Shown here one piece after another: positions 1-64,000 of a stretch of DNA of 64,000 nucleotides. Origin of the DNA: Basidiobolus meristosporus CBS 931.73 (taxonomy: Eukaryota; Fungi; Basidiobolomycota); NCBI GenBank assembly GCA_002104905.1, contig MCFE01000419.1, positions 1-64,000 on the forward strand, read 5' to 3'. Numbering within the stretch: position 1 is the stretch's first letter; every line of letters starts with the position of its first letter. A program made the translations under genes and the position numbers. The notes beneath the pieces are model-generated. The model did no database searches and had not been told where the DNA came from. It saw only the letters and a list, made by a program, of their open reading frames with translations.

Positions 1-2025
1 CCCGCCTCATCACTAGGAGATCTCTGCTCCTTATTAACAGGAACGCTGCCGTTTTTGATGACTTCCCAGTCATCCAGCTCAGCCACGGTAACATCGGTAA
101 ACCCAAATTCCCTGGCCTGGCCAGACAGCTTTCTAGCATATTCCTCTGAGGTGCCTGTTTGGGTTCCGTAAAGGAACGTAACCGGGGGGAGAGGGAATTT
201 TGCATGCTCAAGCACCTCATTTCCCTCTGTCTTCACCGGTGGCTTGGTGGCGTCTTGGTGACTCGAGCTTTCTGATCCCGCATTCGGAGATGGCAATTCT
301 GCCGGTAGAACTTTCATGATCAGGTCTACAGGTTTTAACGAGACGATTATCTGATACCCGATCTCTTTGGTTTCATCCAGCAGACGGAAGCGGAATTTGC
401 AAAGGAGCATGATCAGCGCAAGTTTTCCTTCCTGTAAGGAGAATTGTCTTCCTATGCATGCCCTTGGGCCATCACTGAATGGGATCCACGCGCATGGGTG
501 CCTCTCAGCTTCTTTCTCTGGGCTGAAGCGCTCTGGGTCAAAAACGTTTGGATTCTTCCATAATTTTGGGTCCTTATGAACAGCAGAGATCTGGACTTGT
601 GTAAGTTGGCCTCGTTTGATCTCGTATTCTTTTCCCTCGGAGGTCTTGATAGTGCAGTCATGTTGACAATACTTCAGAACCAGTGGTATGGGCGAATGGA
701 ATCGCAGCGACTCTTTGATGACCATGTCAATGTACTTGCACTTCGCCACTTGCTCCGTGGAAGGAATCTCCCCTGGTTTTATTCCAGCATTCACGATTTC
801 TTGTAGGATCTTTTGCTCTACGTCAGGGTTACGTGCTAACTCGAAGAACGTCCAACTGAGGAATGAAGAGGTGGTGTTATGTCCTGAGGCATATACATCA
901 GTAAGCTGGCCATCATTCTGGACTACGATAGACATCGGGCCCACATACCTGCACTTAGAAATGTGATAATCTCATCTCGGATAAGATTGTCGTCCAGTTT
1001 TTCACCATCTTTGGACTCTGCCGCCAGCATGAAATCCAAGAGGTCTCTTCTAGCGTCCTCTGAAGGAGGATTCAATCTTCGTTGCTTCAGAACATCGTCT
1101 ACAGTATCTCTCAAAGTGGCCAGGTCTCGACGAAACCTAACATTGGCCGTAGTTTGTAACCACTTGGTCCATGTAACAGAGTTGGTTCGTTTCATTATCA
1201 TACTTTGAACATAGTTCAATGCGACCGAGAAGGGATGACGCTAGTTGCAGGTGATTAATACTAGGGATTCCATATAGCATAGTATATTTGACCAGTGGAT
1301 AACCATACCTCGCTATCTTTGTCATCAAGGAGATTGAAGTTATATCCAAAGCCGATTACGCCTATACTCTCTAATGCTAGAGAGATCATCCAACGTGACA
1401 TGTCGATTGGTTCGTCATCCTTCTGGCATGACTCCATGATCTTCAGTAGATCCAGGATACATTTCCCCATAGTGTCGTGATATGCCTGTGTACATGAACA
1501 AGGGGTTAATCGATTTTCAATGACACCAGACGGCTCCTCTTACCTTCATCGCACGAGCACTGAAAGCTGGCATCAGCAATTTGTGGGCAAGAATCCAGTC
1601 TATGATATTCAATCCCAGTCAATCGTGGTTAGAGCAATCAAGCAATTATCAAGCAATTTATTGAATACTACTACTTACCCGGATCTTTTGTTGCTGTGGT
1701 GACCAACCCTCGGCCACTCAGTATGGCAAGGTCTTCGTAGACACTGTATATTTCCTTGGTGAAATCCCCTTCACCAGTGATGAATTTAATCACATCTGGA
1801 TCGCATATTGATACAAGGTCATGCCCTCCTAAATATAAGCGCATCACCGGGCCATACTCATCATGTAAGCGCCTGTAATTGCCAATTACGTCGGGAATTA
1901 CGTCTTTGACGTTACCAAGCAGAATGCTGTTGTTTTCAGAGTTAGGGAACGATCGTGGTATGTAGTACGATATTCAAAGCTTACTGAGGCTTGGGTCCAG
2001 GAATCTCGTCACTTTGACTGCTCAT
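1..2025 (-). CDS. Self-sufficient cytochrome P450-NADPH reductase fusion (CYP102/CYP505-like); multi-exon, runs off the window start
   Basis: ATG at 2025 (MSSQSDEIPGPKP); EXXR motif KESLR; heme motif PFSDGPRACIG (~440-490); after a linker, flavodoxin FMN motif FLYGTQTGTSEEYARKL (~130-185). GT-AG introns join the ORF-track pieces. Confidence 0.92.
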
Positions 2026-3883
2026 GATAAAGAATTGTCTGTAGTCTGGGGATTGTTGGCTTGCCTTGATTACGGGCCATCGATACAATGCCTGTGTGCT
2101 TTATATTGATTGTTCTTTCCATTGCGAGCGACTGTCTCATTGGTTCTCTAGCCAGACAGCTCTGTGAAATGCACTTATACATCATGGCCCAGTCACTTCT
2201 CAACTTGATTGGGTGGTTATTACTAATAACCAGGCACAATTCTAGTTATTTATGCCGGTAAGGTAAAACTAATGACGCGTCTTGGTAATGTTGCTGAGCA
2301 TTAAACGTAGTACACCGACCTAATCTTCCGGTATTTCGGATAGATGACAGGGGCGATATTCCTACTTGGTGTTGATCCTCATACACTTCGGAATCAATAA
2401 TTAATGCACACCTTTTGGGGTTTTCTGGATTCAAGGTGGGATGCCGCACATGCTAGGCTCGTATGGATTAGATAGGGAATCGCTGGAGTGGATGCATCGC
2501 AGCATTTTCTCCTCAATTGTTGACGTCTCAACCAGTACAAGCGCATTGCACTCTGCGTGTACGGCTATCCGAACGGGGATGTGGTACACAGGCACCAAAC
2601 ATCATCATCAATACTATTCCAGACTAGTTTGTGGCTGCTCAACTGACTGTTATCCGACTCTCTGAGGTTGAGATTTCTCTATGCATCAGATCAAGGATTC
2701 GCTGCAGAATGTAGCATGATTGTAGAAGGCGGAGTGGCAAATGATTTACACCTGTTGTTCAGGTGATTGAGCCTGAATATAGGCTTCAAGGCATACTGTG
2801 CACTTCGACACCAACCAGATATGGATCTCCTTCAGTGCAGAGCCCCGCCAAATTGGCTCTGTGGCGTTGAGAATTGCTTGAAACCCTTGATGAACTGGGC
2901 TTGTGTTTGATAATGCTATTACGAATCCCTTTATGTATGTTTCGAACTTTGCAACCACAAACGAGTAGACGTACGTATATAAGGCATACGTACTAAACCA
3001 GTATGCACCTATCCCCGTAGCTTTAAGCCAATTACACATGCTTTCAATGGGCACATGACTCTTTTCGATATCTTTGACATCTGACGAGCTCTGGATCCCA
3101 CTCTCTTTAAAACAATGATCATTACCTTATCTGGTAGGATGCATCATACGACATATACGGGAATGCTGGGGTACATGGACCTCATTGGCCTCCGGCTTGA
3201 AGCGAGTTTGGTGGTTACGAAGGTCGAATGATCAGGGTGACTGTTCATTACGACTAAAGGCATGAGCGATGGATCCGAGGGGTTTTGTTTAACCTAGCTT
3301 ACGTACAAAACCAATCTCGCCTACCCCGTTATTTAGGTATTCATTTCACCTTTGTAGATCAAATTTAACATCAGCTCTAAGCGCCCAATCGCTGTGACGT
3401 ATACTGGCCTACGTTCTCTTGTGGCTTGTCATGGTAGGTTAGCATTGGCTGGACTTCGATGCTGATCTCAGATAAAGGGGACGCTGTTGGTCTAATACAT
3501 GGAGAGCATCCCAGCGCTTTCACCGCAGCAGCAGCTGAGCCAAGCCAGGCACCCTGGATCTGGATGATTATATGCCCATCCCAGGCATTACCTTTTGTGC
3601 CTGTAGTTGGTGCAAATAGTGGACATCGGCGTGCTGATGGATATGACGGTAAAGAGTGCAAGCCCGTCTAGTGTAGAATAACAAGTGAGCAGGTGAAGGT
3701 CACCAAGTGGACATGTAGAATTCCATGATGCCTAATAAATGACGATATGGTGATTGAAGCGTTTCAGAAAGCATGGATGAAACGAATGAAAAGCTCAATA
3801 AAACTGCTGCCCCAACTCAAGTAGCACCTGAGAAAGGTTCCTTGAGCTCTCCTACCTTCAACGTAGATGAGACATCCGCTACC

Positions 3884-4899
3884 ATGATCCATTCAGTAGT
3901 TTATAGTTGCGTACTCATTGTGCTGCTGTGGAGCTCAGCATGTACTGGGCAGTGTTCTCGGGTCCGGGCCAGAAGGGAGATTAGGGAGCTCTCATCTAGA
4001 AGCCGTTTTCGATTCATTGGCGCGATCAATCAACTAAAACGAAACGGCGTTTACGACCGTATCACTCGTTCACACAATCGGGAATTTCGCTTTTTCCACT
4101 GGTTCCCCATGTTCTTTCCTTGGCATCGGCTGTACATCCGACGATTCGAACAAGCACTACAGAATATCGACTCTTCCATCACCTTACCTTACTGGGTATA
4201 GTTATACTTCATCGTAAATGGACACATTGGACTAACTTTGCCTTGCTGCAGGATTGGACCAAAGACGCTGATTCACCCCTTGATTCACCCGTGTTTTCCT
4301 GGTTTGGGGGAGAAGGACGCGAGCGGGATGGCTGTGTGTCTACTGGACCCTTCGCGGGATGGAGAGTGACTACTCCCAATCGACACTGTCTACAACGAGT
4401 GTTTAGGGAGGATTTCCAAGACCTGTATAGCTCATCGGACACCATCAGTAACATTATACAATCGGCCAGTGATTTCCGCGAGTTCCGGAAGATGTTTGAG
4501 AACCACCCTCATGGAGGGATCCATCACTCCATTGGCGGGGATATGGATCAGACCTGGAGCTCCAATGAGTAGGTTGATACGATCTCTTTGGCTGATACAT
4601 TCTCATCGCTTCTCTCTAGCCCATTGTTTTGGATACACCATGCCTTCGTGGATAAAGTATGGTGGAATTGGCAACAGACACACCCAAATGCAAACGGATA
4701 CAACGGAAGAACTTTCAACGGTCGATTAGCCAGCACAAGCGATGCTCTACCCGCGTTAGGACTGAGGGTATCCCAAGTACTGAACATTCACGATCTATGC
4801 TACACTTACTCCAATAGTGAGCAAGATGGTGGGGATGGGGGCGAGGATGATGAGGATGGAGATGAGAATGATCGAGGGGACGGGGACGGGGATGAGTGA
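3884..4899 (+). CDS. Secreted tyrosinase / type-3 copper oxidase, 3 exons
   Basis: Hydrophobic N-terminus MIHSVVYSCVLIVLLWSSACTG; CuA SH...FFHWFPMFFPWHR; LPYW|DW split by intron 4196-4251; CuB HPHGGIH...DPLFWIHHAFVD with intron 4569-4619; acidic D/E/G tail. Confidence 0.93.
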
Positions 4900-5122
4900 G
4901 ATGCTGTCTAGCGGTGGTATATAGCAGAGCATATTAATTTAATTAGGCAACTTACCTGGATGTTTGACATGTTGAGGCAATCACCCAACGACAGATTTAT
5001 TCGGTGATTAGATATCATTATGGCTAGTTACTGCAGTAAACAATACATTCTTGCTTGTGAATCTTCGATTGAAAATAAAAATACAACTGGTACGGACGCT
5101 TACAGGAGGCAAGCCAACTACA

Positions 5123-6089
5123 CTATACATACTTTCGCGGATAGTAGATCACCTTGTAGCACCCACGATTCCCTGTCAACCTTTTGCTTGGCACATAGTT
5201 TGAAGCCCCTCGAACATGGAACCACATGAAGATCTCTTGAAGCATGCTTCTTCCGCGGCAACGCAAGAATACTTGGATTCCCAACTCTTCCTCAATGGCG
5301 TCGGCGAACTGGTCACGGTCGTATGTCTTTCCAGGAGTGATTCCCTTGTTGGCAAGTGCCTGATAGATGTCATATTTCTTTCGAAGATCCAACGCAGTAC
5401 GGAAGAAATCCCGGACCTCTGCATACTTCGTGTAGTTGCTATAGCATCTAGGATTCAAAGTAGTTACGCAAGTCCCGTGCTTATTCCATTCGTGCGACCT
5501 GATGCATTGGCGTAGAGATTAGGGAGAATTTCAAGACGAGGAAGTATCGAAATTCACCGCTTACCAAAAGGATGGATTGTGGCCTTTGTATGATGGCCAA
5601 TATTCATTCATGTCGTCAAACAGCTGGCCATCAGCCTTGATTATGGTGTCCATGTTATTGTACAAGCGTGTGCTGTCGCAACCATTTTCCGGGCCATGAC
5701 CACCATCACTACCGAGAGCACAATGGTTAAAAGTATGGTCGGTGCATCGCAAATATATCAACACTCACCAAGTATCAGGCCACAGGCCATGCATAGTGAA
5801 CGAATCTTTAGGCCCATAGCCGACTATCCACTGGAGACCAGGAAAAAACGCATTAGCACTCAGTTGCTGTGAGACATATCCGGTTCATTCAAACACTCAC
5901 TTGTTGGGCAAGAACGAGAAGGCCGTATTTGGGACTACAGCAGGTGTCAACATTCCTAACTTTACAAGACAATACGTCGGGGCAAGTGGTATTCCTGGCG
6001 ATGTCCAAACCGAACGGTTTTTGATCAAAGGCAGTTACTAGCATGGGGGCCCCATACAGGAAGAGAAGGGTGCAGATGTGCTTTAGCAT
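5123..6089 (-). CDS. Secreted ribonuclease T2
   Basis: Signal peptide MLKHICTLLFLYG; active-site motifs FTMHGLWPDTC and W|SHEWNKHGTC; N-terminal DTCC; GT-AG introns. Confidence 0.93.
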
Positions 6090-7301
6090 CTCAGGCTTGG
6101 TTGGTAAGGGTAGGTAGGGAAATAAGAAACTACCGGAACCTACTACATACCCACACCTATTTAACCACTAACCGTTGAATTGAGAAGGCATCTCCAAGTC
6201 ACCTGAGATTTATTGTATACTTCCTTCCTTCCAATGGGCATCAACAATTATCACTCCTGACCACACGATTGGCCAACTGGCCAATTACCAGTCACGGAAC
6301 AAACGTCTGCCCATAAGGTAGTGGGTAGCTACTGAGATTAAATGCTAGTGTAACTCGACTTTGACACAATAACATTAATCAATGGACCCCCAGACTTGAC
6401 ACCGCCACCATGCATCACTCCATGGATGTCCCGAAAACCATTGTCTCTACGGTCCCCGACGTTTCAAAATCCCAGAAGATGGTTTGAAAGGGAAAGCTGC
6501 CGCCTACGTTATCAAATGCGAATGAGGAACCCCTGATGGTAAGGGGAGCAGGAGAGAATCATTGTAAAGGGGATTGAGACCAATTATGACGCGGCCAGTG
6601 GTCAGCGTGATTCGCCGAAGCCTCTCACCTGACTGTTGCTATCAATAAAGGAAGCCGCAATCTATATGCAGATGTCAGCAGAACGGGCACATGCAGGCAG
6701 CAGGGAAACCATGACCTAAGCTCATCTGAATCGATCCTCCATCGCTAGCGAGGTTGTCGTGTCATCGGGGTCTCAGTCACCAATTGTTTAACCTCATTAG
6801 ATAGGTGAAGCGTTCCCGAATGGTCGACTTGGTGCCTTGAGATAGCGCTCAATAGGGTTTGGCATGGTGCAAATATGGCAATGGATCGGATTTAATCGAG
6901 TAGCAAGGGGGGAAGGAGATTCTAGAAATCGTGATATTTGTGATTGCAACCTATCCCATTCGTCGAACTACACTGGAGTGGATCTGTGATGGTGAGTTGT
7001 CAATTACGGTCAAGAGGCTACTTGGAGTAGACATGCATTTTAGGGAATCCCATATAAGGCATTATTCAATATCGACTTGGCTCGGATAATCGTGGGCGGC
7101 CAGCGCCTGGTGGAATCCAGAGCAGATGTAACCAGCGAGGAAGAGGCGTCTGCAATAGGTTCAACGTTGTCGAGCTTTCAGGCGTAAACAATGGGTATTG
7201 GTAGGTATTGGTTTATTGGAGGATTCAGATTACAGTTCTACGAAGTAAACAGAGAGGGAAAAATGTTTACATGTCTGCCAGCCGAAATTCCCCACTGCGT
7301 A

Positions 7302-7541
7302 CTAGTATTTCAGAATAATATAGAATGCGTGAATGATGCCTAGGATACGCAGTTCATGTTGTTAGTAGCGAATAGCATGTGAGTATCAGATTTGAGAGCA
7401 CTCACCTGGGATAAAGCCAAGAATAGTCAGACCAATATTGATGAGGAGGTCAACGCCGCAACCGCGCTCCAGAAGGACACCCAGGGGAGGGAATATAACG
7501 GCGAAGATAAACTTGAAGATATCGGAGCAGGTGAGGGCCAT
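7302..7541 (-). CDS. PMP3: Plasma-membrane proteolipid 3 (PMP3/RCI2, UPF0057), 2 exons, missed by the ORF track
   Basis: Spliced translation MALTCSDIFKFIFAVIFPPLGVLLERGCGVDLLINIGLTILGFIP|GIIHAFYIILKY* matches the family signature. Confidence 0.93.
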
Positions 7542-8337
7542 ACTTGATTAAACTTGAAGACGGGGATGATCTAATCCTTGTCAATAAGAATGCCCACCTT
7601 ATATACCGTTGCCAAAGCGTTCAAGGCAAGATGACGGTACATTCCCAGCTTGGAGTACCGTCATCATCTCGCCACATTAATGAATCATGCTCAGCACCTG
7701 TGACGAATGGCAGATCATTCGTGGAGTGCATAAATGAAGGCAAATCTAACCGTTCATAGGAATGGCTGATGTCATACCCATGATACTATGGAACCCACGG
7801 ACTTACATCATACCTCAATCATAGCCAACTCACGTCTCACCATTGCTTCCAACGATACCTTCTTCCAGGTGGCGCGACATTCACTTTTGTTCGGAATATT
7901 GATGAGAGTAGATTCCAGGGGGGCGGTAAGTGCGACCGGCTTCGCTGGAATCCACGGCTTTTGTTTCGAAGAAGCGCCCTCATGCCCGCAGGAAAATCTC
8001 TAGCAGTGAGGCACAAGACCTTGCATTTACAAGACAATCAATTATCGCATTAATTTATTTAACGTTGTAAGCAAATTATTCACATCGGACAGTCATCCAT
8101 TCTAGAATGAGAGGGTACTACTTGGCGTTAGAAGTGTACTCTTGAAAGGAAGTCAGCAAGTCTATGTTGTTTGATGACGGTGTGGTATACAGTTGCTACA
8201 GAAAGGTAGTGACGAAGGGATGGGTGAGGTATATAGTAGTTGATGCCACCAATCCATCTATGAGAGAAATTTCACCATCAAATGGGCAAATATTACAATT
8301 GAAAATTAGTCGTATTTCTTGGCACACACTAAAGTGA

Positions 8338-9899
8338 TCAGCAGCGAAGCTTGAACTGAAGCATAGCCCCAACACCCGCGCCCACGGACAAGTTCTCTAC
8401 CAGGCCAAATCGGACTTTGTCGCCATTTTCCCCAAGCAGATCTCTGACGGTGGAGCAGAGGCGGTGGTGGTACTGATGGTACTGATGGAGCACTCGTCCA
8501 TCAAGGGAGACCGAAACGATCTTCTCTGGATCATTTTGAATGTGTCGTTCAATCAGCCCGGCCAGACAAGCCCCCACCAAGCTCGCAGCCCTAGTACACA
8601 CCTGCTGGCATAGGCATTTGACGATCTCGCGGTCGGAGATGGAGGTGGAGATATTCAATGTATGCTTCAGCAACCTCTTGACAGTCAATAGATCAGGAGA
8701 CTTGTCACTACAAAGAACCCGTTAGCCAAACTCAAGTTAAAATCGCGGCCACCGTAACAAGACGTACCTTTCCATGACAATCATTTGCTCGAAATCAAAG
8801 AGGTAAGGTGTGCTCAAATCGTTTGGTAGCTTTCCACCAAACAGCACCCCTTTCAGCACCATGCTCTCCATAGCTAGGCGCACGATTTCACCGATATACA
8901 TGCCCGAGGTCATCTTTTCAAATCGTTGAAGCCCAGGAAGATGGGACTCCTCGTCTATTTTCAGGTCAAACTTGTTACGTTTGACTTGCGCGCCCTCTAC
9001 GTTGAACCCTCCACATTCGGTATTGAAGATCATCTTGTCGACACCTAGCAGCGACTTCCATTTTGGCAGCTGCTCCAGTGAATCCAAATAGGCAATATTC
9101 GTACCCGAATCAATGAAGCAGCCAATGGTGGTCTGTGAACAAACGGAATAGGCATGCGCAAGAAGACTGGTAATGGTGTCGTTTTGTATGGTCAAAATAT
9201 CTGCCACAATACCCTGAAACCAAACATGAGTCTCTGTGATTGGCCATTACGTCTCATACAAAAGTACCTTTTTCTTGAAAGCCTCGAAAAGAAGCTCCCC
9301 GATATCTCTACTCAATAATCCGGGGACTCTGAAGCCCTTACAGAACGACAGCACTTGGCCTTTGCCCACCCCTTGATGACTAGAGACACAGATGTTAGTT
9401 TGAGGAAAGTGTTCGTTGTTTAGAATGCATCCAACCTTAGAGGAAAAGCCAAGCTTGCGGCGAGTGGAAGGTTCGAGTTTAAAGGAATATGAAGTTCGTT
9501 CAGCAAGAATGCTAGGCAATTCGCGACGAAACTGAAAAGCTTCTTCGCATTTTCTCTGGCGTTGGCATCAACCACGTACTTCTGTAGGGCAAGCTCGTAC
9601 TTACGTCCGCCCACAAACGTGACTGCGCCAACCCCGAGAGTTGCTTCATCTATCATGACCAAGAGGAACTTCCCCTTCTCGTCACCGGTAGGGAGGGACG
9701 AAACATACCCGGGAAGCATAGCTAAACTTGAGCTAGCATTTGAAAGCCCGTTCTTGACCTCCTCGACGAAGTGAGATTTGACTCGCAATAGATCCTCTCG
9801 ATTGATTTTGAAGTCATTCTCGAATACGCCAGTCTTTACCTCAGCTACTGGTAGGGTCGGGGTTGGTACAGGGAGACTCAAATCTATTGACGTAGACAT
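8338..9899 (-). CDS. Hexokinase-like protein with degenerate ATP-binding motifs
   Basis: Hexokinase blocks AMLPGYVSSLPTGDEKG, QNDT, NTECGGF, QRFEKMTSGMYIGEIVRL, CTRAASL; exons joined by GT-AG introns near 9423-9370, 9270-9215 and 8760-8700. Confidence 0.88.
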
Positions 9900-10802
9900 T
9901 AATAGGGAATGACTATTGTGTGTGAAACTATGAGGATATTAAAGGTTTGACAGGTTAAACACAAGGGACCAAAACAACAAGTTCCCGGTAGCACATTACC
10001 TCGGGGATTTTTAAATGATTTCGGTTTTTTTTCCAACCAATCGAATAGGCTCCCCGGTGGATTTCTATTTCTTGATTGGTACCTTCCCCGAGAAGATTCG
10101 ATTGTCGAGGTTCTCAGAAATCACGGAGTTATGGTATTTCAGATTCTATTGTTTGGCTCATGCCCAATGACCCTACATCAACCCGTATGTGGGGCTGGCC
10201 TAGACTCGACGAGTGTATATGGATGGATGCGAGCCGTTTTTGGGATTTCTGGTAAATTTGGATTTAAAATTTGGTTGCACATTGGACCGGTGATGCGTGG
10301 TAACAAAGCGCGGTGACCGGTCTTGGTGGCAACAGTATCTCCCTCGTCTGATTGAGGACCTACATTATTGGAGATCCCGAGAGACTCAGTGTATGTCACA
10401 AATCTGGAGGTTACAACTTTAATTTCTGAAGATCGTGTTTTCCATATTTCTATAGCTGGCTCAGTAGCCACAATTATGGGATGGGTGTGGGTTGGATTTT
10501 TCTGAGCCCAGCTAAATCGCAAGGCCTGCGAGCGGCCATTGATGGTGGCTGTTGGTGCTGATGCTAATCAGGTTTTCGACCCCGCTGTTGCCGAGGCGAT
10601 GGGCCAATGTGAGTGTCGGATGGGCATCTTCACACTCACTCGATTGATGGACATCAAATATGTGGCAATCCCTACAAAATTTTCGCTGCATGACAAATGC
10701 CAATTCCGCTTGAGGAACCTAATGGACCAATGAACTCGTGTGCTTGCATGCTGAGCTCACTTAAATAATCTACGTACTACACTTGGGCTAACCTAAGCTA
10801 TC

Positions 10803-12045
10803 ATGAAAGTAGTTGTCGCCCTGCGTCCTTCGAAGGGTAGTAATACCCCCAAGAAATCTTCCACCTTCCCCCTTACTCTGGAACTTGAGAAAGATGCTAC
10901 TATCAGAGATGTGAAGAATGCTATTGCCAAGAAAAGTATGCTTGTTACTCCACGTTCTTGCCATCTGTGTTTATGACTGACGTATCATTCGCCTCTCCCA
11001 GATCCCAAATACTACATCGACAGACAGAAGATCACTTCAGCAGGTATGTCACTGGTCTGCATTTGAATTACCTTTGTTACAGCGCTCTCATTGCTCCCAA
11101 ATGTAGCCAATCTCCCACTCGAGAATGCCACCCCATTATCTGAGTGCAACGTTGTTGATGGAGGTATGTGAATATATCGCACTAGAACTTGTTTGAAGGT
11201 ATTAACTCGGCGTTGTTTTTTTCAGACACTCTGTATTTCAAAGATCTCGGTCCCCAAATCGGCTGGAAAACTGTCTTCCTTATCGAATATGCTGGTCCCC
11301 TCTTCATCCACCCCATCTTTTACTACCTTGGGAACTACATTTATGGATCCACTTTTGAACATAGTAAGCTTCAGAGGTACCGGCGGCTTCTACCCACTAT
11401 TTAACTCTAGCGCACTTTGGCTAATTTACATTTTGGTTGTCAAGCGTTTCCTTCTTCCTTGTGCTTTTCCATTTTGCCAAGAGAGAGCTGGAGACATTGT
11501 TCGTTCACCGATTCAGCCATGGAACCATGCCCTTCCAAAACGTGTTCAAGAACTCCTTCCACTACCACGTTTTATCCGGTGTTAACATAGCCTTCTGGCT
11601 ATATGGCCCTTGGTATGGTAAAGGAACCGAGAATGCGGAAGTTTCCAAGCTCTTCACTTTCGTTTGTATCTTTGTGTTCTTCGTAAGTGGCTTTTCCCGA
11701 AATCCATACTTCTGTAAATATGCTTATCGCATTGTAACGTAGTTTGCCGAATTCTCCAACTTGCTGACCCATATCACCTTGCGCAACCTTCGCCCTCCTG
11801 GCACCCGTGTTCGCCGTATCCCATACGGATATGGTTTCGACTGGGTCAGCTGTCCCAACTACTTTTTCGAAACTGTCGCCTGGGTTGCTTTCTCGGTGTT
11901 GACAAACAGCTACGCCGCCTGGCTCTTCGTTCTGGTTGCTTACGGACAAATGTATCTTTGGGCGATCAAGAAGCACAAGAACTATCTCAAGGAGTTCAAG
12001 GATTATCCTAAGAATCGTAAAGCCATCATTCCTTTCGTTGTTTAA
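10803..12045 (+). CDS. TSC13: Very-long-chain enoyl-CoA reductase (TSC13/TECR)
   Basis: Ubiquitin-like N-terminus; LYFKDLGPQIGWKTVFLIEYAGPL; HFAKRELETLFVHRFSHGTMP; LRNLRPPGTRVRRIPYGYGFDWVSCPNY; NRKAIIPFVV*. Confidence 0.95.
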
Positions 12046-12868
12046 GTAATGAGGCTTAGCTACACCATAAACGAATAAAAAGGAATAATCCGTTGTATCT
12101 TCATGACACGGTACATATGAAATTGCACTGGAAGTTCTGCTTACCATTCGCTCGCCTGGTCAGCCTGGAATACAGCTTCAACCAAATGGTGGAGTCTCCA
12201 ATGTTAGACATAACGTCTGATCCAGACGGTAGCGCTCCATGCGTGTAATTAGGAGGTCGCTCAGATACGGAGAAGACCTTGTGATCTAGTTAGATGTAGC
12301 CGAGCGGATAGGATGGTGAGCTGCCCGTTGATTGAATCCTCTATCACACTGTTGCCAGACCTACACTGCTTAAGTGATGTAACATGGTTGCAACTACTTG
12401 GCGTAGACACTGGTTAGAATGATCTATCCCGGTACGCTCTAGACCCAACCAATCTGTGATTGGCTGTCTAACCAGTTATGTTGCTACCAATAGTGGGCTT
12501 CCTGAGCATATTACGTACTCCCCGTTAGCTATTCCATGTCTCATGTGATCATGCAAGATGGTTCGACCCAATCCAGAACGCCTTTCTGATGATACATATT
12601 GCTGTGTCCCGAAAAGGCAAATCAGGTCATGGTGAACACCAAGATCATGCCAGCAAAACACTCTCCTAATTAGTGTGAGAAGATCCAGCAGCTTATGGCT
12701 TTTGTGGGTGATATGGAGGGTCTTCAATTTTATTACATATTCTGGGTGGTATAAGCAAGTGAGGGGGTTTCGTTTGTGCGTTGACTAGGGAAGTAGATGA
12801 TTGACGGCCATGTTAAAAGCAATGGGTTGTCGTAATGTACAGCAACAATTCAACCTGTATCGCCTAGC

Positions 12869-14338
12869 CTATTTGGATGACTTGTGGAATTGAGTAAAGT
12901 ATACTACAAGCACAATGACGATAACTAACAGGAGGAAAAATACAAAAAGACAGATTTTTTTCTAGACAATTGGAAGGTGTGAGCCTAGCAGTTGATGTTT
13001 CCCAATAAGGACAGTCGCCTACCTTTCTGCTGGCCTTGGCGTATCCAATTGCCTGGTCCATTTGCTTGTTAGCTTCATATCCATGGTTTACTGTTGATTC
13101 CATGTGACTATCAATCTGCTGCACCATCTCATCCTGCAGCATAATCAAGGTTTGCATCTCTTCGTAGAGGCGAGCAAGTTCCTAGGAGTGTAATTAAATA
13201 AGAGGCGATCCTGCCAACGGCCAACATGTATAATAGACACAATACCACAATGCTCTTTTCAATTTTCTTGATGTCGTCATGTCTGCTCTGTACCTCCTTC
13301 AAAACCTCTCGTGCCTCCGAAGACCTTGTGGAAGTCATCAACTGCTATCACATCAGCAAATTGCCCCATGTTGAAATTTGATAGCATACTTACCGCCTGA
13401 GCAAACACCTGATTCCCGCCATTCTCACTGAGCACTTGCTCTATCTCTTCTTCCGAGGCATCCGGCTTCACTAAAGTTGCATATCCAAGTGGGTTACCAG
13501 GGCTGTTCCTCCTCAATATAGCAATAGACAGTCTGTACCAATGCGGTATTGTCTCTCCATTCTTTCTCTGTACCGGTTGCGAGACTCCTGCTCCACTGCT
13601 CGATAACGCTTGATGGCCTCCATGAATTTCTCCTGCAAAGCGGAGTACTATGTGCATTGTGTTAATCAACTGTACGCTATGGCCAGGTCCAGACGGGATG
13701 CATATTTGCCTTATTTCTTCTGATCTGCATTTGGCCAGGCTCACTTACTCTTCCGCTGGCAAGTCCTGTAGTCAAGATAGTTGGGGTTAAGCACGCGTTT
13801 CGGGACTTGACAGGGCTATTCAACAAGGAGTGATGGAATTCGGGAAGATACCTTTCAGCCGAAGCTTGATACTATTTCCCAGCTGAAACGTTTCCGAGAC
13901 CAACTTGTCTGTCTGGTTGCTGAGGGCTAACAACAGTCAACATTAGTTTTACTTTATCTCCAGACCATTCGAGCACTGAGATTGAGTTACAGGTGATTTG
14001 TTCTTCACTGAAAGCATCCAGTACATTAGAGTGAAGCTCCTGAATTCTTCTGACGTTCTGCTGGAACAAGCTGATGGCATCCTCGGTTTCGGTTACCTAT
14101 GACCGAGGAAGTCAGAGATTAGCAACATCAGGGACACTCCTCTTGGGGGTAACATACCTCCTGAAGAAAGCTGTTTAGGGAATTAGCAGGATCAACGTGC
14201 TGAACGCTTCCCAGTTCCATAGCTACAGGGTCCTCCAAGTTTGCATATCCGCCCTGTTGTCTGGGGAGTTAGGCCGGGTATGGCTTGAGCAGTGCAACAG
14301 GAAGATACCTTTATGCCAGCTAAACGGTCTCTACTCAT
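12869..14338 (-). CDS. Plasma-membrane Qa-SNARE (Sso/syntaxin-1 type), paralogue A
   Basis: N-peptide MSRDRLAGIK; LVKPDASEEEIEQVLS..QVFAQA; SNARE motif EVQSRHDDIKKIEKSIV|ELA..MQTLIMLQDEMV; C-terminal TM KKICLFVFFLLLVIVIVLVVY. Confidence 0.93.
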
Positions 14339-15679
14339 TTTTTGTCCGAGAAACTAACCAGTCAAGTGTTGTGAGGTGAGGCGAGTCGGTGGATAGCAAT
14401 ACAAGCGGCTAAATCCGTAGAGAAGGTGGGTTGAGAGAAAAGGTGGGCGGACTGAACAAAGAGAAATGGAGATGGATATTGTCAAGCTATGATCAATGAT
14501 ATCTTGGGTGAAACCACAGCTAATTATTTATTTATTTGGACTGGCCAGTTCGGATTGGATTCTCTTTTGACTCATGAATACCAGTATGTGAGGTTGGCTG
14601 GCGGACTATTTTTAGCTTGGTATGGAGGGACAGATGAAGAGGACATGCCATATTTAGTCACATCTCGATATTCACATACCAATGAGAGGCAGGCGGCAAA
14701 TTTTGGGTGGTATCCAGCTTATCTTCGATTTGGCTTCAATTTATTTCGCCTCAGTGATTCTGGGCTGAGCAGTTTGGTGGACATCAGCATCATGATCAGT
14801 CGAGAGATTCGTGATCCGCTAAACCAACGCAGCCTACCAAATGCGTGGTGTTGAGTACGAGTGCTCGGCCCAATCAGGTGCCTTGCTCACGTTTCCTTGT
14901 CTATAGAGTTCGGATGTGACAAGAATCTGCTACCTTGGTGCTGCCAGACGCAATTCCACAGGGTTTTGCTATCCACGGAGCCCTGTTTGCTCTCAGAGCG
15001 TATGGGTGCTGTGCCCACTGCGTCCACAACTGCTTGGCAATACGTGCCGTGTCGCAAGGCCTCTTGGTCTCTTTTGTAGTTGGCCTATGGTTTCCAGCGC
15101 CTGGGCAAGCTTGTGCTTGCCACCCTGACTGTTCATAAGATCCGTTTTGACAACCGGATCGCTATGTCGCACACTTCTGAGACTTTTCATTGGTTGTATT
15201 CTGTACCTGTTCTTTGTGCACTTCACTGATCGGGGGAAGAGAATACAGACAAGGAAGAGGCTGTCTAGATGACGATTGGCTGTATGGGCCTTGGCCTACC
15301 GGTGCAGACTTGCTCTACTAGATAGAGCCTCGTAATCGGATGGCTCTATGGCTTCCAGCTCCCCTAGTTGGGGTGCAGTCTCTCTAGATCCTTGTCTATC
15401 CTTATTGGTGAGATCGAGAAAGCAGCAATTGCGTTGCCTGTGGTGGCAGCTTAACCTAGTGCCATAGTGCTCCAGCTGCAGCGACAGACACGTACATATC
15501 CTACTACCAGGCCATCCCGACCAATGGCAGGCCCAACCAAGTCACATAGGTTTGGGAGAGAATTGCGTACCCAAGTCGCTTGGAAATGCGCTTATCAACA
15601 TCCAGTGAAGCCGCCTGCAATCGCTGTCTCATGAGGCATCGGGGTCCATTGTTGGCAAATTAATATAAGTGAATCCGAC

Positions 15680-16310
15680 ATAAACCATCTCATTGGTAAT
15701 GCCACCCTCCTGACATATTTCCGTAAAAGGGGCCCTTCACCAGAACAATGATGCCCACATGGCAGCGAGATGCACCTCCAGGTTGAGGCTTGACGCGCCA
15801 TTCCTGGAAATATATGGGCCAAGGTTGAAGGGATATTGGAGAGCACTCATCAACCACCCTTTGAGCGCTAAACACCGATTTACAAATGGCCTGAAGCCCC
15901 TGGGCATGCTGCCTCACTTACGCGATGGATTTGGAAGAATTGATTAACCACCATGGTGTGGAGACGAGATGACTGGGTAAACCCGCCTGGTGAAAGGCAG
16001 TTTATGTATCTACTGCAGCTATTTATGAACACACGACACCTCCGATACACCGCCGCTACACACATGATCAAGACCGCTGCCAAGAGCAACAAAGAATTGC
16101 GTAGACATGGGGGCAGCAGTCGGGTGACTGCTATTTGTCCAGTCTTGCAGCGTTCTTTGTAGCGGTATCCAGTTTGGTTGAAGTGTTGCCGCGCATGTTG
16201 GCAGATGAGCGACTCCAAATATTTTGAACCAGCTGAGCTTCTGTAAATCAAACCCAATCCATTTGCAGCAGCGTTGATTTACTCAAACAATAGACCTCAA
16301 CACTGGTGTT
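15680..16310 (+). mobile_element. Possible decayed LINE (L1-like) ORF2 C-terminal relic
   Basis: One stop-ridden frame reads EQ*CPHG..HL...IWAKVEGIL...WIWKN*LTTMVW, resembling the C-terminal Cys-His region and downstream W-IW motif of non-LTR ORF2. Eye match only. Confidence 0.38.
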
Positions 16311-16588
16311 ATTCCTAGAATACTTCTGGCATCGAAGTAAAACATTCCATTTACTAATTAGGGTTGATTGAGGTTCATATCTGAGCCTCAGGAGGCAGCC
16401 TGAGTCAATAAACTCCCTTCCCGACCTATATAAGCCTGGCACTTCTCCCGAACTCACCACTTGGAATTTGCAGAGGACCATCACATCACCTTCATCACCC
16501 TACACTATTTATCCTAGCGCCGACTTCCATCAAGTCCACGCCTACCACTGTTCATAATCGATCTCCTTCCTCTTCCTCCAATCGCAAA

Positions 16589-17786
16589 ATGCCTTCTTAC
16601 GATGTAGGTGCTTGGTAGATTGTTCGTGACTGTAGCTGACCGTTACCTATAGGGCGATACCCCTAGTCAAATGGAGAAGGGAGTTCGCAGCGTAATGTCT
16701 GCCGCTGAGTTTAATAAAGCGGTTAGTAATATAAGAGCATCATGTCGAGGTTGTAGAAGATGAATAGTGAACATGGACTTTAGCTGGAAGAGCTCAGTGA
16801 ACTACGCCAAAGATGTGAAATCAACATCATCGAGATAGACGAAAAATACCAGGCTTCATTAGACATATTAACTCCGCAAGAATCAGCCGGTACTATTTGT
16901 ATAATCGTGGAACCCAATCCGATCGGAAATCCTTAACCCCACTTGCTCTTTAGAAAATTCCTCACAGTTGAGAGAACTCTCTACTCGAACAACCTCCATG
17001 CTGGGGCTGGGCAAAGAGCATCTAAAAGGTACAAAAATAACCCAGTAGTCGGTTGCCAAGTGTATCTTACTTACTCAACTATCCTGTAGTTCTTTATAGG
17101 AACATCCTTCAATCTGATGATGTAGAGCTACGTAGAAAAAGGGTAAGTATTGCTGTGTAAGTGGGTATAATAATGGAGGTTAAACCAATGCAGTGTGCAG
17201 GTGCAAAGCAACAGCTTGAGAGTACCGTTAAAAAATACCGAGAGACAGAGAGGAATGGACAGGAGAACTACAGAAATGTTTTGAGACGCCATTATGTCAT
17301 GGTGAATCCAGAGGCCACTGAAGTAGAGATCGAGGACTATGTCGCAAGTGAGCCGAACGATCAGATATTCGCAAGTGCGGTATGTAGGCACCGATAGACT
17401 ACTGACCACCTCCATACAGGGAATGTAATTAACCATTCGGGGTTTCTTTAAAATAGATCCTGCGGAAGAACAACGCTAAGGCCACGGCCCAACTAGTAAG
17501 AGACCGTCACCAAGATATCGTGGAAATCACGAGGATGATCGTGGAACTGGACTCACTATTCAGACAAGTTCACGAAATGGTCGAGGAGCAGCAAGAAATT
17601 ATCCAACACGTCGAAGAGAAGGTCGTGGTTGCCAACGACCAACTGAGCGAGGGTAATCGAGAATTGGATAGAACTAAAAAAATCATGTTGCAGTTACGGG
17701 CGAAATACAAAATGCTAACACTGATAGCGATCATCATCTTGGTTGTTGTTGCAGTGGTGATCTATATCGCCATTAGGAAAAAATGA
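16589..17786 (+). CDS. Divergent Sso/syntaxin-like Qa-SNARE, paralogue B
   Basis: VMVNPEATEVEIEDY..DQIFASA; RHQDIVEITRMIVELDSLFRQVHEMVEEQQEII; TM MLTLIAIIILVVVAVVIYIAIRKK*. Start taken at ATG 16589 (MPSYD|intron); 5' exon structure less certain. Confidence 0.88.
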
Positions 17787-18699
17787 AGCAGCTTGCTTGC
17801 CTTATATTCCATTGAATCCCAAAATCCATCAGCTTTTGCTTAGTAGCCACATACATCACATCTATATATCATGGCAGGCAGATTAACGGATTATCCGCAA
17901 ATAAAGATAACGGATTCATGCTCCATACAAGTATCTCGTATCTAACCGCACCATAACTGGATTCCTGTCACTTTAAAGCAAAATAAGTCTTGGTTTCCGA
18001 CGCTGCACCCCAAGTATTATACTCGGTAAGAATCCGCATCGAAAATTAACGGGAAATGCGGCCTGGGGCTTGATGAATGGGTAGCATGGAGCGAAACTCA
18101 GTAAAGCCAGAGTCATCCTTGGGGGCGCACTTAATTCCAATGGACTCCGTCATATATATGGAGCTTATGCCCTTTGACTTGTTAGGTTTTGCGTCAACGC
18201 GAAGAGGGAGTTAAAGAGTATCTCTTGAGATGTTGCAATTACTGCTGGGAGAATATACTCAAACTAGTATTCGTTTCCGCAGGTTCCCCTTAATCTCCAA
18301 ACCAAATTTATCATGTTGCTTGTCAGATATTTATATGTTATTGTGAGTATATGCGGTTTCATCCTAATGTTTCTGACTTTCAACATGTTTATTCAACAGC
18401 GTCTGAGTCTTGCTAGCACGCGATAATCCTGGTTTAACCAGAGTTTTTCTTCAAAGTAGCAACACATTAGTCTATAGCGGAGGTGTTATTTTATTCAATT
18501 CATTCAATGGGTCTGTGTACGAGACCAAACTTGGAAGCGGCCAGAGTGCCGAAGAGAATCTATGTGTGCTCCTTGTGTGAGGGGCTTTGAAGGCATGGAA
18601 ATCGGGCTTTAATGCGGGAATGGACGGATAGATGAATTAATGCAAGTATCAGTGGACCAAAAGGTTTGATATCATGCGGCTGCTTTGGTGCTAAATGTC

Positions 18700-19700
18700 A
18701 AGCATCTACATTGCTGAAATCTTGATTGGCTCCGATACACCCGATGAGAGATCTTGTGAGCCATCACAGGCTTGAGCTGAAGAATCTACGGGCTTATTTG
18801 CAGGACAGAAGCTCCCAGCGTGGTCATTGACCTGAAAGAGGGTAGCGAACGTCTCGTGGATATAACCGGTGCTGGCCAGGATATTGATTCCCAATTGATC
18901 CATTGCTGGTGAGTGAGGCAATAATTGGATGTATACCACGGATATGCAGTTGGTTCGATGGAAACCTGAGTGCTGAGCTGCTGGCGATACTCGGGGTTTC
19001 TTTTATAGGAGGAAGAAGTGATCTCTTCAGCAGTTGAAGCTGTACACTTCCGCACCGATCCTCTATAGTGCCCACCAGAGATTTTTGGCCGCCGTGTGCA
19101 GGGGCTATGCTACTCTTCATGTATTGTTCCGCTGGATTCAGTTTGAGAGACTCTCTGATTATTGGTTGGCGGTGGGCCATGGTTGAAACAAACAGGAGCC
19201 CATTGAAAATCCAATAATTGAGAGACAGTGCATTCTGACGCAGGGTGGGTTGATCACAATTATGAATCTAGGAATCATCAGCAATTTGAAACACGGATGC
19301 TCATTGCGGCATATTCCTATGCGTTGGGTTTCAATGGGGTTAATCCTCATGCTTGGGGACTTGGCACTAACCCATTATTTCGGCAAAATTGGTCTGAACA
19401 TAGATAGAGGATAGAGGTTTCAAGCTTCGAAATCGATGCTCCGCACAGATATGGGAGTGCATCCATAATCGCCCGCCATTGTTGGATAGTTGCTAGTTAT
19501 GACATCACATTCGGTTGAAGCCTCTTGGCTGTGTACAGGGATGTCGAAAAGCTCAGTGTGATGTATATCGGTTTGTTTAAGGTGGACAAACCTGAGCAGA
19601 ATAGCAGTGGATATGTGCACCTCGTTATGCGGATGTGGCAGAGTTAAGTTCCAGCAGCAACCTTGGACTTCGCTGCAGATTATCGTGACCTACTTCTTCT
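18700..19700 (-). mobile_element. Probable heavily decayed LINE reverse-transcriptase relic
   Basis: Minus-strand fragments ITRCTYPLLFC (cf. RQGCPLSPLLF), LPYLCGASISKLETSILYL (cf. ASG.KIN..KT.IL) and QQWINWESISWP (cf. L1 W..W..IC.P), in L1 order with many stops. Confidence 0.45.
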
Positions 19701-20552
19701 CTGCTCAAGGTCCATTTCATCTAATGAAGTACGCAAAGAACACCCCACACAGAGAGCAAGAGTGTGGGGTGATGGAATAGCTACCACAATATTATACTAC
19801 AATTGGGAGGACATTCGGTATCAGTGTTGCAAGGGGATAGACTTCGATAGAACTATTGCTGACAGCTTTATCTAATGGTCAGACGCTGTAAAGATGGGCA
19901 GCTAATCTATCGATTTATGTGATGAGTATCCAGCCTGCTCATGAAGACATAATTCCCAACGTGGCGTAGTGTTTAGGTCAGCCTCATTCCCTTCCTATCT
20001 CCAGCCACCACCACCACAGCAACTATGATCCAAGCAACATGGACCATACCCAAATCCCAGATTGGTAACAGCACGTTGTTATAACTTTTGGCCCACTAAT
20101 ATAGACACCCAAGCCTGATTAAATAATATATCAAAATCCAAAGTACATGAAGGGAAACAATCCACTCATTATGCAAACTATGGTACCAGCAGCACATATC
20201 TGGTTAAATTTAGCAGAATTGCTTCAGTAATCACTGAATGACTTCGGCAGCGTATGTTGCTAAATCTGGAAATACTGATTTATAAATAGAGCCGTAAAAA
20301 TAAATCTCCAGCTTAGCTAACTAATCCTAACCCTAAGCTTTGTTACTCGTTACAATCATACTTGAGATTAACTTCAGTAGGAATGATTGGTACTTTCCTA
20401 TGATAGCATTCATAGGAAAATGATTAATTCGTACTGCGTATATATTCCCTTTCTTTTAACGAGTAGCGATACTTTGAACTCTTTTATTAATACCATCTTA
20501 AGTTCTTCTCTATCAAAGATTCGAAACAGGCTGATATAATCTTGGTGTGACA

Positions 20553-23500
20553 ATGCCTGATTCTGAGGGAATTCCAATCCCTGCGAGAAGGGGGACAAAT
20601 GGCTCACTTTCAATTCAAGTACCCAAAAAGCCCTCAGTTGGTAGCTTTGGTAGAAAGGCGGGCGGTGCTTTCAAACGGAATAATGCCGTTTACTCGAAAC
20701 CAGACGAAAATAAAAAGTTCATTTTTGGTCTATTAGAGAAGCTTCAGAAGAGGAAAAGGCCGCCTCCCTTAATGTCTTGGAGTTATCAAACCGAAGAGGG
20801 ATTAACCGTCTCCGAAGAAGTAGTGGATATGGTTATGCAACTAAGAGATGCCCTTGCCATCTGTGATGTAGGCCAGGACCCAAATTCCAACTACAACCAA
20901 TCTTATGAAAACAGTCCAATCGAAGGGTACGTCCGTGAGGATTTACAATATGCAACTCGCACCATTTCCGAATACACGGCACCCGATTTCTATCACACAC
21001 GTAGCTAAAAAGCTAACATACATTCTCCCTACCTTTAGGAGCCCATCAAGTTCTCCGTCTCGCTCTCGTTCTCCTGTGAGCTCACATCGCTCCTTCTCTC
21101 CTTCTCCTTCTCGGAAGAACAAGAAAATGTTCGACATTATGATGACTAGCGATGAAATCTTTCTGGAGAAAATCCTTGATATGGTTTCTGATCTAGTTCA
21201 ATATGAAAGCCGCTATCCAATTGCTGTTCCTAAGCTTACACGACCACCATTTATTCTGCAGTCAGTTTTACTAGACTTGGCGCAGTTGCTAATTGAGCGA
21301 TATCCGCCTAACCCTAGATTTTACTACCAAGTGGGGATTAATTTTGTTACAGCGCTGTATACCTTCAAAGGCTTCATGTACCAGAGGCTTCTACTACTCT
21401 ATTACAACACGATTATACCCTGTTTGCTACCAAGGGGTGCCCCCAAAATTCCGACTAGCGTAAACAGACATAGCAGGAAAGCTTCCACCATGACCCAAGG
21501 TAATAACTTCAGGAATTTACTTACCACAGCCTATATTAAACACAGCCGTTTCTAGAATCTGCCAGTATTACCATTACTCTCCCGGAGCCTTCATCCCCGC
21601 CCGCCATGGCTTCAGACTCTCATTATTTGGGACCACAGTTTACCGATCAGGCTGATGATGTAGGGGAAAGCTGGAGAATGGGGAACAGAGACCGTGGGGC
21701 TCATTATCGTAAACGATCAAGTTTCTCATCCACCTACTCGGATGATTTGGAGCTTCGTAACAGCTATTCTTCAATATGTGAGCCAGTACTACTCGCTTTG
21801 TTGCATAATACTAAGGGTTCGGAGATGGCGCTTGTCAGTCTTTACCATAGCCATCTATTGATCGATTTGATCATCTCAAATAAGCCCGATGTATACATCA
21901 ACATCTTAAATGTGGTCGCTTACGGTAGCCAAGAAGTCCGCTATCGTGCTTTGCAGATTCTCTTTCAATATTGGGAGCATGGAGCTGGCCATCTGCTGAT
22001 TGCTGAACCGTTGCCCAAAATTGATTACAAATCTGATCTGGAGCTGAAGAATAATCAGGAGCTTCGAAATGAACCACAGCTATCGAATGATCCAATAGCC
22101 AGTACAAATTCAAGCGCCTCTGAGGACTGGCACGACCACGAATACTATCCGCATCTGTACCTAGCGGATGGGCCTAGCTCTCACAACTCTGAGCAATCGG
22201 TATGCATTTGTACTCATTGTCTGAATCATATTGATTATTTTGGAGTTCGATGCCATGGGTGCGGAAACAATGTCCATTATTCCTGTTATAACGCTGCCAG
22301 ACTGCAATTCTACGGAGAAGAGTCGGGCATATCCACTTTACAATCAATTCCTTATTCGTATATCACCCCAAACCCTCGAATAGCCTTGTTGAGTCCAAAA
22401 TATCCTGAAGGGACTACTACCGTACGCATTGGTCCTCACAACTATCGACAGGTCAATACATTATGCTTATTAGCCTGTAATATTTGCTTGGATCCTTTAT
22501 GGGGAATCTCACACCAGGGATATCATTGCGAAGGATGTGGTCGCCTAGCACATTTCGAGTGTATACACGCATGCGCAAAACTAGAATGCGGAGAGCAACG
22601 CCAATCTCACACTCTGACAATCACGCAGAAGAGAATACAAGAGCGCTTTGTTTCCCATTATTCGGATATCTTGCTTAAGCCAGGGACTCTGAACGACTAC
22701 AGTTACGAAGAGTTAACACTTATCCTAGATATTCTTAGGCTGCAGAAACAATTGTTTGATAGCTCCATCATGTCCGGCTATGTGGTGTTTGATTTTTCAA
22801 CTGGAGAGTCGACCTCACTGAGTCTTCCTGAATTAGACTCTGCTATCGCGTTGATCGATTCCCAAATCATAGCAACGGTTGCTTCAGGCATCACCAATTC
22901 ATTTATGGGCTACTTTTTTGGATTGAATCGAACAACCGCCCATAGTTTGATATTTTCAAGGGTGCACCTTGTTCAGATGACACTCTTGATGAAGTACCAG
23001 TCTAGAAACGATAGTGCTGGCGGAAGTCTCTTGCAAGTGTATTTACCTGAGCCAGAAGAGGAGCTACTGCAACGGGAGAGTTTAACTTGCCAGGAGGTTG
23101 AAGCCTGGATACGTAAGGAATGCAAATTCCACACCAATCTAGTCGTTAAGCAACTGATTCAATCGATGAGTGATCTGGGATTCTTAGAAGGGTTGTTTAC
23201 ATCACCGGATTATGTAAGTAATATGGGACCGCAAACTAGCAGCCCGAATGATGGAATAGACATATTCAAGAGCAAACATTCCACAGCTGAGATCATCTTC
23301 CCAATTCCTTATGTGATCGAGCCCTCTCCAACTGTAGAAATACTCTTATCAGCAATCGAAACATGTCTATCTGACATAGACCTGTCAGTCAATGAATGCG
23401 GGTTCCTGTTGCTAACGCGTAGATGTTGGCCACACCCACTCATGTCTCATTATTGCCTTGAGCATTTGACAAGATCCGTTCTGTATTGGCTATACGATGA

Positions 23501-26500
23501 GGACAACCGACTATCTGTCATCCATTTGGAGTATACATCCAAGAGATTATCCCCGCCAGGGGTGCGCCAGGTCTTAGAGGAAAAACGACTACTAGCTACC
23601 GTTAATCCAGCCATTGCTAGTAAATATACTTTTGTTCATAGCAGAACTGGTGGCGGTGCCTATGTTACCGCTAGACGTGGGTTAAAGGACAAGTACATAT
23701 ACAGATGGTTAAAGGCCATCCACAATCTAGATCACGAATTATATTCCCGAACAGTCTACCAACAAACAGAAATAGCTGAAAAGAGACTCTGGCAGGTTGC
23801 GCAAGGAGTATTGCCACCAGAAAGTCATGATACAGGGAAAAAAGGCCCCACTGCGTTGTTCAACTCTGGCGCTGCTACGAGCCTGACGAACACTAGCAAA
23901 GGCAATCGTTTTGAGAATTTCCTGGATTGTTTCTTTAGGCTCAAGAATAATGGTCTGGTGTTCTCGTGCTATGACCGGATTCTAGCTTACTGGTTTGAAG
24001 ATGTGCTCAAAGCGTTTGGAAGCTCTAGCAGTTTAACAGATGATCTAACAGAGGGGATATTGACTTCATCGGATATCAAGGCACTTCAAAGACTTCTCAA
24101 TGGAGGAATCAAGGCTGGGCCTGTTTCCAACCTGGAGCAAATTTATAAGAGTGTTGACCCTAATCAGCACCTCGGGGTACCTACTTCTACGACATCGAAA
24201 ACCAATCCCACCAATGGGCCAGAGTATGTAGAGGAGAGCCCTATTACCATGATATATCGTAGATTTATTTTGGCCAAGAACAACTTCGAGAGGATGAAAG
24301 CGTTGGATTGGCTACGTATCCTCATAGCTGGAGGTGCCACAGTTCCCAACTCAGTATTTACAGACTTGTGTCAAATCCTACGCGATTCTGACGCATCATC
24401 GCCAGGAATGGGTTCCCCCGGTCAAGGCAAATCGCCAGACTCATTCTATCGGAGTTCAAATACCCTGACCAATGTATCGGTGTACGTAAGGATACTTCAG
24501 ATGATATGGAGCAACACCAAACACTCAGATTCAGAGACAAGAGAGATTGCGAATATCTTGACAACTATCAACGAGGCCAACTATAATCAGATTTGCCAGG
24601 TGTTCCAAGATTGTGAAGCGAACACAACGCCGGAGCTATATTCACAACAATTTCTAGACAGTGAGATCAACACCATTTCGATCTTTGTCAAGTACAACTT
24701 GGTCTTGATCTTGCATATCTTGGGGTGCCCTTATGATAAAATCGAAGCTGCTGAGATCTTACCAGTCAACAGCGAGTTGTGCTTTCATCATGGTAACTCA
24801 GCGTCAGCCCCTGATACTGGGGCGAATTCCCTTGATAGCGATAAGGCATTCGAGGTCGAGAAAGTCAAAGAGATAATGACATATATTGCCAGCTATTCAG
24901 AGCATTCCAAGTTGAATATTCACGTAGAGCTCATCAAGACGTTGTATCTCATCACTAGCCACGATTTTGAGGACGAAACTGGTCTTACCTCTAAAGAGCT
25001 TTTGCACAGCAAACTGCTAAAAATCATCTGGGAGTTAATGTCACCCAACTACGATTTCTTGGCAGAGTTCTCCTTGTCGGTATTTATGCGAACGATTAAG
25101 CTTTATCCCGAAGAGTTCCATGAATTCATCGAGGGTATTTTTACCTCGGAGGATTGGGAAACTCGGTACAAAAATCTGGACAATGGATTCGGTATATTCT
25201 TCAAGACTACCCGTGATTTTGAGACTTTGCATAGAGATAGTCTTCATTTACTGGGCCCGGTATATAACTACTGTGTAGCTAGCTTATGGGACAAAAACCA
25301 AAACGTGAGTAACAAAGGTTTGACTATAGCTAGATCTATGCGCTCCACCAACCAGCAGAATGCCTTGAAAGCCTGGGAAATGTACTTTGCTGAAGAGAAA
25401 TCGGTAGCAGAGAAGACCAAGATTGTACAGTACATGACAAGATTGAACGCAATATTCCCTGGATTGCAGGTGTTTGATTGGGAGCCTTTAACGTTTACTC
25501 TGCTGAAGTACGATACAAGCGCTGCGGACAAAGCACAGAGGAGATCAAGTGGACTACCTCCGACCAGATCACATCCTCCCGGGAATACCTCGTCAAAGAA
25601 CGGCAATCGAATAGAGATCTCTGCGCCAGCAGGCAAAACTCCCTTAGGTGATATCGAGAATCTGAAGGCATCCTTAATGACTCTGGCATTGCAGATGCTA
25701 GCTAATAGTGTCAAGATATCTTCTTCGGAATTGGTCAGACTAAAGTCAGCGGTGGTCATCCACCTCGGTTTTGAGGATTGTAAGATCGACTGGCAGGCTC
25801 CAAAAAACAAAGAAGTTACATTTGGGGCACTGCCCCATACGGCTGATTGGAACTCACACATTCTGTTGAATGTGTTCGTGCTTGGAATCAAACGTGTGCT
25901 CGACAACGTTCCTCTACCTAAGAAGCCTCACCGGAAACATGAGGAGTCCTCCAATGGGCCTATAGTTAGTGGTATTACTGCGAGCATTGGGCCAGAAATG
26001 CTATCACAATCAAAGTACCACGAGTCTCACACACTTACAGAAGACGGAGACAACTCAGCTGACAACATGGTTCCTGGCACATGGTTTGTGGATGTAATAC
26101 TGAAGATGTTTCTCAGTTGCAACGAGCTCTATGCCTTACCTACTGTCATGTTGAAATCATGGTTAGAGTTGATGCTGATCATTGTCAATAAGGTAAATGA
26201 GGATTTAATATTCGCCTTGAGCTTCTTGCTAACTTTGAGACTCTAGTACGAACTTGACGAAACTGTGATTCCTGTCATGCGTCGTATCACCGAAATCGTG
26301 TCTATCGATATCAACGATGAGAACAAACAGCTTGCCATTGCGGTGTGCTATTCCCTTCTCAAGAAGCCTGGCAAGCTGTCAGCACTTTTGTTATCAAAGC
26401 AAATCATCGCCATGGGAAAGTTGCTGTGCAAGGCACGCGATTCCCCACAGGATATAGCTGCTCTCAAAGCAAAGGAATTCCTGCGAGAGGCTTTCTATAA

Positions 26501-28294
26501 GTTTGCAGATAACTGTTTGTTCCTACTGCTGTTCAAGGTAGGTGGCATAGTGGTTTCGTTCTGGATATGCACTAAAAGCGACTCTTGCAGAATCACGGAG
26601 CGAACACAAGTGGCGAAAACACTTTTGATCTGTTTTATGTCATGGAGACTGTTATGGGGCCGAACGATGTTTGGACCTCTGAAGAGACGGAAGAGTCGCT
26701 TCCGTTACGAGATCTACCCATCAGAGATGTGATGGAGCACTTGATCAGCCAAGAGCTAAATGGACGAGCCTTTTCAACAGTTTTATCTAACTTCAGCACC
26801 TACATTATACAGATACACCATCACTCACTTGGAGACCGACTGCTCAAAGGCATTGGGATATTCCTTGGAAAGTTAGCTGGGTTGCTAGATAAACGCCAAG
26901 ACATCGACGTCAGCCCTGTGCTCGATATGGTAGAAAAGATCTTGAGGGAGCATCCATTTGCCATTGCCACTTTGACGCCATCGCTAAAAACTCTGGTCAA
27001 ACATGCCATCGAGTCATCCTCTGTCAACGTGGAGTCGTTGGCTAGGCTGTTGACTGTCCACAACTTGATAATGTTGGATCAATTAGCAAACAAGTTTTCA
27101 ATTGGGGGCTTTTTGGTGGACTTGATGAAGCTGATTTATACCGGCAAAACGAAGTTGCCCACCAACGGGGCGGCCACACTTGTTCAAGTCATGCTCTGGG
27201 ATTATTACGCTGCCACTCCTGGGAGTGCGCCAGCTAACCTAGCGCTCAACCAGATGCCTCAAGCACCGGCTACCAATGGATATCGCACAATATTCCCCGG
27301 AATCACCGAAATGTTTGATGACATGGTATTATTCTTGGGAGACCCGCTGAAGTTCCAAAAGTACACGGGCGAAGAGTTTAAGATTTCCATTTGGACTAGC
27401 CATTTGATTATCTCTATGCTGGAACCAAGACGCAACAGGTTCCACGAGCTCCTCTGCAAGCAACACAACGATCAGAATCTTCACTTGTTGAATCATATTT
27501 TCCTGGCCATCGCACACATTGGCTCACCAAAACTCTGCACCCTCGCGCTAGAGTTGCAAGACACTGTGACCGAAATAATCTCCCATGGAGTGAAGCTGGC
27601 CGCTTCCCCAGAAACCAATGATGAGCTATATGCAGCGCAAAGAGTGGTTATAAGTCAGACCTTTGTGCTGATCAAGGCTTGGTCCATACTGGTGCATATT
27701 CTCAACGCAGATGCCAAATACTCCACAGCTATCGGCAGAAGTGGAAAGAGACGGGCCCCCACGACGATGACTGCTGAGCGCAAGCTCTGGAATACCATTT
27801 GGCCGATGCTTAGGAAGTCTTTAGTAGCCAGAGTCCACAGCAACAACTCCAACGTAGGTGCTAGTTTCGCAGCACCTGGCTCGTGATTTTAATATATCTG
27901 TGTGTATTTAGGAGCTGCCGCTTGTATGGCGTCATTTCTTCCAGCTGGTTGCTTTCCTTCAAGGGCTTGGCTCAGAGATATTGCTTGTTTACAACCACGA
28001 CTGGCTCTCCATGGTTGAAATGTTTTTCGAAGAGGTATATATCAGAACTATAGAGGAATCATTTACTTGGCTTCATAGCCTCACGCTTTGATCTGCTTGT
28101 AGGAAAAATCGAATGTTGCCGCTCGGGAAATTGAAAATCAAACCAAGCTATTGCTAGACATCGTGCCAACCATACACTTTTCTTCAGAGCTAGAGAGCAT
28201 TGTGGAGGATATATACTCCGAACTACGCCAATCCTCTCATTTCCAGATCTCTCCCGAGGCGAACCAGTTGGCGATCTTCTTTGGTCAGCTTTAG
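20553..28294 (+). CDS. Very large HEAT/ARM-repeat protein with C1-type zinc fingers, UNC79-like (~2,400 aa, ~7 exons)
   Basis: ORF-track pieces join via GT-AG introns (~20928-21038, 21500-21555, 26193-26246, 26538-26590, 27854-27911, 28036-28101). Segments YHSHLL..VYINILNVVAYGSQEVRYRALQILFQYW and DWETRY..WDKNQNVS..FDWE resemble human UNC79 as I recall it. C1-like Cys/His patterns at 22137-22286 and 22437-22589. Confidence 0.8.
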
Positions 28295-28843
28295 GTTAGG
28301 CAGCCCCGGTCAGATGCCGTGAGCAATATGGGCACCTTCGGGTCATGTTTTATATTGTTTATCATCCTTTATCATATTACCTTCCTGACCACCGATGATC
28401 ATCCTCATGTATTATTTGTTGCCTTGGTCCATTTTTTATTATGCTACATCAAACCCTTTCTACTGCATTCACAATACACTACTTCGATAATGCACTACCT
28501 ATTTCCCAAGCGGATTTAGACATTTGTTGGCATCGGCTACCAAGTGGTTGATTCCATATCAAATCAAAATACTTGGCACATGGTCGATAGGATTGGCTGC
28601 AATCTCATCAACCTGATCCAGGTGAGCGAGCAGGGAAAACACAAACAAAAACAATTGAGCTGCCGAGAATCACCAGTCACACTAGATTATAGGAAACCGC
28701 AGGTTCCAACGAACTCCAGTGCACCTTATATTAGTTTTCAAAAGGTTTTCACAACTGAACGGTTTTGCTCAGCAGAATCTCTTCTCCCAGCTAGCACTTG
28801 GCTTTATCTCCGATCCATTTTCAACCTGCTAGTATCGTGAATC

Positions 28844-30981
28844 ATGTCTACCTTCGATTCGTTTACAAAGTTACATACCCGTTCGTGTAAAGATTGTCGA
28901 GAGCTCTCCGTAAGTATCAGTTCCAATAAAGGTTTTCGGCCGTTCGCTTCTCTTTGGGGCCGAGCTAAATCCTTTTCCGCCACCGTAGGACATCTCCAAA
29001 GAATCCATCAAAACCTTCTTAACTGTGGCCAAGACGGCAAATCTGGCCTTCCCGGAAGTACTGGTGCAAGCGTTCTCTCATGTAAGCAGTTGCCGGAAGG
29101 ATACCGTTCGATGTAGCCAATTAATATCGTCGCTTCATAGGCTGTCAATGACGTGGATGCCGAGGTGGTGCAACTAGGTGCCAAGTCTATTGAGTTGTTG
29201 TCAAGAAGATTGGGGAAAGATATAGCCTCATTCTACCCGATTGTATGGGTTTGCTTTCTTTTTGTAAGCCAGATGCCCATCCTAACGGACTCTTCTCGTT
29301 TGACCTTAGTTTGTTCACGATCTACAGTCCCAAATCAGTAAATACGAATGTGTTATAGACTCGCTCAAAGGAGCCCTAAAAGCAGTCAAGAGACTGGTAA
29401 GTGATGCCTAACGGGAGACTCGACGTGGTTATTCAACAGCTCACCCCATGCGTTATCCATCTTTAGCCATTCAGAGCTGTAGACAAAGAAATCCAAGCCA
29501 AGAATTACTTGGAGCAAGTGGAAAGAACCTACCCGGACAAAACCCGTAACGAGGCACTTCACTTCACTGCTTCCAAGCTCGCCAACGCTAGTGACGCCGG
29601 CTGCTCGGCGCCTGATAATTTTGTGGAGAAGATGAGCGGATATATCGAGAGCGTCGACTCTGAAATTGGCGTGTATGGTTATCAGTCGTTCGGCATTCGC
29701 CAGGTCAAAAAGGAGAACCAGCTCTTGGAGGCAGAGGCAAAACTGAGCACGAGCCAAGATACCTCTGCAAGAGCTCCACGGAAACAGCCCAAGCCTGAAC
29801 CAACCAGATTAGAGAAGGTAGGTGAGCCGTTGGTTGCTTGTTCGTAGTCCAAGCAATAACCATACCGTATTTGGTATTCCGATCAGAGAAAGCAAAGTCC
29901 ACCTATCAACTCACAGCCGAAGCCTAAGGCAACTGTCGACAGCTACTCAAGTAACTTCAAATATTCCTCGCACCAGTATGAGAAAGAACTTCTTGGATCG
30001 CTGCCGGAAAACACCTCAATCCTCACAAATGCCAGAGAACCAGACTGGAAGAAACGCCTTGATGGTTTGTAACCCTTTCATTTAGGGAAGTCCAAGCTCG
30101 TGGCCAACTAAGCGCCCTTCTTTGTAGCGGTCGAAACATTGGAAAGGTTCTTGAAGAAAAGCCCACCGGAGGCGGTGGATGCCGAGTTGGTGGTGCGTTT
30201 CTTGGACGAGAGTCCCAGCTGGAAAGAGCCACACCCACAGGTGCGTAGCGATCTGATCCGTGAGATTGAAGCCTCCTACTCATGCATCTTGTGTAGATTC
30301 TGTCCAAAATGTTTTCCACAGTGCAATATCTTGTGGAAAATAGCCCTTCCTTCACCCCAGCATGTGCCTCACTTACCATTCCAGGTACGTCCCAGTGGTT
30401 ATCTGGCCTATAAGACGATTGACACTCATTGCTCCTTCACACTGTAGCATTGGCCTTTGGCGTTGGCGACAACAAAGTCAAACGGGCGGCCGGCGAATGT
30501 CTGTCCAGCATCTCCAAGAAGTTTGGAAACCAACTGGTCCTGCTACACGGTAAGCAGCCTCGCATACACCAACACCTGGCTCAGCTCAGGCTCTAACCCA
30601 AGTTGCCCATAGCCGTGGAAATCTGGAAATACCTCAAGACCCCCAAAGCATTGGAAGAAAGTCTGGGCTGGTTACACCAGAATCTGAAGAAATATGGTTT
30701 GAGCGGGGTGGATACCAAGGAGCTGTTCGAGCTTCTCAAGATCACGTTTACCCACGCCAACGGGGCGGTTCGTAAGTTTGGTGTGGTGATAGTGGCGCTG
30801 ATCGCATCGTCTGGACCAGGTAAATGGCCATCCATTGCAACTTGCTGCCTTCATTTGGACCAACGCATGCTTGAATACTATAGACTTCCGACAGCAAGTA
30901 ATTGAGATCAACCCGAAGCTGAAGGACACTCTGGATCGCGAGTTTATCAACATGTGGACGGAAGTGGCCACGAATTCATGA
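28844..30981 (+). CDS. Short XMAP215/Stu2-family TOG-domain gene (partial HEAT, linker, one TOG3-like domain), many introns
   Basis: Spliced: AVNDVDAEVVQLGAKSI; REPDWKKRLDA VETLE..SPSWKEPHPQ ILSKMF..GVGDNKVKRAAGECL..KTPKALEESLGWLHQNLKKYG..HANGAVRKFG..SGP DFRQQVIEINPKLKDTLDREF..TNS*. Follows XMAP215 TOG3 (WKERL..WKETNFQV..IGDVK..KNPK..WL..NPAVR..IDAEF). The start codon is uncertain. Confidence 0.75.
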
Positions 30982-31605
30982 GGCCCCCGCCCTACGAGCG
31001 ACTCTGTTGCCGTAGCCTTCGCATGGCACCCATTCATCAGCCACCTTGATCGCTATTTTTTCGAGACCAACTGCTGGCTTAGTCGTGGCCTCAGAATTCT
31101 CGGCCCCGTGTGTCAAGATGAATTAGCCCAGCTGATTGTTCGTTTCTTATTAAAGACCCCCAAGGCTTCCCTTGGAAGCATTGTTCTATTCACTGACCGT
31201 CTCGTTGCATCCATCTGCATTGCACAAGGGGGAAGTTAGCGTCTTCATACTATTGCACCATCCGAGTAACACAGGCGATGTCCCGGCCCTAGGAATCTCA
31301 TCTGGACCGGCGACCTAGTTTTGGTGGGAGTACGGGATATGGGGTTTGGTCACGTGCTTTTTTCAGAGATGTTTAATCGGTTTAAGAATGGGTGGGAATC
31401 AGCGGGATTAGGACAGGTGCTCTAGCAAATTGATATTTTACGTGGCCATGCTTCCGAGGGAACATCTGCCCCAGCGACACAAGAAACGGTTCCCATCAGT
31501 GGATCCGCAAAGAATAGATTATGATGGTTGCTAAGCTAAGGCAATGCTAATTGGGAAAGAGGCTTTTCAGCAATCCACTCGTCGCCAACATCGCTGGAGC
31601 AGGTT

Positions 31606-32490
31606 TCAGGCGAATTCGGAGGCTTTACCGGACTAGATTTCGCAGAGGGTGAGCAACCCAGGCCATCCCATGGGACAGAGGACACAGAAGACTTACCGTG
31701 AGCAGGCCAACGATCAGGCCAAACAGCCCCAGGACCGAGCCGAAAATCTCCACCACGAGGATCTTCACGAAGAGTTGCGCATCCTGGGCGTCGGCCAAGG
31801 CAGCGCTGGAGCCGGTGATTCCAACGCAGATACCACAGAAGAAGTTGCAAAACCCGACGGTCAGACCGGCCCAGAATAGTGAGAACCCTAGAGGAATACC
31901 ACCTCCGCATCAGTCTCGTTGGATGCACAGCGATCGTGGACATTCAACCTACCTGTATAGTAGTGACTAGCGGTGTAGGCGGTGTTGACTGTTCCTAGCT
32001 TGGCGGAGAAGACGATGGCCATGATAACGCCGTAAATGGCGACCACCTCACAAAAAATGATACTACAAAATGGAGCAGTTGAGCGGGTCTCTTTCTCCCT
32101 CGCTCCCGCAGGTCGGGCTCCCACTGGACGAGAAGGTGACTTACCTGATCAGGTTCTTGGTCTTGATCCTGGGCGTTCTGACCGCACCACCCAAGATGGA
32201 CGCTCCGGTGACGAAGATGCCCCTGGAAAGCAAGGTTAGCGAAACCCATACCCATAGGTTGGTTCAGGAACAAGGGTAGATAACTACCATGCAGCGCCCA
32301 CAACCGACAGCCCGATGCAGAGGGAGATTCCCAGCAGGGCCCACATGTATGGCGAGGTGTCCAGCAGGAACAAGCCAAAGTTGAAGGCTTCTCCGTTGCC
32401 GGTGAAGAGCAGCCACAAAGCGTAGACGACGGCTACGAACACGAAAAGGTAGACGAGGAGCTTGGACACAAGGCTGGAATAGTAATTCAT
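31606..32490 (-). CDS. VMA16: V-ATPase V0 proteolipid subunit c''
   Basis: [25 protein letters not shown]|[18 protein letters not shown]|[12 protein letters not shown]..|[38 protein letters not shown]|SGKASEFA*. Confidence 0.96.
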
Positions 32491-33026
32491 CTGGACGGGT
32501 CGAAGTAGCGAACGGCGAATGAACGGGGTGGTGGAGGAGCAGTGTAGGTGGGAGAGCGGAGAGTTCCCTGAACAAAGGGTGGTGGATTAAATTGGGCCCC
32601 TTCCCTAGGACCCAACCCGACACATGTGCCATCCCAGATCCGTGGTGGTAAATGCCAAAAGCATGGGTGGGATGCACCATTTTCCTAGCAACCACATCAT
32701 TTTGGTTCCAATCAGGGGTGGCAGCCGCTCACCGTGCGTGGTTTCCCGAATGTTTCTACCCGTTTGGTGAGCATCGCTCCTGAATTGCCACCTTTTGTGC
32801 ACATCCACTAATTGATGCCCCCCTCCGGTGGCCAATCACCGCCATTGGAGGGCGCCGGGGGAGCACTGGAAATTGGGAATTCGGTCTACTTGGATCCGAC
32901 TGCTTAGCCACCTTCCAAAGAATCGTCTGGATCCCCCCTCCGGCCTCCGCCAATCGCATTGTCCGGCCGGGGAGGGTCATGCATGAACCTTGATCCACGC
33001 ACTAGCACCATCGCCTCTTAATCCGT

Positions 33027-33743
33027 TTAAGCTTCCTTTCTACCACCATTCACAAACCTTAAATCCCCGGCCCGGAGGGTTCCACAGGTACGAGGATTCC
33101 ACCAGTTTCCCTGGGGGTGATTGTTGCGCGGTTGGTTGATTCGTACCACTCCCTTGTGGTTCCCCGGGGGATGACCCGGTAGCGCTCTTGGCCGTTGGCC
33201 GTGGATTGGATTGGGGGCTGTTCGAGAGCTCTCTTCCTTCAGAATGTCTCCCTGCCAGCGCGAGTCGTCGGGTGATGCCTCCTCCGACCAGCATCTCCTA
33301 TCGAAGGATCCTTCAGCCAGGTGACGTGGTTGCCGGGTTGGACTCGTCTGCTTGGCGCCTCGGTAATCTGCTGTATCGAGGGTGGAATTCACCAGGAGGC
33401 AAGGCCTGGAGGGGGTGTACGAGGGGTAGGGGCCCAGAACTTCTCCCATCGAGGCCTATGGTGAACGGTTGTGTTGCGGCTGCTATTCTTCCCTCCCCGA
33501 TTTATCGATTCTGGTTTGCGGTCCGGTCGTGGTATCGGCCCCATGGCTTCGGAGCCAAGGTGCAGGGGAGGGGGAGGGGGAGGGGCAGGGGATCCAGATG
33601 TTTCTGCTACATATCCTCTCAATGTAGGGGATGAGGCGAGTGATGTCTCGGATATCCAGGATTCCAGGGGGCGGATCCAGCTTTTCCAGGGCTGGTGTTT
33701 CATGACGTTTCAATCATTCTTCCACATCCTGATCCCCCCTTAA
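33027..33743. other. GC-rich stretch with several overlapping Pro-rich ORFs; no recognisable product
   Basis: Several frames are open on both strands; no motif recognised. It is the last CpG-normal sequence before the TE block. Confidence 0.2.
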
Positions 33744-34239
33744 TCCGCCCAATCCAACAGGTCCAACAAACCATCTGATCTCCGGTTTGGTCCCGAGATG
33801 GGAGGGGGTTGGTTGGATTTTTGATTACCGAGATCCAAGATTGCATAGACAGTTGATTGCATCAGAGCTGAGAAGTCACTGGACAGTACCTTGAGATCCA
33901 TGTTACACTGTATGCAAAGGTAGGCATCTCAATTGTCAATCTTGTGTTTACACTCCAGTATTCCAATCACTTGGTCACTTGATTCATGGCTTACAATCCC
34001 TACTATCCCCAAACCAAATTCTTTGCTAGGACTTGGAGTACTCTCCCCAAAGTGTTAAGCCCTAGAGCATCAAACTCCCAAAGTTGTTCAAAAGTCCTCA
34101 AATTCTGTGCATATGCTCCAGGGGACACTGAGTACCTTCCTAGGAATATTTCATATGCTTATCTTGTCAAGTCTATTTAAACAGAATGAATGCCACTCTT
34201 ACATTAGATAAATCATCAAGTGAGACTATGCAGTATTCT

Positions 34240-34589
34240 TGTTGTAAAAATTTGGAATTCCACCTAAAGATTCACCTAACTTAGTCACTTAGATCACTAC
34301 CTTCAAATCCCAGGGAATACTGACCAAATTCCTTGTCTAGATTTATCTGGATTATTTTCACCAAAATATCAGGTACCCAGAGCATGAAAATTAGATAGGT
34401 TGTCCAAACCATCCCAATCTTTGCACACATGTTCTTGGGACCTTCTTAAGCCTATTATATGTGCTGGTTATGCCAGGACTATGTAAAAGTATAAATACTA
34501 CTCTTACATTCAATAGATCAATAAGTGAAAACCCACATAATCTACTTGTTCTCCCAATCACTTCCAATATCTCCAAGACTCTTACAACA
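34240..34589 (+). repeat. Copia LTR-A (350 bp, TGTTG...CAACA)
   Basis: Homologous to the other four copia LTRs; followed by PBS-like GGTCATGAACCC at 34590. Confidence 0.9.
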
Positions 34590-35535
34590 GGTCATGAACC
34601 CCAAGCTGTCACTCTCTGCATAGTCTACTACTGCCATTACTAAAATTTCTCCCTCTGCTGAAAAGTTGGATTGATCTAACCACCAAGTATGGAACATGAA
34701 GATGACAATGCTGCTACAAGAAAGAGGCCTTAAGGATATTGTCTTGGAAGAAAATGTCCTCCTAAGAATGTGAAAGAGGAAGCTTCAAAGTACTAGAAAA
34801 AAGAACAAAGTGCCTTTAACTGCATTTACCTTAATGTCAAAGAAAAATTGCTAATTCAATGCTTCAAGCAAAAGCAGCAAAGAATGCCTGGAAGGCATTA
34901 GAAGACACCCACTGGTTGCATTCAGCTGCCAAGAAAATGTATCTTAGACAAAAACCTGTGCTAAAACAATGCTGCCTGGAGAAGAAACAAAAAATCCAAT
35001 CAACAGAATTACTATGTTGGTGGACAAGATGGGATCTTTGGGTGTACCAACTACAGATACAAATTGATAGTTATTATCCTGAATAGCATGACAGACAAGT
35101 TTCAGGGACTTATATCAGCCATAGAGTCTAGGACTGAAGATTTGGCCTTAAATCATATATATGGATGGTTCCTGGATGAAGAATTAAGAAAATGAAGTGC
35201 CAACAAGAAGGAAGATGAGAGTGCTTTAATAATCAATGATAACCAACAAATGAGGTACCCAAGGCCCTTTAAATGCAATAGCAACCTATTTTGCAACTAC
35301 TTCCAAAGGAACAGACATACATCATACTGGTGCCTCAAAAAGAGAGATAGACAGCTGAAAAAGCCTGAATATGGAAATGCTGCAACTACTGAAGATAGAC
35401 TGTTAATATCTGCACTAAAGATGACCACAAGCATGGATTCTTAGACATGGTATATTGATTCTGGAGCATCTCAACACTTTACACACCAAACAGAACTTTT
35501 GACCCAACATCAAGAAATCCTAATTAAAGTCTTCA

Positions 35536-36082
35536 TGTCATGATCACATGACATCCATGAACACCCATGCCAAGTTTTCAGCTTCCTAGCTCAATTTCTA
35601 AGAGATTCCTTCTGGAACCTTCTACCACCTTCCAGAAAGTTCCTGACCATTCCAAACCATTGTTACACAATGGAACATTCCATGGAAGCTTCCCATTGTA
35701 TTTTTCATAGTCCAGTACCATATATGGAAATACCAGGCCACATGACTTAGTCACATGATCAGGTGACCCAATCCATTTCCCCATCCTGTCTCAGTGCCTT
35801 GCCTTCTATATTATTATCCCCAGCACATTGCTGTGCTTCACCCCACAACCCCATTAGTATTAGCCAATATCTCTTGGCATTGGTATAACCAAAATGTATA
35901 TATAGTCCTATCCCCCCTTAAGTATTCCTCAGTCTGATAAACACAGGTCTTGAATAAACAGCCTTGCCTTGGAAATCTGCCTTGCCTTGGAGATCCACCT
36001 TGCCTTGTTGATCCACACCTAAGTCCCTTCCTGGTCCTGCCTTGCCTAGCCCTACTCTCCTGCCTTGTGTCTATTCATAACA
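35536..36082. mobile_element. Solo LTR (547 bp) inserted in copia A
   Basis: Termini TGTCATGA...TCATAACA; TSD CTTCA at 35531-35535 and 36083-36087; removing it restores copia KVFMGD; contains three ~18-bp (G/A)CCTTGCCTTG.. tandem units at ~35961-36014. Confidence 0.92.
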
Positions 36083-38588
36083 CTTCATGGGTGATGATAG
36101 AACATTTGACACAGTTAGGGAAGGAACCATCCAAGTGAACCTTGGAAGCAGTGAAGGATGCCACACACTAACCTTCAAAGAAGTACTCTATGTACCAGCA
36201 ATAGCCAAGGACCTACTATCCGTAAGCAAGGCCACAGCAGAAGAACTTGGTTCCAGCTTTGACAATTCTGGATGCAGGATCACTGATCAAAATGGTGCCC
36301 ATATTGCTTTGAGTATCAGAGATCAGAATCTATACAAGTTGAGTTATATTCCATCATATCCAAAAGCCAATATAAGTAACTTAAATGAAGAAACACCAAT
36401 GCTTTGGCACAGGAGATTTGAGCATATCATTCTTGATAATTTGCGCAAAATTATCAAAGATCAGCTAATTTCCGGAGTAAAAGTGATCCCCCAGCTAATT
36501 TGAAGCACTGTGGAGCCTGCATATATGGGAGACAAGCCAGACAACCTCTCAAGAGCTCTGGGTTAATCAAAACAGAAAAAATTAAATCTAATTCACTCAT
36601 ATCTGTGTGGGCCTATGCAAAATTTATCCTTAAGCGGGATGAAGTATTTAATCACTTTTACTGACAATTATACAAGATACACATGGCTTTACTGCATGGA
36701 GAGGAAGGAAGAAGCTCTGTCTAAGTTCAGGGAGTTTAAAGCCATGGTGGAGAGAGAAACTGGTGAAAATATCAATAAAATACCATTTGGCAATGGTGGA
36801 GAATATACCTCAAAACTCTTCATCCACTTCTGCAAAATTCATGGGATAAAGCAAGAGACTACTGTACCATACTCCCCACAGCAAAATGGAGTAGCAGAAT
36901 GTGCTAACAGATCAATAATTGATATGGCAAGATCTATGGTCCATGAACAAAATTATCCTATGATTTTTGGGCAGAATCCATTAGTACTGCTATATACCTT
37001 GAAAATAGGAGTTATAACAGAATGCAAAAGAGGCCCTAGATAGCCCTCAGACAAAGTTTTGGAGATCTGCAATGACTGAAGAATAACAGCCCCTGATGGA
37101 AAACCAAACTTGGGACTTGGTCAAATTACCAATCAACCAAAATTTGATTGGATGCAGATGGGTCTTTAAATCAAAATACAAGGCTGATGGTTCAACTGAA
37201 AGATACAAAGCAAGACTTGTGGCCAAAGAATACTCTCAAACAAAAGGACTTAACTATGCTGAGACATTTGCCCTGATAGCCAAGTTTAATTCCATCAGAT
37301 TAATAATGACTATTGCAGCCAAATATAAGTTTTTTATTCATCAAATGGATGTAAAAACTGCATTTTTGAATGGCAAACTTGATGAGGACATGTATATGGA
37401 CCAGCCTGATGGGTTTGCTGACCAAGATAACCCCCATTTGTTCTTCAAGGTTAAAAAATCTCAATATGGTTGCAAACAATCACCAAGAGCCTGGAACTGT
37501 AAGATAGGATCTGTTTTGGAATCTTTGAGTTGCAAAAGGAGAAAAGCTGACTATAGTATATGCTATAAGCCAGATAGAGCAAATCCAGCTCTATTAGCTC
37601 TATATGTGGATGATCTTATTATAGCCAACAATAATCTAGAAACATTGGAGAATAAATCCAGCCTATCTGAGGAGTTCAAGATCTCCAATCTAGGAGAACT
37701 CAGTTGCTACTTAGGGATTAAGTTATCCGTAGACATAAGAGCCCATACTACCACCCTAAGCCAATCCAAGTATATACAAGATATACTAAAGAAGTACTAA
37801 ATGGAAGACTGTGAACTGGTAGCTACCCCAATAGTGACAAACCTCAACTTGGTCAAAACTCAGCCAAATCAAGAGAGCTTGGTGGCATCTGAAAGCCCTG
37901 ACTTTCCTTATCAATCTATGGCTGGCAGACTGATGTATATAATGCTTGGAACACATCCAGATATCTCATCTTCAGTGGGAGCTGTCAGCCAACATAATCA
38001 GAACTATGGATCTGATCATATTGCAGCAGTTAAGCAGATTTTTAAATACCTACAAGAAACTGCTGATATCTGCCTAAGATACACTTATAAGGATTTAAAA
38101 CAGGATCTTGTGGGATACTCCAATGCTGATTGGGAATAAAATTTGGAAGACAGAAGATCCACCACAGTATACACTTTTCTCTACTGTAAAGGAGCAATTT
38201 CAGGGAATTCAAGAAAGCAACCAACTATAGCACTTTCTGCCACAGTGGCAGAGTATATGACAGCCTGTGAAGATAAAAACAGAGCAATGTGGTTAAGAAA
38301 GCTTTTTTCTGACTTAGGCCTATATCAAAAAATGCCTATTACTTTATTTCAGGATAATCAAGGATGTTTACAATTAGGTAGAAATACAACTTTACATGCT
38401 AGAGCTAAGCACATAGATATAAGACATTATTTCATACGTAAAGCTATAGAGAATAACTTAGTTAGCTTAGTTTACTGTCCTTCAGATGAAATGGTTAAAG
38501 ACATTTTTACCAAACAATTAGCTAGAGACAAGTTTGAATCTCTTAGGTCAAAATTAGGACTAGTCAATATGAGCATTCAGCTGGGGGG

Positions 38589-38938
38589 TGTTGTAAAAAT
38601 TTGTAATTTCACCCAAGTATTCACCTTACTTAGTTGCTTAGATTATTACCTTCAAGTCCTAGAGAGTACTGACCAAATTCCTTGTCAGGATTTACTTGGA
38701 ATATTTTCACCAAAATACCATGTAACCAGTACATGGAAATTCTCAAAGTTGTTCAAACAGCCCCAAACCTTGCACACATGCTCTTGGGACCTTTCTAAGC
38801 CTATTCTATGTGTTTGCTATGGCAAGACCATGCAAAAGCATAAATACTACTTTTACATTCAATAAATCATGAAGTGAAAACCACATAATCTGCTTGTTCT
38901 CCCAGATCACCTCCAATATATCCAAGAATCTTACAACA
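38589..38938 (+). repeat. Copia LTR-B (350 bp, 3' LTR)
   Basis: Preceded by a G-run PPT at 38583-38588; TGTTG...CAACA ends; followed directly by mid-gag sequence GATTTGACC. Confidence 0.9.
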
Positions 38939-39210
38939 GATTTGACCTTAAATTATATACATGGAAGGCCTCTGGATGAAGAATTAAGAAAATCAAGTGC
39001 CAATAAGAACAAAGAAGAAAATGCTTTAATAAGCAATGATAACCAACAAAGGAGGTACCCAAGACCCTACAAAGGCAACAGCAGCCTGTTTTGCAACTAC
39101 TTCAGAAGGAAAGCACACACAACAGACTGGTGTCTCAAAAAGAGAGATAATCAGCAAAAGAAGCCTGAATATAGATATGCAGCAACAACAGAAGATATAC
39201 TATTCATATC

Positions 39211-42200
39211 TGTTGTAAGAGTCTTGGAGATATTGGAAGTGATTTGGGAGGACAAGTAGATTATGTGGTTTTCACTTAATAATTTACTGAATGTAAAAGT
39301 AGTATTTATACTTTTACATGGTGTTGGCATAGCAAACATGTAGAATAGCTTAAGGAAGGTCCTAAAAACTTGTGTGCAAAGTTTGGGGCTGTTTGGACAA
39401 CTTTGAGAATTTTCATGTTCTGGGTACCTGATATTTTAGTGAAAATATTCCAAGTAAATCCTGACAAGGAATATGGTCAGTATTCTCTAGGATTTGAAGG
39501 TAATGATCTAAGTGACTAAGTTAGGTGAACATTTAGGTGGAATTACAAACTTTACACCACTCCCACTCAGCTCAATGTTCATACTGACTTGTCCTAATTT
39601 TCACATACAATGTTCAAACTTGTCACTAGCTAATGGTTTGGTAAATATGTCTGCAATCATTTCATCTGAAGGACTGTAAACTAAGCTAAGTAAGTCATTT
39701 TCCATAGCCTCAAATATGAAATGATACTTAATACTTACGTGCTTGGTTCTAGCATGAAAAGTTGAATTTCTACCTCATTGTAAACATCCTTGATTATCTT
39801 GAAATAAAATAATAGGTGTTTTTTGACATAGGCCTAAGTCTGTAAGAAGCTTTCTTTACCACATTACTTCTCTTGTAGCTTCACAGGCTCCCACATACTC
39901 TGCCTCTGTGGTAGAAAGCGCTATGGTTGGTTGCTTTCTTGAATTCCCTGAAATTGCTCCTTGACAGTAAAGAAAGGTGTAACCTGTGGTGGATTTTCTG
40001 TATTCCAAATTTTGTCCCCAACCAGCATTCAAGTATCCCACAAATTCCTGCTCTGAATCCCAGTAATTGTATCCTAAGCAGATATCAGCAGTTCCTTTTA
40101 GGTATCTAAAAACCTGCTTAACTGATGCAATATGATCAGAACCATAGTTCTGATTATGTTGTCTGACAGTTCCCACTGAAGATGAAATATTTGGAAATGT
40201 TCCATGCATGCTATACATCAGACTGCCAACTGTATATTGATAAGAAAAGTCGGGGCTTTCAGATGGCACCAAGCTCTATGGATTTGGTTGAGTTTTGACC
40301 AAGTTAAGGTTTGTCTCCATTGGGGTAGCTGCCGGTTTACAGCCTTCCATTTTGTACTTCTTTAGTATATCCTGAGTATACTTGGATTGGCTTTGAGTGA
40401 AAATTTGGGTACTTCTGTGTATGGTGAACTTTATCCCCAAGTAGTAACAGGTTCTCCTAGATTGGACATCTTGAACTCTTTAGACAGACTGGATTTAGTC
40501 TGTTCCAATGTTTCTAGGTTATTGGTGGCTATTATAAGATCATCCATATATAGAGGTAATAGAACTGGACTTGCTCTATCTGACTTATAGGATATATTAT
40601 AGTCAGCATTACTCCTTTTGAAACTCAAAGATTCCAAATAAGAAACTATCTTGCAATTCCAGGCTCTTGCTAATTGATTGCAACCATATTGAGATTATGC
40701 AAGCTTGCAGACCACTGTCTATGGAGAACCTGGTCCCTAAGTAGTAACTGGGTTCTCCTAAGTTGGACATCTTGAACTTCTTAGATAGGCTGGATTTAGT
40801 CTGTTCCAATATTTCTAGGTTATTGGTGGCTATAATAAGGTCATCTACAAATAGAGCTAATAGAACTGGATTTGTTCTATCTGGCAAATAGTACTGACTA
40901 TGGTCAGCATTTCTCCTTTTGAAACTCAAAGATTCCAAATAAGAATCTAGCTTGCAATTCAAGGCTCTTGGTGCTTGTTTAAGACAATATAGTGACTTTT
41001 TAAGCTTGCAGACCAAATAGGGGCTGTGCTGGTCAACAAACACATCAGGCTGGTCCATTTTCATCTCCTCATCAGGTTCTCCATTCAAAATGCAGCTTTT
41101 ACATTCATTTGATGAATAAAAAACTGATATTTGGCTGCAATAGCCAATTTTAATCTGATGGAATTAAGCTTGGCAACAGGTGCAAAGGTCTCAGTACAGT
41201 CAAGTCCTTTTGTTTGAGAGTATACTTTGGCCACAAGTCTTGCTGTGTATCTTTCAAATGGACCATCAGCCTTGTATTTTGTTGTAAAGACCTATCTGTA
41301 TCCAATTGATTATTGGTTGATTGGTAATTTGACCAAGTCCCAAGTTTGATTTTCCATCAGGGCCTGATATTCCTTAGTCATTGCAGACCTCCAAAACTTT
41401 GTCTGAGGGCTATTTAAGGCCTCCTTTACAGTCTGGGGTTCATCAATATGGACTCAATAGGCATAGGCTAAGTTTGTACCCTCATTGATATTGTAATTTG
41501 GGCTCTTTCTTGTCTGGTTGGATCTCCTGGCATTTGACACTGAGCTGAGCACTTCAGGGATATTCCTGGAGACTGATTCTGGCTGAAACATACTTCTAGA
41601 GTCCCCTGGAATGAAAAAATTCTCATTATTTTGCTCTGATTCAATCCTGACAAGTGGCAAACTTGAGATCAGATTTTTGTCATCTTCTGATGTCTTTTTT
41701 TGTGAAAAATTAGAATTTTCATGATGCAGCACATTCCTGGACTTGATTGGCTTCTTTGCTGTGGTATTGTAGAGTCTGTATGCTTTACTCTCATTGCCGT
41801 AACCCAAAAGTATGTATTTTACACTTTTTGGTCCAAGTTTTGACTGATTTCCTGGCAGTTTCTTGGCAAATGCTTTACACCCAAATATTCTTAGATGTTC
41901 TGCACTTAGTCTGTACCCATACCATGCTTCAAATGGAGTAGAATCCTGAAGTACTCTAATATAACTCCTATTTTTAAGGTAAACAGCAGTGGCAACTGAT
42001 TTGACCCAAAAATCAAAGAATAATTTTTGATCATGGATCATAGATCTTGCCATATCAATTATTGTTCTGTTAGCCCATTCTGCTACTCTATTTTGCTATG
42101 GGGAGAATAGTCCAGCAGTCTCTTGCTTTATCCCATGAATTTTGCAGAAGTGGATGAAGAGTTTTGAGGTATATTTTCCACCATTGCCAGAGTGTAATAT

Positions 42201-44179
42201 CTTGATTTCTTCACTAGTTTCTCTATCTACAATGGCTTTAAGCTCCTTGACTTTAGACAGAGCTTCTTCCTTCTTCTCCATGAGGTAAACCCACATATAT
42301 CTTGTATAATTATCAATGAAAGTGATTAAATCCTTCATACCACCTAAAGATAAATTTTGCATAGGTCCACACAGATCTGAGTGAATTAGATCTAATTTTT
42401 TCTTAGTTTTGATCAACCCAGAGTTCTTGAAAGGCTGTCTGGCTTGTTTCCCATATACACAGGCATAACAATGCCCCAAATCAGCAAGGGAATCAATTAT
42501 TACTCCAGAAATTAGCTGATCTTTGATCAATTTGTGCAAATAATCAAGATTGATGTGTCCAAATCTCATGTGCTTTCTTCATTTAAGTTACTGATATTGG
42601 CTTCCAAATATGATGGAATATAAGTCAGCTTGTATAGATTCTGATCTCTAATACCCAAAGCAATATGGGTACCATTTTGATCAGTGATCCTGCATTCAGA
42701 ATTGTCAAAGCTGAAACTGAGTCCTTCTGCTCTAGCCTAGCTTACAGATAGTAGGTTCTTGGCTATTTCTGATGCATAGTGTACTTCTTTAAAAGTCAGT
42801 GTATGGCTTCATTCACTGCTCCTAAGGCTTACTTGAATAGTTCCTTCTCTCACTACATCAAGTGTTCTATTGTCACCCATGAAAACCTTCTTATTTGGAA
42901 TTTCTTGATATTAGGTAAAAAGTTCTATTTGGTATGTAAAGTGTTGAGATGCTGGAGAGTCAATATACCACATCTGAGAATCCTTGTTGCGGTCATATTT
43001 AGTGCAGATGTGAATGGTCTATCTTTGGTTGTTGCAGCATTTCCATAGTCAGGCTTCTTTTGCTGATTATCTTTCTTTTTGAGGCACCAGTCTGATGTGT
43101 GTCCTTCCTTTTGCAGTAGTTGCAAAACAGGTTGCTGTTGCCTTTGTGGGGTCCTGGGTACCTCCTTTGTTGGTAATCATTGCTTATTAAAGAATTTTTC
43201 TCTTCCTTCTTGTTGGTGCTTGATTTTCATAATTCTTCATCCAGAGGCCTTTCATATACATAATTTAAGGTCATATCCTCAGTTCTGGACTCTAGGGCTG
43301 ATACAAGGCCCTGAAACATGTCTGTCAGGCTATTCAGGATGGTAACTATCACATCTGCATCAATAATTGGTGCACCCACAGATTCCATTTCCTCCACCAG
43401 CAGGGTAATTCTGTTAATCAGATTTTTCATTTCTTCTCCTGGCAGCATCTTTGTAGTAAAAATTTTTGTCACAGATACATTTCATTAGCAGCTGCGCATG
43501 ACTGGTAGATGTCTTCTAATGGCTTCCAGGCATTCTTTGCTGTTTTTTGCTCTTAAGCATTGAATTAGCAATTTGTCTTTAGCATTGAGGCAAATGCAGT
43601 TAAAGGCACATTGTTCTTTCTTCTGGTACTTTAAGGCTTCCTCTCCCACATTTTTAGGAGGGCATTCTTCTCCCATGACAATATCCCAAAGGCCTCTTTC
43701 TTGTGGCAGCATCTTCATCTTCACCTTCCACACTTGGTAGTTAGATCCATCCGACTTTGCAGCAGAGGGAAAAATTCCAGTAATAGCTGTAGTGGACTAT
43801 GCAGAGAGTGACAGCTTGGGGCTCATAACCTGTTGTAAGAGTCTTGGAAATATTGGAAGTGACCTGGGAGGACAAGTAGATTATGTGGTTTTCACTTAAT
43901 GACTTATTGAATGTAAAAATAGTACTTATACTTTTACATGATCTTGGCATTATCAACACACAGAAGAGGTTAAAGAAGGTCTCAAGAACATGTGTGCAAA
44001 GTTTGGGGCTGTTTGGACAACTTTGAGAATTTTCATGTTCTGGAAACCTGGTACTTTGGTGAAAATATTCCAAGTAAATCCCCACAAGGAATTTAGTCAG
44101 TATTCTCTAGGATTTGAGGGTAATGATCTAAGTGACTAAGTTAGACAGATATTTAGGTGGAGTTGCAAATTTTACAACA
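39211..44179 (-). mobile_element. Full-length degenerate Ty1/copia element B, inverted inside element C
   Basis: LTRs 39211-39559 and 43831-44179 (349 bp each); TSD ATATC at 39206-39210 and 44180-44184; PBS GGTTATGAGCCC (rc of 43819-43830); PPT 39560-39573; gag, integrase, RT and RNase H fragments on the minus strand. Confidence 0.95.
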
Positions 44180-47160
44180 ATATCTGCACTAAATATAACC
44201 ACAGAAAAGGATTCTCAGATATGGTACATTGACTCTGGAGCTTCTCATCACTTTGCCCATCAAAAAGAGCTTTTTACCCACTATCAAGAAATTACAATTA
44301 AAAACGTTTTCATGGGTGACAGCAGAATGCTAGATGCGGGGGGAGAAAGAACTATCCAAGTAGACCTCAGAAGCAGTGAAGGAAGCCATACACTGACCAT
44401 TAAGGAAGTACTCTATGTACCAGAAATAGCCAAGAACCTACTATCTGTAAGCAAGGCCACTGCAGAGGAACACATTAATGGCTTTGATAATTCTGGATGC
44501 AGGATCACTGATGAGAGTGATGCCCATATTGTGTTGGGTATCAGAGATCAGAATCTACACCAGTTGACTAATATTCCATCATATCCAGAAGCTAACATAA
44601 GTAACTTCAATGAAAAACGCCAATGCTTTGGCACAGGAAATTTGGGCATATCATTTTGATTATTTGAGCAAAATGCTCAAAGATCAGCTAATTTCTGGAG
44701 TAAAATTGATCCTCCAGCTAATTTGGAGCACTGTGAAGCCTGCATATATGAGAAAAAAGCCAGACAACCATCAAGTGCTCTGGGTTAATCAAAACTAAGA
44801 AAAAATTAGATCTAATTCACTCAGATTAGTGTAGACCTATGCAAAATTTATCCTTTGGCAGGATGAAGTATTTAATCTCTTTTATTGATGATTATGCAAG
44901 ATACACATGGGTTTATTTGATGGAGAGAAAGGAAAAAGCTCTATCTAAGTTCAGGGAGTTTAAAGTCATGGTGGAGAGAGAAACTGGTGACAAAATCAAG
45001 AAAATTTGCTCAGAGAGTGGTGAGAATAAACTCAAAAGTCTTCATCCACTTCTGCAAAATTTGTGGGATACAGCAAGAGACTACTGGACTATACTCCCCA
45101 CAGCAAAATGAAGTAGCAGATGTGCAAATAGATCAATAATTGATATGGTAAGATCAATGATCCATGATCAAAATTAGCCTATGATTTTGGGTCAAATTAG
45201 TTACCACTGCTGTATACCTTAAAAATAGGAGTTAAAGAAGAGTACTTTATGATTTTACCTCACTTGAAGCATGGTGTGGAAGCAGACCAAGTGCAGAATA
45301 TCTGAGAATATTTGAGTGTACAGCATATGCAAGAAACTGCCTGGAAAGCAGTCAAATATGAGCCAAAAAGTGTAAAATGCATGTTTTTGGGCTACTGCAA
45401 TGAGGGTAAGGCATATAGACTCTACAATGCCAAAGCTAAGAAGCTGATCAAGTCCAGGCATGTGTTGTTTGATGACAACTTAAGTTTGTACAAGATATGA
45501 CATTAGATGATGACAAAATTTGATCCCAGGTTCACCAATAGTCAGGATTGAATGAGAGCAAAACAATGCAAAACTTTTCACTCCAGAGAGCTCTACAACA
45601 GTGATTCAGCCTGCATGAGTGCCCAGTAATATCCCAGAAGTGGTCATTTCAGTATCCAATGCCAGTGAATCCAATAAGACAACAAGTAGCCCAAATTACT
45701 ATAACAATGAGGGTACAAACTTAGTCTATGCCTATTCAGTCCATATTGATGAACCCCAGGCTGTAAAAGAGGCCCTAAAGAGCTGTCAGATAAGTTTTGG
45801 AGATCTGCAATGACCAAGGAATAGCAGGCCCTGATGGAAATCATACTTGGGACTTAGTCATACTACTAATCATCCAAAAATTAATCGGATGCAGATAATT
45901 CTTTGAGACAAAATAAAAGGCTGATGGTACAATTGGAAGATACAAAGCAAGACCTGAGGTCAAAGGATACTCTCAAACAAAAGAACTTGATTATACTGAG
46001 AGCTTTGCCCTGATAGCCAAGTTTAATTCCATCAGATAAATACTGGCTATAGCAGCCAAATACAGGCTTTCATTACATCAAATGGATGTAAAAGCTGCAG
46101 TTTTGAATGAGGAACTTGATGAAGACATGTATACAGACCGGCCTGATGGGCTTCTTGACCAAGATATCCCCAATCTGGTCTGCAAGCTTGCATAATCTCA
46201 ATATGGTTGCAATCAATTAGCAAGAGCCTGGAATTGCAAGATAGTTTCTTATTTGGAATCTTTGAGTTTCAAAAGGAGTAATGCTGACTATAATATATCC
46301 TATAAGTCAGATAGAGCAAGTCCAGTTCTATTACCTCTATATATGGATGATCTTATAATAGCCACCAATAACCTAGAAACATTGGAACAGACTAAATCCA
46401 GTCTGTCTAAAGAGTTCAAGATGTCCAATCTAGGAGAACCTGTTACTACTTGGGGATAAAGTTCACCATACACAGAAGTACCCAAATTTTCACTCAAAGC
46501 CAATCCAAGTATACTCAGGATATACTAAAGAAGTACCAAATGGAAGACTGCAAACCAGCAGCAACCCCAATGGAGACAAACCTTAATTTGGTCAAAACTC
46601 AACCAAATCAATAGAGTTTGGTGCCACCTGAAAGCCCAGACTTTGCTTATCAATCTATGGTTGATGATCTGAGTTATATCATGCTTGCAACATGCCCAGA
46701 TAGTGCATATTCAGTGGGAGTTGTCAACCTGCAAAATCACAACTTTGATCTGATCATATTGCAGCAGTTAAGCATATTTTTAGACGACTAAAAGGAACTG
46801 CTGATATATGCTTAAGATACAATTACAGGGATTCAGAACAGGATCTTGTGGGATACTCTGATGCTGATTGTGGACAAAGTTGAGAAGACAAAAGACCAAC
46901 CACAGAATACACCTTTCTGTAATGTCAAGGAGCAATTTCATGGAATTCAAGAAAGCAACCACTGTAGCACTTTCTACCACAGAAGCAGAGTATATAGCTG
47001 CCTGTGGGCTACAAGAGAAGCAATGTGGCTAAGAAAGCTTTTTACATATTTGGGCCTATATCACAAAATGCCTATTACTTTATTTCAGGATAATCAAGGA
47101 TGTTTACATTTGTATGTCAAAATTAGGGCAAGTCAGTATGAACATTCAGCTGAGTGGGAG

Positions 47161-47505
47161 TGTTGTAAAATTTGTAATTCCACCTAAATATTCATCTAAC
47201 TTAGTCACTTAGATCATTACCTTCAAATCCTAGAGAATACTGACCAAATTCCTTGTCAGGAATTACTTGGAATATTTTCACTACAATACAAGCATCCCAG
47301 AACATGAAAATTCTCAAAGTTGTCCAAACAGCCCCAAACTTTGCATACATGTTCATGGGATCCTCCTAAACCTATTCTGTGTCTTTTATGCCAAGGCTAT
47401 GTAAAAATATAATACTACTTTTACATTCAGTAAATCATTAAGTGAAAACCATAAAATCTACTTGTCCTTGCCATCCTTTAAAATAGCTTCAAGACTCTTA
47501 CAACA
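47161..47505 (+). repeat. Copia LTR-C (3' LTR of element C)
   Basis: TGTTG...CAACA ends; preceded by GCTGAGTGGGAG PPT; homologous to LTR-A and LTR-B. Confidence 0.9.
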
Positions 47506-47706
47506 GTTCCCACTTCTACAGCAGAGTTCTGACCCTCTGTCAACTATTGGGGTTATTTGCTTTTATTATAACTTTCCTTTTTTAGAGGTTGCTCTCCTTC
47601 CTGAAAAAATATTTCCTTATTTAGAAATTCTGAGCTCCTGTTTAACCTAAAGGGATGTGATATAAGTCTCCAAAGGGGGCTTTAGACCTAAATGGATGTT
47701 CAAAGG

Positions 47707-48093
47707 TGTGAGTACTCAATGTAGTACCCACTCTTTGCCCAAGAGTTCTCCCAAGAGTTCCCTCCAGAGTCCTACCCAAAGTCCTCCAGTACCCTCCCTA
47801 TGATTCCCCCACGCATCCTCCCCTCCTATCCCTGCCCTTATCTAGTTAGAACACTTACCATAACAGGAAGGTGTTCACACCCCTATTTTATAACACATTG
47901 TCTATTGTCTAAGCTCCCCCAAGTGATATATATATCTACCCAATTGAACCAGGAAGAACAACAAGATTTGGACGAAATAAACAGAAGTCTTTATTACCTT
48001 CCTACCTTCTATTGGAAGCTATTCTGAACCAAGTGGTACTGACTTGACCTACAAGCTCTCCCACTCACCAAGTACAGTCAGTAATAACCCACG
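47707..48093 (+). repeat. Gypsy 5' LTR
   Basis: Direct repeat of 54093-54479; starts TGTG; ends CG, against CA in the 3' copy. Confidence 0.97.
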
Positions 48094-48097
48094 TATT

Positions 48098-48106
48098 TGG
48101 TGCCGT
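48098..48106 (+). promoter_or_regulatory. Putative primer-binding site (tRNA-His-like)
   Basis: TGGTGCCGT lies 4 nt after the 5' LTR and is complementary to the usual tRNA-His 3' end (..ACGGCACCA); only 9 nt match. Confidence 0.5.
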
Positions 48107-48134
48107 CTCTGCGGAAATAAGCACAAGTGAGGTA

Positions 48135-49007
48135 ATGACTACTACAATCAAACTAAAAACATACAAGGGAAAGAAAGAGAAAGCCCTTGAGTGGTTTGAT
48201 AAGTTTAAGAGAGTTGCGGTTGATGCAGGATGGGATGACGATAAGAAAGTAAGAGAGTTTGCAAGACATATGGAAGGGTCAGCATGGCAATGGCATTATG
48301 GGTTGGAAGACGCAGTCAAAGACAACTGGGATGCACTAGAAGAAGCCTACAAGACACGCTTTCTATATGCCAAAGGATACCACTACAAAGCCCTTCTACT
48401 GTCCTTGCGGAAGAAAAGCAGAGAAAGCTATGAAGCCTACACTGAACTGTTTCTCCAACAAGTTCAATGTCTCCCAAAGGACAAAATTGCCAAACAACAG
48501 CTCATGAGGTATTACATCATGGGCTTAGACAACAGAATAAGACGTAGGGCGTCCGAAGAACAACAGGGATGTAAAACGTTGCAAGAGTTGGTTGAATGAG
48601 TACAAGGGGTCATCTTGCTATGGGGGCTACCCTATAGTGATACAAATGATCAAAGGACAGGGATCCCCCGTAAGAAAGGAAAAATTGCCTCCCCAAAAGA
48701 CCGTGAGTTAGAGGAATTACAGCGAAAGGTCCAAGAACTCTCGATCAACAATGTCCAAGAAGTCCCCAAAGAAGGTGATAAACTCTGGGAAGCTGTTGTA
48801 GATCTAAAGGCCCAGGTTCAAGTCCTGACCCAACAGATGGAACAACCGCGACGACAGTATCCATGTTATGTGTGTGGAGAAGTAGGTCACCGGGCCCATG
48901 AATGTGAAAAACGGTACGGAAGAGAAGCTGTACCGGACACAAAAGAGAAGAAGGCGTCAAAAGACAGAGTCCCTTGCCAGGAGGCCAACAGGACTCAGGC
49001 AATCTAA
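48135..49007 (+). pseudogene. Gypsy gag with CCHC zinc knuckle, one in-frame TGA
   Basis: EWFDKFKRVAVDAGWDDDKK..LEEAYKTRF; CYVCGEVGHRAHEC; TGA at 48597-48599. Confidence 0.92.
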
Positions 49008-52000
49008 GCCCTCCGGTCAGGACAATTGAAGTGCGGAAGAAGAAGCGTCAACATGATGCTTCTAGAGAGGAGGTGAAGGAACCTGTAGTAGAGGTTCCGT
49101 CAAAAGGAAAGAGCGCGGAATTAGGTGAAGAAGTACGGAATGAACCTTGGGAAGAAGTGTTAAAGCAAACAAAGAACGCTAGCACATCTTCCCATGGCCT
49201 ATTCCCCATAATGAAGGTACTAGAGCAAACCAAGGCAACCCTCCCAATAACCAATTTACTGGGACTGGCCCCGGCTCTAGTCAAGGAACTGATAGAGGGA
49301 TTGAAGGAGATAACAACCCTCCATGTCAACCAGACGGTCCTGCAAAAAGCAAATAAAGGTACATACGTAAAGGTATGTATAGAGAATAAGGAGATTCTTG
49401 CCCTTATCGACACAGGATCCTCTACGTTGATCATGTCAGAGTCATTAGCAAAACGTCTAAAACTAAATATAGTCCCCAACGACACCATTTGAGTACGGCT
49501 AGCGAATGACCAACTGGATACAACGGTAGGTGTGGTGCCTAATTGCCCCATTTGGCTAGGCAACTTGATAATACGCCAAGATGTTGTGGTCCTACCTGTT
49601 GCAGCCAACGACTTACTCATTGGCAAGAGTTGGTTTATCCAACATAAGATGGATATACTTTACAGTGCATCTGAACTCAGGTGGGATACCAAGAGTATTC
49701 CACTGATTCATATCACCGATGAGAGCGAGGCGCGTAGCAACAGTGTGACAATCAAAGAGGTGAAACCGTTGCAGTCTCCAATCATCACACAAAAGGTGAT
49801 AAAAATACCACCCGCCAGTGAGACGGTGATCTCATTAGAAACACCAATAGCTTATTCAACAAGCGGAAGAATGATAACCGCAGCGAAAGCATCCAAGCAA
49901 CTGGAAGGAATCTTGATCCCTAAAGTATGGATACCACCAAAATTTGAAACGCAAAGCCTGAAATGCTTAGTGGTTAACAACGGTTGACACACGGTGACAT
50001 TGCCTAGAGGAGTGCCATTGTTAAACTTAGAGGAAGTCGACAGAAACGACCAAGGACCACCTCCAAACAAAGAACCAGAAGAAGAACTCCCCAAACTAGA
50101 TGTGGACCCCGGTCTACCACCTACGTTACAAGACAAATTCCTAGAAGGAATACGTCCGCTTGCCCGAGTATTCTCTAAGAACCAAGTAATTGGTCATATA
50201 CCTGGGGTATATCACCAAATCCACCTTGCCAACAAATACCCCATCAAGCAAAAAGCCTATAGGAATTCAAAAATTGACACAGACTATATCAAAGAGACGA
50301 TTGAAACTTTATTAAAAGACAACATCATTACAGAGAGCCAGTCTCCGTGGGCCTCCCCCGTAGTGATAGTCCCAAAGAAAGATGGAAAGCGACGCTTTTG
50401 CATTGACTACTGGAAATTGAACGCCGTCACCCGGAAGGATGTGTATCCGCTACCTCAAATAGACAACCTCTTGGACAGATTAATTGGAGCTAAATATTTT
50501 AGCTCTCTTAACCTAATCTCCGGGTATTGGCAAGTAGAAGTAGCCCCGGAAGATTGACCCAAAACCGCTTTTATAACATTGTTTGGATTATACGAATGGA
50601 ACCGACTACCCTTTGGCTTGTGCAATGCCCCCGCTACATTCCAAAGGATGATCGACAAGGTGCTAGGAAATCTACAATGGAAATGCGCCCTTGTGTATCT
50701 AGACAACATCACAATATATTCCCCCAATGTAGAAGAACATATACACGACGTGCAACGTATCCTGACATCCCTCCTCAAGAACCAACTCAACTACATCCCA
50801 AGAAGTGCCATTTCCTGTATGCAAAATTGTTGTTCCTGGGCCACAAGATCTTGGCAGATGAAATATACCCATCTACGTCACTCCTGAAAGCCGTTCAAAA
50901 TGCACCTGCACCAAAGGACATTAATGCAGTGTTGGGATTCCTAGGATTAGCCGGCTACTATCACCGCTCTGTCAAAAACTTTGCGACAATAGCAGCCCCC
51001 CTATACGAATTGATGCAAAAGGGCCAGTGTTTTGTATGGTCGGAGCCTCAAAAGAGAGCATTAGATCAGCTGAAACATTCCCTGACGTCACCGCCAGTGT
51101 TACAATTTCCCAATTGGGATGCAAGATTTTTTATTAACTGTGATGGAAGCCTCACCGGTATAGGCGCCGTACTGGGACAATACCACCAACCCGGCAAATT
51201 CCACCCAATTGGTTACGTGAGCCGTTTGCTAAACAAACACAAACGCCACTACCCCGTTACTGAGATAGAATGTCTGGCTGTTGTTTATTCAATTAAACAA
51301 TTCCATACATACATACATGGTTGTCAATTCACGATAGTAATGGACCACTGCGCACTGGTCTGGCTGATGAAAACTAAAGACTTTACCGGCCAACTAGCAT
51401 GTCGGGCCCTACAACTACAGCAATACGACTTTGAAATAATTCACCGCGCTGGCAAGAAACACCAGGACGCAGACTTCCTCAGTTGCTATCCCGTTTGCCA
51501 AATACGTGTCAGTGATGAGTACGAGGACGTAATCTGCTTTAAAAAAAAAGGGAGGTATCCCAAACACACTGTTACAAACAAACGGAAGAGAGAATTTCGA
51601 AGGAAATGGTGTCAGTACAAAGTACAAGAATATTGACTATGGTTCCTCCAAGGACAATCCAGAGCCAAGGTACCCCCACTAGCAGCCCGTGAAGAAATCA
51701 TACAAGAAAGACATATGTCATTAGGACACGCTAACCCCCTAACGACATATAAGATGTTAAGAAAAACGTTTTATTGGCGAAAAATGATGACCAACGTTAC
51801 GAATACGTTACAAAGATGCACCACTTGCGAAAGATTCAACCGGAGTCAGAAGATAGGGACAACCGCACCAATACCGGTTGACCTGCCCTTCCACCAAGTA
51901 GGGATTGACTTCGTTGGCCCCTTTATGAAAACAAAGAAAGGAGAACAATACATAATAATTGCTACCGATTATTTCTCAAAGTGGGTAGAAGCCCAAGCCA

Positions 52001-52749
52001 TCCGCAATAAAGATCAGAAGACAACCGCCCAATTCATTCTAGAACACCTCATCTGCCAACACGGATATCCTCAGATACTCCTGTCTGACAATGGTGGTTC
52101 CTTCCTGAACAACACCGTGGCCCACCTATGCGAAATGATGGGCATGAAACAAGTCTTCACGGCCTCATATCACCCCCAGACTAACGGATTAACCAAGAGG
52201 ATGAACCAGACGTGTTGCCGCATACTGGAGAAGCTTCACTGGGAACTTCCCCAATCATGGGCCAAGCTGCTCCCACTGACACTCCTAGCAATGTGCACCA
52301 CACCAAATAAAACAACGGGTTTCTCCCCATATGAAATCCTATATGGACAAAGACCCAAGTGGCAGGAGGAAGCTGGATTGATGATGGAAGGTGTCCCCCT
52401 GACAACACATAACAACTATATAGAAAGGTTGATACACCGTATTGCCCACCTATACATAAAAGTATTCAAAAATGTTGACAAGCACCTTCCCCCTCCACCC
52501 AAAAATGAGAAACTAACAAGACAAAAGTGGAAATCAGGCAATAAGGTGTGGTACAACCAAACCGTTGCAGGCCTCAAGTTCCGCCCACAATTTACACCCC
52601 AATGGATTGGCCCATGCACCATTATCAGTTTGGACCACGGACCAAAGTACACCATCACCCTGAATAATAAGACAATCAGCAACGTAGCGCCAGCCCATCT
52701 GAAACCGTTTCATGATGATCCACCGATCATCACTGAAACCAAAGTGTGA
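48974..52749 (+). pseudogene. Gypsy pol (protease, RT, RNase H, integrase), disrupted
   Basis: ALIDTGS; SPWASPVVIVPKKDG, LPFGLCNAPATFQR, VYLDN (for YLDD); RNase H CDGS..GIGAVL; integrase H..LGH..CTTC, VGIDF, SDNG, YHPQTNG; four in-frame TGAs plus one frameshift near 50790. Confidence 0.95.
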
Positions 52750-52878
52750 TTAAACAATTATCAGGACAAGGATAGAGGAAGACATGGGATACATTCGAAG
52801 TTTATTAGAGGAGATTTTAGTCAATATAGGTACAAATAATATGCGCAAGGGAGTTCGCCCAAAGGGGAGAACAAAAGA

Positions 52879-54048
52879 ATGCATATGGAAAGCGCCGAAG
52901 GAAACAGTTCACCCAAAACTGGCAATACCCCTCCCACTAGCAAGAACCAAGATGATATCAAAAACAAAACCAGCCTGCAAGTGTTAAGAGATATGGTACA
53001 AGCGTTACATACAACAAGAGCCACCTATGAAGAGTCATTTGCCGGAGCAGGCATGCTAATACAAGACACAATCAGAGAGGGACAAGACAAGTTACCCATG
53101 CCGATACAAAGCATGGTGATACTACCCAAGAAGACCGTGTACCAACTAAGAGGAGGTTCCTTGATCATTAAGGAGAAGGATGCCGCGCTGATTCCCATAT
53201 CCATACTGGACACAGTCAGACAGAAGACACAAGGAATCAACTGTCGCGCCCTCACAAGACCTCAAGAGCCCCCCTGTTTTGTTGCATACTTGCCATTAAT
53301 AGGTACCATGGTTGTTGAGGTATACGCAGACCTGGTACAAGCTGCAAGAGCACCAGAAGTAGAACTCCCGATCGAAGGACTCCTCCAAGAAGTTTGCAAA
53401 CATCTTGAACCACATTTCCAAGAAGGAACCATCTTAGAGAAGATACGCAAACAGATTAAATACACCGGCCAGTTAACCCATGCAATCCACCAAGTTGCTG
53501 TGTTACAACTATTACAGTGGTTTACCATTGGACAACTCAGGAATCAGTACAAAGTCCAACTCCAAGAAGCCGAAGAAACCGCCGCGGATTCTGTAGAAAC
53601 CATGAGGCGAGTACAAAAGCGCCTCGATCGCGCCACAGTTTCTACGGAAGAACTACAATACGTCTTGGAAGAAGCAAAAACTCGTTATTGACAACGGGTG
53701 ACTGCCAACCGAGTGTACACCCTCTTCAAAAGGTCCCCCGCCGTCATATTGAACACAAAAAGGACAAGCCCCAATAATGTTTGCAAGATAAAGAAGCAAG
53801 ACTTTATCGCGCTATTGCACCTTTTCTCGTTCTCCAACCCTCCCGAGAAACTTGCCCAGAACCCTATGGTTTGCCAACTATTTGGCTCTGTGGAAAACAT
53901 CCCTCAAGCAACACAGGCCGCACCCCACTCTGCCGCCAAATGGTGTCAGGTACTCGCCCGCAATCCCCTCGTGAGTGACAACCAGCAATGGTACTACGGT
54001 GACTCCCCATGCTCCGTAAACAAAATCAATCCTGGAGAAGCAAGTTAG
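52879..54048 (+). CDS. Gypsy accessory ORF3 (~389 codons, one internal TGA), unknown function
   Basis: The 270-aa and 116-aa ORFs are in the same frame, separated only by TGA 53689-53691 and CAA CGG; they lie between integrase and the 3' LTR. Confidence 0.8.
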
Positions 54049-54092
54049 TCAAAGAACTTCAAGGACGAAGCTCCCACTTAACCCCCGGGATA

Positions 54093-54479
54093 TGTGAGTA
54101 CTCAATGTAGTACCCACTCTTTGCCCAAGAGTTCTCCCAAGAGTTCCCTCCAGATTCCTACCCGAAGTCCTCCAGTACCCTCCCTATGATTCCCCCACGC
54201 ATCCTCCCCTCCTATCCCTGCCCTTATCTCATTAGAGCACTTACCATAACAGGAAGGTGTTCACACCCCTATTTTATAACACATTGTCTATTGTCTAAGC
54301 CCCCCCAAGTGATATATATATCTACCCAATTGAACCAGGAAGAACAACAAGATTTGGACAAAATAAACAGAAGTCTTTATTACCTTGCTACCTTCTATTG
54401 GAAGCTATTCTGAACCAAGTGGTACTGACTTGACCTACAAGCTCTCCCACTCACCAAGTACAGTCAGTAATAACCCACA
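54093..54479 (+). repeat. Gypsy 3' LTR
   Basis: Direct repeat of 47707-48093; TG...CA ends. Confidence 0.97.
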
Positions 54480-55059
54480 AAAGGGGCCTCTTACAGTTGT
54501 CTCTAAAGTTGGCTTTACACTAACAGGGTTCCTGAAAGGGCTTCTTTAAAGTCAAGGGGCCTCTTAAAGGGGTCTTTAAAGAGGTCTTTGGACTAAAGGG
54601 TGAATAGAGGGGTGTCTGTGGACTTTTCTAACAGAAAATTGGTATTTTTCTTTTAGAACTTATATTGGATTCTTGGGAGCAATGAAGTTTCTTTACTGAT
54701 GTAGTACCATTCAAAGTCAGAATATTCAACAGTGCAAGTGATACAGGGGAAGCTTATAACCTTTAAGCTTGTGAATATGGTGTGGAGATTCTGGAAAGAG
54801 AGGCTCTCTTTTATTCTTCAGCTGGTGAAGTCATATATATGAAAATTCTGAAGGATCAGAGTCTTTAGCAATTGTGCAAGCAATTCATGTGCTCAAAGCT
54901 AAACTTTGCAGTGGTGGAGATTTGACATTGGCGCAGCTCATGTAAGAATTTCTCATGATATGTATGGCTGGCTGATTGTTACATATGATTGAAGTCACCA
55001 TGGTAATCCTAGCAACAGATGCCTAGTATATTTGGTTTTTGGCCTCTTTTGAAAGTATA

Positions 55060-56445
55060 TTAAAACTCTTCAACCACTTCTGCAAAATTCATATGATAAA
55101 GCAAGAGACTACTGTACTGTACTACCCACAGCAATATGGAGTAGCAGAACATGCAAACAGATCAAGCATTGATATGGCAAGATCTATGATTCATGATCCA
55201 ATATGATCCTAGGATTTTTGGGCAGAATTAGTGGCCACAGCTGTATACCATAAAAATAGGAGTTATAACTGAATATATTGCAGTTCTACTCTATTTGAGG
55301 CATGGTATCAATACAGACCAGGTGCAGAGCATCTCAGAATAGTTGGGTGCACAGCATATGCTAAGTAACTGACTGGATATCAGTCAAAATTTGAGCCAAA
55401 AAGTGTAAAATGCATATTTTTAGGCTACTGCTATGTAAATAAGGCATAGAGACCCTACAACACCAAAGCAAAAGCCAGTCAAGTCCTAGAATGTGTTGAT
55501 TGATGAAAATTTAAAATACTTACAAAAAATGACATCAGATGAAGACAAATATCCAATCTCAAGTCCACTAATAATCAGGATGGAATCAGAGCAAATGATG
55601 AGAATTTTTGCACTCCAGAGGACCCTACAATCATAGCTCAGTCCAAATCAGTGCCCAGAGATATCCCTGAAGCAACTATTCTAGTATCACAATCCAGGAG
55701 ATTGAACTGGACCAGAAATAGCCCAAATTACTATATTGATCAGTATACAAACTCAACCTATGCCTATTCAGTCTATGTTGATGAGCTCTAGAGTGTACAA
55801 GAGGCCTTAAATAGCCCATAGACAGAGTTTTGGAGATCTGCAATGACTGAGGAGGATCAGGCCCTTATAGAAAATCAATCTTTGAGCTAAATAAGTTACT
55901 GATCAGCAAAAAATTCATTAAGTGTAAATGGGTATTCAAGACAAAAGATAAAGCTGATAGTACAATTGAAGGATGCAAAACAAGACTTTTGGTCAAAGGA
56001 TATTCTCAAACAATAGGACTGACTATACCAAGATTTTTGCATGGGTAGCCAAGTTAAATACCATCAGATGAAATTTGGCTTTTGCAGCCAAAAATAGGCT
56101 TTTTATACATCAAATGGATGTGAAAGCTGCATTATGAGTGAAGAACTTGATAAAGACATATACATGTATCAGCTTGATTGACTTGCTGAACAAGATACAA
56201 CCCATTTGGTCTGCAAGCCTAAACAATATCTATTTGGACTCAGACAATCACCAAGAGACTGGAAATGCAAGGTAGACTCTTATTTGAAATCTCTGAGTGT
56301 CTATAAGAATACTGCTGACTATAGTATTTACTATAGGCCAGATAGAGCAGACGCAGCTCTATTAGCCCTATATATGGATGATCTTATTATAGCCTTCAAT
56401 AACCTATAAACATTGGAAGAAGCTAAATTCAGCCTATTTAAAGAC
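55060..56445 (+). mobile_element. Truncated Ty1/copia integrase-RT fragment, same family as the nest
   Basis: Nucleotide similarity to the 36.8-37.7 kb and 45-46.4 kb copia regions; LLALYMDDLII; no LTRs seen. Confidence 0.85.
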
Positions 56446-56699
56446 CCTATGAAAAATCATTGAGATGATGCTGTCAAAAGGCCATCACAAAGTTAAAATC
56501 TTGTGACTAAGAGGTAATAATTCCATCAGGACACTATTCAGAGACTGTTGAAAAATAATTGCACCCCAGATTTCACAAAAAACTTGGTCAAAATTTTTCA
56601 TCACTACAATTTATAAGTGGCTTTTGATTGGTTCTCTGTCAATGTGCACACTTTCTGATCTCAGACACTCTATTCCCTTCTACATTTGTGTGCATTGAT

Positions 56700-58660
56700 T
56701 GGCTATTGCCTCTTTTTCACACTCCTCACTTCCTGACTCAACTGTTCCTTTGACTTCTCATGATTTTATTTCCATTGAAACTTCAGTTGTACCTTGGTTG
56801 CCAGTTGTATTGACCTATACAAGTCCCTATACCCTACACTAACATCAAGCCCAACCCCACACTCAACAAGTAACTCCATTAAAATCCACCACTTACTAAG
56901 TATTTCTGCTCTGGTTCCACAACTGTGGTGGGAACTCAGCAGCTTTATGCCACTGTTAATTCACTGGTTTGCAAACATCCTGGTCTTCAGCCAGCACTGC
57001 AAGGTCTAGCACCACATCTGCCAGTCTTTGCAATAAGCCCTTGCAATATTCCAGTGCATTTTCTTGAGCACTGCTCTTGAAGAAGTGCTGCAACCTATTG
57101 GTGTGCATATTAATGTTCCAAAACTCCACCAAAGGCATTGTGATAGTTTTTTGAGCTCTTGACATTGTAGCCTTGTCTGTCAGTGGAATATCCACTCTGT
57201 CAACAATGGAGGCTGTGGTAGAAAAGTTGCATTTTTCAGCAAACTCATCTACCTTGCTGGAGTGAAGCTCAACTGGCTGCACTTCCAACTCTTGTGAAAT
57301 CAGCTATTCTCTTGTTGGTAATTCTTTCTAACTATGATGGGATTCAGTCTGTTCCTGGCTTGCGGTGTTGATTGGCAAGAACTGCAGTTTTTTTTGCAAG
57401 CCTCCCTGTCTCAGGCTTGGATAGACATTTTTGTCTTTACCTTATCATTTATCACTGCCAGGTCTTTCACTGCTACCATATCTGAGTGCTTCTTATAAAA
57501 GACCTACATTTCCTCCTGGATAAATTCTGCTCTGACGCATCTGTTTTAGCCTGCTTGTCCCTTGCAGGCAATCTTCTGGCAACCTGACAATGCTTTTCCA
57601 CTTGTTTTGATCCCTCCACCGTAGTTGTGATGGGCTCCTGTAAAAGCAGCTGGTTTTTATCACTGCCAGGCCCTTCACTGCTAGTATGACTGGGAGTTTG
57701 TTGAGTGGTCCTATGCTTTTCCTTGATAAATGTTGTGCTGGTGCATATGTGTCTGCCTGCTTGTCTCTAATTGGCACTCTTCCAGCTACCTGACATCTCT
57801 TTGACACTTTTCTCAAGCTTTTGACCTGGCTTCTGACCAGCTCTTCAGGAAGCTACTGGTTTTTGGCCATGACACCCTTGTACATCTACCTTTGACAGTT
57901 TCTGCTGTTCCTAAGATACTTTCTTAGCATACCAATACTGGCTCAGAATCCATTTACCTGTTTGAATCCAGGATAATGCTCATGGAACAAGTCAAGTGCA
58001 CTCCAGTTGCCCTTGAGTTCCTGGTGATCCCATGGTATGCCAGCCTTGAGGTGATGGCATGCTAGACTTCTGATGGCCTCTTATATATTAGCCCACTCTT
58101 CAATTTTGTACTCAACAGCTTCACAGATCATCAATGTCTTTGATTTTTAGGCTTGGGTATAAACACCACATTGTTTCCCTCCCATGCTGTGATAGGTTTT
58201 TCTATGGGCTTTATCTTTGGGCACTGTTGTTATGCTTCAAAGACTGTATGGTGTTCCTCTGCTGTTACATCATGAAACAGCTTAATTCTTGACTTTGACA
58301 TTGAGCTACTTGAGTTCTTTCTTTGCAGCAAAGATACTGCTTTCTCTACCTGGGATATTGATTGCTATACATGTATTATCCACTTATCCTGTTTTGGGAC
58401 TATTTCCTGATTTCTCTGGGCCATTGCATCTATCCTATCAGCCACTGCACCTAATTGCTTCATTAATGCATTGGTTTGAGCTGACAAAATACTTGCTAAT
58501 ATAGGTGGTGGTGATGTTATGTTGGCCACCTGCTGGTCTTCAACTGAAGGTACTGTGTTTGCAAACATTCTCATCTGCCTGAGTATAATGGTCAGCTTGT
58601 GGCTCTGCCAAGGTTCTCAGTTGCCTACTTGACTGAGAGCCTGAGGAGTCTGCATTATTA
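56700..58660 (-). pseudogene. CpG-depleted, degenerate TE-associated ORF (possibly the partner gene of the CACTA-like relic)
   Basis: Fragments such as AGIPWDHQELKGNWSALDLFHEHYPGFKQVNGF*ASIGMLRKYLRNS and QTNALMKQLGAVADRIDAMAQ; TE-like CpG loss. Family assignment is inference. Confidence 0.35.
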
Positions 58661-58667
58661 CCTTCAA

Positions 58668-58702
58668 TGGGCACATTAGACTTGTTCCATTGTACCGTGC
58701 CA
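58668..58702 (+). repeat. Left terminal inverted repeat
   Basis: TGGGCACATTAGACTTGTTCCATTGTACCGTGCCA versus rc(62160-62194) TGTGGACAGTAGACTTGTTCCGTTGGATAGTGCCA. Confidence 0.85.
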
Positions 58703-58789
58703 GGGCGCGCGGCGCGATCCGCGGTCGCAAAGAACGATCGGGCGCAATATTATAGCTACCAGAAGGCAGGATTGTTCTTGGACAATTTC

Positions 58790-58889
58790 GCACTATGCGG
58801 GACGATTTTGCACTATGCGGGACGATCTCGCACTATGCGGGACGATCTCGCACTATGCGGGACGATTTTGCACTATGCGGGACGATCTC
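58790..58889 (+). repeat. Subterminal tandem array, 5 x 20 bp GCACTATGCGGGACGAT(TTT/CTC)
   Basis: Read directly; head-to-tail units with no spacers. Confidence 0.95.
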
Positions 58890-59500
58890 GCACACTATGG
58901 CACAATCTGACACAATGAGGTTGGCGCGGATGATTGCGCCAACTTGTAATGCTTGCATCACGTGCGCGATTGGATACCGCTATAATGGCAGGTAAAATCC
59001 GGTATTTCGATATGTTTCTTTAATGTAAATGGAAATAAATGTGTATCACACTATAAACTACACTGATACTTACCATTTTGGTTACCCTCACTCCAATTGG
59101 ATGGTATCTCAGTGGTTAATTGGTCCAAAAGTATCCTGAAGCTGGCAGCCCCCAATTGGCTCATTGACTACTGAAAAAGCTAGCTGATTCACCATCAAAT
59201 ATCCCATTTTGCCCATTGAGCAAGTAAATCCCTGATCCTAGTGATTGGGCAAGGTGTCATAGCTAGCACGCAAGCAATCGTGTAGGTGCGAAACAGATCC
59301 AATAGCTGCACTGGTATTACAGATGACGTATATATATGCAGGGTGTTTATTTATAGGGGTTCTGTCTCAAATGTGAGACAACCTTGATATTACTTATATC
59401 AAAAATTTGATGATCACTGATTTGCGATGGCTCGATTCGGATTGCAAAAAAAAAGGGTTGTTGGGATCATTACAAATGTGAGCAATTCAAAGCGATCGCA

Positions 59501-60757
59501 TCATCTTCTCCTGGGTTTTTTTCTCACAGGGATTACTACTGAAGCATTTGGTAGTGACTCACTTTGCACACCTATACTACTTCCTGGCTGACTATCATCT
59601 TGGCTACTTGTGTATTTGTAGTCAGTATTTTGCCTCCTAGTTGATGAGTGCAATGCTGCAGCTTGGCCGCGCTGAATTGCTCCAACTGAACCAACTGAAC
59701 CAACTGAACCGGCCTGTAGTGCCATGTGCTGACGCGTTCTTTTACTTGCCAAGGGCTGCGGTGGTTGAGTCACTTCATGTTGGTCATCATCAGTCAGTTC
59801 ACCAGAAGTAACTCGCTGATGGTCAGGCAAAACGGCACGCGCAGGCGCGCCTTGACACGTTGAGATGGCCCTTGGCTGAGTTCGATGTGATGCCGCATGT
59901 TGACGCGACTCGGTCCGCTCCAATGGACTTGTGTCTAAATGAGCAGTTTGGCAAGTTCTGGTAGTTTTGCTCTGAAGCGCGCGCGTTGACCCAATGCGCG
60001 TTGACTTGACGCGGGGCGTTCTGGTAAAGGATGTTGGCGTGGTCTGGACTGACGTGCGCCGGCGCGCTGTGGTTGCAAGAGATGGTAGGGAATCCAGCAA
60101 GGCGTGCTGGCGCAATCTGGACGATGTTGCTTGCGGTCTGTATTCTTCCTCCTGAAGCTCACCATCTGATTCCTCAAGGTATTCACTTACCCTCTGTCTG
60201 ATACTTTGGAGCTGTTGCCTGGATGAGTCCTGTGTATATTGCTCTCGGAAGCCACTTAGCTCTACTAATATATCACGTAGTACATTAGTCATTTGAGGCA
60301 AAAACTCATTCAAAATCTCTTTGGTTCCCAAAGTTGAGGCACGAACGGACGCGTCCGGCCCGTACTGTGCAAATTGCGCGCGAAATTGTTCCCGAGCGGC
60401 TTCCTCGTCAAATCCCCTCACTCTCAGCTCATTCTTGATTTCAATACTTGTCTTGTTATATATCTTTTTACATACATCGGCTGGCATCTTGATGTAGAAC
60501 TCATGCCACAGCTTTCTACTCAAATTCTTCCATCTTTGTCAACTCTCTGAGGTATCTAGTTCTGATAGATTAATCAGTAGTGCCCAAATATCTGTATGAA
60601 GGCTCATCATAGACACTTGGGCCATACTAAAATCATTTGGCGAGAACTCAAACGGATCCGACATCAACTTTTCCGGTCCGGACCGCGCTAGTGAGCTGGG
60701 GGATGGGTTTTGTCTGGGTTGTACTAAAGATGAGTTGAGGCTTGGTATGGGGACCAT
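59501..60757 (-). CDS. Transposon partner ORF, Myb/SANT(trihelix)-like N-terminus plus low-complexity tail; one internal TGA
   Basis: ORFs 60757-60539 and 60523-59501 are in frame across TGA 60541-60539: IWALLINLSELDTSES*QRWKNLSRKLWHEFYIKMPADVCKKIY resembles a trihelix W..L..KL...CK..W/Y pattern; basic C-terminus RKKPRRR. Confidence 0.7.
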
Positions 60758-61116
60758 AGCAACGGATTTGGATACTTATACAGCAGTATATTGGCATCAA
60801 CCTGGTCTTATATGAAATATATATGAAAACTAAAGTGATTGTTGAATTTTCCATATATTATGCATGATGCATCTTGGATCGCGTTGACACGGATCAGATC
60901 ACATCAATTGCAGATTTCCTATTTGATTATAGACCTATGATTAAAGCATCAATAAAAGTACCAAGGCATTGTTTGCGGATGATTATTGGGACATAATGAT
61001 GGGATACATGGCAATTGATGGAGATTTAACCATAATGTGTTAAAAATCAGATAAATAACGCAGATTGCGCTGAATCGATTCAAACCGCCTCCATACAATC
61101 ATCCATCAATTTTAAT

Positions 61117-62001
61117 ATGACTTACTCATCTGAATGGTCTTTTCTCATCAATCCCATCACTACCACTGGATTTCCTTTTGACACACTGGAGGAGATCTAT
61201 TCCAAGTACTGTGGACCATCAACCCCAATCTACTCAAGGAGATCCCTTGTTAAGCTTCTCTGCTATTACAAGAACTATTGCCCTACAAGGTTTCATCCCA
61301 CCATCCATGGCAACAAAAGTCCTAGAAGCTCTCATTCCCAGCTGACAGCAATGGAGAACCACCTTGCAGAGGGTATGAATGACTTAGAGCAAGCTTGGAA
61401 TACTAGGTTCAGAAGCTCCAATAGACTTCCATATCCCAGAGTGTTCAGCAACAGGTTCCATATCAGGAGTATTTTGGATACCTTCCCAGTGAGGATTAAC
61501 AGACCTTCTAGAGGGCAGAGGCACTTTTATTCTGGCAAGTACAAGGCACACTGTGTGAAGTTTCAAGCACTGTCTGACATTGAGGGTAACATCATCTGGT
61601 TTAGTGGGCCATTTGCTGGAAGTAGGCATGACAAAGCACTCTGGGTAGAGAATCATCCTGAATTCAGTAGAGGGGAGAAATGTATGGCAGACTTGGCCTA
61701 TATAGGAGAGGATTGTCAGAGATTAGGATGTATTACAGCTTATAGGAAGCCAAGGAATGGTGTGCTTAGCAGGAAGCAGAAGCTCTACAATGAGATATTT
61801 AATCATTTCAGAGTAAGGGTAGAGCACACATTTGGATATCTGAAGAGATTCAGCATATTGGCAGGTAAATACAGAGGAAAGTCATATATAGGAGAAAACA
61901 GCAGAATAGGTAAAATAGTTAAGATACTTATCAATGCACAGTATGTTCATACAAGAAGACATCCACTGAGAGAAATGTGTCTGGAGCATTATGAAGAGTA
62001 A
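61117..62001 (+). CDS. Intact DDE transposase (DDE_Tnp_4 / IS5-ISL2-Harbinger type), 294 aa
   Basis: HTH-like LVKLLCYYKNY; ILDTFPVRINRP..FYSGKYKAHCVKFQ..GSRHD..MADLAYIG..YNEIFNHFRVRVEHTFGYLKRFSIL; no stops. Confidence 0.95.
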   Translation: MTYSSEWSFLINPITTTGFPFDTLEEIYSKYCGPSTPIYSRRSLVKLLCYYKNYCPTRFHPTIHGNKSPRSSHSQLTAMENHLAEGMNDLEQAWNTRFRSSNRLPYPRVFSNRFHIRSILDTFPVRINRPSRGQRHFYSGKYKAHCVKFQALSDIEGNIIWFSGPFAGSRHDKALWVENHPEFSRGEKCMADLAYIGEDCQRLGCITAYRKPRNGVLSRKQKLYNEIFNHFRVRVEHTFGYLKRFSILAGKYRGKSYIGENSRIGKIVKILINAQYVHTRRHPLREMCLEHYEE

Positions 62002-62159
62002 ATAAAGCAAGGAAAGCACTATTCTGAGCAACATAAGTAAGATTGAGTAAAATTACCAGTAACTGTATCATACCACTGGCATCATGGTAGAAATTATAGT
62101 GCCAGATAGTGCCGTAGAGTGCCAGATTGATCCGGCACTATAAACCAGCTGGCACTATG

Positions 62160-62194
62160 TGGCACTATCCAACGGAACAAGTCTACTGTCCACA
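62160..62194 (-). repeat. Right terminal inverted repeat
   Basis: See the left TIR alignment. Confidence 0.85.
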
Positions 62195-62579
62195 GGGCCT
62201 TTTTTGGATGTAGCCCTGCTTGTTGCTCTGAATGTCAAAGCAAGCTGTTGTCCAACCATTCTTCTGTTGCTGTCTGTAGTGGGGTTTAGTTGGGAACCAG
62301 ACAACTTGCTTTATTTTTTAGCAGCATATATATAGAAGTGAGTCAAACCAAAGGGTAAATAGTGTTACATATACATGTGAATGTGGTGCCACAACTTTAT
62401 TTATAATGCTTACTATGGCAGGTCACTGTTGAATCCTATATTCATGTAGGTGCAATGTCTCAAATACAAGACTGTCTTAGGTTCACATGAGTATTGACCA
62501 AAAAGTGACATAATATTGTTACACTGTGGAAGGTCAAACTGATTGCCCCATGGACAAGACTACTTTGACTCAACACCAT

Positions 62580-64000
62580 GAGAGAAGAGAAAAAAGACCA
62601 TGGGGCTATTGTAGCAAGCCTCTCAGCCATGAAGCACACAGACAGCATAGGAAGTATACAAGTATCATGGCCAGTGTTTTACCACCTAAGTCATACTTGG
62701 CCAATCATTGGTCACTACTATACAAACATTGTCTGGCCAGCCAGTTGATACTTGTGTATTGGCACCTGGCCATCTTTGTCACCTTGCGCAAACTGAGTCA
62801 GGTGAGTTTGTTGTAAGAGAAGAGAAAAAAGACCATGTGGCTATTGTGGCAAGCCTCTCAGACATGAAGCACACAGACAGCATAGGAAGTATTACAAGGA
62901 TCACAGCCAGTGTTTTGCCCCCCAAGTCATATTTGACCATTCATTGGTCACTACTGTACCAATATTATCTGACCGGCCAGTTGATACTTCTATATTGGCA
63001 CTTGGCTGTCTTTGTCACCTTGCACAAACTGAGTCAGGTGAGTTTGTGACACCTTTAGGCTCACCTCAGCCTGCTGAATATGGCACGTAGAGTGATACCT
63101 CTGACAAAGAAAGTTCACTAATGGATTTTGAGCCTATCTCCCATAACAACAGTACCACATATGAGCCCGGTCAAATCCCTCTATGCAATGAGGCAACACC
63201 TGTTGAAACAAATGCCAAGGATACTCTATCGAGCCAAATGAGCCCAGTAATCCATCTACTTGTAAATGATGTAATATTGTGGCTGGAGAAGTGGCATGTT
63301 TCCACTAATATCAGTAATGGGGGCTTTGAGGATTTATTACTACTTCTTGCCATAATCATACTGGATGCAACTTACCATGCACATGGTACAAGTGGACAAC
63401 CATCATGTGGCAGGCAACATATGATTCAGAGACTGTCCTGATTCCAGCATGTGTTAATATCTGCATGGCATTCACATCCAAAAATGCTGCCATTGCATGT
63501 GTCCATATTGTCATGAATCCACCACCATTGAGGGAAAACATTGTTCACACACCAGCTATATTCCAGTCATAACCCATCTGAGAAAGCTGATGCAGTCCAA
63601 CAAATATTGCAAAGCTATACAGTACCACTGTAGTGGGGTCACAATGACACTCACTGACAGATGTGCTCATTCCCATATTTTCTACTTCCCTACATCTCTA
63701 CTACACTTATTTTAGTTTTATCCCATTTGTCTTACCTGATCAGTACTATCCCATAAGCCAGTCAACTATCACACCTGCTTACCATATTGCATAAGTTATC
63801 CCTCACTTTATGTAAGATTACCAGCTGTAAGTGCTTCTATATTAGGCAGGTACCCACGCCAGTACTGGTGACAAATGATCAGCCCCTGTCACCATCCCTA
63901 TCATTTCCATACTGTATATGGTATCCCTATGTTACACAGGTTTCAAGGTACTGATTCCTGATTGGCTGGATGTGCTGTGCCTCTTAGAGCCTTCTGGCAC
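62580..64000 (+). mobile_element. Degenerate CACTA/En-Spm-like (Tnp2 / Transposase_21-type) transposase 5' region, runs off the window end
   Basis: RPCGYCGKPL..AH..H; ACVNICMAFT; CPYCHE..IEGK..SYIPVITHLRKLM, the pattern of fungal CACTA transposase N-termini; frameshifted and CpG-depleted. Confidence 0.6.
62582..63047 (+). repeat. Tandem duplication of a ~235-bp unit
   Basis: Units start GAGAAGAGAAAAAAGACCATG at 62582 and 62817 and end GAGTCAGGTGAGTTTGT; clearly similar but diverged. Confidence 0.92.

What the first reader, a model, noticed from the sequence alone, without database searches (positions are those of the whole stretch)
20553..28294. Fungal UNC79-like protein: candidate subunit of a Cch1(NALCN)-Mid1(FAM155)-UNC79/80 channelosome
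Three separate segments match human UNC79 as I recall it. (1) FVTALYTFKGFMYQRLLLLYYNTIIP ~ MISTLATFPPFLHKDIIEYLSTSFLP. (2) YHSHLLIDLIISNKPDVYINILNVVAYGSQEVRYRALQILFQYW ~ YHCQLLECLMKYKQEVWKDLLYVIAYGPSQVKPPAVQMLFHYW. (3) DWETRY..VASLWDKNQNVS..PGLQVFDWE ~ DWKVRF..LTAVEDVNPAVA..IPALSWE. The order and ~2,400-aa size fit. NALCN/FAM155 are established homologues of fungal Cch1/Mid1, but the fungal channel is described mainly from yeasts as a two-component system. A fungal UNC79 would imply an ancestral four-part complex retained in this lineage. The human sequence is from memory.
Basis: partly seen in the sequence, partly recalled or inferred. Interest (0 to 1): 0.8.

Follow-up and report, generated by a model that had tools for sequence, protein, structure and literature searches.

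The report
Basidiobolus UNC79 channel-scaffold gene
This gene of the fungus Basidiobolus meristosporus encodes a 2,446-residue relative of UNC79, the scaffold of the animal NALCN sodium-leak channel; fungal UNC79 was published in 2024-25, so this adds a new fungal lineage and a corrected gene model.

Summary
Window 20553-28294 (+) is one seven-exon gene encoding 2,446 aa. Its last 1,270 aa are identical to the public 'hypothetical protein' ORX89827.1 of Basidiobolus meristosporus CBS 931.73. The first 1,176 aa matched no public protein model.

Alone, the protein matches UNC79 only weakly: Pfam PF14776 scores 24.5 bits against a cut-off of 27. A profile of its fungal family hits human UNC79 at E 3e-28 in three collinear stretches, and nothing else except C1 domains. 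AlphaFold models of both parts match UNC79 chains best (Z 21-23 and 13-15; next-best solenoids 12 and 9).

The family includes Tremella TREMEDRAFT_64098. That protein is in the published fungal UNC79 set, together with C. neoformans CNAG_06362, which co-purifies with Unc80 and Cch1.

It is not new. Boucher et al. 2024 and Senatore et al. 2025 already describe the fungal four-part Cch1/Mid1/Unc79/Unc80 complex. New here are the Basidiobolus (Basidiobolomycota) occurrence, the repaired gene model, and relatives in Mortierellomycota and one Pucciniomycotina species.

I could not test whether UNC80, CCH1 or MID1 are in this genome. The scan noted this same stretch once before, in an overlapping window.

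The parts
20553..20926 (+). Exon 1 (aa 1-125, start codon at 20553)
   Evidence: Frame and donor GTACGT at 20927. The N-terminus aligns with full-length fungal homologues at occupancy 0.66-0.94.
21039..21499 (+). Exon 2 (aa 125-279).
   Evidence: Intron 20927-21038 has a CTAAC branch point. The frame joins correctly. The motif is conserved in fungi but not significant against UNC79.
21556..26192 (+). Exon 3 (aa 279-1824), the 4.6-kb main exon
   Evidence: Continuous ORF. phmmer finds 218 relatives, the best full-length one at E 6.8e-111.
21843..21974 (+).
   Evidence: Pfam PF14776 E 1.2e-5. Human UNC79 residues 139-184 of chain 7sx3_D (185-230 in 7w7g_A), E 0.008. Profile stretch 427-469 against human 188-230, E 7.5e-7.
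22131..22292 (+). First, degenerate C1-like zinc finger (aa 471-524)
   Evidence: Second stretch of the Pfam C1_1 match. Cys/His columns are invariant across the family.
22437..22589 (+). Second C1 domain, PKC C1B-like (aa 573-623)
   Evidence: Pfam C1_1 27.4 bits against a cut-off of 26.5. PKC-delta C1B E 1.5e-5. Model against 7l92_D: Z 9.2, rmsd 1.1 A, 51 residues. All eight Zn ligands plus W22, G23 and Q27 are conserved. Position 11 is Leu, not Pro.
23298..23513 (+). Most conserved block of the fungal family (aa 860-931)
   Evidence: Mean identity 0.42-0.49 to 25 homologues from several phyla, against about 0.2 elsewhere. Function unknown.
24249..24251 (+). Internal Met 1177, where the public gene model ORX89827.1 starts
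   Evidence: P0001 equals model aa 1177-2446 exactly. No protein with about 100% identity covers aa 346-1176.
25152..25484 (+).
   Evidence: Family profile 1325-1531 against human UNC79 909-1119, E 5.8e-9.
26247..26537 (+). Exon 4 (aa 1825-1921)
   Evidence: Intron 26193-26246 (54 nt, CTAAC branch point) removes the in-frame stop. Confirmed by identity to ORX89827.1.
26591..27853 (+). Exon 5 (aa 1922-2342), C-terminal solenoid
   Evidence: Family profile 1736-2209 against human UNC79 2034-2558, E 5.5e-11.
27912..28034 (+). Exon 6 (aa 2343-2383)
28103..28294 (+). Exon 7 (aa 2384-2446) and stop codon at 28292-28294

Best explanation
The gene encodes the Basidiobolus meristosporus orthologue of UNC79. 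It is a 2,446-aa cytosolic all-helical HEAT/armadillo solenoid. Shown here: the gene structure, membership of the fungal Unc79 family, homology to human UNC79 along the whole length, and a fungus-specific tandem C1 zinc-finger insertion after the N-terminal UNC-79 signature. Inferred from the human cryo-EM structures and from C. neoformans genetics and AP-MS: it pairs head-to-tail with an Unc80 partner, and the pair docks on the cytosolic side of the Cch1 (NALCN-type) channel with its Mid1 (FAM155-type) subunit. In that position it would regulate Ca2+ entry upstream of calcineurin. The C1 pair may hold the scaffold at the membrane or sense lipid; that is speculation.
For: Gene model. The C-terminal 1,270 aa are identical to ORX89827.1 of B. 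meristosporus CBS 931.73. The 78,215-nt contig length fits the 14,215 offset plus the 64,000-base window. Family: 218 relatives; full-length members of about 2,000-3,500 aa (most 2,000-2,600) align end to end with the model. Link to animals: profile A1 against PDB gives human UNC79 at E 3.4e-28 in three collinear stretches; the only other hits are C1 domains. Structure: the AF2 model of aa 1177-2376 has pLDDT 81.5. Its four best Foldseek hits are all UNC79 chains, E 2.6e-16 to 2e-9 and TMq 0.44-0.50; the next hit is at E 2e-7 with TMq 0.16. VIA-align gives Z 20.6-22.9 over 921-958 residues, next 12.3. The model of aa 280-1200 (pLDDT 75.7) gives UNC79 at Z 13.2-14.6, rmsd 2.8-3.5 A over 253-261 residues, mapping to human residues about 170-690; the next solenoid is at 9.0. 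Link to the experimentally studied protein: P0078 is TREMEDRAFT_64098. It is in Senatore et al.'s fungal UNC79 set and tree together with CNAG_06362. CNAG_06362 carries a PKC-like DAG-binding domain, co-purifies with Unc80 and Cch1, and is itself enriched in the Mid1 purification (PMC11526942). Tree: Basidiobolus sits with the Glomeromycotina/Mucoromycotina sequences, apart from Basidiomycota, as vertical descent predicts.
Against: The single sequence falls below Pfam's cut-off for PF14776 (24.5 against 27 bits). Its C-terminal half alone finds no UNC79 by phmmer. Foldseek finds nothing significant for the aa 280-1200 model (best E 0.06; UNC79 at E 0.13). Only VIA-align singles out UNC79 there, and Z 13-15 is near the range that helical repeats can reach by chance. 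No RNA run was listed, so exons 1-3 have no transcript support. UNC80, CCH1 and MID1 were not examined in this genome. CCH1 is known only from unchecked first-reader notes.
Confidence: 0.8

Rival explanations
1. It is a generic HEAT/armadillo repeat protein, and the UNC79 resemblance is a chance local match plus a common helical-repeat shape.
For: Single-sequence matches are weak. Helical repeats give middling structural scores with many proteins (notes).
Against: The family profile hits UNC79 at E 3.4e-28 in three ordered stretches and hits no other HEAT protein. UNC79 chains lead the next solenoid by about 9 orders of magnitude in Foldseek E-value and by 8 or more Z units over more than 900 aligned residues.
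Confidence: 0.03
2. It is the UNC80 partner, or an undifferentiated UNC79/UNC80-like paralogue, rather than UNC79.
For: Both subunits are giant helical solenoids of similar size that lie antiparallel in the complex (PMC12412391).
Against: No UNC80 chain appears among the HMMER hits at E <= 0.01 or in the top 50 Foldseek or VIA rows for the C-terminal model. The one other chain of a channelosome entry, 7sx3_E (not UNC79; probably UNC80), ranks 34th at E 0.25 for the N-terminal model. The C1 domain marks fungal Unc79 (CNAG_06362), not Unc80.
Confidence: 0.02
3. It is a true UNC79 homologue that in Basidiobolus works apart from Cch1, for example as a C1-domain lipid-signalling scaffold, because the partner genes are lost or diverged.
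For: Partner genes were not checked here. Many fungi run Cch1-Mid1 without Unc79/80, so the coupling is not obligatory (PMC12412391). The conserved C1 pair hints at an added function.
Against: In published surveys UNC79 and UNC80 co-occur in the same fungal clades. The C. neoformans orthologue is physically and genetically tied to Cch1/Mid1. First-reader notes report a CCH1 gene in this genome (unchecked).
Confidence: 0.1
4. The locus is two genes or a decaying gene. Only the C-terminal 1,270-aa product, as in the public annotation, is made.
For: The public model starts at Met 1177. A related locus in assembly GCA_025716815.1 is also annotated as two adjacent genes of 953 and 1,240 aa. No RNA data were available.
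Against: The reading frame runs unbroken through Met 1177 inside a 4.6-kb exon. The upstream 1,176 aa align with full-length homologues and keep every invariant Cys/His and signature residue. Most relatives are annotated as single proteins of 2,000-2,600 aa (Mortierellomycota up to about 3,500).
Confidence: 0.05

Closest known systems
Cryptococcus neoformans Unc79 (CNAG_06362, 2,326 aa; Boucher et al. 2024, PMC11526942) and the fungal UNC79 set of Senatore et al. 2025 (PMC12412391)
   Same: Same family. Tremellomycete members (Tremella P0078, Kwoniella P0071, C. depauperatus P0099) are hit at E 1e-31 to 1e-40. Size, helical solenoid and the PKC-like C1 domain after the N-terminal signature are the same. 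TREMEDRAFT_64098 is in the published set.
   Different: Only about 20-23% identical to the basidiomycete members. It comes from Basidiobolomycota, a phylum absent from the published sampling. No experimental data exist for this species.
Human UNC79 in the NALCN-FAM155A-UNC79-UNC80 channelosome (PDB 7SX3, 7SX4, 7W7G, 7WJI)
   Same: Collinear sequence homology at profile level. The overall solenoid shape superposes over more than 900 residues and over the N-terminal 170-690 region.
   Different: About 15-18% identity in structural alignments. The human protein shows no match to the C1 region. The partner channel in fungi is the Ca2+ channel Cch1, not a Na+ leak channel (PMC12412391).
Protein kinase C C1B domain (for example PKC-delta, PDB 1PTQ and 7L92)
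   Same: HX12CX2CX13CX2CX4HX2C zinc pattern, with the final Cys one residue further on (8 rather than 7 residues after the preceding Cys). W22-G23 and Q27-G28 are kept. rmsd 1.1 A over 51 residues, 35% identity.
   Different: Pro11 of ligand-binding C1 domains is Leu here and in 35 of 39 family members. Position 20 is Pro. Diacylglycerol binding is untested. The domain is embedded in a giant scaffold, not a kinase.

Membership tests
UNC79 (NALCN/Cch1 channelosome subunit) | Sequence homology to animal UNC79 that is collinear along the protein | tested here: met
   The profile of the fungal family, with this protein as first row, hits human UNC79 at E 3.4e-28. The N-terminal, middle and C-terminal stretches are in order.
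UNC79 (NALCN/Cch1 channelosome subunit) | Single-sequence score above the Pfam PF14776 (UNC-79) gathering cut-off | tested here: inconclusive
   24.5 bits, E 1.2e-5, against a cut-off of 27. The close relatives P0002 and P0003 score 25.2 and 22.7. The published fungal UNC79s could not be found by BLAST from animal queries, so sequence-only detection across this distance is known to be weak.
UNC79 (NALCN/Cch1 channelosome subunit) | Giant all-helical HEAT/armadillo solenoid whose shape matches UNC79 better than other solenoids or UNC80 | tested here: met
   Models with pLDDT 81.5 and 75.7. UNC79 chains rank first with Z 20.6-22.9 (next 12.3) and Z 13.2-14.6 (next solenoid 9.0). No UNC80 chain is near the top.
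UNC79 (NALCN/Cch1 channelosome subunit) | Same family as the experimentally characterised fungal Unc79 (CNAG_06362) | tested here: met
   Hits include TREMEDRAFT_64098 (P0078) and a C. depauperatus protein. TREMEDRAFT_64098 groups with CNAG_06362 in the published UNC79 tree. The tree is consistent with vertical descent.
UNC79 (NALCN/Cch1 channelosome subunit) | An UNC80 partner gene in the same genome, and an antiparallel heterodimer with it | not testable with these tools
   Only this 64-kb window was readable, and no UNC80 sequence could be brought in by reference. No scan note mentions UNC80.
UNC79 (NALCN/Cch1 channelosome subunit) | Association with Cch1/NALCN and Mid1/FAM155 | not testable with these tools
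   Two unchecked first-reader notes report a CCH1 gene elsewhere in this genome. No note mentions MID1. No biochemistry exists.
Typical (diacylglycerol/phorbol-ester-binding) C1 domain | Zinc-ligand pattern and C1 fold | tested here: met
   Pfam C1_1 27.4 bits against a cut-off of 26.5. All eight ligands are invariant in 39-40 sequences. rmsd 1.1 A to PKC C1B.
Typical (diacylglycerol/phorbol-ester-binding) C1 domain | Ligand-groove residues Pro11, Gly23 and Gln27 with hydrophobic loop tips (from general knowledge of PKC C1 domains) | tested here: inconclusive
   Gly23, Gln27, Trp22 and Leu21 are kept and the loops are hydrophobic without Arg. Pro11 is Leu. Binding cannot be predicted from this.

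The most novel reading that the evidence does not exclude
The invariant tandem C1 module makes fungal Unc79 a membrane-lipid (diacylglycerol) sensing arm that couples phospholipase C signalling to Cch1-Mid1 gating. In addition, the four-part channelosome was kept far more widely in fungi than published. Basidiobolomycota, Mortierellomycota, Calcarisporiellomycota and at least one Pucciniomycotina species would then carry it, so fewer independent losses are needed.
Probability: 0.2. Interest if true: 0.6.

Novelty: new member of a known kind. Interest (0 to 1): 0.3.

Why it matters
The big idea, that fungi keep UNC79/UNC80 and so have an animal-like four-part channel complex, is already in print (PMC11526942, PMC12412391). 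This locus adds smaller things.

- It is the first UNC79 noted in Basidiobolus (Basidiobolomycota). That lineage was not in the published sampling and its position among early fungi is debated.
- It shows why such genes get missed. The public model holds only the C-terminal half, which on its own finds no UNC79 and lacks the diagnostic N-terminal signature and the C1 domains.
- The relatives found along the way include a Pucciniomycotina species, although the published summary lists 'Pucciniomycota' among the lineages that lost UNC79/UNC80. This suggests the published pattern of losses is partly a sampling artefact.

The corrected full-length sequence would improve fungal UNC79 profiles and comparisons of subunit co-occurrence.

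Tried and rejected
- The word-index protein search with exon 3 found nothing. With the family alignment it returned only one protein because of candidate limits. Neither result says anything about relatives; the exhaustive search found 218.
- phmmer of the C-terminal half against PDB found no UNC79.
- The segment-1 profile against PDB gave only noise: TRRAP and PDE5 at E about 1.
- Foldseek with the aa 280-1200 model found nothing significant. VIA-align was needed.
- The RNA run search listed none, so read laying was not used and the 5' exons lack transcript support.
- A scan-note search for UNC80, MID1 or large HEAT proteins in this genome found nothing useful.
- The organism of assembly GCA_025716815.1 (locus L001) could not be found by paper search.
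- I considered and rejected the generic HEAT protein, UNC80 and split-gene readings (see the rival explanations).
- I did not type in UNC80, Cch1 or Mid1 sequences from the paper's supplements. Long sequences have no reference here, so that step was left out.
Full report
**What is there.** Window 20553-28294 on the + strand holds a chain of open frames. They join through six GT..AG introns of 53-112 nt, three of them with clear CTAAC-type branch points, into one 7,341-nt coding sequence of 2,446 aa. The exons are 20553-20926, 21039-21499, 21556-26192, 26247-26537, 26591-27853, 27912-28034 and 28103-28294.

**Organism and public annotation.** An exhaustive HMMER search with aa 346-1545 found 218 relatives. 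The top one, P0001, is 100% identical. It is ORX89827.1, 'hypothetical protein K493DRAFT_64806' of Basidiobolus meristosporus CBS 931.73, on a 78,215-nt contig. That length equals the 14,215 offset given for an overlapping window plus 64,000. NCBI places the strain in the phylum Basidiobolomycota.

P0001 equals aa 1177-2446 of my model residue for residue. This independently confirms introns 3-6. It also shows that the public model starts at an internal Met inside the 4.6-kb exon 3. No other near-identical protein covers aa 346-1176, so the N-terminal 1,176 aa appear to be unannotated. The whole spliced model aligns end to end with full-length homologues of about 2,000-3,500 aa (most 2,000-2,600).

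**Check of the three segments.**
- Segment 2 (aa 375-418) matches Pfam UNC-79 PF14776 at E 1.2e-5 and 24.5 bits, below the 27-bit cut-off. It matches human UNC79 chains in the PDB at E about 0.008.
- Segment 3 (aa 1478-1588) is not detectable from the single sequence.
- Segment 1 (aa 227-252) is a conserved fungal motif. A profile of that region alone finds no UNC79 at E <= 10, so this pairing remains unsupported.

**Is it UNC79?** I built a profile from 25 sequences: exon 3 plus 24 full-length fungal relatives. It hits the three human UNC79 PDB sequences at E 3.4e-28 to 8.7e-27. There are three significant stretches in the same order in both proteins:
- profile 427-469 against human 188-230;
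- profile 1325-1531 against human 909-1119;
- profile 1736-2209 against human 2034-2558.

The only other hits are C1 domains. No UNC80 and no other HEAT family appears.

The AlphaFold2 model of aa 1177-2376 has pLDDT 81.5 and pTM 0.64. Foldseek ranks the four UNC79 chains first, at E 2.6e-16 to 2e-9 and TMq 0.44-0.50. The next hits (SF3B1, CAND1) are at E 2e-7 with TMq of about 0.16 or less. VIA-align gives Z 20.6-22.9 with 921-958 aligned residues, mapping to human residues about 615-2580; the next best is 12.3.

The model of aa 280-1200 has pLDDT 75.7. Foldseek finds nothing significant for it. VIA-align puts UNC79 first at Z 13.2-14.6, rmsd 2.8-3.5 A over 253-261 residues, mapping to human residues about 170-690. 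The next solenoid is at 9.0. Together the two models map in order onto almost the whole human protein.

**Link to the studied fungal protein.** The relatives include Tremella mesenterica TREMEDRAFT_64098 (P0078), Kwoniella and Cryptococcus depauperatus proteins. Many are named 'Phorbol-ester/DAG-type domain-containing protein'. TREMEDRAFT_64098 is listed among the fungal UNC79 homologues of Senatore et al. 2025 and groups with C. neoformans CNAG_06362 in their tree.

Boucher et al. 2024 named CNAG_06362 Unc79 and noted its PKC-like diacylglycerol-binding domain. The knockout clusters phenotypically with cch1 and mid1. By affinity purification its top partner is Unc80 and Cch1 is also enriched, and Unc79 is itself recovered in the Mid1 purification.

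**Domain architecture.** After the N-terminal UNC-79 signature there is a tandem C1 insertion: a degenerate finger at aa 471-524 and a PKC C1B-like finger at aa 573-623. All zinc ligands are invariant across the family, and W22, G23 and Q27 are kept. The second finger superposes on PKC-delta C1B at rmsd 1.1 A. Pro11 of ligand-binding C1 domains is Leu here, so lipid binding is open. The best-conserved block of the family is aa 860-931, at about 45% identity across phyla. Its role is unknown.

**Mechanism.** Shown here: homology, fold and architecture. Inferred from the human structures and the C. neoformans data: the protein pairs antiparallel with Unc80 under the Cch1-Mid1 channel and tunes Ca2+ entry upstream of calcineurin. 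Not tested: whether UNC80, CCH1 and MID1 are present in this genome. Only unchecked scan notes mention CCH1. Expression is also untested, because no RNA run was listed.

**Novelty.** [quoted passage not shown] Basidiobolus appears neither in the text nor in the 33 supplementary files. This is therefore a new member in an unsampled lineage, with a corrected gene model.

A maximum-likelihood tree puts it on a long branch with Glomeromycotina and Mucoromycotina sequences, apart from Basidiomycota. That fits vertical inheritance.

The same search also found relatives in Mortierellomycota, Calcarisporiellomycota, Dacrymycetes and the Pucciniomycotina yeast Meredithblackwellia. This is wider than the published distribution.

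**Other remarks.** No contig here looked human, and no reads tool was used.

Noticed in passing
window 20553-24248: The public annotation of B. meristosporus (ORX89827.1) covers only aa 1177-2446 of this gene. The N-terminal 1,176 aa, which hold the UNC-79 signature and both C1 fingers, match no public protein model.
   Followed up: yes
proteins P0014, P0016, P0021, P0037, P0038, P0057, P0118, P0002, P0015: Full-length relatives occur in Meredithblackwellia eburnea (Pucciniomycotina), six Mortierellomycota genera (2,078-3,518 aa as annotated, most over 2,600), Calcarisporiella and Dacryopinax. The published survey reported UNC79 only in agaricomycetes, tremellomycetes, glomeromycetes and mucoromycetes, and listed 'Pucciniomycota' as having lost it.
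   Followed up: partly
L001:124-7665 (GCA_025716815.1, contig JAIXMN010000029.1): In another assembly the homologous locus is annotated as two adjacent genes: 953 aa with a faint UNC-79 match plus C1_1, and 1,240 aa, only 16 nt apart. It looks like the same kind of split or mis-annotation. The organism is not identified.
   Followed up: partly
window 23298-23513: A 72-aa block (aa 860-931) is by far the best conserved part of the fungal family, at about 45% mean identity across phyla. HMMER does not align it to human UNC79. It is a candidate partner-binding surface.
   Followed up: no
window 8338-9899 (-) and 3773-4572 (+): The neighbouring genes are a multi-exon hexokinase (Pfam Hexokinase_1 and Hexokinase_2) and a tyrosinase-domain gene.
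   Followed up: no
window 36087-38865 (+), 50527-53691 (+), 61117-62001 (+): The downstream third of the window is rich in transposons. There is a Ty1/copia-type element (gag-pre-integrase, rve, RVT_2), a Ty3/gypsy-type element (RT-RNase H, integrase) and a DDE_Tnp_4 (Harbinger/PIF-like) transposase ORF.
   Followed up: no
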